From Aplysia californica (taxonomy: Eukaryota): DNA of 64,000 bases. Positions 1-64,000 of this stretch are shown here, piece by piece. How positions within the stretch are numbered: the first letter of the stretch is position 1; every line of letters begins with the position of its first letter. The translations under genes were made by a program, and so were the position numbers. The notes below the pieces were generated by a model. That model was not told where the DNA came from. It worked only from the letters and a program-made list of their open reading frames with translations, and did no database searches. The DNA lies in the NCBI RefSeq assembly GCF_000002075.1, contig NW_004797562.1, forward strand, positions 285,901 through 349,900, given 5' to 3'.

Positions 1-1165
1 GTTGTTTGCGGGTTGCAAAAAAAACAAAACAACAACAACCCCCCACCAAAAACCTCAAACAAGATAAATGAACAATCTTTAAGATGATGCTAATAACCTG
101 ATATGCCAAAACATTGAGCGTCTGGTTTCATGTCTTTACATTTAACCATTGTTTTCTATTTATGTTAGTCCCATACAAAAAAATAATAAAATATAATGTT
201 CAACTTGTAACTACCTCCTGACAAGTCTACTCAAAGCCCAATTAAATATTTATTCTGTAGATTCACCCCTTAGAAGACGTTAGAAGCAGAATCAGGAGAA
301 AATAGGGGCACATCCATTAACATGACAATCATAACACAAACCACATCAACAATGTGCTCAGCTGCACTATCACATCTTCAATACCTCAACTCAGTTGACA
401 GGGGAAAGGCACCAGCACCAGGAAAGTTTTTATCAAAGTAACAGTCAGTCAAATAATCACAAGATGAGAAATGACCAGCTTACAGTTACACGCCCTCACA
501 CGCTCAAAAACTAACAACGGAACAACGCAAACGACATCGCTGACAGAAGCACCAGTTTCACTAAAACTCGCACCACCACCACCAAGACCTATTTCAATTT
601 CAACAAGATATAAAATCCACACAACAAACTTTTCTGTCTTTGTCAGTTTCTCATTTTGAGAGAACTTTAGATACAAAGCTGAAAGAACCAAGGATACCAA
701 AAATGAAAATGCCACTTGACAGCCTTACGCAATACTTCTGATTTACCTGATAGTTTACACCACCCTTCCCCCCCCCTGCCCCCATACAGCTTTGGACTCC
801 CAGTGGCAGGCCGGACTAAAATGTTTGGACCAAAGTTGTGAGAGTGCTGATTTCTTGAAAGCAGGGCATCCCATTGAGGGAGTGACGGTATAAAATTCCC
901 TTGCACATGCATTATGGCAGAACGCATAGATGAAAAAAGCAGACCACTGTCAGGCAGTTGAGATTGAAAACGGCACTACCCCAGCACCTGTCGGGTAGAC
1001 CAGCACCAATAAAACAAAACTATTCTGCCATTCAAAAACAAACTCAGCATGGTAGATCGAGTTCATAACCTGCAAAACAGCTGTCGGCATTAGGAGTCCT
1101 TGGTCTTAATCAAAAGTATAAAGGACCAGCACAACCAATATGACAGGTGAGCAAGACAAACTTAC

Positions 1166-4100
1166 CCCCTAATCCTGATGACGAAAGCCAGTTGAGGTTC
1201 CGCCGGGACGTAGAAGTTTCCAGCTTTCTTGGCAATGCGAGCAAGACGGACTTCGTCGCGCTCCTTGGCTCTGTATTCCTTGACATACTTCTCAGCACGG
1301 TTGAAGATGACTTTCTTCTTTGAAGCACGTTTCTAGGGACGAAGATAAATGTGAGTTTGAAACAGGACAATGGGTACAATTTCCCCACTCTTAACCAGAA
1401 GTAATTAAGATTACTAATACCATACAAGGTTGAATGGAAGGTTTAAATGATACACTTTTCAAATATACACATATGAGGTAATTTTCTTGAAAATCATTTT
1501 AAAATTGACAAAGCCACAGAAAAACACCCCCCATAAAATACTTCACCCTGCCTCTACCTCAAAGAACAAAAATGTAGCCAAAAGTAGTCACAACTGGGTT
1601 GGAATATTATGCATAGAAATAAAATGAAGTATAGGATGAAACACTGAATTTGAAAGAAAATAAACCAAGGCGTGATTTTATAGTATAGGCCATACCTTCT
1701 TACAGTAACCAAGTTTGAATTCATTCACAATCAACACAAAAGTGCCAGACAATCCCACTTGTAAGGACAGACTTACAACCAAATAAACAGTATTGTCATA
1801 CTGATAGGAATGTGAATCACACTGATGCCTCGGTCTATATCAAAGGACCATCTGCACTTACTTCAAAAACACCCAATTTTTAATCATACTTAAATGGATT
1901 TTATCCCTTTAAATAGGGCCAAACTGAAAATAGGAAAGGATATATGGCGGAAAACACAGCAGAGGGCAAAATGGCACTTTCTGTATTCTGAACAATTTTC
2001 CTCAGAAATGGGATAACTGTGTGTGTATATCTTTAGTTGATACTGTAGAGTGAAGTTTCGAGAAGCTGGGACAGCAACATTTTTGTGAGTTTTTACTTTT
2101 TGTGAAGTTCCTGGACCCATGGAATGACGACAGACAATGTTTACTTGACAAGAGAACACATGGAGAGAAAGGTAAGTCTAATTTATTTTTTTCATAATTT
2201 TTAATGGTAATTTTGCTAACAATTTGTTCTAGAATGATAATAGTATGATTTGGCATTAAAAACATGAAATTAATCACGATTTTCTAAAAACTATTTTTTA
2301 AAATCGTAATTGCCTGCATTGTCGGCATGTGCATGTCGTTTTTCCACGTAATTCTAAATTTGTTAGTTTTAGCATATTTTTTGTTTTAGTTGCCATTAAA
2401 CATGTTTTGACAATGTTTCATAACTGCGATAATTTGTATTTTAAAAAGGAAGAAAAATAGATTTTAAAAAGATTTACGGCTATTCATTCACGATCATTTG
2501 GGTGTTTGTCGCTCGTATTCTACCGGGTGAACAAACTGGAATTTGCGATCACAGCACAACGATCTCGCAGTATTTGTCCAAAACGAAGTTTTCAACAGTT
2601 CTATGCCATAGTTTCATCGTTTCTATTCATTTTCTAACATTCATTGTTAAATTAAGTTTGAAAACCCGCATTTTTCACGTCTGTCGTGCATCGGTCGGAC
2701 TTTGCGCAGGTCGAACAAACCAGACCAGTGAACAACAAAATGAGGCTAAATCTAAGTCTTAAATGCGAATTTCAACCCAAATATCACGAAATGTAAGTCA
2801 TTATCCATGCTAGTTTCATTTTCTGCGTAAATAAATCTTTAAATTGCTCCATGATGTGAGATAATCGCCTAAATCTAATTTTTTCGTAAGCACGACACGA
2901 AATCGCCGCGACGGCAAGAAAACGGCGGCCGCGTAATCCGAAAGAGGAAGGAGGGGGGGGACGGCTTTTCAAAGATCGTTGTGTCGCGATGTTCAGAACA
3001 GAATTAGATAGGCATCGATCTACTTGGATTAGCTTCCAATGAATTTTAGTTAGTTTTTTTTATATTTTAAATTTAACTTAATGAACAAGAAGAGAAGACT
3101 CAAAATCAATTGTGGAAACATGCAATATAGACATAGATTGGAAATAAGAGCAGGGGGGGGGGGGGGGCATGTAACGAAAAAAAAAATAATATTGTGAAGA
3201 GAAACTTCAAAATAAAGATAGCGAACGATGCATTCCAAAAATTTGAGAATTAAGGGGGGAGGGGGCACTCAAATACAGACAGGATTCACAAGACAATGAA
3301 GAGATTCCAGAATATATGATGATTTAAAGTCAGTCTTTATAGACATGTGTGTCTCCAGACCTCTTTGATTTACCTTCACAATCCTTGGAACTGTGGTCAA
3401 GTCTTCTGAATGGCTATGCCATGAATATAAGTTGTCAGTTACCAAAGATAGTGAACAAAGAGTAGTCTAGACACAACAGAAAGATGTTTCTTTAGGAGAC
3501 TGCTGTTTCATGAGGAAAAGAAATCAAATAAAGTTGTGCAGAATGCGAGAAAGAAGGCCTACAAGGGACTCACTAATAATATAAATACAATAAGAAAGAG
3601 ACGTTTGTTTTAGTAAGAGTTTTACGGCACTTGCAACACAATAAGGTCATATAAGTGCCGAAGATTAGAGAGTGTTACAAGAGAGTAAACAAACAAAAAT
3701 AGAAGGAGGAGAGATAAAGACGATAGTTCTTTGATAGGAAAGAAGAAGCAAACCACACCAGAGCACCCACCAACCACCCACAAGAAAGAGACAAATGTAG
3801 GTGTGATACATTCAATTGACATTTTAAAAAAGCCTAGAACATCTACTACTTACTGAAAAAATAGAGGCCAAAAGAGGCAATGGTGGACATATTCTGCCAT
3901 GGTTAGTAAGCGGCTAAAATTGTTAGTTCCGATTGAAATTTAACAAATCAGATCCATAACATTTATTACAAATAATTGCTGTTTTTCCCAACTAAGTTCT
4001 TTATTTCTCAAGGTGTGTTATTTGATTTTTCCTGTAGGTTAAGGTTAAAATGCTCTAGGAGGATGACTTCAGTGTGAGATTTATGGACAAGAGCAGCCCC

Positions 4101-7100
4101 AGCGACGTCTTTTCCAAGAGCAACGATGTTGGTCTAATCACAAATAAGGGATCACCAGACTTCTTCACCTGGACATACACAAAAGGACTAACAAGAGGCA
4201 TTAGATCTCAAGGCCATTATTCAGTTTTCCCTTTTTTAAAAAATCATGTCCACTTATTAATTGGTGTAATAAATATATTTGTGTAAACCGTGCATTGGTC
4301 GGCATCATTTAATTGTCTCCCCTTTTAATAAATTCTTGAATTTTGTGCTTGTTTTTGCTTACATATGCTCTGAGTATATCAGGATGGGTCCTGCTTTCAG
4401 TTTGGAAGACATTATTGCAGAGATAAGCAATTGAAATCACTTTTAAGTAAATAAATTGAACTTATGTTAATTAAACGTTTACACCTGGGTACCTGTGATT
4501 ACGCGCCCTTTATTACATAACGAGACAGCTGTTGCCCATGAGACAAACATTTCTGAAATCTACAGGGTTTGAGCTAAATTTTGATACCATATTCAATACT
4601 GTACATTTATTTTTAAAAATTGCCAAAATAGGCCTTTTGAAGTAGATGCCAGCATTGCCTGTGTGTTTTCCGCCATATATAATTAGCACAAAACCAAATA
4701 ACTAAACATATAATATGAAGAAATTTTCTTACTTTCCTCTCAGCAGACTGTGCCTTCAGTGCCTTTGCTTTGCTTACGGCCACCCGCTTGCGTCTTTTGA
4801 GCAGGGACTCAGGCACCCTAGGCAGATTTGCTTGCCTGAAAGAAACAGGTAACTTAATATAGAGATAGATCTAGGAGAAATACATATGTGGCTTAAAAAT
4901 AACTTGTGGTAAGCCTTGTTTTAGTGTGCAAAGTGTAAACAGTACTAAGATTAAGAACATATTAACATGTGGCTTTACAGTAACATGAATAACAATGGTA
5001 TACATACAGTACACAGTGCATTCATGAGTCAAGAACAATTTCCAAATAACACATTAGGCTTGGATTCTAGATTTACCGTTACTAAATTATCAGGCAAGTA
5101 AAATAAAAGGTAGTGTCAATTGACAAAAATTGACTTTTTGTCAATTGCCACGGAGTAAATTGGAGCTCTTTTGCGTTGGTGGGTAGATCTAGCAGCCTTA
5201 TTATTGTGCTCGAGTGCTTGGTGTTGTGCGTTCGCCTCTCTGTCAGTTTGTGTCTTTTCCTGACCCTGTCCTCCGATTTATGAATTTCTGCTCGAGTTTG
5301 TGTGCGTTTGTGACTTTAGAACTTCTAAAATTGCCTGTGTTGATTCTACAGCAAAGTGTAGGCTAAGGCTAGCCTAGGCCTACGTCTCATTGAAAACACG
5401 CCAAGTTGGTATCGTATAATAGTCTAGACTAGTCGTCCAATGAAATTAGTTGAGAACAAATTGACCCATTCGACACACATACATTATGCATAATGCTTAA
5501 GACAGTGTTGTTTTCAGACTTGACACCGCTTCACTCTGTGGCAATTGACAAAAAGTCAATTTTTGTCAATTGCCACCGCATCACTCGGTGGCAATTGACG
5601 CTACCAAAATAAAAAGGAGTAAAAAACATTTCAATTTCAGCATTTTCTGGTTTTGGCCCCTAGAACAATGGTCATCAAAACTGTCTCGATATCGATGATT
5701 TATCTGAAAGAAAGTGAAATCTGCGATGCTATTTTTCAATTTTTAAAAAAAGAAAAAAAAGCAGTAAAATTTCATTTGTTTTTAAAAAGGGAATGGGTTT
5801 AGCCCCCCCCCCCCATAATTTGACGTTTCACAATTAGGTTTGATATCTCTAGCTCGCCTCTCAAACGTCACATCGGCCCGCACGTCGCAAAGTAGGCCTA
5901 GAGTGGTGTAGTCCCTGCGCGTGCCTCTTCTCAGTGCGTGCACTTTTGTTTTCAGCCGCAAATTGCGTTTTTGCATTGAAAGTGGCTATTCTCACCCGCC
6001 CGGAAGTTCTCGCAAGATCAACTCCTCCCCTCTTCTCTCTCTCTCTTTCTGAATACTGTCTATCGGTGTGGACGATCAAATTGACCAAAACAAAGTTAAA
6101 AAATGATGTTAAAACACAAAAGTAAATTAATTTGGTTGTCTACAAAGATGCTACGGCTATTTAACTTTTCGAATCGAGCCAAACTACGCGGGTCGCCATT
6201 TTGTTTTGCCCGGAAATTCTCGCGCTACTCCTCTCTCTCTCCATTGCCCACAGACAAAATTGTACGCTTTTAGTAGGCTACAGTTGTAATGGAACGTTTG
6301 TTCACGGCACAGAATTCTACAATTTGTCCTCACAGTGTAGAATTCTGTGGTTTAGGGTTGACGCAAAATTTGGTGAACGCGCACCGGGTGAGAATAGCCA
6401 CAAGACTCGCCTGCACTATTCTCACTCCGGGTGAGAATAGAGGTGGCCTTTTGCATTTGATTGAAATTGAATATGTCAGTTTGTGCAGCAGCCATTTTTG
6501 TTTGCTTACATCACACGTTTGTCCACAAAGATCATCAGCTGTGGCAAGCTGACATTCATCACTGACCTGTAAACTTGTATCGATGACCCATTTGCTTCTG
6601 ATTGGTTGAAATAGACCGCGCACCCCCTAGATCTACCCTACACTCCATATATAGGCTCTTCTGTTGGTGCCAAAACCAGATTAGGAAGGACTTCCGTAAC
6701 GAGCGACCACCCCATCAAAATCAAACACAATGAAGAGACCTAGACCTAACCCTAACCTTACCCCAAGCCCTCAATTCTGCTCTGTCTCTCATAGTGGTCG
6801 CTCCTTACGGAAGTCCTCCCCCAGATTATCCATGTTAATGTCACCACTGCTACTGCAGTAACACCCCTATCAGCAGCTGCATAGATCTAGCACAGAGCCA
6901 ACTTCTGGACTTGTAACTTGTGGCAGAGAAGGTCCTGCCATTCAATTCACACTTCATCCCAACAAACAGTAGATCTAGATATCTAGATCTATATAGATCT
7001 AGATCTCTAGAAATCTAGACTAGATCTAGATTCTAGATCTAGATCTAGATTCACAAATTATTGGCCTAACCAGCTTTCAAAAAAATTATTTTTAACTTGG

Positions 7101-7478
7101 CCTCCTTTTAACTTTTAAGTTGACGGATCGGCAATGTATCAAAGGCCGTCGAACCTACACAGGAGACACATGTCTGTCCAACAAATAGGTCTACCTCCTC
7201 ATATCGAGATATACACGCACAAATGGTTATAATTATCTGCAAGTTCAATAGATTACCAAATGCAGAACAAAACAATGCCTCCGTGGAGACTGGGGGTAGG
7301 CCAGCAAAGTGAACATAATTATTAACAAAATTCAAAGACAAGCCTATACTTAAGTAAATATATTACTTCATTTAAAAAGCGTTCGATCTATGGGATTATA
7401 AATAATATTTAGGCCACAATTCATGTAGATGTCGTTGGATATTGTGTGTGATAATTCAGAAACTCACTTGTCTGCCAT
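1166..7478 (-). CDS. RPL7: 60S ribosomal protein L7 (uL30), first three coding exons; the gene continues off the left edge
   Basis: Exons 7478-7468 (ATGGCAGACAA|gtgagt), 4835-4733 and 1332-1166 are all GT-AG and phase-consistent. They give [21 protein letters not shown]...[50 protein letters not shown], which has the hallmark RPL7 motifs [10 protein letters not shown] and [18 protein letters not shown]. Confidence 0.95.
5109..5605. mobile_element. MITE family A (GG termini, 9-bp TSD), in RPL7 intron 1
   Basis: TIR ggtagtgtcaattg / caattgacgctacc with TSD aaaataaaa on both sides. Confidence 0.8.
5978..6448 (+). mobile_element. MITE family B (tattctcacc/ggtgagaatag motifs), 9-bp TSD
   Basis: TSD ttttgcatt at 5969-5977 and 6449-6457. 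A near-identical inverted copy is at 8200-8694. Confidence 0.8.
6684..6820. mobile_element. MITE family C (GG termini, 27-bp TIR, 8-bp TSD, internal ACCCTA-like repeat)
   Basis: TIR ggaaggacttccgtaacgagcgaccac / gtggtcgctccttacggaagtcctccc with TSD ccagatta. Confidence 0.85.
6969..7050. repeat. (AGATCT)n palindromic microsatellite
   Basis: Runs of tagatctagatc. Shorter runs occur at ~8075-8099, 13172-13197, 15763-15790 and 41904-41920. Confidence 0.85.
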
Positions 7479-7787
7479 TTTGGTTCGGATAAAAAGGAAG
7501 TAGAATTGTTGTATACATGAAAAAGTGTAAATTTGATATAAGGGCAAATTACAGGATCAAATCACTGTTATAATCACAAATTTAAAAAATGAAAGTCAAT
7601 GTTGAGGTTTGTTAAATAAATTACTATAATAACAATGAAAAATGTATTTTGAAATATATTTAGACAATTATAGAATTATTAGTTTTGTAAATATAAACAA
7701 TGAAAATCATACTTTTAAGCAACAGAATTTTTAGACCGGTGAGGTCACTTCCTCCCCACACACCGTAACAGGAAAGCGTGATCAAAC
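7479..7787. promoter_or_regulatory. Bidirectional promoter shared by RPL7 and PPIH
   Basis: The divergent ATGs (7478 and 7788) are only about 310 bp apart. ETS-like CACTTCC (~7746) and CAGGAA (~7769) sites lie on the PPIH side. Confidence 0.7.
7491..7501 (-). promoter_or_regulatory. TCT initiator / 5'TOP pyrimidine tract of RPL7
   Basis: The minus strand reads CTTCCTTTTT 12 nt upstream of the RPL7 ATG, the typical ribosomal-protein start-site motif. Confidence 0.75.
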
Positions 7788-10700
7788 ATGGCGAGTACAA
7801 CTGCAGCGTTAACTGTCGGCGGAGACCGAACAACAGGACAGTCAGTCAGAACACAAAATGGTAAGTGTTTCTACTTTTTGCCCCAAATCTCCCTTTGGCT
7901 TTCTGTCCTTTTTTCCAGCTATAAAGAAGGAATTGAACTCTCTTCTTCTTTTCGTTGCTAAGAGACTCTTGCTCTGTTTTTGCACTCCAATAATGCCGAC
8001 TCTCTGGAATGTTCGAAGGTTCTTGATTCTTGGTCTTTACTTTCTTACTTTCTATGATTTGTGTAGCCTATTTCTAGATCTATAAAATCTAGATCTAGAC
8101 ATTCTATCATCTATTGGATCTAATCTGTTGTCAACAGATGTCTTTTATGTATAATATAAAAATGAATAGGCTAGGGTTTCTATCAGCTGCCCTCCCAAAG
8201 GCCACCTCTATTCTCACCCGGAGTGAGAATAGTGCAGGCGAGTCTTGTGGCTATTCTCACCCGGTGCACGTTCACCAAATTTTGCGTTCACCCTAAACCA
8301 CAGAATTCTACACTGTGAGGACAAATTGTAGAATTCTGTGCCGTGAACAAACGTTCCATTACAACTGTAGCCTACTAAAAGCGTACAATTTTGTCTGGGC
8401 AGTGGAGAGAGAGAGAGAAAGAGAGAGAGGAGTAGCGCGAGAATTTCCGGGCAAAACAAAATGGCGACCCGCGTAGTTCGGCTCGATTCGAAAAGTTAAA
8501 TAGCCGTAGATCTAGCATCTTTGTAGACAACCAAATTAATTTACTTTTGTGTTTTAACATCATTTTTAAACTTTGTTTTGGTCAATTTGATCGTCCACAC
8601 CGATAGACAGTATTCAGAAAGAGACAGAGAGAGAAAGAAGAGGGGAGGAGTTGATCTTGCGAGAACTTCCGGGCGGGTGAGAATAGCCACTTTCCTCACC
8701 AAAAGGTCAATTCTGTCCTGTTTTATGATTTTAGTATTTTTAGGCCAGTTCTGTTAACAAACAAAAATTACCAAAAACATTGTAAGGCAAAATAATAAAA
8801 TAAATAAGGGCTGGATTGAACTTTGGTGGACCCACCGTGTTTATATTATTAATGCGCACTTGGCAAAAAACGGACTGTTCAGTCATGGGTCCTAATCGAC
8901 CGCTACGCGAACTAGTTCCTGGCAACGCGAGGCGGAGGGAGTGAGGGCTGCTAGACTGCCCCGAGGAACCAACGCGAGGCAGAGTGAGTGAGGGCTGTGA
9001 GACTGCCCCGAGGAACCGACGCGAGGCGGAGTGAGTGAGGGCTGCGAGAATACCAAGAGAGAGAGAAGGGGGACGAGACAAAATTGTAAACTGACCTGCA
9101 TTATCATCAGTCTTGAAAATCATCCGAATCATTGAAAAGATCAAAGTCCGGGATATCAAAGCCTCGGATGAGGACGTTTACCGCAGGAACAGGTGCGGGG
9201 TTCTCACTATTAACATTAATTGATCCCACCCGCTGTTTCTTTTGAGGGGGAGGCAATGGAGGGAGACCAGAAGGGGAGGATGGACCAGCGCCAGCAGGTT
9301 CCCGATTTTCTTGATTATCAGCAGGTTCCCGACTTTCTTGATTAGACCTACATGTTGGCTTGTTTTTGCTCCTTAGAGCCAAGATGGCCTTCTCCTTTGA
9401 GTACAGTAGTCCAACAGCTTAAAAAAATTCTAAGAAAGGCTGCTGCTTTCTGAATTTTCTTTTAAAGATAAATTCGGCAAAGAAGCCGCTTATATCAAAC
9501 TCTTGGCAAAACTCCTTTTGCTTTTTTTATGCAGTACCATGTGCACCAGTTTTGGGGTCCTTGAAATTCTTACTGTGATTCACATTTTGGTGTTCGTACC
9601 CCACCGTTGCGATTGTGGAATATCCCTTCCAGCAGTCAGAGATTACCACTGATCCTTTCCTAATATATTTCTCAATTAGGGGAATCAACGTTGCTGCTGA
9701 TCGGTCCTCCACCACCACAAAAAAACAATTTTCCTTATTGTCTCTTTCAATCCCCCCAAAAACCCACACTCCATCTACATGTTTCCCCCTGTGATATTTT
9801 CTTTTCCCAAATTTACTTTCATCTATCTCTACTACCACACCTTCCCCTCCAATCTGACTGTACCTATCACTGTCTAAAATATCCACACATACATCCCTAC
9901 AAAAGTTGAACCAGTCTACTACAGTCTTTTCACTAACCCCACACTCTAAATGGCACTGTTTATTGGAATAGTCGGCTGCCCAAAAATAAATAATTTTCAC
10001 TATTGTCTCTAAAGTTAAATGTGATTTTGAGAAAAAGCTCCCAGTCCGGATACTTAATTTCTTCCTGCACTGTCTGTTCTGGCACCTCCAAATTTCCTTA
10101 TCCACAGAAGCCGAACTGTCCTTTAAAGATGAAAAATATGCACCACAATTACACGTTGTGTCCGAAAAATCAAATAAAAGTTGTCTGCTTCTCAACCACT
10201 CCTTCAGTTTATCGGAATGTAAAATCTCCGCTAAACGAAATAATCCAAAATAGTCATGATAGGAAGCCATGGTTCGATGTCATGCCTCATCGACAAACAA
10301 CAGGTACTAACTAAAATGAGCGGGACAATGCAGAGATTTATCAGTTCAAACAATACAAATTAGCGCGTGAGCGCGTAATTGCCCATTGTTGCGTAATGTC
10401 TTGGAGGCTGGCTTACGTTTGGTGGACCGCACCTCCAGCACTTTGGTTACGATAACTTATAGTATTCGACAGCGGGGGGGTATTTCAGGAGGGCCTGCCC
10501 CCCTGGCCACAATGATAATTGAGAAAACACACATACATGCAAACCAATAATAAACAGAGAAAAGAAAAGGGGACCAGGAACATTTTAAATAGTTGGTTCT
10601 GCCCAAGAACTTTACTTTAGTGGACCCACATTGCCAGCCTAGGCTAGGCATTAGATACCATGATAGATGCGCGGGTGAAGTTTACCAGATCAGTGAAGAG

Positions 10701-13700
10701 AGGGGGAGACATGGTGGAGTTGGTGCCATGCCGTGACTAGATTGACCAATCAGCGCTTGGGTCAAGCCACTCGCGCGCACTCACTGGCTTTGCGGTGGAA
10801 AAATCCGGTAGAAACTTTCAGTTGACTAAATGAGCCGGGAGGGAGAGGAGAGAGAGCGCGCCGCCGCCGCGCAGCGGCCAAGGAAGAACAGTGGACCAGC
10901 GCATGGCATCACACGATGCCCAAAAGTAGTTCTGGCCCCCCTCAACGGTGGGTCCACCAAAGTTCAATCTTACCAAAATAAGTGAAAGGACGGCAATTAG
11001 TAGGACCGGTTAGGCCTACTTTTTTAGTTATTGATGGTTTGGTATTTTTTGTAGGCTGCTAAGCTACTTATGACTTATGGACGCGTCTCAAGCTTTAAAC
11101 ATTCTAAAGCTTTTACTTTTATTTTCTTATTCATTTTTATCTGCTTTACACAAATTTTGACTTTCTATCCATCTCAGATTGTTAGTTATGAGATTATGGA
11201 TATTTTTATAGGTAGTGTCAATTGCCACCGAGTGGAGCGGTGTCAAGTCTGAAAACGTTTTATATATATATATATATTTTTTAATGGTAGTGTCAATTGC
11301 CACCACAAAAATTGACTTTTTGTCAATTGCCACCGAGTAAATTGGAGCTCTTTTGCATTGGTGGGTAGATCTAGCTTATTGTGCTCGAGTGTTCGGTGTT
11401 GTGCGTTCGCCTCTCTGTCCCTCTGTGTGTGTGTGTGTATGTGTGTGTGTCTTTTCTGCTTGAGTTTGTGACCTTTTACTTCTAGAATTGCTTGTGTTGG
11501 TTCTACACCAAAGTGTAGGCTAAGGCTAGCCTAGATCTAGGCCTACGTCTCATTGAAAACACGTCAAGTTGGTACCTTAGCTCTAGAATCTAGACTAGAT
11601 GCTCGTCCAATGAAATTAGTTGAGAACAAATTGACCCATTAGACACACATTATGTATAAATGCTAAAGATAGTGTTGTTTTCAGACTTGACACCGCGTCA
11701 CTAGGTGGCAATTGATGCTACCTTCTTAAATAACGTTCTGTTCAAAATGTGTTACGAACACATGAATAAGTTATAAATAGATCTGTCCCCGTCTCATCAT
11801 AAGTTGATGTCAAAACGAGTAGTTGACTGTTACACGCATTCCATGGTTCGGAAGGAAATGTAGGTCAATTTCCAAATGTTTAGCACTCAAATTCTTCTTT
11901 TTACCTGCACAAGGGTATTTAAAAGTATGTATAAACTTATTTTTATCAGGTAATATGATCGCGTTGAAGCACAATGAAAGGGGGCTATCCCGAAAAATGC
12001 TGTGTTGAGAAAATGAAAGGTAAAGTTTTTACCCCTTGTTCTATTTCTTTAAAAGACAAGGAGAGTTTTCTCTATAACCAAACAAATACACACGCCAATG
12101 AAACCAAACTTCTCCTATAGGTAGGACACTGCCCACTTTTGGTGTATGTAAAGATTTCTGGAAACCCCCGAAATCTGGGTTAGCCCGCTTGTCCTTAAAA
12201 GCGGCCATATCATTTTGCATAAAAATTCAAGCTCAATTGAAAGATTTTGTACTGTAAAATGGAAGTTTTGTTTCCTGGCTATCCTTTCGAGCTCCTCATG
12301 TCTAAGTGGGTCAGTTTGTTCTCTAATTTCATTGGACGAACATCTAGAGCTACCAACTTGGCGTGTTTTGAATGAGACATGGCTAGCCTACGCGTCGATG
12401 TCATACAATGTAGAACCAACACAGGCGATTCTAGAAGTAGGCCACAAACTCAAGCAGACTGACGCACACACACTTGAGCTGCGGGAATAGGGGACCCGGT
12501 CATCACATGGTATAATGCTTGGCGCGTGTGTGCTGAGCAAGGGGCGGACTGATATGGGACCGGATGGAAGGCGAGGTGCCGANNNNNNNNNNNNNNNNNN
12601 NNNNNNNNNNNNNNNNNNNNNNNNNNNNNNNNNNNNNNNNNNNNNNNNNNNNNNNNNNNNNNNNNNNNNNNNNNNNNNNNNNCAACTCACGGGCTTTGCG
12701 GTGGAAAAATCCGGTAGAAACTTTCAGTTGACTAAATGAGCCCGATGTGAGAGGATGCAGGCAAGAGAGGGAGAGGAGAGAGAGCGCGCCGTGGCGGCCG
12801 CAAGGCCGCGCAGCGGCCAAGGAAGAACAGTGGACCAGCGCATGGCATCACACGACGCCCAAAAGTAGTTCCGGCCCCCCTCAATGGTGGGTCCACCAAA
12901 GTTCAATCTTACCACTAGATGATACTAAATCTAGATTTAGATCTATGTAGTGGTGTGGCAGTCGTTGACAGATCTATATCTAGATTTAAATCTAGTAATT
13001 TTTTATAATAATTCATTGACTTGAGACTTAGAAATTGAAAGAGTAAGACTAGGCTATATTTTCAAGACCATTACTGTTACATGGTACTATCCCGTCCATA
13101 CTATACTGAGCCTGAGGTTTATACTCAGATTACCCTCACTCGTAAAAAGATGGACTAATCTAAAGTTTTGTAGATTCTAGATCTAGATCTAGATCTAAAA
13201 ATCTATTTATGGAAGGACTTCCGTTTCGAGCGACCACCCCAAACAAACACAATATAGAAGAGACGTTACCCTAACCCAACCCCTAACCTCACCTCTACCC
13301 CTACCCCAAACTTTACCCCTACCCCTAACCCTACCTCTACCCCAAATCCTAACCCACTTTTTTACTCTGTTTCATAGTTGTAGCACGTGACGGATTCCTC
13401 CTGAGAATAATAGATCTATGTATTCTCACCCCGGGTGAGAATACTCACACCTTAAAAAAGTGACCTAACTCTAACCCTTACCCTAACCCTAACCTTATGC
13501 CTACCCCGACCCCATGCCCTCTATTCTACTCTTGTCTCATAATGGTCGCTCATTACACGGCGTCACTTTTCACCCGATTCTGTTACCTTTAGTTAGCATG
13601 ACTAAGCTGCCGGCCGGAGCTCCCCGGCTCGGGGTCACGGGGTTAATGAGCCCTGAAGCGACTTTGCCGCGGTGTCGGTTAGGAAGTTCGCATTTTTTAC

Positions 13701-16700
13701 TATGTTTAAAACGATATAACTTCTTCCCCATAACACACAGCAAACCTTTATGCGGATGTACTAAAAGCTCAATGTCTTGAGATTTATTCTGCGTTAGAAT
13801 GGTTAATTTCTCTGCCTTCGTTTTTGTTCTACACGAGTGTTTGTAGAGTACCCAATTTGTCCTATTTTAGTTACAAACTCATGAATAAATGATTGCTAAT
13901 TTTAAAAAGGCACGACAGATCTCTCAAAAATCTGTGTTAAACTGACTACGAATATCATGTCTTTTACCAAGAGAAATCTTAAATCTGCGCTAGTAGTAAT
14001 AGTCAAGTAAGAGAAGAAAGATGCACATCTGCATTTTTTAAGTAAAGACGATCAGCGTTAGCTCTTCTTTTACTATTAAACAAGAGAAAGTTACTCTGTG
14101 GTTGTTCATGAATCATGCTGTGTCTGTGACAGCCTGCATACAACTAAAAAGAAAATATAAGCGATTAAGAAAACCTACAAAACCGTGTAAATACATGAGT
14201 AGAGATAAACCTCTTGTATGGAATAATAATAATGCCAGCTAACACATTCTTTCTTAGTTTTTGTGTCGGAAGTATGCGCGGACACAATTATGAATGTAAA
14301 GAAATCAGTCACATGGTCAGTTATTGCAAATGGTCATAGAAAATAAAAATAGAGCTGGAGAAGTCTGGTGCTGATTCAGTGTCACTGGGAAGCTAGAAAT
14401 TATTCTTATAAAACCCAATTACGAGAAGTCGAAGTCATCCCTATTATTCACTCAACTTAGAAAACCTAGACTTAGTGTTTTAAGAAAAGTAAGGAATTTC
14501 TGGAGTGTAACAGATACTGTTCGCGTATTACGTTGAAGATGTATTCTGGCACTAAAATCGATTTGTACTTTTCATAGAAAAACTTCATGGTAACTTTTAT
14601 AAACTTTCAAGAAAATATGGGAATATATATTCACAATTATCATTATATTAGACACATAAAGTTGTATTTGGAGGGATTACTTCATAGCGAATTGTGTGCC
14701 TAGTGGATAAAGTTGCAAAATTACAGCTTTCTATTATATGCGCAGATACCATCTTTTCTGAGTATCTGCACCAATGCTATGTCGTTCATGTTCTTAAAGT
14801 TCAACAGATTTTGTCGAGGCTTTTATTTAATATTGATTTTTTTAAATTCACGCTAGTCCCAAAAAAATTACAATTTAGCATTGCCGACTCCAGCGCTTCT
14901 AACAAAATAACCAGACAAGTTACAATGTCCGTTGTTTTTTGGGGTCTCAAAAGCAGAAATCCATGCTTTGAGTGCATTGAATGAGAATTACCATAAATAC
15001 AAAGATACACCTAAAATTGTACGTTGAAAAGTACCAAAAATTAAGTCGGCCCAGACAGGGAGCTGAGCCCCGTGACCCCGACGTGATATGGCGCCCAGTG
15101 GGGAACCCCCCGCGGCAACTAAAATTCCACTACCTGTGCGCCGTGGTTGGGGAAGTCCTCTTCTCTTTATATTATTAAATGAGCGGAGAGGTTTCGGTTT
15201 CATTTCAGTTTCAGAAGATCAGAGGAAAGATAAACATGGGAAGTACAGTTGTACTATAACTCACTGTGATACAACTGACTATGGTTTACAACACAACCTT
15301 CATGGGACCAGGGAATCTAGCAGATTTCATTAATCATTTGCTACGCCAAGCCATGTGCAGCGGCGCGGCAAAAGTGACTTCACTATAGCAAGCCGCCCCC
15401 AATGGCTTCAGAACCAACCTATAATTCTAGCCTTGGTTCTATTCCCAATCCACATTTATCCATGTTAAATTAAAGATCATAATATAATGTTGACTTCTGG
15501 GTGAAGCATTTCTACGGAAAATCCTAAATTTTTATTCAGTTTTGAAACCTGAATTAGAAGTTTTCGCAATACCCAAATTAGGCCTATAGCACTATAGCCC
15601 AGATACCAGTCTTAGTACTTTTAGAAAACAAAATGTATCATTATTTTGTTTATTAAAGAAATATAGGGCTCTTCTGTGGGATATTGATAGGCCTACTATC
15701 TTTGTAAAATGGACTCAAATTGTCATCGCTCTGTTATTGAGAAATCAATATGTTTCAGTGCTAGAGATTCTAGATTATATCTAGATCTAAATTATCAAGA
15801 GAAAAAAATTTCTTCCCAAAATCACTATTTTTTAAAGTAAAATAATACAAAAAATACCACTGTAGACAGGTGTAGTTTTATTCCAAATGCAATATGTGGG
15901 AGGTGGAAACAGGACAAAATAGGGGATAGCTGGGTCTGGGTGAAGTACGGTGTGACTCTGGTTTGCGGGACATGGTCTATTTGGCCTATTTAATTGAAGC
16001 AAGTGGCTATTCTCCTGCGTCACTCCGGTTAATACTTCGATGGCTTTTCTCTGGCATCACGTATAGTTGCCCATGTAGCTTCTCCGCAGCTTTCCATCTC
16101 TCCTGTAGGCATGTTATAATGGCCATTATGGTTGCAACTGAGTTCAGTGCCAGATGCACCTTCTTGTATTTCTGGTAATGACTGAGGGTTGTTAATGCTT
16201 CTGACTGCATGTCCACCTATGGTGAACCACATTCTGAAGAAATGCAGACGCTGACGAGTGTTTGTGTAAGGCCATAACATGCCGACAGGGGAGATGGAAA
16301 GCTCTGGAGAAGGGGAATGTGCAATTATACGGTGGAGAGTAGCCACTTACTTAATTGAATGCATGCTGTGTGATGTGTATTGACAATGGTAAACAATAGT
16401 GAGCTTAAAAAAGTAAAGATGGAAAACCTGCTGGGAGGTGTAGGATGATGAAACTTCTCAGATTTTGCTTGTTGTGTCAAACAGATCTCAGGGACTTTTT
16501 TATATCGTGTTAAGGGAAGCTGCAATGCATACAATAAAGAGGGGGGGGAACTTGGATTTGAAATCCATTCATATTAACATTAATTTCATGTTTAATGGAT
16601 TGGAATTTAACAGAATATACTGTAATTGGCTGCATTCACATCTTTTCTATGCATACGGAGCTGTAATTAGCCATATCTGAGAACTGTTTCGTACTACGTG

Positions 16701-19700
16701 TATTTATTTATTTTGTGTGTCATTTTGGTCTTGTTAGGCCAAAAGAAATATATATATCACGTCACAAATTAGTTATTCTTGGCAAAAGCTAAATTAGACA
16801 AACGAGGATTTACCAAGCTGGAGGACCAGTAATCAACTCAAAGTGTAAGAGTTTTTAATGTTTTATTGTAACTCATTTTGAGATGGACAGTAGTTTCCTC
16901 TTGAGATCCCAGATTTGGTAATCGGGGGAAAAAACCAGAATGTTTTAAACTATTTCTACCATCTCTGCTGGAAGTTTTAGCAGAAAGTTCATTCTGAATG
17001 GATTCGAGAGTTGAACAGAATGTGTCACGACACGTCTGAATCAGGCTCTCGTCAATTATTGGGCATATATGTACGGAGTTACTGGTATCATCTTAAATCT
17101 TGTTCATTTGTCTTACATTTAATTAAAAGGAATACCCAGCTGTCTTGAATAGACGTTGACATAAAGTTATTGAAGGAGGTGGGTTTGCCTGATGTCAGAG
17201 GTAAATTTAATGAGGAAATGGCTGGGTTTTTAAAAAAAAGTAAATTCCACACTGAAATGTGTTTTTAAATGGACAAAAAGTGTTAACCCAATTCTTTAAA
17301 AAGCTTGATAAAAATATGCCATAGGCAGAAAAATGTTAGTTTCTTTGATTTCATTATCTTGATGAGCGCCTGATTCCGTCACTATGCCATGCATAAAATG
17401 CAGCTGTTTCATTCTCATCTTTACTATTCCATTTCAAATTTCAATTCTTCCTTCAGTATCAATGTTCACAATCTTCACCCCCTCCTCCAATTGCTTTAAA
17501 AAATGAGGTAACAGCTTTAGAGAAAACAAGCAGCAGTAGATGTTCACATATCATTTGTCGGACATGACATTGTACTCTTAATTTCTGTTCCTAGGAAGCT
17601 GGAAGAATCAAGTTCGAATTATTTGCCGATGTTGTTCCAAAAACAGCCGAAAATTTCAGGTAAGCTGTTTGAACAGTTGTTAAAAAAGATATGCGGAAGA
17701 ATCAGCTTTTTTTTAAAACTTATTGTTGATTGATTTTGATTCAATTTTTTAATTTTTTTTTTTTTTTTTTTTTTTGGAGGGGGTGGGAGTTAAATGAAAC
17801 TATAAAGTTATTTTGTTGAAGAGTCTGTTAATTTCTGGATCTTGAAGTCTTTCTGGGTATTATGGGTAAGCTGGTATCGATGGGTTAAAGGGGAATTCGA
17901 TGGGTTTTCATATGGGGATTTTGGGGACACAGAAACTCAGACTCGTGATATTATGATGTAAAAGGGATTGTTGGTTGGCTTTATCTTTCCCCATCTCTCA
18001 TGTGTCTTTTATTTTCAGCGATGAGGTTATGACAGAAGGGATATGTGTCCAAAAACAGCAGTTGGTTAATGTTAGTAAAGAAGTACAGGTACTACCAAAG
18101 TACAGTCAAACTAACCTTAGCAGTAACATCTCCATACCTGTTGCATTTACCAACAGCCACTGTTCCATAACACCCATGCATTTTTCCTATATTGTAAACC
18201 TATCCATGGTTGTCCTTGTCCAACGTGGCCACAATCAGTCATTTACGTGACAAATCGGCCTCAAAACCTGCCCATAGCGGTCACTTACTACAAAAGTTTT
18301 CTGTCAAACTGTCCTTAGACTGAGTGTATGCATTTAACTGATTCAAAGAGGCTCTATTGATAGATAACAGTTTTGATGGAAATGAAACAAAATAAAAATA
18401 ACATTTCAGATATTAAACCATCTTTTGACTTTGTCAAGACTGATAAGTGAACATTGCACAGACCATCCAAAGAGACCACCTGTCTATAGTATTAATTTTT
18501 CTCTGTGATATTGAGTGATCATTATGGACAGGTTCAACTGTATTCATGTACTCAGTTGACCAACTCGATTTAACAATAGAGCAAATGCTGTGTGCATGTA
18601 TTTTTGTATATATTTTTCTTGTAGACAATTTTGCACTGGAGAGTACAAGAAAGATGGAAAGCCAATAGGTTACAAGGGGGCCACATTCCACAGGTAAGTG
18701 GACATTTCGCTTGTCTTTTTGTTCATATTTGAATTATGCAGTGGAGTCAGCTTAAACCAATATCTGCAGGATTGCCAGATTTATTTTGGTTTTTAACCCT
18801 TCCAGCCCCATGCGCATATATTTTCATCAACGCTTGTATCTCCCGCTGTTCCAAGAGCATATATTCTCAGTTTCTGGTGGTACCGAATTTGCACATTTTT
18901 CAAAATTAGCGAACCTAATTAAGATTTAATTTTCATAATATGTATTCATTTACCTTTAAACACTGTTATATGTTATTATCTAAACCTCTTTACAAAGATA
19001 CATCACTTTTTAGAATGCATGCTTCTTTTTCTGAAATACCGCTGTATTGGCTGGGACTTGGATTAGGGAGTGCACAAAAATGGCTGGTGCTCAAAGGGTA
19101 AAGGTTGCTCATATACAAGAGAAATTTTTTTTTGGTCAGTTTATCACAGTTTTTGGATTAACCGTGTTCAGTTTAAAGCAGACTCCATGATATTAACTAA
19201 TAAAGAATGTATTGCCATATCATATGACATGAAATGTTATTTTGTATGTCATGTTTCTCTGCTTGATGGGTGCTCTGCTAGTGTTGAATTATCTGACTTA
19301 TTCGTGCTGTGTGAGTTTCCTGTTTTTTTCTGACTTTTGTCATTCATATTGAGTTAATGTCAGGAATGAGACTGATCCCTGATAGTATTTCTGTTCTTTG
19401 GTTGATTATGTTTGTTTCCTAAATAATACAATGTATGAATGAAGGATCTTCTTTTTTTTTTAAGTTAGTGTTTTTCAACATTTGTCCCACATGTGGACGA
19501 TGTGTCTCTTGTTACAAATTGTAGCCTTTTGTATATTTTTTCAAAAGATTACATTGTTAAGTTCAAAATAATTTGACTCCTAATTGTGTTTAGATTTAAG
19601 GTCTGGTTAGAAAATCCTATTAAAATAAATGAACCTGTACCTATTATCTGTATGATTAAGTAGTCAGAGACTGACCTGTAGAGTGAATAATGATGATGGA

Positions 19701-22700
19701 TACTGAATGGAAGGAGTGCTTGTGAAATAATCAGGAATATGACATCACCATGCTGTTTAACTGCTCTAAGCCCAGAAAGCAAAATTTTACAGAAGAGAGA
19801 AAAAAGTGTTTATTTTAAAAAAAATAATAATACCCACACCATGTCCTTTGGTTTGCTTTTATCAACATTTAGAATTTGAATTTCAACCAAATCTTTCTCG
19901 AGCTCATGCAGCCAAAACCACAGATTGAAAAATTGCAATTGAAAAAAAAAAGTCAAAACTTTGGACTTTGTGTGTCAGCACGCCTGTTCGATGATAGGTA
20001 CAGTGTAAAGTAAATGTAATGTTCAGTCTGTCATGTCTTTTGTGTTTTTCAGAGTGATCAAAGATTTTATGGTACAAGGAGGTGACTTTGTCAATGTGAG
20101 TATGTTGCTGGGGTGGGGCNNNNNNNNNNNNNNNNNNNNNNNNNNNNNNNNNNNNNNNNNNNNNNNNNNNNNNNNNNNNNNNNNNNNNNNNNNNNNNNNN
20201 NNNNNNNNNNNNNNNNNNNGTCCGTCATGGTAATTTTTGTATATATTTAATAAAGTTTTAATGTCTGTTCAAATAGGAGGCCAGAATTGTTTTAATTACT
20301 GTCAAAATTGTCCAAGATTGGCCACCCATTGACAAGGAGGAAAGATGCCTTAGACAGTGTCATTGTAATAATAATAATACAGACCAAAAAGATACAAAGA
20401 GGAAAGTGGGAAGTGGCTGTTTGTACAGGTGACTGTCTTGTGCAGGTGGCTGTTAGAGCATGTTCAACTGTGTACAAAATCAGTAAGTGTAGTCTCAGGC
20501 CATGTCAACGAGGTCACCAGGCGTGAACTAAAATCTCGTTGAATCGAGTGTTTGTTGTAGCAAACATAAGGTTTTGTGTAGATAATTACAGGCCTTGAGC
20601 GAGTAGGACGTAATGTATAAAGAGAAGTAACAAGTGGTGCCTGAAGTGTCGGATTATGAGCTTTGCACAAAAAAACAATAAAAGGATTCGTTCAAATGCA
20701 TGCCTGTGTCATCTTGGTTGTTTGCCAAAAAGTTGTGTTGCTCTGTAGAGCTTAGCATGCGGCAACTTAAGATACCATAGACCAGCGCACAATTCATTAC
20801 ATAAATCTACGTCAGGACTAGCTTCATTGTAATAATGATCCGTTGGGGGAGACTGACGCGTTTGTATCTGCGACGTTCCATGCCTGGACCGCTGGTGCCC
20901 TCTGACTCGCACACACAGTGACATGTGTGCAGGCCGCCCATCCGACCCCGACACACACATGCCAACAACACATGTGTTAGTATGAAAGAAGGCCACCGAT
21001 TGGTCGCATGCAGTCGGCTAAGTGAACAATGGTTCACGATGCAGGTAATAGATGGTTTCCGGGAGTAGATAAAGTTCGTTGTGGGAGAAAAATGAGCAAA
21101 GCCACGACTGCGGGGGCTGTTCACCATGGAAGCTACCTCGTTGAATCTGAGCTTGCTGATTTAAGTGCCTGTTGAATCCGGGTTATTTTTATTGATTTTA
21201 AAGAAGGAAAAAAAAGGGGGAATCCATCTCCTCTGGTTGAATCCGAGTTCTCGTTGAATCTGAGTTCCACTGTATCACGTCACACTTGCTAGAAATTAAC
21301 TTTGAAGTCTGGGCCATGCTATCAGTTTGTGCAAAGTGAGCTCTACAATAAGTCTGTTGTTCGCTTTAACTGTTGTATGTGTCTTAAGCATTTAGATTAC
21401 ATTTTATACTTTTATTAAAGTAAATGACTACCAAATTTTGAATAAAATCATGTGTGACAAAATGTCTATCTCCATAATGTACTAATGTCCGTAAATACCC
21501 AGAGCTTGATAGAGTGACTAAAAGTTTTTTGTTTTTTTTCCAGAAGTTAATTTCTTTCTGAGAGACATAGGCTGGTGGGGCACCTAAAAATTGTGATTTT
21601 GGGTGAAATTATAAAAACTGGGAGTATCACTTATTATATTTCCTGGATATTTCCTGAACAATGTCCAAAAACGTATGGAAGCGTTTCTGTACCCTAAAGT
21701 GCTGTTTGAAGGAATTTTAGAGCAAAGAGTAGGGACTTTTTAGAAGAAAATAATTGCCACTCTTTGCACCACTTATATGTGCTTTAGTTTTAGTATAAAA
21801 CCTCCTTTCCATGTCTGCGGTGTTAGTAATATCAAGTAGTTGCCGCGTTTTAGTTTGAAATATGTTGTGAATGTTTTTACTGGAAAGAGAATTATTTTGG
21901 CCTTTTTTTACCTTTATCGGACGTTTTCTCAAAAATGCTGTTTTCACGCACATCATCCCATTTTTCTGCTTTGTTTCAAATTCAATTTTAAAGGTAACTT
22001 TCACAGAATGTTAAAAACGACTAGTTGTTAAAAGTGGTCTGAGGAATTTTTGATTGCATTTGTAGTTTTTTTTATAAATGGCCTCCAAAATCCCGATTTT
22101 TCTTCTTTTTTTTTTTTCACAGCTATACAATAAGCTGATTTTTAGGTACCATAAAATGAAAACTAAAGCATATATTAAAAAATTCCTCAAACTGATTTTT
22201 AGATCTGTACTTTGCCAAATTAAAAGTGTATTTGTTGAAAAACAAGTGAATAAAATGGGATCAGAATAGGTATACAAAATCCAATATGGCCGCCATTTCC
22301 ATGGCAATCGAACCAGATTTACTTTTTTTTAACAATAGATTTTAAATCCCCAATGATACATGATGTCCCACCGCAAATATGAGCTCTCTAGGGTTTGTAA
22401 TAGCCGAGGTAGCCTTCAGGTAGGGCGAGGGATAGATAGACCAGAGTGCTTGCTTTGTCTAGGTGTAGAGAGGAGAAAACCTGTGTGTACATGTGTTGAA
22501 CAGGTTGATAGCATGACCCTTGGCTTCCCCAGGGGGACGGAACTGGAATGACCAGCATCTACGCAGGGCGGCCATTTGCAGATGAGAACTTCAAATTGAG
22601 ACACGAATGCTCGGGTATCTTGTCCATGGTATGTCATTTATTGTTTGAAGCAGTTGCCACAGTGAATTGTTTGTTGCTTTGCTGCCAACCAAAATGTAAA

Positions 22701-25700
22701 AAAACTGTAGTACATTTTGAGAATTAGAATATGTTAGTATAAATAGAGTGTGTAAGTACAACTGGGTACAATCTTTTGAAAAAAATGTCTTTTCTCTTAT
22801 TACATCCTTTTAAAAACTTCTTTTCAAAAGATCCAATGGATAAACCTAATTAGTTATGTGATGTGCAAAGTTAAAGAAATGCTCTACTTTCTATGAGATA
22901 CAGAATCTCAAACTTTGAATTGCTATTTTCTACACTGGGTTTTTTGTCTATATAAAATAGGTACAATTGTTTTTATACTTCTACTGTTTCTATTTCAGGT
23001 GAACCTGTGAGCTAACTGTCAGAGATTCGAGACTCTTACTTACCAGATGAACATGTAGTCATAGTACTTCTTGTCCCCATCTTTAAAGAATTAAATTTAA
23101 AGCACGGTTGTTTTTTGTTTTCTTTTCTTTCTTTATCCAAAAAAGGTTTATAGCAGTGGCCTTAAAAGTAAAGCCTTTTCATTGTATAGTTTTCTGTAGC
23201 CCGATGTTAATTTTTGGATTTTTAAAATTCCGTAGTTGATGACCTGGACAATACAAATGTAGTTTCTATTCTTTTCTTTGGCCAGGCGAACAGCGGGAGA
23301 GACACAAACGGCTGCCAGTTTTTCATCACATGTACAAAGACAGACTTTCTTGATTTGAAGCATGTTGTATTTGGTAAGATTACTAATGTTTATCTATAAC
23401 TTAGGATTTGTTTTTCTATAAAGATGTATAGGCTTATAGCCTTCACATCGTGGCTGTATCAAGAAAATTAGCAACTCCAATGTTCTTAACTCTCCATTTA
23501 ACTGTTGAACCCTGAACTCCTGAACCTACCATGACCCCACACCTGAGCACCTATCCCTGATATTGATGACTGGGACTGATCAGCTCATCAAACACTTCAC
23601 AAACCGCTTTAAACACATTTTTCTTCAAATTTCGCTCCACAGACACACAATTATTTCCTTCTTCAATCCCGCAGGGAATAACTTATTTTATTCTGGTTGA
23701 ATAGAAATAAAACCACACAAACAAGAAGGGGTGTTTCCGAGCGGGATCTTGAAGCACAGGGAAGTTAAAGCTGTCCTGCTTAAGAGGAATTTCAAGTTGA
23801 AAGTGTTTAAGCAGTCATATGGCATGTGATGTGGAGTTTCCCGTTTTTCTTGTGACAGCACCGATATGATGTAATATAATCTGGAGGATTCAAGTATGCG
23901 AATGTTAAGAGGGATAACTCCAGCAGTGTTGTGCAGTCGAGCAAGCCCATTTTGATTTTGAATTGGTAGAGAGAAGTAGTTCTTGCAGAGGGGTAACTCA
24001 GTATGACCAGAGTTATCTGTCCTCTTCTGAATGTCACTGGCCTAAAAAAAATCCTATACCGTTGTCACATTTCGAGAAAAAGGAGCTTGACACTGCACTG
24101 TATATGCTATATTTGTCTCTGGTTTCAGCGATTTCAATTAAATTGAAGAACGTAAACAACTGCTAGTGATTTTTTTTTTTTTTAGTTTAGATGTTTTTCA
24201 CGCCCCTACTGGCATAATTTAGATCATTTAGGAGGCGGGCTTCGGCCCTGCCTGTCAAGGCAAACCTTGGCTGAGAGGGCTACAACATCACAACAGAAAG
24301 ACCGAGATACATGATAAAAATTCTGCCCTTTCGGCAATCAAACTACGGTCTCCTGCGTGCGACATGTGATAGGGTAGCCCTGAACAGCCACACAACAGAA
24401 GCTGGTCACTTGGTTTTCTTTCTTTAATTCTTTTATAACTCTTCAGAATGAGAAAAGTTGCCACTTAGTAAGTGACTTACCAATGTTACTAATGATAGCA
24501 ATATTATTGTTGTCCTTGGAAAATTCTTTTAACTGTTCAATCATTCATTGAGAGTCCTTTTTTTTCATAAAAAACGTTTCCCCCTAAGCGCTGAGTAGGA
24601 GTGGTCTCTAATGAAAGAAAATATATGAAGGAGAGAAGACAACCACTTGAGTTGTTGTATTACTACAGTTAATATATACTTTAAACTCTCTGCTTCATGT
24701 CACGTCTAGCAGTGTCTGCAGGGTAGTGGTTAGGATCTTCGCTATTTCATGCTGAATACTTGAGCTCAATTCCCAAGTGGGAAACTAATTTTACTGAGTA
24801 TCTCCATCTGTCTGATGGAAGTCATCTAGGTTGTCCCTGATAGGCAGGGTTGAAGTTGTCTGTAGTCTGTCAACTAAATTCTAAGTACAGTGAAAACCAT
24901 ATATATGGTCACTTTTAAGGACAAGTGGGCTAACCCAGATTTCGGGGGGTTCCTGAAATCTTGACCTACACCTACACCAAAAGTGAACATTGCCCTGCCT
25001 GTAGGAGAAGTTTGGTTTCATTGGTGTATTAGTTTGGTTATAGAGAAAACTCTCCTTGTCTTTTAAAGAAACTGAACAAGGGCCCAAAAACTTTTCCTTC
25101 GATTTTCTCAAAACAGCATTTTTCGGGATAGCCCCCTTGTGCTTAAAAGTGATCATATAACAGGCCCGGTAATAACAGGGATCTGGTAATAACTGATTAT
25201 TTAAATCCCCGTTTTTTTCCTACTTTTCTCTCTATTAAAAGTTATCAGCAATAACACGGCCTTATTGTAGCCCAATCAGTTATAGCAGGGACAAAGCCTC
25301 ATTAACAATGTGTAAAAAGTAAGAGAAAGAGAGACAGACAGACAGAGTAACGCAGTGATGGGGCACGCCACTGCAAGCACACGCAGTGGGTGAAGCGAGA
25401 GAGGGCTGCGGTGTGCTGCAGACTTCAATCAGCCCTAAGCCAAGCTACACGCACATGTAATGTGTCATGCGCAAGGTACTTGTGGCAAGGGAAACTACCT
25501 GTGAATAAATATAGCTGGATTTGTCCACAAGTGTTTACTTCCCTTGCATTCTGATTTAACAAGGATCTGATATAACAGGACCTTTTCTCTGGTCCCACCA
25601 TCCCTGTTATATCAGGTTTCCACTGTATTGCAGACAGGGGCTTAGAATATTGACAATGAATTGTAATTCACAACAACCACATTCATCGGTCTCCACAGGT

Positions 25701-25808
25701 AAAATCGTGGACGGCCACCTAGTGTTGAGGAAGATAGAGAACGTTCCTGTGGGCCCCAACAACAAGCCCAAGATCCCGGTCACCATATCAGAATGTGGGG
25801 AGATGTGA
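7788..25808 (+). CDS. PPIH: Peptidyl-prolyl cis-trans isomerase H (cyclophilin H, U4/U6 snRNP)
   Basis: Exons 17595-17659 ([22 protein letters not shown]), 18625-18693 ([23 protein letters not shown]), 20053-20095 ([14 protein letters not shown]), 22533-22628 ([27 protein letters not shown]), 23286-23373 ([21 protein letters not shown]) and 25699-25808 ([25 protein letters not shown]). The probable first exon is 7788-7860. A small NPVVFFD-type exon was not found and is likely in a gap. AATAAA at 25883. Confidence 0.93.
8200..8694 (-). mobile_element. MITE family B, inverted copy in PPIH intron 1
   Basis: Reverse complement of 5978-6448. The same spurious ORF ([13 protein letters not shown]...) appears on opposite strands in the ORF track. 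Confidence 0.85.
8924..9048. repeat. 47-bp subterminal tandem repeat of the Merlin element (about 2.6 copies)
   Basis: The unit cgcgaggcggag(g/t)gagtgagggctg..agactgccccgaggaacc starts at 8926, 8973 and 9020. Confidence 0.9.
9107..10270 (-). pseudogene. Merlin DDE transposase, disrupted
   Basis: ORF 9527-10270 has an N-terminal Cys ribbon ([11 protein letters not shown]), [34 protein letters not shown] and [15 protein letters not shown]. The catalytic-Glu segment is missing. A Merlin-like tail ([22 protein letters not shown]) continues in the same frame through stops at 9527 and 9419 into ORF 9107-9382. Confidence 0.85.
11211..11722. mobile_element. MITE family A, second copy (a reversed fragment is also at ~12315-12480)
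   Basis: Same TIR (ggtagtgtcaattgccacc / ggtggcaattgatgctacc) and internal sequence as 5109-5605, with an extra TIR copy at ~11287. Confidence 0.8.
12683..12913 (-). mobile_element. Second copy of the Merlin element end, next to an N gap
   Basis: Highly similar to ~10778-10974, including the TIR ggtgggtccaccaaagttcaatcttacc. It carries small insertions and has a different right flank. Confidence 0.85.
13211..13565. mobile_element. MITE family C relative with an expanded (ACCCTA)n-like array
   Basis: Starts ggaaggacttccgtttcgagcgaccacccc, contains accctaaccc/accctacccc runs and ends near tggtcgctcattac. Confidence 0.65.
13606..15119. mobile_element. Non-autonomous DNA element, PIF/Harbinger-like
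   Basis: GC-rich imperfect inverted ends (gctgccg..tcggggtcacgggg / ccccgtgaccccga..cggcaac) flanked by TAA on both sides. The interior is AT-rich with no ORF. Confidence 0.55.
18103..18540. mobile_element. pogo/Tigger-like MITE
   Basis: cagtcaaact... / ...aggttcaactg with TA flanks and gaccacctgtc-type subterminal motifs. Confidence 0.6.
20505..21272. mobile_element. Same family as 55142-55962, with a degraded left end
   Basis: Colinear internal similarity. The right TIR is ctcgttgaatctgagttccactg followed by TA. Confidence 0.8.
24888..25625. mobile_element. pogo/Tigger-like MITE (a reversed partial relative is at ~11955-12212)
   Basis: TIR cagtgaaaaccatatata / tatatcaggtttccactg with a TA TSD. 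Confidence 0.7.
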
Positions 25809-26419
25809 CACCCACATGCCACCCACTTTATACTGGTTGCTTGTTTGCATCATCCTCACCCTCCTATTCACATTGCCATTTGAATAAACACACAGTCTTA
25901 GGAACCATGTCAATTTTTAATTTGACTTGTCGTTGGTTTTTTTCTCTATCACACATCTACTTAATTAAATAAATACAACGTTGCTGTTATTGTTTCAGAA
26001 ATATACTGCTGACCTTTTTGTTATCAATCCAGAAATATACTGCTGATTTTATTGTTGTTGTTTTCGCTCTCAGTCCAAAATAAGTGTTGTTGGGTTTTTT
26101 TTAGTCAATCTAGACATATCGCTGCCTCAGAATTACAAAAACATCTATCTGACATTTTTGGGGCATTTTGGGTAGACAATCTGCTCCATCAAAATTGTAA
26201 GATTATTCCGAATCGTTATCAAGATATTCGAATAATTGCATTTTTAAAAGTTTGAAACTCAAAATTTTTTATGTCAAATTTCTCAAAACTAGGTAGGCTA
26301 CTGAGCAGATAGAACTTTGTAATTTTGAGGTAGTGATATACTGCTATGATCATGGTCAAGGATTTCCCCCAATTCTTTTTTATTCATCATTTCATCTGTT
26401 TCTTGAATGAACTGAATTA

Positions 26420-26730
26420 GGGACACTCGTGGTCTAGAAGTACAGTGTTCGCTTCTCATTCAGCTGGTCCCGGCTTCGAAACTTGAAGATGGAAATTTTT
26501 TTCTCAAAAAAATTGTATCTTTTCACCTTTTGTGCTTTCATAGCATGTTCTCTTGTCTGCTTTCATCTTCACTTTCAATAAGGAGTAGGCTTCCTCCGCC
26601 ATCAGGCAAAATTCAAAGTTAATTCCTACCAAACTGAAAGTACTTTATAATAATGTGTCCCATGCGCTCATTTGACTTTTATGCAGTTGCAAGCGCCGTA
26701 ACACACTAACCAAAAAACAAACAAACCAAA
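26420..26730 (+). mobile_element. tRNA-derived SINE, degraded
   Basis: Head gtggtctagaagt...gcttcgaaac resembles A and B boxes. The 3' end is aagcgccgtaac followed by an (AAAC)n tail. Confidence 0.55.
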
Positions 26731-29512
26731 CCTGGATCAAGTCCGAGAGTATAGTAGTAGTATAGGGCAAAAATAAGTTCTAATGAGTCAACACCTCTGT
26801 CAACTTCTTCTTATTGATGTTTGTATTTTTCCACATCAGTGAAGTGATCAAACTTGGCACATATTGGATATGCACTATGTGCTCTCCCAGGCAAGGTCAG
26901 TTCTGGCTTGAACTTCGAACTCATTTGCTTGTCGTCATTTTCTTCTTTATTGCACTGCTAGGTCACAAGGGAAGTTGACTGTCAATTTTCTGACCCACCA
27001 TGAACCAGATGGTTTACACGTACTATCTCCATAATGTTGTCTATTTTTCTGCAAGAATGTAATCTGTTTGCCTTTCAAGTAGCCGTGCTGCATTTTCAAA
27101 AGCAGTCGTAACTGTTTGATTTTTCAGTAGAAATTGTATAATATGTAGACAAAAAATAGACTGACATGCACCTGTTTAAAAAAGCAAGGAGTTGTACAAA
27201 TGTAAATCACGTTTTATTGCATGGAGGTGACCTCTGAATATCATTACAACAAAAAATTGTCATAGATTGTCGTATATATAATGCCGACTCTCTGCTTGAT
27301 GAATAAGTACAGTATACATACACTCTGATCCACTCAAACATGTTTGAGTAAACCCAGTGCTCCATTTCAAGAATTTTGAGCAACACATTTCACTTTTTCA
27401 GCACATTCATCAAACCCACATGTCATCACTAGGGTTAACCATAAGGCCACTGCGGTGTTACTCAAAGTTACTGTACTCTCCTCGGTTTCCCCCACTAGGT
27501 CACGGTCGACAGCTGGTTCTTCAACCCATACAGCAAAATGATTTTAGATGATATGTCTAACTGATTACTGTGGAGTCTGCTTAAATCGAGCATGGTTAAT
27601 CCGAAAAAGTTGTAAAATGAAGCCACAAAAGGTAAAATCCCTGATTTTGTTTTTTTCAATAGCAGCTTCTAATCACCAAAAAGCCAGCTAAACCAACGAA
27701 AATCTTAAAGTTTAAAGTTCCACAGACTACGGTTTAAACAAACTCCGTAGTGCGTCCACATACTGAAAAAAATGAGAATTATAGAGACAGGTAGCCTACT
27801 GTATCAAATAAAAAAGACTTGTCAAATATAAAAATGTTGCTCTGATAAAAAAAAAATTGCAGTACAAATACTGTCAGGCAAATCACAGATTTTCAATAGT
27901 CATACTCATACTCATGGACAACTTAGAGTCTTCTAAGTTTTCACCTCACCATCTACACTAGCTGTAGGCTCCTGCACAGATGGCAAGGGACCACACACAT
28001 AAGCTATAAATCAGGGGAGGTTTTTTTGCATGTGACTTGAATTCGCAATTTTTAAATTTTAAAGAAATTAGCAAAATCAAGTTGTTCATAAGATATTAAA
28101 AGGGACACTACTGCATTGGAACACAGGATACAAAACAACTCGAATTGCAAATTCAAAACGTTTGTGGAAAACAAAATGGGCAAAATGATAATTTTTTAAG
28201 AAAAAAAAAAGCTAGATCTATTTCTTATAAAAAAACCTGAAATACTATACCAGTATACATCAAAAGAATATGTTCCATTGTAGTTTTGTTCTAGCACCAT
28301 ACTGCCCTCATCCTTTGTACCATGCCTTCTGAATACATAAGGAGAAAGAACCAATAAATTGACTTATTGAAAGTGATTTTTGCAACCATCCTGCCCGCTA
28401 ACGGTGCTACTCAATAACAATAACACTCCCCAAACCCCAGACCTGAGACGATGGAGCCAAAGTCCACCGCTTACAATCAGTGGCAGGCCTTTATATGAAG
28501 TATAACACAAATAGCTCGAATTTGTCGGGGTCTCGGTAGTCCAAGGGATCCGTAGTTCGAAGGATATCTTACAAAGATGAAGAAGAAAAAAAAAACCGGG
28601 ACCGCAGGCACAGTTAGACTGATGCATGATTTTGAGTCTTCTGTGTTCGACCTGTCCGTGTTCTTCTGTATATAAGTATATATATACATAAAATACAAAT
28701 TAGTATTAGCAATTTTGTGCAAACTTCAAGATGAAGTATAGTGGAGTCTGCTTAACCTGAACACAGTTAATCCGAATAAGCTGTACACGGAAGGAAAATA
28801 AAATCCCCTATTTTTTTTTTTCTGTCGATTTGAGCAACCTCTCCAGGGTGAAAACCCAGCTGAACAGAAGAAAATCCGATGGTTCCACAGATTTCAATTC
28901 AGGCAGACTCCACTGTAATAATTTCTGAAGCCTTAGATAAAAATCCTAACAGTACTTTATGAGGTCATTCTTGAAGCCTCTATTTCTAGCGCCTATTTTA
29001 TATAATGTTATAAGCAAAACTATGCATACATATATATATATCAGTGAGAGTACTTGCCTTTGGAGAACACACACGCACACACACACGCACACACACACAA
29101 ACATACACACACACAAACACACACATGTACAGGAGTACCGCCTCAATAGGGTTATCATCTTTCTCAAGTAGATTAGGTAAAATGGTATCAATATGCAATG
29201 GTACAACAGTACCTAAAGACGACTTTCTTCGGGAATAAAAGCATGGCACGCTCTGACTATGTGGATAAATGATGAAGCAAAAATATCATAATGCATCAAA
29301 ATATGGGAACAGAATCTGAATTATGCTATACTTAATAAAATGTCACATCAGAATGAGAAATGGAGCTGAAATCCCAATAAAATACTGACAATCAGTGAGT
29401 AATTTCTCAAATCAATAATATGGTAGTTGAAAAGATTAAGTGAATATTTTGGGAAAAAGAATTGAATATAAGGAAAGCTCAGACTCTTTCAGTCTTTAGC
29501 TTTGCAGAATAC

Positions 29513-30905
29513 AGCAGTCTCTCCCTAACTGCACTGTGCTCAGGAGGGCTCCTAAGCATATGTTTACACGGAACTTGTGTTTCTGTGAAACCTTGCTAAG
29601 ACTAAGAGGGAACAAGGACACCTGAACCGTCTCATTTCCTTGATATAGTAGAGATAACTACAGTCCAACACGGGTAACCCAAATTTGACGGGGATTGGAA
29701 ATAGTGTTCGAGATTTCCATAATTCGTCATGTCCACGTCTGTGAAAGCCCCAATTACAAAGAAATAGAAAATCAAGGGAGGTAAAAAAGAACATTAAAAC
29801 CATGAACGAGGTTAGCTCACCTGATGAACGTGTCGACAGTGTGAAAGGAAAAAGATGAATGAAAGTGGAAAGCAGAAAATCTCACGTGTGCACAGCAGAC
29901 TCCTACGTCATTCCTTTCCTCTCATTTCATTGGCTTACAGAAAGTTTGGCCTCTCGCCATCCGCACCACGTGCGTTCCACAGCATGATTGCATGCCTGGT
30001 GAGCCAGTCATGTGGTACAGTCAGCATCACTTCCCAGCCCTCCCCTTCCAAATCCCCTCTTTCTCTAGCCTCTCGTGGTGAGACAAGGACCACGTTTTGG
30101 CTGTAACGGTAACAAAGAAACACCTACCCTCAGCCAGAAAGGCTGTAAAGCAAGGTCTTTAGTTGAGAATGCGAAGTGGTTTTGTTCAAGATTCGAGTGT
30201 TGCAAATGTTGCGTGTTCGGAAACTCCATGAAGTCGACACAAAGAAAACATAGGGAGAGAAACGGGACAGAGCATTATGTTCGAGATACCCGAGAATTCG
30301 AGATTTTCGCGATTGAGCGTGGACTCTACATATTACCTCTCTTTAGGGTGAGGGGAACGGGCGCTTTCACCAATAATGTAACGAAATGGAAACTTGAATG
30401 TTGGTCATAAAGGGTTCCCAAGTCGTGGATGACGTCGACAAAGGTGTTGAATGAGTGTTGGAAAAAAGCAGAAAGACTGATTCACCATACTGTCAGAAAC
30501 AGATAAAGCAAATTGTGGGTGACAGTCATAGGGAACAGCGCTCAGGAACATCTCTTTCCAAGTGACCACTCCCGACTACCAGTCATCCATAATAACTTGG
30601 TAAATGCATGGATGATATCAGACATTCTGAGAGACTTCTCTCGTGATTCATCGAACAAACCTTGTCAAATATCGCGTTCTCTGGACTTGTCTTTCTTCTC
30701 ACCCACTCCGTCCAGGTTGTTGCAAAGATTTCCCTTTGTCAAGCTTTTCCAATGTGCACATTCCACAGATCGAAGTGTTAGCAAGAGGAAGTTGCGACTG
30801 CCCTTTTGTACATCTAAATTATGAAGTTTAAAAAAAAACATCATATGAAGCCTGTGTTTGAGCAGAGCATGCTTTTGCATGGAGCACGTTTAGGCAGAGA
30901 CAACT
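29513..30905. mobile_element. Diverged relative of the 40680-41646 MITE
   Basis: Shares tgctcaggagggctcc..tgtttacacgga and the right-hand tgtttgagc.gag..tgcttttg.atgg..cgtttaggc.gagac segment. Confidence 0.65.
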
Positions 30906-32214
30906 AATTATAAGTTTTCAATGAGCCAGAGTGACAAAATATGAGATACAGTATTGGATACTAATGGTAAGTTGATCTAGTCTACATAACTAAAAAAGTG
31001 ATTCCTCAATATAAAATTCTACATGCAATTAAACAAAAAAGAAATAAAAATACCGGGTACCATTCTAATCTTCCCAAAGAACATTCAGATTACAATGTGT
31101 ATTCCAGAGAATACTCGTGGTGCGGTATCCCAAAAAACACCATCATACAAAGTAAACCTTCTCAATAACCCCCTAGCCATTTGGAGGGTTGTGGATGACC
31201 TATCCTGTATTGCGTTTGTCTGTGGAGCAACATGGTGCAATTTTTGTCTGTCCTACAACACAGTGCAATAACCCGTCATCATAATGGTGCATAATATTTT
31301 TTTTTAATATAGAAACTTCCTGAGAGCACTGAATCAATGGTAGACTTATGTAACAAGTCCTTTCCATTGTTTTGGTAAACGCGAGTAACAAGATCTCAAG
31401 AACAAAATCACAGATTTTAAAGACGAGAGTAAAAAAAAGCGCTCTTATTCCTGTACTCCCCTTCCACCCCATCCAACAGCCAAAGATAATACTTTTACTA
31501 TTAATGGTACACAGGGCTGCTTATTTCTACCGATTTTTTCAGTATGTACCAGTTTTGGACCTGCTTTAATCATCATACTAAAGGAGGTGCCTAAACTACC
31601 AAATTTACAATGGGCACCGAGATTAGAATCAAAGTTTATAAATGTTTACAAAAACGTTATATCATATCATCAACATTGCTCACCTTCACAATATTCGCAC
31701 ACACATAAAATAAGATATATAAAGTATAATTTCTTAATAATATTTCTAGAAGCTAGCTCTGCTTGATGGCAACTACTTGTACCTGGGTAAAGTTTATCCT
31801 TTTCGTCCCCTTCTTTATCTGTACTATTTGATTTTAGGCCAAAGTTACAAAAATTTACCCTGAATCTACCTCAAATGGGAACTTAGGCAGCACTGAGAAC
31901 AATTCAAAGTGGATAGGCAAAGTTAATGTGAAGAGGGGAGGTGAGGGAAGAGTTGTTATCTTTAATTTTCTTACTGTCCTGTTCAATGTAATCCAAATTA
32001 AACCAGAGAGAGGAAGTGGGAAGAGAGAGAGAGAGAGGGGGGGGGGGAAGGATCACTATGTTTTTTTATTTTATTGTAAAGCACACTGAGCACTTTCCTC
32101 GTGGAAATATGCTATATAAAATGTATATTTGTAATCTACTATCATTACTAAGGGAAAAGGAGGGGTGTTTGTGTGTGTGTCCACTGAACACTTTTGTCCA
32201 GCAGCTTGGCCCTC

Positions 32215-34242
32215 TCATTCCTGCTTGTAGCCCATGACCCACAGAAGAGGCTGGTCAGTTGAGACGGTCACTGTTGGGCTGGCCAGCGAGTTGGACGTGC
32301 TGATGAGCTCTCCGAACCTCATACTGTCCTTGTCTGAGGAAGAAACCACTTACAGTCAGAAACAGATAACACAAACATCTCAAACTTGAAATCACTGAGG
32401 ACTCATATAATATGCCATTCTCTGACTTAATAACTATAATATGTGAGGCAGCGTGGTGAAATCAAGTGCTCGTTAAATAGTGTAATCAAGGAAACCGGCA
32501 TTTTTCTGGCTGTTGGGAAAAGTTTTTTAAATGTTCTTTTTTTGGCTCAACACCTTTTATACCCCTTTAAGAAAACATTTCTGTGTGGACTTTACATTGA
32601 TAAACATTGCTCGAAGGCAAAGAACATGTAAATTTGAAGTTTCCAAAGACACTCAGGCTTTGGGAGTCACCAAACTTTGGCGGCCATTTTCTCTCTAGTT
32701 TTACACCAGGCGACCCCCACCTCCTTCAATCGCAAATATCTTGACTTCTATTCAAGATAGGTGGGTATTTTTTTTCGCCAAATGCAAGACAAGTGAATAA
32801 CTCCAAATACCAAAAAATTTACAAGTGTTTGATTCCATCTTGTCATGACACATATATATTCTTTGTATTAGCAACATTGTTTTCTCAAATACAAGCCTAG
32901 ATTTATTAAATATCTCGTCTAAAAAACCTGACCTAGAGCTAGTTTTTCCACACAATTGTTGTCATCTCAAATTCTTATTGCCCTGCCTGTACAATGGGAA
33001 ACAACATACCCAGCCTTATTTAGAGTATTAGATAAAATGGCCCATCAGGCTCCCCCCCCCCCCTCCCCAAAAGAATGATACACACACTGCTACATAGTCA
33101 AACATTATATGCATAAAGCACTAAATCTTTCTTGGATTTGAATCTAGTCCTGTGAGGGCTGGAGCTGAATGGTGGGGTGTAATTGAAGTCAGACTATGTG
33201 GCACTGCCTTTGGCCATATGGAGTGTGAATTATGTTTATTTTTGTGAGCATATGTGCGTGTGTGTGGTTGATTGAATGTGAAGATAATAGATTGGAACTT
33301 GATTATGCAAATTATACAAGAGGGGTGTCTAGTTTTGGTTAAATCGTCATGATCGTAACCAGACTGATTCTGAAAGAGACCACAAATGATGGAAACTACC
33401 CACCGTCCTGGCTAGCAAAAACTGAGTGCAGCAAAAGTTGTTGGTTTTTTAAAATCTACGTCACGAAGAGGTGGAAACTGCTAGAGGGCCAATAGTTTCG
33501 GAAAACAACAAAAAAGTTATAGAAAAGCCTCAACACAAGAAATATAGATCTATACATTTAATGTCTAAGAAACATATACTGTATCTAAAGTCTAAGAAAT
33601 GGACATTCAATATTTGTGGCCTCCTAAACAATCTGTTTGTCTCTACTGTCAGAGAAACGTTGAGGACTCACTCAGATTATACTTGAGCCCGGTGGTGGTC
33701 ACCAGGTTGGCAGGCTGGCCTACCGGCACTAGACCACACCAGTCATCCTCCAGACCTGTGTCACAGTAGATAGTGTGCTCACCCTGTGGACAGAAAATTT
33801 GGACTGAGTTAAAGAGAAGAAAATAAATTTTACATATACATTAGAAGTCATCGAATATATCAGCTTATACTTTTATTTTACATATTTCATTTACTGGACT
33901 GAAGTGATAAAATTAGGTATTAATATTAATCATATTGCAAGCACACGTAAATGAAAAGATTTGACCACACTTGACCTTGTCCAGCAAACAGGCCATTGAA
34001 CCTTCAGACAGGAGGATGGTGGGTTTTTTGCTGAGGCCGCGGGCTGTGTACAGGGTGTTGACATTAGCCAGTGTATGGTCAAAACGTCCGCCAAACGACC
34101 CCAAAGCAACAATTTGCTCCAACTGAAAACATTTAGAAATACAAAAGAAAAAAAAATTCGCTGTCAGTTATCTTCAAAAGGACAGAGTTGATTGCAACAT
34201 TAGTGTTTGACAAGGCAGCACAAAGAAACTCATTCTCTCATT

Positions 34243-34308
<66 letters not shown>

Positions 34309-36758
34309 CCCCCCCCACACACACACTCCCTCTTTAAAAAATGTTCACCCACCCTCCCTTTCATTCATCAAGGGCACCCACAAAAATTACAATAAATATG
34401 ATAAAAATGAGAGCTTTCAGTGTTCCAACAGACTGGCACACATCATACATTCGCACTTGAAACTCAACATTTTAACGACATAAACGAAATCCATGTCAGT
34501 CAAGTGTTCATAAACAACGGCACATACAAGCCTTAGAAGGAAAATGGAGAAGTAATCTATACTATATTATGTTATATTTCTGGTGGCTTAATCTTTGCAT
34601 CACTTTTTAGAAGAAACAACAACCTTTTCAGACCTCCAAAACTTGAATAAAGGTAGAATTCAACATTCTTAAGAACATGATGGAGCCAGATTTTCATCGT
34701 TTTGAACTTGAGAAATGATCAAATTATAAATTTTGATCACTATATATCGTTATAAAGTACTCCCGAATAGAGTATGGTAATTGGTTTCTTATTCCACTTT
34801 TACTAACTTAAAAAAAATAATTTTGTTCAGTGTAGCTTCACAGCTGCACAGGTAAAAGCAAATGGGAATTCCTAATGCATACTTGACTTTCTGTGGATGC
34901 TTTGTACAGTTATAAATCTTAAAAGGAGAAGTTTTTAAAAAAATATTAAATTAACTCAACAAGTACAATGCATGTTGAGACATTTCATACAACAATTTGG
35001 TGTCTTCTCAAATGATCCAGCCTCTTGTGATTTCAAAATGTAATTTTTTTTCATCAACATAACACTTTTTAGAAAACTGAATAGAACAGAAAATTGTTTT
35101 TTGTGTATGTGTGTATGTGTGTGAATGGGTTAGTCAGGGGGGAGGGGGGGGTATTTTGTAATCAATACAGGCTTAAACAGGAAGAAAATGTGGATATAAA
35201 AGCAATGGTGTTGTGGGTTATTTAATAGATCAATTGAGAACAACTCTCAAAAGCTTGGTTCAAGAGTCTTTGAGTTTTCGCAAATTCTTCATTAGTTCTG
35301 TTTATGAGGAGTGAGTTGCAAAAGGCTATGAAATAATACAAAGTAGCTGACACTCCCACATTCTATACAAACAACAGTATGAGTAAAGGAAAAACAAGCA
35401 ACACATGTATTTAATGTGACAAAACATGACCCACTGGAATTTGTCCGGTTTTCTCACACACAATCCGGAGACACTTAGTGAAGTCGGTCTCGTTCTGGTC
35501 GGGGGTCGGCAAGATCTCCACATTCTGTATAAGGACAAAAGCTTACAAGTAGAATTATTTATCATGACAAGCTGTGCCTGGAAATGGAAGACAAACCATA
35601 GGCTGTGAGATCTTTCAGGGAGGACCTAAAGTACTTTAACAAAAACTGATATTTTAAGCATCCCTTTCAATACTAGAAAATCCTCTTTTAAATTATCTCT
35701 TTAGTACTAAAAGTAAAAGTCCTCTTGAATCCCTTTCAGTACTAAAACAAGTCCTCTTTTTGAAATCCCTTTTCAGTATTGAAAAATCCCTATTTTTAAA
35801 GAATTCCTTTAAGTTTGAGTACTAGACTAGAAAAGAATATTTGTTGACATTTTCTCACCCAATTGCGGTAATAGTCAAGACTGGCAGGAAGGGCAGAGTC
35901 AAAGTCACCAGAGATGACATCGGGGATAAATTCATCCTTCTGATCCCCACAATTCTTTAGCAATCTGTTCACTGCGCCATCCGTCACTGCCGTGAAGGCG
36001 CCTGTCCCGAAAACAAAACTTCCAGTTTGAGTCAAAATTACGCATTCAAACACACTAGCCGCTCATGACTTTTGATTGTTCAGGGAAAAGGAAGACGATA
36101 GACTCAAAGTCAAAGGAAAGTGGGATGGGAAACAAGTTGGGCTAACCAGTTGGTGGATCCTCCACCCCCCATCCCCCCAAAAAATGTGTGGTAAAGTACA
36201 ATGGAGTCCATTTAAAATTAAACTGAACAGTACAGATAATCTAATAATGGCAGTAAACAGAAAAAAAAATAATATCTCCCCATTTTATCCTTCAATTTGG
36301 GCAGCTTTAAAGACACATTTAATGACATCCTTTTCATATTAGTAGATTCATGTTCGGTACAATGTTATGTAAATGACTATGTATCCACTTATGTATTATG
36401 CGAATTGCAATGTGTATATTATTCTATTACATAAAAAGGAGAAGATGGAGATGGACTGGGCATGTTCTGAGAAAAGAACCAGACTCTATTGTGAAGGCTG
36501 CCCTCCACTGGACACCCGAAGGACGTTGCAAAAGGGGCAGACCTAAAGTGACCTGGAGACGCACGGTGGAGTCTGAAATGAAGTCCTGGAATCATTCATG
36601 GGGGACGCTGACCAAGATGGCCAAAAACAGACAGAGCTGGAGATCCTTTGTTGCTGCCCTAAACGCCAGATGGCGTAATGGGTAGTAAGTAAGTAAGTAT
36701 GTTTGTATGTGCTCATTTCGTAACAATGTGTAAGCGTGCGCGTGTGATAAGCAAGTAG

Positions 36759-36789
<31 letters not shown>

Positions 36790-39700
36790 CGCGAGCGTGT
36801 TTGAGTCTGGCATGCATATTGCGGATGCGTGTGCATGTAATGTGTGCATGAGTGTCTGTGTGTGTGAGTGTGTGTGTTCGTGGGCGAATATTGTTCGTAA
36901 ATGCATTTATGTAAAGCGCCAATAGCTGTGTTCACATGGGAGGGGGCGCTATAGAAATGATCTACATTATTATTATTATTACGTAAACAGAAAACCTAGC
37001 TAAATCGAAGAAAATCCTCAAAATTGAAATTTAGATTCTAAATACTGAAAAAAAGTAACAGTAAGAAAAAATACATAATGTAGGTGTCCAATTTTTTAGA
37101 GGAATGAAACAGTTTTTATCTCTCCTGGAAGACTATTTCCTCAGCTTTAAACAATAGAACAGCTTGCCAAAGAGATACTCCCCACATGGGAATCAAACTC
37201 AAGCCTTCTGGGAGTGACGGCAAAGAGCCTAACGTTCACCACAGATGTCAGTTAGGGAGGAGACATTTCTGTTAAGGTCTATACAAACACTGTAAAAGCA
37301 AAAATCAATATAAAACACAACCATATCACACAAAATTTACCACAAGTCAAAAAAGCAATTTCCATGTTCATGAGACCAAATGCAAAGACATTATTAGGCC
37401 TACTTTAAAAAACCTTGGACTATCTCTGGATCATGATACCAGAACATCAATAGACAGGCACGGATAGCATGAACAAAGGACACTCAAAATCACGGATAGC
37501 TGGTACAATCTGTCATTCCCCGACTGACATCTCTTTAATTTTTCGTTATTGGTTAATTCAAATTATGGATGTGTCTACCACATTTGTCAATCCCTGAAAT
37601 ATTTGAGTTATATATGCTCGACAGTCATGAGTATTTCTTTCTTGCTTATCACGAGTTAATAGGCAAGACCCTGTGCTTTAAAATGAGAAAAGTTGGTGCA
37701 AAATATCACAGACTACATGTCTGGAAAAGCAAAAAAGATATCGTAGCTGCTCTTGCTTCTTCATCTTGGCATTCACCTGTTCCATCTTACCCTAATATCA
37801 AAGGTGTGGCTGGAAAACAGCAGTAGGAAGGAGCCAGGAGTAGCAGTAGAAACAGTCAGGAGTAAGGGAGAGAAAAGAAGAAAGTCCGATGGGGGTGGGG
37901 AGAGAAAGTGGTGAGGAAAACAGATAACAGAACAAGACTGAAGAATGGGAAAGGAAAACAAAGAAGAAAGTTCTAAGGAAGAACATTTTTTCATCGATGG
38001 CAGGATTTGGCCCAGGGAACTTCTGGCTGAGAGGAGAACACCATACCTCTACACCACAAGAAGAGCCCACACAGCTCTTAATTTAAGCGTTTAAGTTAAT
38101 AATTATAATACATAACCATAAACATATTAAAAAATAGAAAACAAGGACATACTTTTCTTCCACAATGCTGTCAACAGTGGCACATCAAGGGGTCGGTTGA
38201 GAATAATAAGGGCCAATTTTGTGCCTGAAAAAGTTAACATATTATATGTATATATTCATATTTCAAAACTAAAGATAAAATAACTGGAATGAATAAAGTA
38301 CAGGTGCCAACTATGGCTGAAGGTTTACTGTGTGCTTGATCAAATGATGCAGCAGTCTTGCAGAGGTGATTCTATCTTTAAAGCCAAGACTAGTCAATTT
38401 CCCATCACTGTTCCAGTGCCAGACACCAACAATGTTCCCCAGGTGTGGTTGGTTTGCTATTCAAGGTCTTCTTTGCCATGTTCCTCGGCCACGGCCATCC
38501 TATCACTTGTTAACACCCACATACGTTTAAAAATGCTACTCTATTACTAAAGCAATTTTGGTATAAAAGTCAAAGTAAAATGATCAAACTTCATTGACCC
38601 ATCTTTTATTCAGAACTAAAAAAGCCTGTTTGAAGAAGATTTAATTGCCAAACTTTGGAAGAANNNNNNNNNNNNNNNNNNNNNNNNNNNNNNNNNNNNN
38701 NNNNNNNNNNNNNNNNNNNNNNNNNNNNNNNNNNNNNNNNNNNNNNNNNNNNNNNNNNNNNNNNNNNNNNNNNNNNNNNNNNNNNNNNNNNNNNNNNNNN
38801 NNNNNNNNNNNNNNNNNNATAGGCTGTGAAACTATCAGCTCCATAAATTTGCTGTCGTTCAAAGACTCAATCCAATTTCTTTCACAGTGATTTTATGGCA
38901 CTCTTTACAATAAGAATTTTAATGTTCATTTAAACACAGTGTTGGTGATTTCTATTTCTTTGTCCAAAGTCAAAAGACATTAACCTCCTTCTCACTGATC
39001 TTTCCCTTCTAGAAAATTTCATTCTCATCCGACAAAATGTAAAATCTTTTCACTTAATTCACCAATTCACAACAGCCTGCAGCGTCTGCAGACGTTAACG
39101 CTTGTTTTTCTGACATTCTCTGGTTTTGGCCCTGAGAGTGCTGGATATCGATACTGACTCAAATGCTGGGTATCGATGTTTTAGCGAGAAAGCAAGGGAG
39201 GCGCTGCTATTTTTCAGTTCAAAATGAGCAGTAGTATTTCCCATGTTCTTAACCCCCCCCCGACCTTAGAAAAACATCGGGGGTTTCGGGAATTGAATTT
39301 AACCATAATTTGATGTTTTGCAATTCAATTAGGTCGCTGAGCGTCAAACATCATATCGACACGCGCATCAAAAAGTAATCGTTTAGAACTAGAAGTAACC
39401 ATCTGTGAAGCCAAAACCCACACTCCATAGATCTAGTTATCATTGGGGCCAAAACTGGATTACTCAAGAAATGAGACAGTTCAGGATAGAGACCTACCCT
39501 TGTCCAGGCCCTACACTACATTTCATCTATTATTATGTCCAGACGCTTTAACTGTAAACTGTAAGACGTGATAAAAGATAAGTACTGAAGACAGTGTAGG
39601 CTGTATTGCAGGCCGTTGGGAAGGGTACGTGTGACTGCAAAAGAGTGGCAAGTTTTAGTATTTTAGTTATAGGCCACTTATATTCTCACCCCTGGTGAGA

Positions 39701-42463
39701 ATAGCTCATGACCCGTTATTCTCACCCTCACCCCGATGTGAGCTTGAGGCGAGCCTTAATGATCTGGAAGAGGCTAGCCATAATGACAGCTAGACTGCTA
39801 GGGTACTTAATAATGATGGCTAGACTGACAAACAGCAAAATTTAGGCCTACTGAATGGTAAATAAATTTTTAGTTTCAATACCTAAAGTATTTGTATTTG
39901 AGACAAAACCAAAAGGTGCTTTACTGACACTGACAGTATGTATTTTAAACCTGAATAGACCTGTGTACTCAACAAGTTTCAAATAAGGCCTAAAATAAGT
40001 ACGGTTAAAATGGCAGGCGAAAAGTACGGCTGGACAGCTAAAGGCTAGCCGTACTTAATAATGATGGTTGAATTGTAAATAAAATTTTAGTTTGCAATAT
40101 ATACCTAAAGTATTTGTATTCAGACGAAACCAAAAGGTGCCTGACTGACATGCATGTATTTTAAACCTGGATAATTACTAGATCTAATGAGACCTGTGTA
40201 CTCAACAGGTTTCGATCAGCGGAGTGTCTACGTACACGGTAACCAGGCAAATAGCCTCAGTGTCTACGTACACGGTAACCGGCAACCGGTCACGTAATCT
40301 CAGTGTCATGTACACGGTAACCAGGCATGTAGCCTCAATATCTACGTACACGGTAACCGGCTACCGGGCATGTAGTCTCAGTTTCACCAGAGACTATATA
40401 AATTATAATTAAATACTCTCTTGTGTCACGTACACAGTAACCGGGCAGTTCAGAACTCCAAGTTCAGTTTCTGTCATCCAGTGTTGCCTTCATTCCCACC
40501 CCTCCCCCGACTGTACCTTTAAAAAAAATCAATGATCTCTCCCCCCACATTCCGGAGCCCTATACTTCGCAGCGCACAGACTTTGAAAGAACTTTGGTGA
40601 CCCCAACCGGTACTCACAATGTGTCACACGCACAGGCTCACTGACCTGTCATGATGGCGAGCCCAGCAAGACACTTGTACAGTAGTCTCCGCCTAAACGC
40701 ATGGTGCTCAGGAGGGCTCCTTAGCGTGTGTTTACACGGAGCGTGCGTTTACATGAACCTTTGCAAGGGGAGGAAGGGATGTGGTCATCTCAACTCCTTA
40801 TTAACTCCAGTGACCTCCCTTGGAGGGAGTGGGTCATTTTGGCAGATAACGTGACGGCACGTGACTGTTTTGTTAAAGATTCCCCAACTGGGGTTAGGAA
40901 TACAAAGGCGTTCAATGGGGGAGGGGTGGGGGGGGAGAGACAGACTCGTAATAAATTATATTATTATGCACAATAAACCTCGGGAACAGATAGCGTAAGA
41001 GGAAACTGTTGGCGATAGTCATAGAGACGACAGCCCAGCCACGTGGCTTTCCAAGCGACCACCCCCGACCGTAAATTCATGCAGAATCATTCTCTACATT
41101 CAGAGAAACATTTCTCTTGCGATTCGTTGAACAAGTACGTTATAAGTTCTTTGAGCGCAGCTGATTAGGCTTACTTAATCTTAAATCCTGTCTAGATCTA
41201 GATTCTAGTGCTTTACGGCATTTACGCGTATCGTGCATCAGGCCTAGATCTAACTAAACATTACATGCAGTCACTCAAACACCAGTCAAACCTTCTCTCA
41301 AAGATACATACATTTCCAGTGACCTATTAAAAACATTTCAGTCCCCCCAATCCCCCCCCCCCAACATTTCACCGACCAGACCTAGATCTATGTGTCTCTG
41401 TGGAAAGTTGGAAGTGAAAACGCTGTCTATCACTCTTTCTTAGGCTTGTCTTATACAGGTTGTAGTGAAAATTTCCTTGTCAAGCTTTACCTGTCGGTGT
41501 GTTTCGCAGATCGGAGCGTGCGTTTAGAGGGAGTGACCGTGCGTTTGTACGTCTTAATTATAGAGTAAAAAACCCGTCAGATGAAGGAAGCGTGCGTTTG
41601 AGCGGAGTGTGCTTTTGTATGGCGTGCGTTTAGGCGGAGACTACTGTAAGACTTTCTTTTTTTTTCAGCAAGTGACAGCACAGGACAAATATTGATTTAT
41701 TTTCATTCCCGTTACCGTGTACGTAGATACAAAGACTAGGTGAGACTAGGTGTCCGGTTACCGTGTACGTAGATACTGAGACTAGGTGCCCAGTTACCGT
41801 GTACGTGTAGACACTCCGTTCGATCAATAGGGCCTAACCTAGATCGAAATACAGCTAAACTGGCAGGCTAGCTGTAGCCACTTCATTCTTAAAATTAGGC
41901 TACATCTAGATCTAGATCTATAATTGTGAGGACCCGTGTATGTATCAGCTGCGTTCTGCTCTCAACATTTTGTGTTTTTTGCGTGTGTGTGCTTTTTCTT
42001 CACTGTTGTTTGCTGTTCATTCATGGTGTGAAATGGCCTTCACCCAGCCCATTAAATTAACTAAACCTGAAACTTATCTCTACAACTTATAAGTGCTGTT
42101 CTGTGTGTGTCTGTGCTATAGACTAGAGGCCTACTGTACGTTAGCACACCCGGGGGGGGTGAGAATAGCGAGACAAAGGGCCATAGGCTGGTGAGAACAA
42201 CACTTCCAACTCTAATAAGTTACAGTCAAACTCTGTGCTGTTCTGTTCGTGTCTGTGCTATAGGCCTACTGTACGTTAGCACACCCGAGGGGGGTGAGAA
42301 TAGCGAGACAAAGGGCCATGCTATTCTCACTTATGAGATCACCACCACAGCCACAGCCACAGATCAGGCGTAACCTTGATGATTCTGAAAACAAACTTAA
42401 AAAAAATAATTAAGAATAACCTGAGTCTGGAAGTAGGCATGACAAAGGCCGGAGAACATTCAT
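32215..42463 (-). CDS. TPK1: Thiamine pyrophosphokinase 1, complete, 7 coding exons, 241 aa
   Basis: Exons 42463-42421, 38224-38153, 36001-35859, 35524-35435, 34122-33976, 33783-33672 and 32333-32215 are GT-AG and in frame. Motifs: LIILNRPL, TDGAVNRL, PDVISGDFDS, TPDQNETDFTKCL, GSFGGRFDHTLANV, WCGLVPVG, TTTGLKYNL, MRFGELISTSN. Confidence 0.95.
34252..34308. repeat. (CT)n microsatellite
   Basis: Directly visible. Confidence 0.95.
36430..36699 (+). mobile_element. 5'-truncated RTE-clade LINE 3' fragment in TPK1 intron 2
   Basis: IKRRRWRWTGHVLRK..ALHWTPEGRCKRGRPKVTWRRTV..NRQSWRSFVAAL is the typical RTE ORF C-terminus. It is followed by a (TAAG)n tail. Confidence 0.85.
37780..38075 (-). mobile_element. 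tRNA-derived SINE, degraded
   Basis: Minus-strand head gtggtgtagaggt...gggccaaatcctgcc resembles A and B boxes. Confidence 0.45.
39770..40210 (+). repeat. Local direct duplication of about 200 bp
   Basis: gtacttaataatgatgg...gtaaataaa.ttttagttt...cctaaagtatttgtatt...aaaccaaaaggtgc...gacctgtgtactcaaca occurs twice. Confidence 0.8.
40220..41818. mobile_element. Foldback/Mutator-like element whose arms are arrays of a ~36-bp unit
   Basis: Arms of gtgtctacgtacacggtaacc repeats (40220-40445, inverted at 41710-41818), with a 9-bp TSD ttcgatcag/ttcgatcaa. Confidence 0.75.
40680..41646. mobile_element. pogo/Tigger-like MITE nested in the foldback element
   Basis: TIR cagtagtctccgcctaaacgca / tgcgtttaggcggagactactg with a TA TSD. 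A related, more diverged copy is at ~29513-30905. Confidence 0.85.
42093..42320 (+). repeat. Local direct duplication of about 90 bp in TPK1 intron 1
   Basis: gtgctgttctgt..aggcctactgtacgttagcacaccc..gggtgagaatagcgagacaaagggccat occurs twice. Confidence 0.8.
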
Positions 42464-43005
42464 CTCTACAGACGGAAGCACAATCAGTGCCAATCACACA
42501 TTCACAAGAACGTAAAAACGGTCTTGTAACCTGTTAAATGTCAGTGAGAAAGTGAAAGTAGTAACACAACTCTTCGTCTTCGGTCGCAGTTCATAATTTT
42601 ATAAGAGTAGTATCCCTTGGTTATTGTTCTGTCGTTCTTTTCTAGCTTCGGTGTTTTTTTAAATGTTCATCTAAAAATTAAATTGTAGTAAACATGTATC
42701 TGTTCCACATCTCAACGAATCGAATAACCAATCGACCTGAAAACCCAGAAAACACCTAATTTTTTATAAGTTATCATATCTTGCTAATTGTTTTTGTTTT
42801 GCACCATCAAACACCAGCGAGCAAATTAATAGTAAGTGTTTTTCTGTGCGAAAGAGTTTCGGGTCCGGTCTTGGCCTGAGACCCGGGCTACTTGCCGAAA
42901 CAAACGAGTTCTTATTTCGCGGGACAACAACAAAATAGCAGCTGTGCCGGCATTGACAAGAGACAGAGGAGGCCTACTGCTCATGGTACAACCAAAAACT
43001 TTGTT
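42464..43005. promoter_or_regulatory. Bidirectional promoter for TPK1 and ORC2, with an E2F-like site
   Basis: The divergent ATGs (42463 and 43006) are about 540 bp apart. TTTCGCGGGA lies at 42915-42924 and an ETS-like CGGAAG at ~42473. Confidence 0.6.
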
Positions 43006-46000
43006 ATGGAGGAAAAACGGAAAAAATCAATAAGGATAACTGAAGTTTCCGAAGATGCTGTTATTCAACATATCCTGCCTTTGAATGATTTGACTCGCGT
43101 CAAGAGGAGAGGACGAAACAGCGGTAAGCAAGTCACCCCCCCCCCCCCAATTAGCAAATTAGCCTCACTGAGAAACAGTGCATCATTCATTGTCAGGGAA
43201 GTCTCATATAGATCTAGCTGATAGCTACACATGTTAGTGCTCCACAGCTCTCCATCTCCCCTGTCGGCACATATGGCCTAACACAAACAGTTCAAACATT
43301 CATCTGGGTCGGGATTTCTTTCACATGATTGACAATGCGATTCACCAGGCCATCAGAAGAGGTAGACTCCACCATGGCAGCCACTACACAATGAAAGGAT
43401 GGACTTTTGTAACAAGCGATCACCCCAACAAACACAATAAAGAAGAGACTTAACCCAAACCCTAACCTTGCCTCTACCCCTAGCCCTATCGCATAGTGGT
43501 CGTTCGTTAAGGCGCGAAGTCCTCCCCAATGAAAGCTCCACTTACTGAGGAGGAATTTCTGTGACAGCACCAAAAGCGGCAACAGCCCTCAGTCACCGCC
43601 AGAAGTACAAGAAGGCGCTTGTGGCACTGAAAACTTCAATGAGTTGCAACCATCATAATGTCCATATAACAATAACATGCCGACAGGGAAGATCTATGGA
43701 AAGCTGTGGAGAAGTGCAACTATACGCCGGAGAATAGCCATCTAACTGCTGTAGTCACAGTCAAGTCAGTGCTACTGGAAATTGAAGTGGTGTGCAAAAT
43801 ACACATATGCTGTGTAAAAAGGTCGTTTCGTTCAAATGATACACATACCGTACCTGTAGGCGTAGGCCTATTGTTTGATGAACAAGTTGCATTGCGGTGT
43901 AGTGCTAGCAGACCTGCCACTCATCCCGATTTAGTCGGGATATCCCGATTTTTTGCCCCAAATCTCAATCCTCCCGGTTTTCCCGATTTCGAGCGCGTGT
44001 ATCCCGATTTTTTGTCCCAGTCTGCTGTTGTGCCGGATCTTTCTAAAAACTTACTCTACCTTCTCCTTTATCACGAGAAGCACCCGTTGAACCTTTTGTC
44101 AGTAGGAACTCGGAGCGCTATTTCCCGAAATGTCGATGCCGCATTTAGTAGTTGACTCGCCCCAAGTTGTGTGTGATCTTTGCCCGCACTCAGAATTCTC
44201 CGATGATAGCCTGGTAACTGTTACAATTTGGGACATACAAATAATCGATAATATTCGTAGTTCCGCTGTTACTTTCAAAACAAGCCTTGTCCGAGGTCTG
44301 GTAACTGCGCGATCACATCAGACACTAAGACGAGCGACAGTCTTTCTAACCCTTACACAACTACATGTAACTGCGCTGACAAGACAACCATACGGCCGTT
44401 GTCGTTGCTTTAGTCTGAACGCATTATGAGGGATAAGAGATTTGTTGGTACATTTGGTGGGTCGGCCGCCGTCGTTATCCTAGAAGTAGAACGACTGTCG
44501 CTCATCCGAGTGTTTTGTGTGAACGTGCAGTTAGTCGGACTCGTTAGTAAAATTGTTTCAATCGCGCATTCGCGTCACGAGACATATCATCGCCATGTGA
44601 GTTCTGCGTGTCGGGGACCGTCCGTTGACGGGGTCAACTTAAGTTCATGCATTTTGGGACTTATTGGTAGGGGTGGGGGGGGGGGGTATAGACACTTGGA
44701 CTAAGAGTGCTTGACATGATGCTTCAGGATTTACCAAAAAAAACAAAAAAACTCGCACGTACGCTCGCACACACCCACGCACGCACGCGTGCACACACAC
44801 ACACACGCACAGGCACACACACAAACAGACAAAGACACACAGAGGGCATATAGCCAAGGAATTTATGGACACCCCTGGAAAAATTTTAAGTCAGCTTTGG
44901 CAGTCACCTTGGTGATTTGCTGTTGATCCCGATTTTTTTTCACCAAATCCTGATTTTTTCTCTCTGAGATCCTGATTTTGAGGTTTCATAAAGTGGCAGG
45001 TCTGGGCTAGGCGTTCTCTACTAGGCTAGGCCTAATGTTTATTTATGGCAACATGTGGACAAACAGACCTCCAGGCAACTTAATGTATCATTGTTCAGTA
45101 GCTTGAGTTGATTTAGAAACCAACCATGTTTAACAACAATCTAGACAGAGTAGAATGCTTTCACTTTTTCATCTGATCTATAGGTTGAATGACCAGTGAT
45201 TTCTAAGGTGTTTTGTTGGGAGGTTTCGGTTTGATTATAATTAAAATGAGAGTATGATATTATGTTACATATATTTTAAATCATCTTTCTTGCTTTAGTG
45301 GACTCCCTGTAGAGGGCATTTGATCCTTCTCTTCTGCTCACTGCTGTTCTGTTTTGTTTTCTCTTTGTGAACTTTCTTTGCATTTTATTGTTTAGGTATA
45401 TATTTTAGTCGTAGTGGATGTCTTGAGTATGAGAAATGAATACAGGAAATGAAATGCACAGTGGGAGTTATTCTACTTGCTGAAACAACTTCTGAAAAAA
45501 AATTTATATTTTCTGTTTGACAACAGGAGCCTCTAGTCAGGATCTTGTCTACACTGCCACAGAGTATAACGGTGACTCTGACAGCGATGAGGACGCTGAA
45601 CTGAGCATTCCAAATGGTGTGCAACCAATGGGTATGGATGATCTGTTGAAATGTAACCAACCTCCGCTCCTCCTTCCCCCCTCTCCTCACACTCATACCC
45701 CCCTCCCTTCTCCTTACACATGCACACCAACCATACATGAATACTTGCTCTGTAAGTCCCACTTAATCATGGGTTGCGCCAGTTTACTACATGTAGTTTC
45801 TTCTGAGTAGGTTTCCGGACTCATTGACCAGACATCATTTATTTGAAATGCCCAGCTATATCTGATATATCATACTTAGTTTGCTCTACTACTGTTCTTA
45901 ATCAAATAGTTACCTTAGTCCTCAAAAGGAACAGATCTGCGGTTTGTTAGTTTTTAGTTTATTTGGCGCCCGGTGCCTACTTTCTAATCTATTCTGTCTT

Positions 46001-48414
46001 TAATTTTTTCCCGTTACAAGTCTCTTCACCCCACTGGGAGGCAGTGTGATGATATGGTGTCAGGCCAAGGTCACGCTTAGTCAGTGATCCGATATTTTTG
46101 TGTATCAACACCAAAATGAAACCACCTTTCCCCCTCCTTCCCTTCACACACCTTATGACATCATAAAACGTGTAATCAACAGTTGGTCACATAGGTGTAT
46201 TTTGTGATAATGGATATTGTTTCTCTTCTTTTTTCTGCTTTCTTATCAGTTTGCTTATTTTGGATTTTGACAATGGCTGGACTACTGTTGCAGCCGACCA
46301 TGTCCATCGGAAAGCTAAACTATAAAAGAATTCTTTTACCGTACATTGTGAGTTATGAACTTATGAGTATGAGAGAGCGGACTCGAGGATCATGTGATAT
46401 AAGCCTGCTGTAGCCGGAATCCTGTTGTTAATACTAAGACTGTTATAATTGAGACCCACTGTATTATATTATATCTATTTCTGGTTTTCTATTTCAGAGA
46501 CTGAAATTGAAGAGAATGCCATGTTTGGTGGTGAGGTTTTTAGATTCCGCACGCAAAAAAAGTCTGGCCAGATGGTAATGAAAGGTTTGTACTTGAATTA
46601 TTCTTGTAATGTAAGTTATTCTTTATTTAATCTATATTGAAACCACATATTCTGTTCTTCATCATGATATAAAATTATGCTGTTTTTCCACCATCAGTTT
46701 TGATAGACAGATTTGAGGATGAATATATCTTGTTTGTTTAGTCATGCAACTGTTAAAAAATTGTTGAGAATATTATCCTTTTCTTTTTTATAAACTGTGT
46801 CTCATTTCTAGCATGTTGAAAAGCTTCGAGGTTTCTGTGATGCAATTAGTAGCATCCAAGTACAAAGAGCAAAAGTCCAGGGTTTGGATTTGGTACAGGT
46901 CTTGATCTTTCTGGAATATTTCCTGGTGTCTTGTCAGCTGCCTCAGTGTAGGCTCCTGCATTGTGAGGACTTCTATTGTGTTTATTAGACAGGTACATTT
47001 CATTAAAAACAAAATTCTAAAAGTATGAATTGAAAATGCAGCAATATTTTCTCAACTGTGACTTGGTCTCTTCCCTTGCTACAGCTGAGGACTGTGTTTC
47101 TCCGAGAACTCCAGGGAAGAAAACACCGGGCCGGGGATCCAAGAGTGCAAAAAGTACACCCACTGATGGTGTTCTGCCGTCGAAAACACCCCCACGATCA
47201 CAGAGGGTCACAGAAAAACAACAGTCTGCTGCAGGTGAGATTGAACTTGTAAACTCTCTTGTTAAATTTGGTATAGACTTTATTAAATTTGCCAGAACAA
47301 TTTTGAAGATTTATATTTATATTGTGATAAGCATCACAGATTGCTGTGCCCCTGCCTTCTCCATAGGTGCCAATCAGAACCAAAAAACATACAGTTGAAC
47401 CTGCACTAACAGTGTAACAGCCAACTGTATAAGCCAATTACCTTATGAACAGCCACTTTTTATTACCTCCTACGAGTGTGGGTTTTTTTTCATAATAATA
47501 ACACTTTGTCCTCGACAGTCACAATGGGTGGCCGTCTTTGAAAGTTTCAACTGTATTAAATACATTCTTGAAAGTGAGTGGGAAAAGGGGTTTTTGGGGG
47601 TTGGGTTGGTTTGGGGTTGTTGTTTTTTTTGTATTGTAAAATACTTTCTGCTCAGCGCGAGCACTTGAGTCATTTTTGCTTTTTGAAAAGTCAGAAGTTG
47701 TGCATCTCTAATGAACTGTTTTTCCTTCACTAGTTGTCACAACCTACTTTTTATGTTGTGGCAGCCCCAGCAAAGACTTAATCATTACGCAGAAGTTTAG
47801 GGGTTTGATCTGGTGGTGTCTGAATGATGAATGAATCTTCTCATCCTTCCTGAATTATTTCCTCGAAGCCGAGTGTCGTGCTGGGAAACACAAACAGCCT
47901 TCAAAATACCATCAAACCTGATATCACAGCCAGCTGACCTAGACAATTGCCTGTACAAATGGCCACTTTCCACTTCCATGTTTTTGGGGAGGGTTATTAT
48001 AATGGCACTCTCCAAGACATCCACCCGTCTGGGACATCCAGTTTTCTCCTTGAAAATAAAAGTGGCCCTCGTGGACAATTTTAATTGTAATTTATCTATG
48101 TCCGGAAATGTATTAAACTTCAACAATAGACTCATGGCAGTTTTTTTTATAATGTGAGTGATGCTTTTTTTAATACAATCCTTCAATTTTTGTAGCATTT
48201 TATGATTTTCATATTCTTCCTTTGACGCATTTCACAGTTTTTAAAGCTTTAATTTCTATGTTCTCTTAGAGCATGTAATAAATTTGGTTTATCTTCCCAG
48301 AAGCCTCTCCTGCCAGAACAGCAATCGGGGAAGCTGCACCTCGGGACCACAAGCGTATGGAATCGAGTACGCCATACCGACTTCGAAAACGTAACCTACA
48401 GCTGGAGCAAGCTG
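43006..48414 (+). CDS. ORC2: Origin recognition complex subunit 2, N-terminal five exons (partial)
   Basis: Exons 43006-43123, 45527-45631, 46498-46584, 47085-47234 and 48301-48414 all have phase-1 GT-AG junctions. The peptides VSEDAVIQHIL, GGEVFRFRTQKKSGQM, several S/T-P CDK-like sites and STPYRLRKR resemble the animal ORC2 N-terminus as I recall it. The conserved C-terminal domain is not in the window. Confidence 0.75.
43397..43526. mobile_element. MITE family C copy in ORC2 intron 1
   Basis: Diverged family C TIRs with a perfect 8-bp TSD caatgaaa. Confidence 0.8.
43909..45004. mobile_element. Non-autonomous TIR element in ORC2 intron 1
   Basis: TIR cagacctgccac / gtggcaggtctg, subterminal atcc(c/t)gattt repeats at both ends, and gctag on both flanks. 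Confidence 0.7.
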
Positions 48415-48533
48415 GTGAGTAGCTTCACTCCCTTCTCTAGCACTTTTATCTAGCCAGACTTTTTTGACAAGCACAATCTCAAAACGTCACACCAAACATG
48501 GCATCCTCTTCAATTTCAGTCTTTGAAACAGTA

Positions 48534-49633
48534 CAGTAATCGCCTCAACACAAACCATGGCAAAGTCGTAGTATGAGGTTGGGTTTTTTTTACAGTTTAA
48601 GTTAAATGTACAGATGCATGATCACTTCCTCTAAATACATGCTTTGATCCCCAAACACTCCGATAGTCGACACTTACAGTACCGAAGACTCATAGTGAAA
48701 AACCCTCAAGTAGGCTACCACACCAGTTTAGAACGCTGAAACCGTGGTAGATTTTTTTTTTTTTATTAAAAAAACCTTACCAGCCCAAGAAATACACTTT
48801 TTAAATTCATAGAGGTTCATCATCTATTCAGCTATCATATAGTATAGAGTGACTTCCTTTTGGCATTTACTTCAGTGCATTTCGTTCATTCATTGTTTAA
48901 TATGTTTAGCGTGCCTGGTTGCGTTGGCGATTAAAGTCGCCAGCGGTAGTGAGCACATACTACAACCTGCTAGCGACTTAAGTTGCCGACAGTACTGTAA
49001 GTGTTAAAGCAATACAAGGAAAAATTTTTGCAACAACCTAAAACAGCATGCATCATGGTATCGAAGACGAGTCTAGTAGTCCAGACAATCAGATTTTTTG
49101 GCGAGCTTGCTCTTCACACAGTATAATGAAAGTGATGGACAACATGTTCACATCCTACAGACACATGGGACTGGGTGAGGGATGTGTTTCAGTGGGGTGA
49201 TTGAAATGTCTTTTGATTGGTCACTCGAAACACGTCTTTGACAGGTTTCTCACTGGATTTTTGGGGTGACTGTAATGTATAGTAAAGGCCCAGTGCAAGT
49301 TCCTTAGATGACTATTACTGTCAACAGTTTCCTTTGATCTGTTCCTCGCAGTATGGCAAGTCGATCTTTCTGCTTTTTTCCACCGCTTATTCAACATCTT
49401 TGTAGACATAACTGCAATCCGGAAATCCTATATAATCAATAGACAAAGTCATGTTTTGTACTTCGGTGAGAGCCCCCCCCCCCCCCCCCGAGAAGTAACA
49501 GTAGTCATTAAAATATCAAGGACATGAAATGGTGTCCCTTTCACCTTTGCATTGGTTCGCATCAGCGCACACTACGTGTAAATGCAAGCTTAAAAGTGCT
49601 CCTGGGCACCATGTGTTTAGGCGGAGACTACTG
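48534..49633. mobile_element. Degraded pogo/Tigger-like element
   Basis: Left end cagtaatcgcctcaacac, right end gtgtttaggcggagactactg followed by TA. Confidence 0.5.
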
Positions 49634-50372
49634 TACTCTACTGTTTGATTTAGTGGGGATGTGTGACATGTGTAAAGGTACTGCCAGAAGACAGATTTTG
49701 TTCAAGCTGACCAAGCAAGGCTGAAAGTTTGGTTCTATAGCTCCTCTGTATTAAATTAAGAGTCAATGGTTTGAACTATTTCTTTCACCCTGCCTCTAGA
49801 ACTAACTTATCTATTGTATCTCTCTTTTCTTTTCCTTTCTTCCCTTTTGATTCTGTTTACCTTGAAATATGTGAAGTGCTAAAGTATCTTTCTTTTCTTT
49901 TCATCCTTCTTTAATTCTATTTACCGTGAAAGATGTGATGGGCTGAATGCAATTACAAAGGTACCAGACAATGGCTTTTATAAATTAATCGCAGTGGTGA
50001 AGCCACTAGCCTAAGAAGAACATTGATAAAATATAAACAAGCACAGTAAATACAGAAGCAAAAATTGCTGAATTGAATTTATTATACTGTTACAAAATTA
50101 GAATTCACAGCATACAAGAAACACAAGTTAACAATTAAGATTTTGATTAAGTACTCATATTTGTTTGCATTTTACCATTTTAATGTACAAATGATTCCAT
50201 GTCAATATTTTCACAAGAGAATCTACATGCATATATAAATTAGATAAGACACTTGTTGAGTCATAATATGCCACTCTGCATATCTGAAAAAAGTTTAATG
50301 TACGTCAGACCTGTGCTTCACAATAAGAAGTTGATTAAGTTAGTTCATAGTAGAGTGATGATGACATCTTAA

Positions 50373-51001
50373 CCCCTTGACTGAGCTGTAGACGTGTCTC
50401 AGTGCTCGGTAAACGTATCCCGTATGGTGGCTGATATCCGAGTCTTGTTTCATTGATAACTCAGCTTCTACTAGGTTTTGAAGTGATATCCCTGGAAAAT
50501 TAATAATTTAATTTTAGCAGTGAGGTCATATCTACTGGGCCGGAAGAATGAATTCTAGTGTGACATGTGTTGTTTCTTCTAACACACATCGTGTGAGATT
50601 GAGTCGACATGTCCGACTCGAAGCACTTGTTCAGTCTAAGTACTTTATACTTGTTACATCATTATGGCTTATTCTACCCCTGTCTTGTCTATGAATAAAG
50701 CCACCTCTTCATTTCTCTTTCTATTGATATATTGTTTGATGAGTAGCCGGAACTTTGTTACCAATAATACTTATATAATATATTAATGCGCTGTCTTTCT
50801 CCCCCACTTCCAGCATACAGAGCAAACGCGCAGAACCAGAGCGCTTGTTCAGTCTTAGTATGGTCTTGTCAATGGATGAATTCATCTCTTCAATTCTCTT
50901 TCTATTGGTACAAGTTTTACCATTCTGTCTCTTGAAATAATAACCGAAAAACCGTTGAATAAAGATTTGGCCTCTTCTGCAAGTGGTTAGCAGTCAAGGG
51001 A
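50373..51001. mobile_element. piggyBac-like MITE just 3' of the zinc-finger stop codon
   Basis: TTAA-ccccttgactg ... cagtcaaggga-TTAA. Confidence 0.75.
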
Positions 51002-51101
51002 TTAAGAAAAGACAACAGGTATTATAATATGGTCACTGCCCCCCCCCCCTCCCTGCCTCTCCCTTTCCCTCTCCCTCTCTCTATTTCTCTCTCTCTCTCT
51101 C

Positions 51102-54100
51102 TCACTGATAATAGTAGTAACTTGGGAAGGTGGCGTTGGGGTTGTACTGAAGCGTGGTGGCTGAAGACGGGCCTGCCCTCATGTCCATAACATTTCTGGA
51201 TGCATCTCTGCTATTGTCCAGTTGTGCAGTGGCCAGTGTTCGAGGAACCTCTCTCATGTCCAGTTCATTTGTGGTCAAGAAGGTTCTGACAGCTGCAATA
51301 CCAGTAGTGTCTCTGAGGTCCATGAGGGTGGTGGTTGCATTGGTGTCTCTCATGTGTAGGATGTTGGCGGGCAGGGCGATGGTATCCATGTTCTGGAGGT
51401 CTGCAATATCATGTTGTTGCTGCTGCAGCTGTTGTTGTTGTTGTTGTTGTTGCTGCTGATGCAGTTGTGGCTGCAGGCTGCCTCCAGCTCTCTCGAGGTG
51501 CTGTAATATATTAATATAATTAAGCAGCGTTCAACCTGGATTAAATAAAACAGTACAAGTCTGCCTATTTCTACTAATTTTTTATTTTTTGCTCAAGAAC
51601 TTAATCAACTCCCATACAGATAAAGGTGCGTAAACTACTGGACTTACAATGGGTTTTTGAAAAGAAAAAAAATTGAGGCTTTTCTCTTTCACATGTCCTA
51701 CCTATCAGCCGCTGAGTCTTTTTGTTGACTCTTATAATGCCCCTGCCAGGGTGGCTCATAAGTTTGGTGAATCATCTATAGCCTACCATGGGTCCAAGTC
51801 AAATTCAAAGCACCCAAGCTGGGAATTGGCTTACATGTAATTAAGTGGCACAGTGCTTACCTGTAGTCAGGTAGTATGGTGGCATGGTTTTCCTATAGTT
51901 AGGTGACATGGCTTACCTGTAGTAAAACTGTAAAGTGGCATGGCATACCTGTTGTTAGGTACTTAAGTGGCACGAATTACCTGTAGTAATGTGGCATACT
52001 TTACCTATATCAACTCTTTATCTCCGGCAAGCGGCTCGCAGTCGGAACCACTTTAATGCCAGTGAGCACATTCCTTTACGAAGACTTCGACATCAAATTA
52101 CTTTTCAGCAATTGCCGAAAACAGGTCTCTTATACCGGAAGTTCATTCATTAGATGAAGAACTATCAAAATAGGTTTGCTAGTTTCAATTTAGTGACCCA
52201 TTTAATGACGTTTATGTTATTTTTAGATTTCGCACCAAAAAAGGGCCCAGGCATAGTGGGTTTCCCCACCTCGGAGATAAAGAGTTAAGGTAGCAGAGCT
52301 TACCTGTAGTTATGTGGCTGAGACTGTCTTTAGTTAGGAAGCCACGTGGCATTGCTTACATCATGCAGTTAGGTGGCATGGCTTACCTGTAGTAAGGTGG
52401 CACTGTCGGTTTGGATGAGGGTTGCCACCGTCTGCTTGAGGGTGGGAGTGGTCAGCAGTAAAGTGGATGAGGGTTCCCTGCGGTGATTGATGATGATTTG
52501 GTGGGATTGTGGTAGAGGTTGTGGTTGCTGCGGTAGCTGTAGTTGCTGTAACTGTGGTTCTGATGGTTGCAATGGTTGTTGTTGTTGTTGTTCTTGTTGT
52601 TGCTGCTGCTGCTGAAGTGGTAAAGGAAGAGGTGCAGCTGCTGTTGCAGGCAATGTGGCAGTGATCTCGGCTTTGCTGACTGCTGGGTCTGGGAGGGTTG
52701 TAGCCGACATCTCAGCAGCCTGGGGCAAAGCTGGTGTCTGTCTCGTCCTGGCTGGGGGACAGAGGAAGTCAGGTGCCACTTAAAAAATCAAATTGTGTCA
52801 ATAGCCTTATAATACAAATATAGAGCAATCTGCTCACACGGAAATCTGCAGGACAGTTGAGTTTTCAATTTAGAGAGGTTGCTTGAAAATAGGGTTTCCT
52901 TCTGTTTAACATTGTTTGTGGATTAACCATATTTGTTTTTAAGTGAACTCCACTGCTCTACTGAGATATGCCTCAGAATTTGTTGAATCCGAGTTGTGGT
53001 TATGAAAAAAAAGTGTAACTAAAAAACGCATTTCTTATTAGTAATGATAGGAACATCTGTTCTGAACGTGTCACAGCACGAGTTTAACGGACAGAACCAC
53101 CAATGATGCCCCAAAATGCTTAAAATTTCAGTGCAATGAAAAGAAGCTCCTCATACCTCAACAATCAGAGAAACCATGGCAAACGACATATTCTTGTCTG
53201 GTACCCTGATAAAATTTATTTCCTGATTACCAGTGTGTCGAAATCTTACCTCCCTTTCCTTTCACTGGGCCTTCTCTCGTGTGCACTTTCGCATGTTTTT
53301 TCAGTGTGCAGGACAATTTGAAAGTGGACCCACACACAATGCATAAGTAAGGACGTTCCCCTGAAAAGTAAATAATAGACCAGTACTTAAAATTCTGTAA
53401 AATGTCCACACTAACTTTATGAATCATATTCCACATATTGCAATACTTGTGTTCATTTTCTTTTGAAATATGTTTTTTTCTCATGATGAAACTTATTCAC
53501 CCAGTTCCAAAATATACACAAATAACTAAGAGCAACAGTGTAGACCAAGGACGTGTTTATTACACATGTCATAGAAGTGTTACTGGCATCCGTTGTATAT
53601 TGGTCATGCGTTTTGGTGTTCCATACCTGGATTTTGATTTCCATGTCAATTTTGCTATGTTGCATGCTAGACTCTATGTTAGACATATCGCTACCTGTTT
53701 TGAGCTACTAAGACCGAGCTCTACCAAAATCATTAGATTATTAGGAGTTGTTATTTGAAGAATTACATTAGAATAAGCTTGATGTTTTGTGAAATTTGAA
53801 ATCTTTGGTGTCAAATTTCTCAAAACTAGGTACTGAGCAGATAAAACTTTGTAATTCTGAGGAAGCGATATGTGGAATACTAGCACACCCACCAGAGTGT
53901 GTTCGTCGATGGTTGACCAGTGTGCTGTGTCGCGAGAAGCTCCTGCCACACGTCTCACACTTGTACGGTTTCTCTAGCGTGTGCACACGTCTGTGGTGAC
54001 GCAGCTCGGCCGGACATTTGAACTTCTTCTCGCAGAAGTCACACGGGTGGTCGAAGATTCCCTGATGGATTTTCATGTGGATTTTGAGGCTGTTCTTCAT

Positions 54101-57100
54101 TTGGTACACCTGAAATGTCAAGAGAAATTCCTAAAAATCTGATGATGTGTAACTTCCTGGTACAGTGGAATCCTGTTATAACGAGAGGGAGGGGACCGGT
54201 GCGAAATGTCCGTTATAGCTGGATTCTCGTTACAAGAGATCCAGTAATAAATTGAAGGGAAATAGTAAAGTAGGCCTAATCTATGAGTTTGGCGTTCCGC
54301 TCATTCCTTTTTGTATTTCCCCTGATGATGATTTGTTCAACATGATGTCTAGGTCTTACTAGATCAAAAATCGAATCAGGTTTATTTCTCTAGGACTAGC
54401 ACTAGTAATGTTGACAGCTCGGCGTTGGCGATCAGACAGAAGGGGCTCTGGCTCTAGGCTAACTCGCCCGCTGTGTTGTCCCCCACCACACCCTGTGGTG
54501 CGTTGCGTCTGCTTGCGCACGTCACACATTCACTCCATCTATCACAGCATTGTGACCTCTACATCCCGCACCAGAGAAGTGAGAGGCACGGTATGCCTAG
54601 ATACACATGTATAATAATATAGACTGGGCTGGCCTATCACGCGATGCGTTCTGCTTGTCTGCACATGCCACACCCTCCCCACTCATTCGCTCCAACCTTC
54701 ATTGTTGGTTCGCGTGAGCTCTCCCATTTTTTGTTTCGCTGGATCACCAACAATTGGCGAGGTTTTAATATGTTTAATTGGTCTGTGGGCTGTGCACAGC
54801 AGCAGCAATTATTCCGCTATAACCGACTCGCGTGACTGTCTGATAGCGCAATAGCAGTATTTTATTTACAAAGATAAAGAAGGAGAAAAAACGGGGTTTT
54901 AGAATAGTGTCTTTATAACAGACTTCTCGTTGTTTCAGGACTCGTTGTAAGTGGACTCCACTGTACACCCATGAGTACAGGGTGTAATTAAATTCCTGTT
55001 ATGCCTGAAAGCATGAGATAGAAATTCTTTGGGGATTGTAGTGTTGACAAGAAAGGGGATTAAAATAATGAGATCTTTGCTATATAATATTCTCTGGCAG
55101 TAAAGGCACACTGTACACAGCAGTTGCTGTTATAACTAATACAGTGGAACTCGGATTCAACGAGGTCGTCGGGCCTGACCTAACATCTCGTTGAATTCGA
55201 GTGTTCGATATAGCAAACGCGGGGTTTTGAGTAGATAATTACAGGCACTGAGCAAGTAATGTACAAGAGAAGTCACAAGTAGTGCCTGAAATGCCTGCAT
55301 ATTATGAGCTGTGTAAAAAAAAAAGACCGATTCGTTCAAACACACACGCCTGTGTCATCTCGATTGTTTACCAAAAAGTTGTGTTGCTGTGTAGAGCCTA
55401 GCATACGGCAACTTTTGATTCCATAGACCAGGGCTCAATTCAGTCTGCAGATCTACGTCAAGACTAGCTTATTATTGTAATAATGATCAGTTGCCAAGGA
55501 GAAAAAAAGACTGACGCGTTTGTATTTGCGACGTTCAACGCCCGGACCGCTAGTGCCCCCTCCCCGACTCGCACACACAGCCACAAGAGTGCAGGCCGCC
55601 CAACCGACCCCTACACACGCCAGAGTAGACGCGTGCCAAGCCAACAACGCATGTGTTGGTTGTAGAAGAACGTATAGGTCGCATGCAATCGGCTTAGTGA
55701 ATAATGGTTCACGATGCAGGTGCAATGGATATTTTCCAGGAATAGACAAAGTTCATTCTGGGAGAAAAATTTGCGAAGCCACGTCTGCGGGGGCTGTTCA
55801 CCCTCTAAGCGGCCTCGTTGAATCCGAGCTCGCTGATTTAAGTGCCCGTTGAATCCGGGTTACTTTTATTGATTTTAAAGAAGAAAAAAACGGGGAATCT
55901 ATCTCATATCGTTGAATCCGCATTCTCGTTGAATCTGAGCTCGTTAAATCCGAGTTCTACTGTAGACTGATGTGAAATCAAAACAATGCAGTGAATTTTG
56001 CTTGAATAAATTAATGTAGATCTGTGTGTTAAAATGAAAGCTTGAAACAAATTCAACAATGAAGAGAAGAATACCCAACAAAATAAATGTACAGTGTCCC
56101 TAAAGAAATTCTTTATATGTAGGTGTTTTTACAACCCCATCGACACAATGGGAAAAAACTCGAGTTAAAAGCAGACTCGATGTACCTTTCCACAAACTTC
56201 ACATCCATACGGCCCCAGTTGTTTGTCTGCCGATTCTGTGTGTCTGCGCTTGTGGGCAGTGAGGTCGTAGCTCCGAGTGAAAGATTTGCCGCAGGTATGA
56301 CAAAGATGGGGACGTTCAGCTGTTGATACACCAAAAATTATTTGTCTTAAAGTTTCACGATCATGGACTTGCAGAGTCCTTGAAACTTGAATTAAAATAC
56401 TTTGTCACGTAACATTTCTCTCTTCTTTTGTATTGCCTCTTATTGAAAATGCAGCTGAGCTTTGTGACTAGTGGTTCTCTTTCATGAAGTGCAGAAGGAT
56501 AGGGAGACAGGTTGCAAGCACGGCACATCTTACATGAGCAAATCAGTACCATAAGCTTTCTTTTACATTTTGCACTAACGAAAATAGAAAGCTCCACACC
56601 TCATCATTGTGGTAATCAGAAACATTGCATGTAATAATGCAACTGTATACAGAGTAGATTTCAAGGACTTGCTGTAGAAATATCGTGCTTGACAGTGTAA
56701 ATAATAGTAATTATAACATATACGGCATGCTATGCTATCCCCCCAAACAGGATACTCTTCTTCTTTCATGAGGGTTTTTTTTTGTTTGTTGTTTCCCCCA
56801 TGTCCTGATTTTGGTGCCCGTTTTTGTTGGTTACGTAAAAAGAAAGTAATGGTGCAGATTGTTATATGAAAGGGGAATTGTTGAGTCGGTAATGATGATG
56901 ATGATAATGCTGCTGATGATGATGATGTTGTTGTTGGCGATGGTGACGGTAATGGTAATTGTGATAGTGAGCATGAGGATGATTATTTATGTTGGCGATG
57001 ATGATGTTCCAATGTAGGAAATGACATGCGTGTTAGTCTTAGTGTTAAGTTCTTTCATGAGGGTTAATTGACACATGTTCCATGGGGGTCTAGGAAATGT

Positions 57101-60100
57101 GGCAGTTTTCTCTTCTCTCTGCAATTGCATCAAACAGGGTGTAAAACATTTTCAATCTGCATGAGCTAGAAGAGGGGAGCAGCAGATGTTCAACTTTCCT
57201 AAACGACCAGTCTAGCAGGAGTGTTGCAAGCAACAGTACACAAAGATAAAAACAGAAATGTTAACAAACTGGTACCTACTTGGGTGTGTGCGGGTGTGGA
57301 AGTAGTAGACACTGCGAGACTTGAAGCTGGCCCCACACAAACGACACGCATACTTGTCCTTGGTGTGGGTACGCCGGTGGATGGCAAGGTCGTGGCCTGA
57401 TTGGAACTTCTTGTCGCAGAAGTCACATGGCATGTCTCGCTTACTGTCATGTGACTTTGCATGGATAGTGAGTCGGAATTTTGTTTTGTATGCCTGTGGG
57501 TATAGAAAGATTTTAGTTGCAGTTTATGATGGTTTCAATTTCGATACAAAAAAATATTTGTGACAACTGTACCATCATAGCACGTCTTTTCCTTTCTGTT
57601 TCAGCAGCCATAAAGTGACCCTGAGCTGTTTTCAAATTTAAATCATGCCTAATCACACTGCTGCAACAAACAGCAGGATCTGGCAATATACAGAGGAGTC
57701 TGCTAAAACCAAACACGGTTAATCCTAAAAGTACTAAAACAGCAGAACAAAAAGTCCCCTGGGTTTTTTTGTTTTTTTGTTTGTGTTTTTGTTAGCAACC
57801 TCTCTAAACTGAAAACCGAGGTTAAACTAAGAAAATCTAGCTGTCCCACACTTTTCAAAACATTTTGAAATGAGTACATTTTCAACCTTCGTAAAGTCTT
57901 CTGCTAAGGGTACAAATTTGTAATGAAGCTCCTATGAATAAATGTTAATTATAGAGTGCATGTTAAAGCAAGCCTCAACTTATTTGAAGCATTAAGGCTT
58001 GAAAATAGCACTTTGCTTTGTCAAAAAAGGAATGGAACTTCAATCCAGCCAATAGAAATAATATTTAAGCATGAAGTTTAGATTTCTTTGTGAACACATG
58101 AGGTCAAGTACCTTCCCACAAATATCACATGTGAATTCACTGGAGTTGTTCTCTCTCTTTGCTCGCTCCTCTTCAGCTGTGTGCGTCAACTTGTGAACAT
58201 TGAGTCCTGAGGTTTGTGAAAATGACTTGCCGCAGATTTGACAACTGTATGGAAGTCTCCCTGTTCCAAAAGAAATTGAATACAGAATACTTATAGTGTA
58301 CATGATGTTTGCCGTATCTTATAGATCTAGCTCGAAAGAATGTAAAGTGGGTGTCGCATTCAACGAGGTTGCCGGGACCTCCTTGTTGTCCTCGTTGGAT
58401 CCGACCTCTCGTTGAACGTGACTAAGGCTAAAGAAAAGAAAGGAGACAAGTTATTATATTACACGATGTAGGCCTACCAATACCAGTAATTAAAACTGTT
58501 GTTCCCCCTGATGACGAGAATCTCAAACAGCATCAGTGTGTGCGTGTTTGAGCGGTGCTCAGGCCGTCATTTCTGCATTTCAAAATTTTTTTTATCCGGA
58601 ACACTTTTCGTGTGGAAACATACCCTCTCACATCTAGGCCTAGATCTACATAAAGTAAAGGCGAGAGCTTGGATTTTCTGATTAGGGGAAGAAAAGAAAA
58701 AAAAATTTTGAACAATCTGGGCAGGGTCCCAAAAATTATTTTTTTTAATTGAAAACAATGGTCTCCCTCAAGACCTACCCTTCTAGAGTTCATCAACTTT
58801 CACCTCACACAGCCCGTATCACGTTCCCTCCCATCCCTACCGTAGGCTAACCCTCACCCATCCTCTTGGCTTTGGGGCCCATTATGAGGCACGCTAGATC
58901 TAGCAACTAGCAATACAATGTGTTAGGAATCGAGGATAGACCTTGCGCTTCGCGTGAGACGGAGAGAAAAGAGAAAAATTCCTCACTTTTGGGGCCGCTA
59001 ATTGCTTTTATTTGGTTATCGCGACCTCATTGAAAGCAACTTCGATCTGTTTGCAAACTCGTTGGAGCTGACGTACATTTACAAAGAGATATAGAGGGGG
59101 AAAAAAATCGGGGATTAAGGATTGTCTCGTTGGAGCCGACTTCTCGTTGAATGCGACCCCCACTGTATCATGAAACTGGAAAAAAGATCCAAATTACGAC
59201 AATTTGTATTTGTACAGTAATAGAAGCGGAGTGACAATGTTTAATAGGACTTATTTGATGTTTTAACAGTGGAACTCTACATTCATGCAGAAGGCATGAG
59301 TTTGACTCCAATATGACACAGTTAGTAAAGGCGAAATATGCTGGGCTAAAGCAGTTCTGGGCCTTGTCTTTTCCATGTACTAAATGACCATTACAGTGGA
59401 ACTCCAATTCAACAAAAGGAGTAGGATTCCCCTGATTTTTTTTATTCATAAAAATCAAAATACAATTAATTCTGATTCAACGAACACATGAATGAGCTAG
59501 CTCGGATTTAACAAAGTCGCTTGCTGTGTGAACTGCTTTTTGCGTCCCATCAGCGGCCTCCTTTCATATCAACACACGCCTTGTTTGCGTGCACCCATGT
59601 CTTAGCATATGTCAGGGTCGGACGGGTGACCAGCACATGTGTGACTGTATGTGCGTGTGTGAGATGGGCGTTGGGGTACAAGCGATTCAGGTGTGGAATG
59701 TCAGTTATAAAGGTACAATCGAGACACACTGGCTACTGATCTATATATTACAATGATAAGCTAATCTTGACATAGATCAATGTAATGAATTGCGTGCTGG
59801 ACTGTGGAATAAAACGTTGACCTGGGCTCTACACAGAAACATAACTTGTTCGGCAAACAGTATGTTATCTAAATGACAGATGACAAAGGCCTGCATTTGA
59901 ATGAATTGGCACTTTTGGAATTTTCCAGCATTTCTTCGGTATCAAAGAAACGAAAATGTTTCTCATTTGAAATCTAACAACTTTTGGTTGAGAAAGTCGA
60001 ATACACTATACATTACTTGCTCGATACCTGTAATTATCTACACCAACACCTCATGTTTGCTCTAAGAAAACTTGGATTGAACGAAATAGAAAGCCTGGCC

Positions 60101-63100
60101 CCATCACTTCGTTGAATCCGAGTTCCACTGTATTGTGTCGATATGCTTCTCTTTATTCAAATTTCAAACAAACTAATTATCCTCACAAGATCACCCGAAA
60201 GCATTCAGAAAGTCTTAAGCCTACCTGTGTGAATCAGCATGTGCGCCTTGAGGGTGCCCTGAGACTTGAAACATTTGTTGCACTCGCTACATGTGTAGGG
60301 ACGGTCACTGGTGTGTTTGCGGGCATGGGCTTTGAGCTCCTTCAATTCTTTGAACTCTTCATTGCAGAATTCACATCGATAGCATTTTTTTGACACATGT
60401 CGCTTCATGTGGGCCAACAATGCACATCGTTGGTTTAGAGACTGAATAAATGAAAGAATAAAGCAAAACATGTTGATGTAAACCAAAATAGAGCACTGAA
60501 GGAGCTGAAGTCCATTTTTCTACAACTGCAGTTCCGTATGTCTGTGTCTGTGTCCAAATGTTTCCTATGTTTACATTGTGCCATAAAAATCAATTTTTCT
60601 CCAAACAGGGAACTTAAGACCTTCAGTTTGTCACCAATATTTGTAACTCTCAAATCACCAGTGCCTTCTACTATCCTATTTCTTTAAACATTTAGGATTT
60701 ACATTATATTATACAAATATGCTAGAACAATAAAAATGACATCAAATAGACTGCTTAGTGTAAAACTCCACCATACACCATTTTGTGACGCATAATGGAG
60801 ATTTTACACTGAGCAGTCGAAGCATGTTCTTGACACAAAGTATGAAGTGCTAAAAAGACTGTACAGTTTCGTATAAGATAAACTAAGGAATCAAAGAGAT
60901 AGTATTATCAGTCTGTTCTTGATGGGTGTCTTGCATTTTTTAAAAATCATATTGGCGCCCATAGTTACCGTAGAGTCTAATTCATCAAACTGATGCTGTG
61001 GCACAGCTACTTCAGAACTTGGCTATTGTGTGTTTAATTCACTCACTACCACAACCGCGACTGTTGCGGGAAAATTAGCTTTGACGCTGTGATACCACAC
61101 CGGCAACCCTCGCGGTTCGCACTTTGGATTTTTTTTTCTCATGTTAAAACCACACCGTTTATGGTACTGGTTCGCCTTTTTCGTAGCCCATTCAATTATC
61201 TTTCATTAGAAAGAAACGAAACCGAAATCAGACCAGCACAAGTTGAGTTATTGATTTTTACTATAGCCATCCTTACAACTAAATTTACTTCCCACTATGG
61301 TAGATCGCTTCTTTGACCGTTTTCGAACATTAGACAACGAAAGTGACTCAGAAACCGATGAATTGGTCGAAGATTGTAATGACAAACTGGGTGGGGAAAT
61401 TTATAAAGAAGAGTAGTAAGGTTTAGTAGGGCCCCCATAACCTAAATCTGGGGTTGCAGTAGTGGGGAAGGGCGTGAGTAGGAGTACTAAGAGAGGCTAA
61501 GGGAACGCAGTTTTTGACCAATTTTTGAAAACTTGTGGAAAAAAAGTAACAATAAAACTGAGCTGTACTTTCATCAGGGCTATCTTTATTTTATTAGTAG
61601 TGAGTGAGTTAAAGATTTCCGACTTTTTTTTGCCCTTCTTGGGCGAGCTTTCTTTTCAGTCTGGTACATGAAGGACAAAGGCTGAAACTAATTTCTAGTT
61701 GAGGTTAGCCTCTAAAATTTGTGCCGTGTAGATCTACTCACTTTGCCACAAATCTTGCATTGAAAAGTGTCTTTCGCATCTTGGCTTTTTTGGCATGACC
61801 GGTCCCGTTTCTTGGGTACTCGAGACTTTGGTTGTTTCTTGGAAGGCTGGGATTTGGAAGTGTCTTTCTTACTCTTAGAGCTCCCCCTGGTCCTGGGACC
61901 AAGCTTTTCCTTTTGTTCTGTTTCTTCCGCATGGTGTGCTTTAATGTGCTCCTCCAATTCTTCTGAAGAAGGGCACCTCTGTAAGCGGAAGATAAAAAGT
62001 TACTTAGAACATCAATTGTGTTTATTTATAAGTCATGGTCTAATCCTTCTTTCTCATTTGATATGATTTCATATCATAATCCATAATGTTTATATGTAAA
62101 AATGTACATTTTCTTGAATGACTTTTTATATTTGCTGTAAATATTTAGTCGGTCACAGATAAAATGAACGCGGAAAACTTAATCCCTGATAGCTCAAACA
62201 TTTTGCCATTCCATAACTGATCGCTTTAATTTTTCATTTTATTCAATTTACCAGGATTATAGAATATGTCAAACACATTTGTCGTTAGCCCCTGGCATTG
62301 GTGAGTTGTCCGTCCCCAACTGTAATTTGCGATACTTTCAGTTGCTTTTCTTTCAATACAGTGCATCCTCTCTATAACGAAATCGTCAGGACCAGAAAAA
62401 AATGTTGTTATAGAGTTGTCGTTAAAGAGAGGCAACGAAAAATTACTCACATGATATGTATATCTGTAAATGAAAAAATCAGGACCTGGGCACCAGGTCA
62501 CTATACAGAGGATGTCGTTTCGAAGGTCATTATTCATTATAGAGAGGCTGCACTGTATTGGGATGCCAGATATTTTCAGTGCCTTTGGGACTACGCAGCT
62601 TGATCCAACCCACCCGGTTTAAGTTAAAGACAAAAATGCAACCCTCCCTGTTTAATTTTTTAGAATTGACCCAATGAAAAGTTTCAAACTGATCTAGTTT
62701 TAAATCACAAAATTTGTTTTCAGTGATTTACTTGCCTGCCCACACATGTCACACTGTCTACTGAATGCTTCTTTTGGATGCTCTTTCCTCATGTGGGCGT
62801 TTAAATTTGAAACATCACCAAAAGCCCTTGAACAAACTGAACACTTGTAGGGCTTTTCTCCTGTATGCACTCTTTTATGTCGAGTGAGTTGATGGGGCCG
62901 AAGGAATTTTTTTCCACAAATGCTGCATTCATACGACTTTTCTTTCTCGTGAATCCATAAATGAGACTTCAGATTCCGTCTGTCTATGAACACTTTTGAA
63001 CAATACGAACATTTGAATTCTTTTGACTGATCTTCAGCAACAGAGGGTTCTAACACATAATCGTCACATATGTCACTTTTTATTATACTAGTATTTGTAA

Positions 63101-63602
63101 TTTGAGACCCTTCGTCTTCAACATCATAAAAGTCATCGTCGAACACAGATTTGTTCAATTTCCTACTTTTATTGTTATTATAGGCCACTTTTCCAGATGT
63201 GTCACCAATTGTGTCAGGGTTCCCATCCTTCCTGTCTGTTGCTGTGAAATCATTTTGGGTCGATTTGCATTGTTGTGCCTTTGTATAGAGAATTTCAATG
63301 TCTTGAAATACAAGTCTGGTTTGCGTTGCTTGCTCTTTTGTGTCAAGGGAGCTACAGAGCAAACTAATATCATTTTCTCTTTGCATAAACTTTGCCACAT
63401 CGCAAATCAGAGAAATTGCAGAGAGTGGTGTATCCAGAAGTTTTATTTTACTTTCCTGGAGAAGCTCAAGAAATAACCCTGCAACTTTTTCAAGTTTGAT
63501 AGCAAAGTCAACACTGCTTGTGCAAGGCTCATGACCAGGAAGACCTGCTACAGCTAACGGACTAACTAGATCTAGTCCACCAAGCATGCAGTCTTCTGCC
63601 AT
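51102..63602 (-). CDS. C2H2 zinc-finger protein with 16 fingers and a Gln-rich C-terminus, about 978 aa from ATG 63602
   Basis: Exons 63602-62736, 61978-61742, 60441-60225, 58260-58112, 57493-57280, 56319-56186, 54109-53893, 53360-53250, 52778-52387 and 51500-51102 splice in frame and restore CxxC-x12-HxxxH fingers and HTGEKPY-type linkers. The start is uncertain: a possible acceptor at 63637 may indicate an upstream exon. Confidence 0.9.
51825..52403 (-). repeat. Degenerate ~24-bp minisatellite of the exon/donor junction
   Basis: The plus-strand unit gtggcatggcttacctgtagtaag recurs about 10 times with variation. Confidence 0.85.
52014..52284. mobile_element. TTAA-type MITE inserted in the splice-donor minisatellite
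   Basis: Perfect 13-bp TIR ctctttatctccg / cggagataaagag flanked by tcaa and ttaa. Confidence 0.75.
54163..54963. mobile_element. pogo/Tigger-like MITE
   Basis: TIR cagtggaatcctgttataacgag / ctcgttgtaagtggactccactg with a TA TSD. Confidence 0.7.
55142..55962. mobile_element. pogo/Tigger-like MITE
   Basis: TIR cagtggaactcggattcaacgag / ctcgttaaatccgagttctactg with a TA TSD. Confidence 0.85.
58345..59165. mobile_element. pogo/Tigger-like MITE
   Basis: TIR aagtgggtgtcgcattcaacgag / ctcgttgaatgcgaccccactg with TA flanks. Confidence 0.7.
59394..60130. mobile_element. Same family as 55142-55962, inverted and diverged
   Basis: TIR cagtggaactccaattcaac / gttgaatccgagttccactg with a TA TSD. Confidence 0.75.
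62359..62555. mobile_element. Short pogo/Tigger-like MITE
   Basis: TIR cagtgcatcctctctataa / ttatagagaggctgcactg with a TA TSD. Confidence 0.75.
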
Positions 63603-64000
63603 TTGAGCTTGCGTCTTGTGTCCAAGTTTAAGACACCTGATCTTAATGACGATGTAAAGTTCATAAAAATTATGCACAGCACAAGATTTCTTTTTTTCCT
63701 TTCAAATAGGTAGATCTAGCAGCTGAAGTTTAATTGTGATATTTAGTGGTCGCTTCGGCTATTACAGTTTCTGTTACAGGGTGCGTGTGGCCGGAATGGG
63801 GAGTCTCGTAGAGACCTTGTGACGCTTGTCCTAAGAATGAAAGTAGAATTAGAATTCGATTTCTATCAACTTGTTTATAATTTACACTTTCTGGGGGATG
63901 TGCTGCACCAAGCAAGAAATTAATCATGTTGGAACACGCTTCTTTTTCTGCCTGTTTTACTCCAAGCAAATGGTGTCTATGTCTCTGCATCACAGCATCT

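What the first reader, a model, noticed from the sequence alone, without database searches (positions are those of the whole stretch)
51825..52403. Minisatellite built from the gene's own 5' splice site: an array of decoy or alternative donors behind a stop codon
Seen: the end of the penultimate zinc-finger exon (GCCACCTTACTACAG|GTAAGCCAT, donor at 52386) is repeated into the intron as a ~24-bp unit. Consensus-like donors survive at 52303 (CAG|GTAAGC), 51980 (CAG|GTAATT), 51948 (CAG|GTATGC), 51916 and 51860 (both CAG|GTAAGC). An in-frame TAA lies at 52371-52369, so any downstream donor gives a stop more than 50 nt before the last junction. Established: such stops usually trigger NMD. Inference: the array could act as a copy-number-tunable AS-NMD switch, a U1 sink, or a source of an isoform lacking the last exon. 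It could also be neutral. A MITE later split the array.
Basis: partly seen in the sequence, partly recalled or inferred. Interest (0 to 1): 0.7.

Follow-up and report, generated by a model that had tools for sequence, protein, structure and literature searches.

The report
Splice-donor minisatellite in sea-slug gene
The end of one exon of a sea-slug zinc-finger gene, splice signal included, is repeated ten more times in the next intron, but the transcripts seen use only the original signal and the copies decay like the rest of the repeat, so this is likely a harmless example of a repeat type already known from human and lancelet genes.

Summary
Eleven units of a 24-nt repeat run from the last 15 bases of exon 9 into the last intron of an Aplysia californica C2H2 zinc-finger gene. 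A 271-nt TTAA-flanked MITE splits unit 5. Three intronic copies pair with this genome's U1 as strongly as the real donor. The regulatory reading found no support. The donor 9-mer has decayed as fast as the rest of the unit (16/90 vs 25/150 mismatches). The RefSeq model and the one informative RNA assembly join only the first donor to the acceptor. Units differ 17% from consensus, so active copy-number tuning is unlikely. No NMD-blocked or deep junction data were available, so minor leakage at 52303 is not excluded. The layout is published: human F7, 6-16, CBS, LMNB2 and PDGF minisatellites, and amphioxus 'mirages'. It recurs in this genome (4 of 28 loci examined are arrays starting at a protein-supported exon end), and this scan noted it before on other DNA (21 notes, at least 18 genomes, one in this genome). 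Verdict: new member of a known kind, likely neutral.

The parts
51102..63602 (-). Coding span of a 10-exon C2H2 zinc-finger gene (969 aa, 16 C2H2 pattern matches), RefSeq XP_005101689.1, named 'zinc finger protein 271' of Aplysia californica by the source
52387..52751 (-). Exon 9 (penultimate coding exon), Q/P/T-rich, no zinc finger; its last 15 nt are the 5' part of repeat unit 1
   Evidence: RNA contig X9 record 6 and joints; protein map
52381..52389 (-). Authentic 5' splice site CAG|GTAAGC (first intron base 52386), phase 0, inside unit 1
   Evidence: joint 52387 to 51500 in X9; RefSeq protein reads straight from exon 9 into exon 10
51826..52401 (-). Degenerate minisatellite, 11 units, 24-nt base unit (15 exon-derived + 9 intron-derived bases), several with 3-10 nt insertions; no copy found elsewhere in the assembly
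52369..52371 (-). In-frame TAA in unit 2; ends any read-through five codons after the exon
52298..52306 (-). Unit 4 donor copy (GT at 52303), the nearest strong one, 83 nt downstream; stop would lie 65 nt before the junction
   Evidence: U1 duplex -11.0 kcal/mol, same as the authentic site; no joint seen
51829..52007 (-). Donor copies of units 5-11: 52004 (-7.8), 51980 (-8.1), 51948 (-7.2), 51916 (-11.0), 51892 (GT lost), 51860 (-11.0), 51834 (-4.4 kcal/mol with U1)
   Evidence: zero RNA depth in X9 over 51610-52002
52010..52288 (.). MITE, 271-nt core (52014-52284) with 13-nt terminal inverted repeats, flanked by TTAA (52285-52288) and TTGA (52010-52013); inserted in unit 5; about 2,000 candidate copies in the genome; 8% from the majority of 11 other copies
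51102..51502 (-). Acceptor AG (51502-51501) and coding part of the last exon (132 aa, poly-Q then unique tail, stop at 51104-51102)

Best explanation
This is a tandem repeat that spans the exon 9 donor, and it is likely a tolerated by-product of local DNA duplication, whose extra donors splicing would skip in favour of the first. Steps: (1) shown: unit 1 contains the real donor and the unit has no copy elsewhere in the assembly; (2) inferred: a 24-nt stretch across the boundary was duplicated by slippage or unequal exchange and grew to 11 units, with later small insertions; growth into the intron left the protein intact; (3) shown: a TTAA-targeting MITE then landed in unit 5; (4) shown: the copies now differ 17% from consensus, evenly over donor and non-donor bases; (5) shown for one assembly and the RefSeq model, inferred in general: the most upstream donor wins, as in human F7; (6) inferred: rare slips to 52303 or beyond would meet the TAA in unit 2 and give a short, probably degraded mRNA, so the cost is small and no selection on the copies is needed.
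For: Donor 9-mer mismatches 16/90 vs 25/150 elsewhere (Fisher p 0.66, column permutation 0.62); GT alone 3/20 vs 38/220; AG|GT 5/40 vs 36/200. Intact 8-mers 3 of 10 vs 2.3 expected by neutral decay; intact GT 8 of 10 vs 6.9. X9 shows one unbroken contig across 52387 to 51500 at depth 32, no joint from another donor, and zero depth at 51610-52002. RefSeq protein uses that junction and its cluster has 1 member. TRF recovers only 1.9 copies, so the array is not being homogenised. Donor-motif pairs are no more frequent by locus than a reversed-motif control: 28 vs 27 loci on the same contigs, odds 1.2 per single site, p 0.50. Published cases mostly use the first donor (PMC1557585; PMC3087553; PMC3902484).
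Against: Three intronic copies are as strong as the real donor by U1 pairing. The conservation test has only 53% power against a halved rate, 93% against a quartered rate, and cannot see selection on a single donor. Contigs drop rare variants, an NMD target would be depleted, and X9 is one run, labelled as a second organism. In human 6-16 and CBS the next two copies are used (PMC1557585, introduction). By match count, donor pairs exceed the control 205 to 83, driven by a few long arrays. No orthologous intron and no second allele was seen.
Confidence: 0.78

Rival explanations
1. Regulated AS-NMD: the strong donor at 52303 is a real alternative 5' splice site that adds 83 nt with a stop, sending part of the mRNA to decay or giving an 842-aa protein with all fingers but no last exon.
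For: 52303 is the nearest strong copy, -11.0 kcal/mol with U1, stop 65 nt upstream of the junction. Proximal copies are used in 6-16 and CBS (PMC1557585); intronic donors in the ABCA7 VNTR give premature stops (PMC13747324, passages). Poison splicing in regulators is common (recalled).
Against: No such joint in X9; no second isoform in the protein cluster; no excess conservation; 52303 is the least accessible of the 11 sites folded (opening energy 6.6 vs 5.3 kcal/mol for the real donor). A stop shortly after a donor is ordinary: 7 of 7 other arrays checked have stops in all three frames within 137 nt. The 50-nt rule is recalled from mammals; searches listed no title on it for molluscs.
Confidence: 0.09
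2. U1-binding array: the copies are never cut but bind U1 snRNP, and so help exon 9 definition or shield the last intron from premature polyadenylation at signals brought in by the MITE.
For: Six intronic copies pair with U1 at -7.2 kcal/mol or better; ATTAAA at 52206 and 52057 (inside the MITE) and AATAAA at 51586 lie in this intron.
Against: The U1-pairing bases are not preferentially kept; the array predates the MITE; a handful of sites in one low-abundance transcript cannot act as a sink for an abundant snRNP (inference).
Confidence: 0.06
3. Reverse origin: the repeat existed first and its first unit was recruited as the exon end and donor, so the exon came from the array and not the array from the exon.
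For: Exon 9 is low-complexity and the tail found no relative outside this species (1 protein among 147 candidates), so an ancestral exon end is not known.
Against: The unit is unique to this locus, so no dispersed repeat supplied it; unit 1 is within 1 base of the consensus; other arrays in this genome begin exactly at the donors of conserved exons.
Confidence: 0.07

Closest known systems
Human F7 intron 7 37-bp VNTR, and the 6-16 (IFI6), CBS, LMNB2 and PDGF minisatellites it cites (Borensztajn et al. 2006, PMC1557585; read: part 1 of 6 with abstract and introduction, keyword passages, and the Discussion)
   Same: First repeat unit spans the exon-intron boundary, so the donor is reiterated in the intron; several copies are as strong as the real one; the most upstream donor is the one seen in use.
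   Different: F7 copies are identical and polymorphic in number (5-9); here they are 17% diverged, irregular in length, split by a MITE, and polymorphism is untested. In 6-16 and CBS the next two copies are used; here none was seen.
Amphioxus 'mirage' minisatellites in Adh3, globins BflGb6 and BflGb9, troponin C, PGBD5 (PMC3087553: passages and the section on minisatellites; PMC3902484: one passage; the Adh3 paper PMC117041 was not held)
   Same: Invertebrate tandem duplications of an exon-intron boundary, units of 10-160 nt, many but not all keeping splice signals, reported not to disturb splicing, recurring at many loci of one genome.
   Different: Here a gastropod; mirages show length instability and concerted evolution, whereas this array looks inactive. 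One search (Aplysia californica, minisatellite, intron) listed 2 papers, neither title on such repeats in Aplysia.
ABCA7 intron 18 VNTR (PMC13747324, passages)
   Same: About 25-nt unit at a donor; use of intronic donors gives premature stops.
   Different: There length varies to over 200 copies with measured splicing effects; here 11 decayed units and no effect seen.
piggyBac-type non-autonomous elements (label recalled, from the TTAA duplication; no library call)
   Same: TTAA at both ends, short terminal inverted repeats, many copies.
   Different: No transposase partner was looked for; superfamily not established.

Membership tests
Donor-spanning minisatellite ('mirage'; F7/6-16/CBS type) | Head-to-tail repeat with a unit of about 10-160 nt | tested here: met
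   11 units, 24-nt base; periodicity peaks at 24, 32, 48, 56
Donor-spanning minisatellite ('mirage'; F7/6-16/CBS type) | First unit spans a real exon-intron boundary | tested here: met
   X9 joint 52387 to 51500 and RefSeq protein
Donor-spanning minisatellite ('mirage'; F7/6-16/CBS type) | Splice signal reiterated in the intronic units | tested here: met
   GT kept in 8 of 10 intronic units; 3 of 10 match U1 as well as the real site
Donor-spanning minisatellite ('mirage'; F7/6-16/CBS type) | Locally generated, unit specific to the locus | tested here: met
   DNA and pattern searches of the own genome hit only this array; the tool warns that its DNA search is not proof of rarity
Donor-spanning minisatellite ('mirage'; F7/6-16/CBS type) | Most upstream donor dominates | tested here: inconclusive
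   True in one RNA assembly and the gene model; three raw-read runs had no reads on exon 9
VNTR (variable copy number) | Copy number differs between alleles or individuals | not tested
   No DNA run was laid on the array; 17% unit divergence argues against it (inference)
AS-NMD / poison alternative 5' splice site | Alternative junction creates a premature stop more than 50 nt before the last junction | tested here: met
   In sequence only: 65-534 nt for 7 of 8 downstream GT sites, 9 nt for 52359
AS-NMD / poison alternative 5' splice site | Alternative junction is observed in RNA | tested here: inconclusive
   Not seen in X9, but contigs drop rare forms
AS-NMD / poison alternative 5' splice site | Isoform is stabilised by NMD inhibition | not testable with these tools
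   None of the 24 runs listed is described as NMD-blocked
AS-NMD / poison alternative 5' splice site | Signals are conserved above background | tested here: not met
   Within the array 16/90 vs 25/150; across species not testable
MITE | Short, non-coding, terminal inverted repeats, target-site duplication, many copies | tested here: met
   271 nt; inverted arms; removing core plus one TTAA restores a 24-nt unit; 1,997 candidates, 40 scored; TTAA at the left end in 10 of 11 other copies, at the right end in 7 of 11, TTGA in 1, not reached in 3

The most novel reading that the evidence does not exclude
The donor at 52303, with the stop in unit 2, is a working poison splice site born from a minisatellite: it sets the level of this zinc-finger protein, or makes a form with all 16 fingers but no C-terminal tail, and Aplysia's many other donor arrays are a standing source of such switches.
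Probability: 0.08. Interest if true: 0.55.

Novelty: new member of a known kind. Interest (0 to 1): 0.2.

Why it matters
As it stands it matters little: it adds a gastropod case to a known repeat type. Its modest use is as a natural test of 5' splice-site choice in a mollusc. Four donors of equal U1 strength lie 0, 83, 470 and 526 nt into an 886-nt intron, so deep junction counts would show whether the 'first donor wins' rule from human F7 holds in Aplysia, and whether a 50-nt NMD rule applies. If the poison-site reading were true, it would show a regulatory splice switch arising from a minisatellite in a neurobiology model.

Tried and rejected
No listed holder was on record as RNA; this blank is not used as evidence. 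Thirteen unlaid or partly laid runs hold 0.39-0.46 of the sampled words, about the exon share of the query (0.46), and seven hold 0.64-0.84; only X9 of these was laid, so the shares are not used. Raw poly(A) runs X21-X23 had zero depth on exon 9 and no junction there: uninformative. Copy number across individuals remains open, as no DNA run was laid on the array. Dispersed-repeat origin of the unit: rejected. Recursive (AG|GT ratchet) sites: each unit reads AG|GT, but T content upstream is 0.18-0.41 against 0.50 at the real acceptor, 7 of 8 sites have another AG within 20 nt, and the intron is only 886 nt: not favoured. Structure hiding the copies: the 621-nt fold has z -2.4 on 20 shuffles, much of it the MITE's inverted ends; opening energies do not separate real from copied donors. 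The GCCAC columns look more conserved (2/50), but I used them as anchors to cut the units, so this is not evidence. Orthologue of the tail: none outside this species, weak evidence. Exon labels I recalled for L052, L054, L061 and L062 got no meaningful Pfam or PDB hit. PMC306954 and PMC117041 (Adh3 mirages) were not held and are cited second-hand. PMC10078293: keyword passages only, nothing on donor-spanning units seen. No supplements were opened.

Full report
Observation. The minus strand carries the repeat as described. All six donors, the TAA at 52371-52369 and the acceptor ending at 51501 are at the stated places. With the inserted element removed, the stretch 52401-51826 falls into 11 units of 24, 27, 32, 24, 24, 24, 32, 32, 24, 34 and 24 nt. 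Each holds 15 bases copied from the exon end and 9 from the intron start. The 14-mer across the donor has 5 matches in the window, all in the array, against 0.29 expected; 0 of 100 shuffles reached 5.

The gene. A search with the last exon returned one protein among 147 candidates, 100% identical: XP_005101689.1, named 'zinc finger protein 271' of Aplysia californica, 969 aa, cluster size 1. It maps to 10 coding exons between 63602 and 51102. Its 16 C2H2 pattern matches lie in residues 198-705 (Pfam). Exon 9 is a Q/P/T-rich stretch with no finger. The model joins donor 52386 to 51500 in phase 0. None of the other 8 introns repeats its own junction.

RNA. Four runs were laid. X9, an assembly labelled as a second organism but with no differences in the exon 9 and exon 10 pieces shown, gives three spliced joints with canonical ends, among them 52387 to 51500 on one unbroken contig at depth 32. 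It shows no joint from any other donor and zero depth at 51610-52002. Depth at 52003-52395 comes largely from other copies of the MITE, so the first 83 intron bases cannot be read from the depth table. The three raw poly(A) runs have zero depth on exon 9 and say nothing. Contigs drop rare forms and no run was described as NMD-blocked, so this shows dominance of the first donor in one sample, not exclusivity.

Donor strength. Against the U1 5' end taken from this genome, the duplex energy is -11.0 kcal/mol for the real donor and for 52303, 51916 and 51860; -8.1, -7.8 and -7.2 for 51980, 52004 and 51948; -4.4 and -4.3 for 51834 and 52359. The real donor of exon 8 scores -9.6. So three copies are fully credible by sequence. 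No MaxEnt-type model was available. Use of any copy ends the frame at the TAA five codons past the exon; the stop lies 65-534 nt before the junction for 7 of 8 sites and 9 nt for 52359. The 50-nt rule is recalled from mammals; two searches (listings only) showed no title on it in molluscs.

Selection test. Across the 10 intronic units the donor 9-mer has 16 mismatches to consensus in 90 sites, the rest 25 in 150 (Fisher p 0.66; column permutation 0.62). GT alone: 3/20 vs 38/220. AG|GT: 5/40 vs 36/200. Neutral decay predicts 2.3 intact 8-mers and 6.9 intact GTs of 10; 3 and 8 are seen. Power is 93% against a quartered rate and 53% against a halved one, and nil against selection on one donor only. 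Unit 1 differs from consensus at 1 of 24 bases against 41 of 240 for the others (p 0.066), as expected if only it is constrained.

Age and MITE. The 271-nt insert has inverted ends, 1,997 candidate copies of which 40 were scored, and TTAA at the ends of most other copies. Removing it with one TTAA restores a 24-nt unit, so it inserted into the existing array. It differs 8% (22 of 272) from the majority of 11 other copies, while the units differ 17% from their consensus. TRF finds only 1.9 copies. An old, irregular, interrupted array is unlikely to change copy number now (inference); this was not measured.

Genome context. The unit has no copy elsewhere. The arrangement does. A pair of the 8-base donor motif 8-32 nt apart occurs 205 times, against 83 for the reversed motif; about 4 would be expected from 15,234 single sites (my estimate). 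The first 100 of the 205 matches, the only ones listed, fall in 28 loci; the control has 27 loci on the same contigs (odds 1.2 per single site, p 0.50). So donor motifs are not clearly over-represented among local repeats by locus. I fetched all 28 loci and scanned 16 frames from 13 of them in Pfam and 6 frames in the PDB. Four are arrays that start at the end of a protein-supported exon: L031 (soluble guanylyl cyclase beta-1, E 6e-10), L035 (LamG/pentraxin, E 7e-4), L056 (carboxyl transferase, E 1.5e-5) and L060 (sialin-like, E 4e-8, on the strand opposite to the motif). L029 (sortilin) has a pair but no array. L052, L054, L061 and L062 look like exon ends by eye but got no meaningful hit; the rest were unsupported or not scanned. 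The search misses decayed arrays such as this one, so it is a lower bound.

Known systems. Borensztajn et al. 2006 (PMC1557585) describe the human F7 VNTR whose first unit spans the donor; only the most upstream site is used, by 5'-to-3' priority, and sites up to 91% consensus did not compete. They list 6-16 and CBS (two further copies used) and LMNB2 and PDGF (first only). Amphioxus 'mirages' are the invertebrate counterpart and are reported not to disturb splicing (PMC3087553; PMC3902484). ABCA7 shows the harmful end (PMC13747324). One search listed no title on such repeats in Aplysia. This scan has 21 notes of the kind in at least 18 genomes, and one in this genome; these are unchecked and were seen after I had formed the reading.

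Verdict. A real donor-spanning minisatellite, new member of a known kind, likely neutral (0.78). Regulated AS-NMD through 52303 (0.09), a U1-binding role (0.06) and reverse origin (0.07) remain open. Interest 0.2.

Noticed in passing
L031, L035, L056, L060 (G000 C30, C49, C202, C270): Other donor-spanning minisatellites at the ends of protein-supported exons: guanylyl cyclase beta-1-like (about 4 units), LamG/pentraxin-like (about 15), carboxyl transferase (about 16), sialin-like (about 13, opposite strand to the search motif).
   Followed up: partly
L054 (G000 C127, about 83,030-83,270, minus strand): A 39-nt donor array with 91% unit identity whose first two extra units keep the reading frame open (first in-frame stop 114 nt in). 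If the upstream exon is real, this is a better candidate than the present locus for in-frame alternative donors adding 13 or 26 residues, as in human 6-16. The exon got no database hit.
   Followed up: partly
L061 (G000 C364, about 304,550-305,900) and L062 (C364, about 434,470-435,130): Young, homogeneous arrays after GC-rich open frames: L061 has a 58-nt array (96% matches) followed directly by a 37-nt array, both with donor motifs; L062 has about 21 units of 32 nt. Better places to look for copy-number variation.
   Followed up: partly
window 62735: The first coding intron of the zinc-finger gene starts GC (CAG|GCAAGT), a GC-AG intron by the protein map; no RNA was laid there.
   Followed up: no
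window 52272-52264 and 51704-51696, minus strand: Two more donor-like sites in the same intron outside the units: 52269 inside the MITE (-9.4 kcal/mol with U1) and 51701 (-9.1).
   Followed up: no
window 52397-52382, minus strand: The real donor sits in a small predicted hairpin with the bases just upstream; the change that makes the stop in several units breaks this pairing.
   Followed up: partly
window 54160-54966 and 55140-55964: Two further elements with long terminal inverted repeats (26-28 nt arms, about 800 nt long) in intron 6 of the gene, of one family.
   Followed up: no
window 50482-50985: X9 shows several low-support joints in the 3' UTR with non-canonical ends, in a region with a direct repeat of about 180-220 nt spacing; probably mapping artefacts.
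   Followed up: no
G000 C516:518,523-550,343 and C2468:6,245-12,881: U1 snRNA genes lie in tandem arrays with about 3.1-kb spacing.
   Followed up: no
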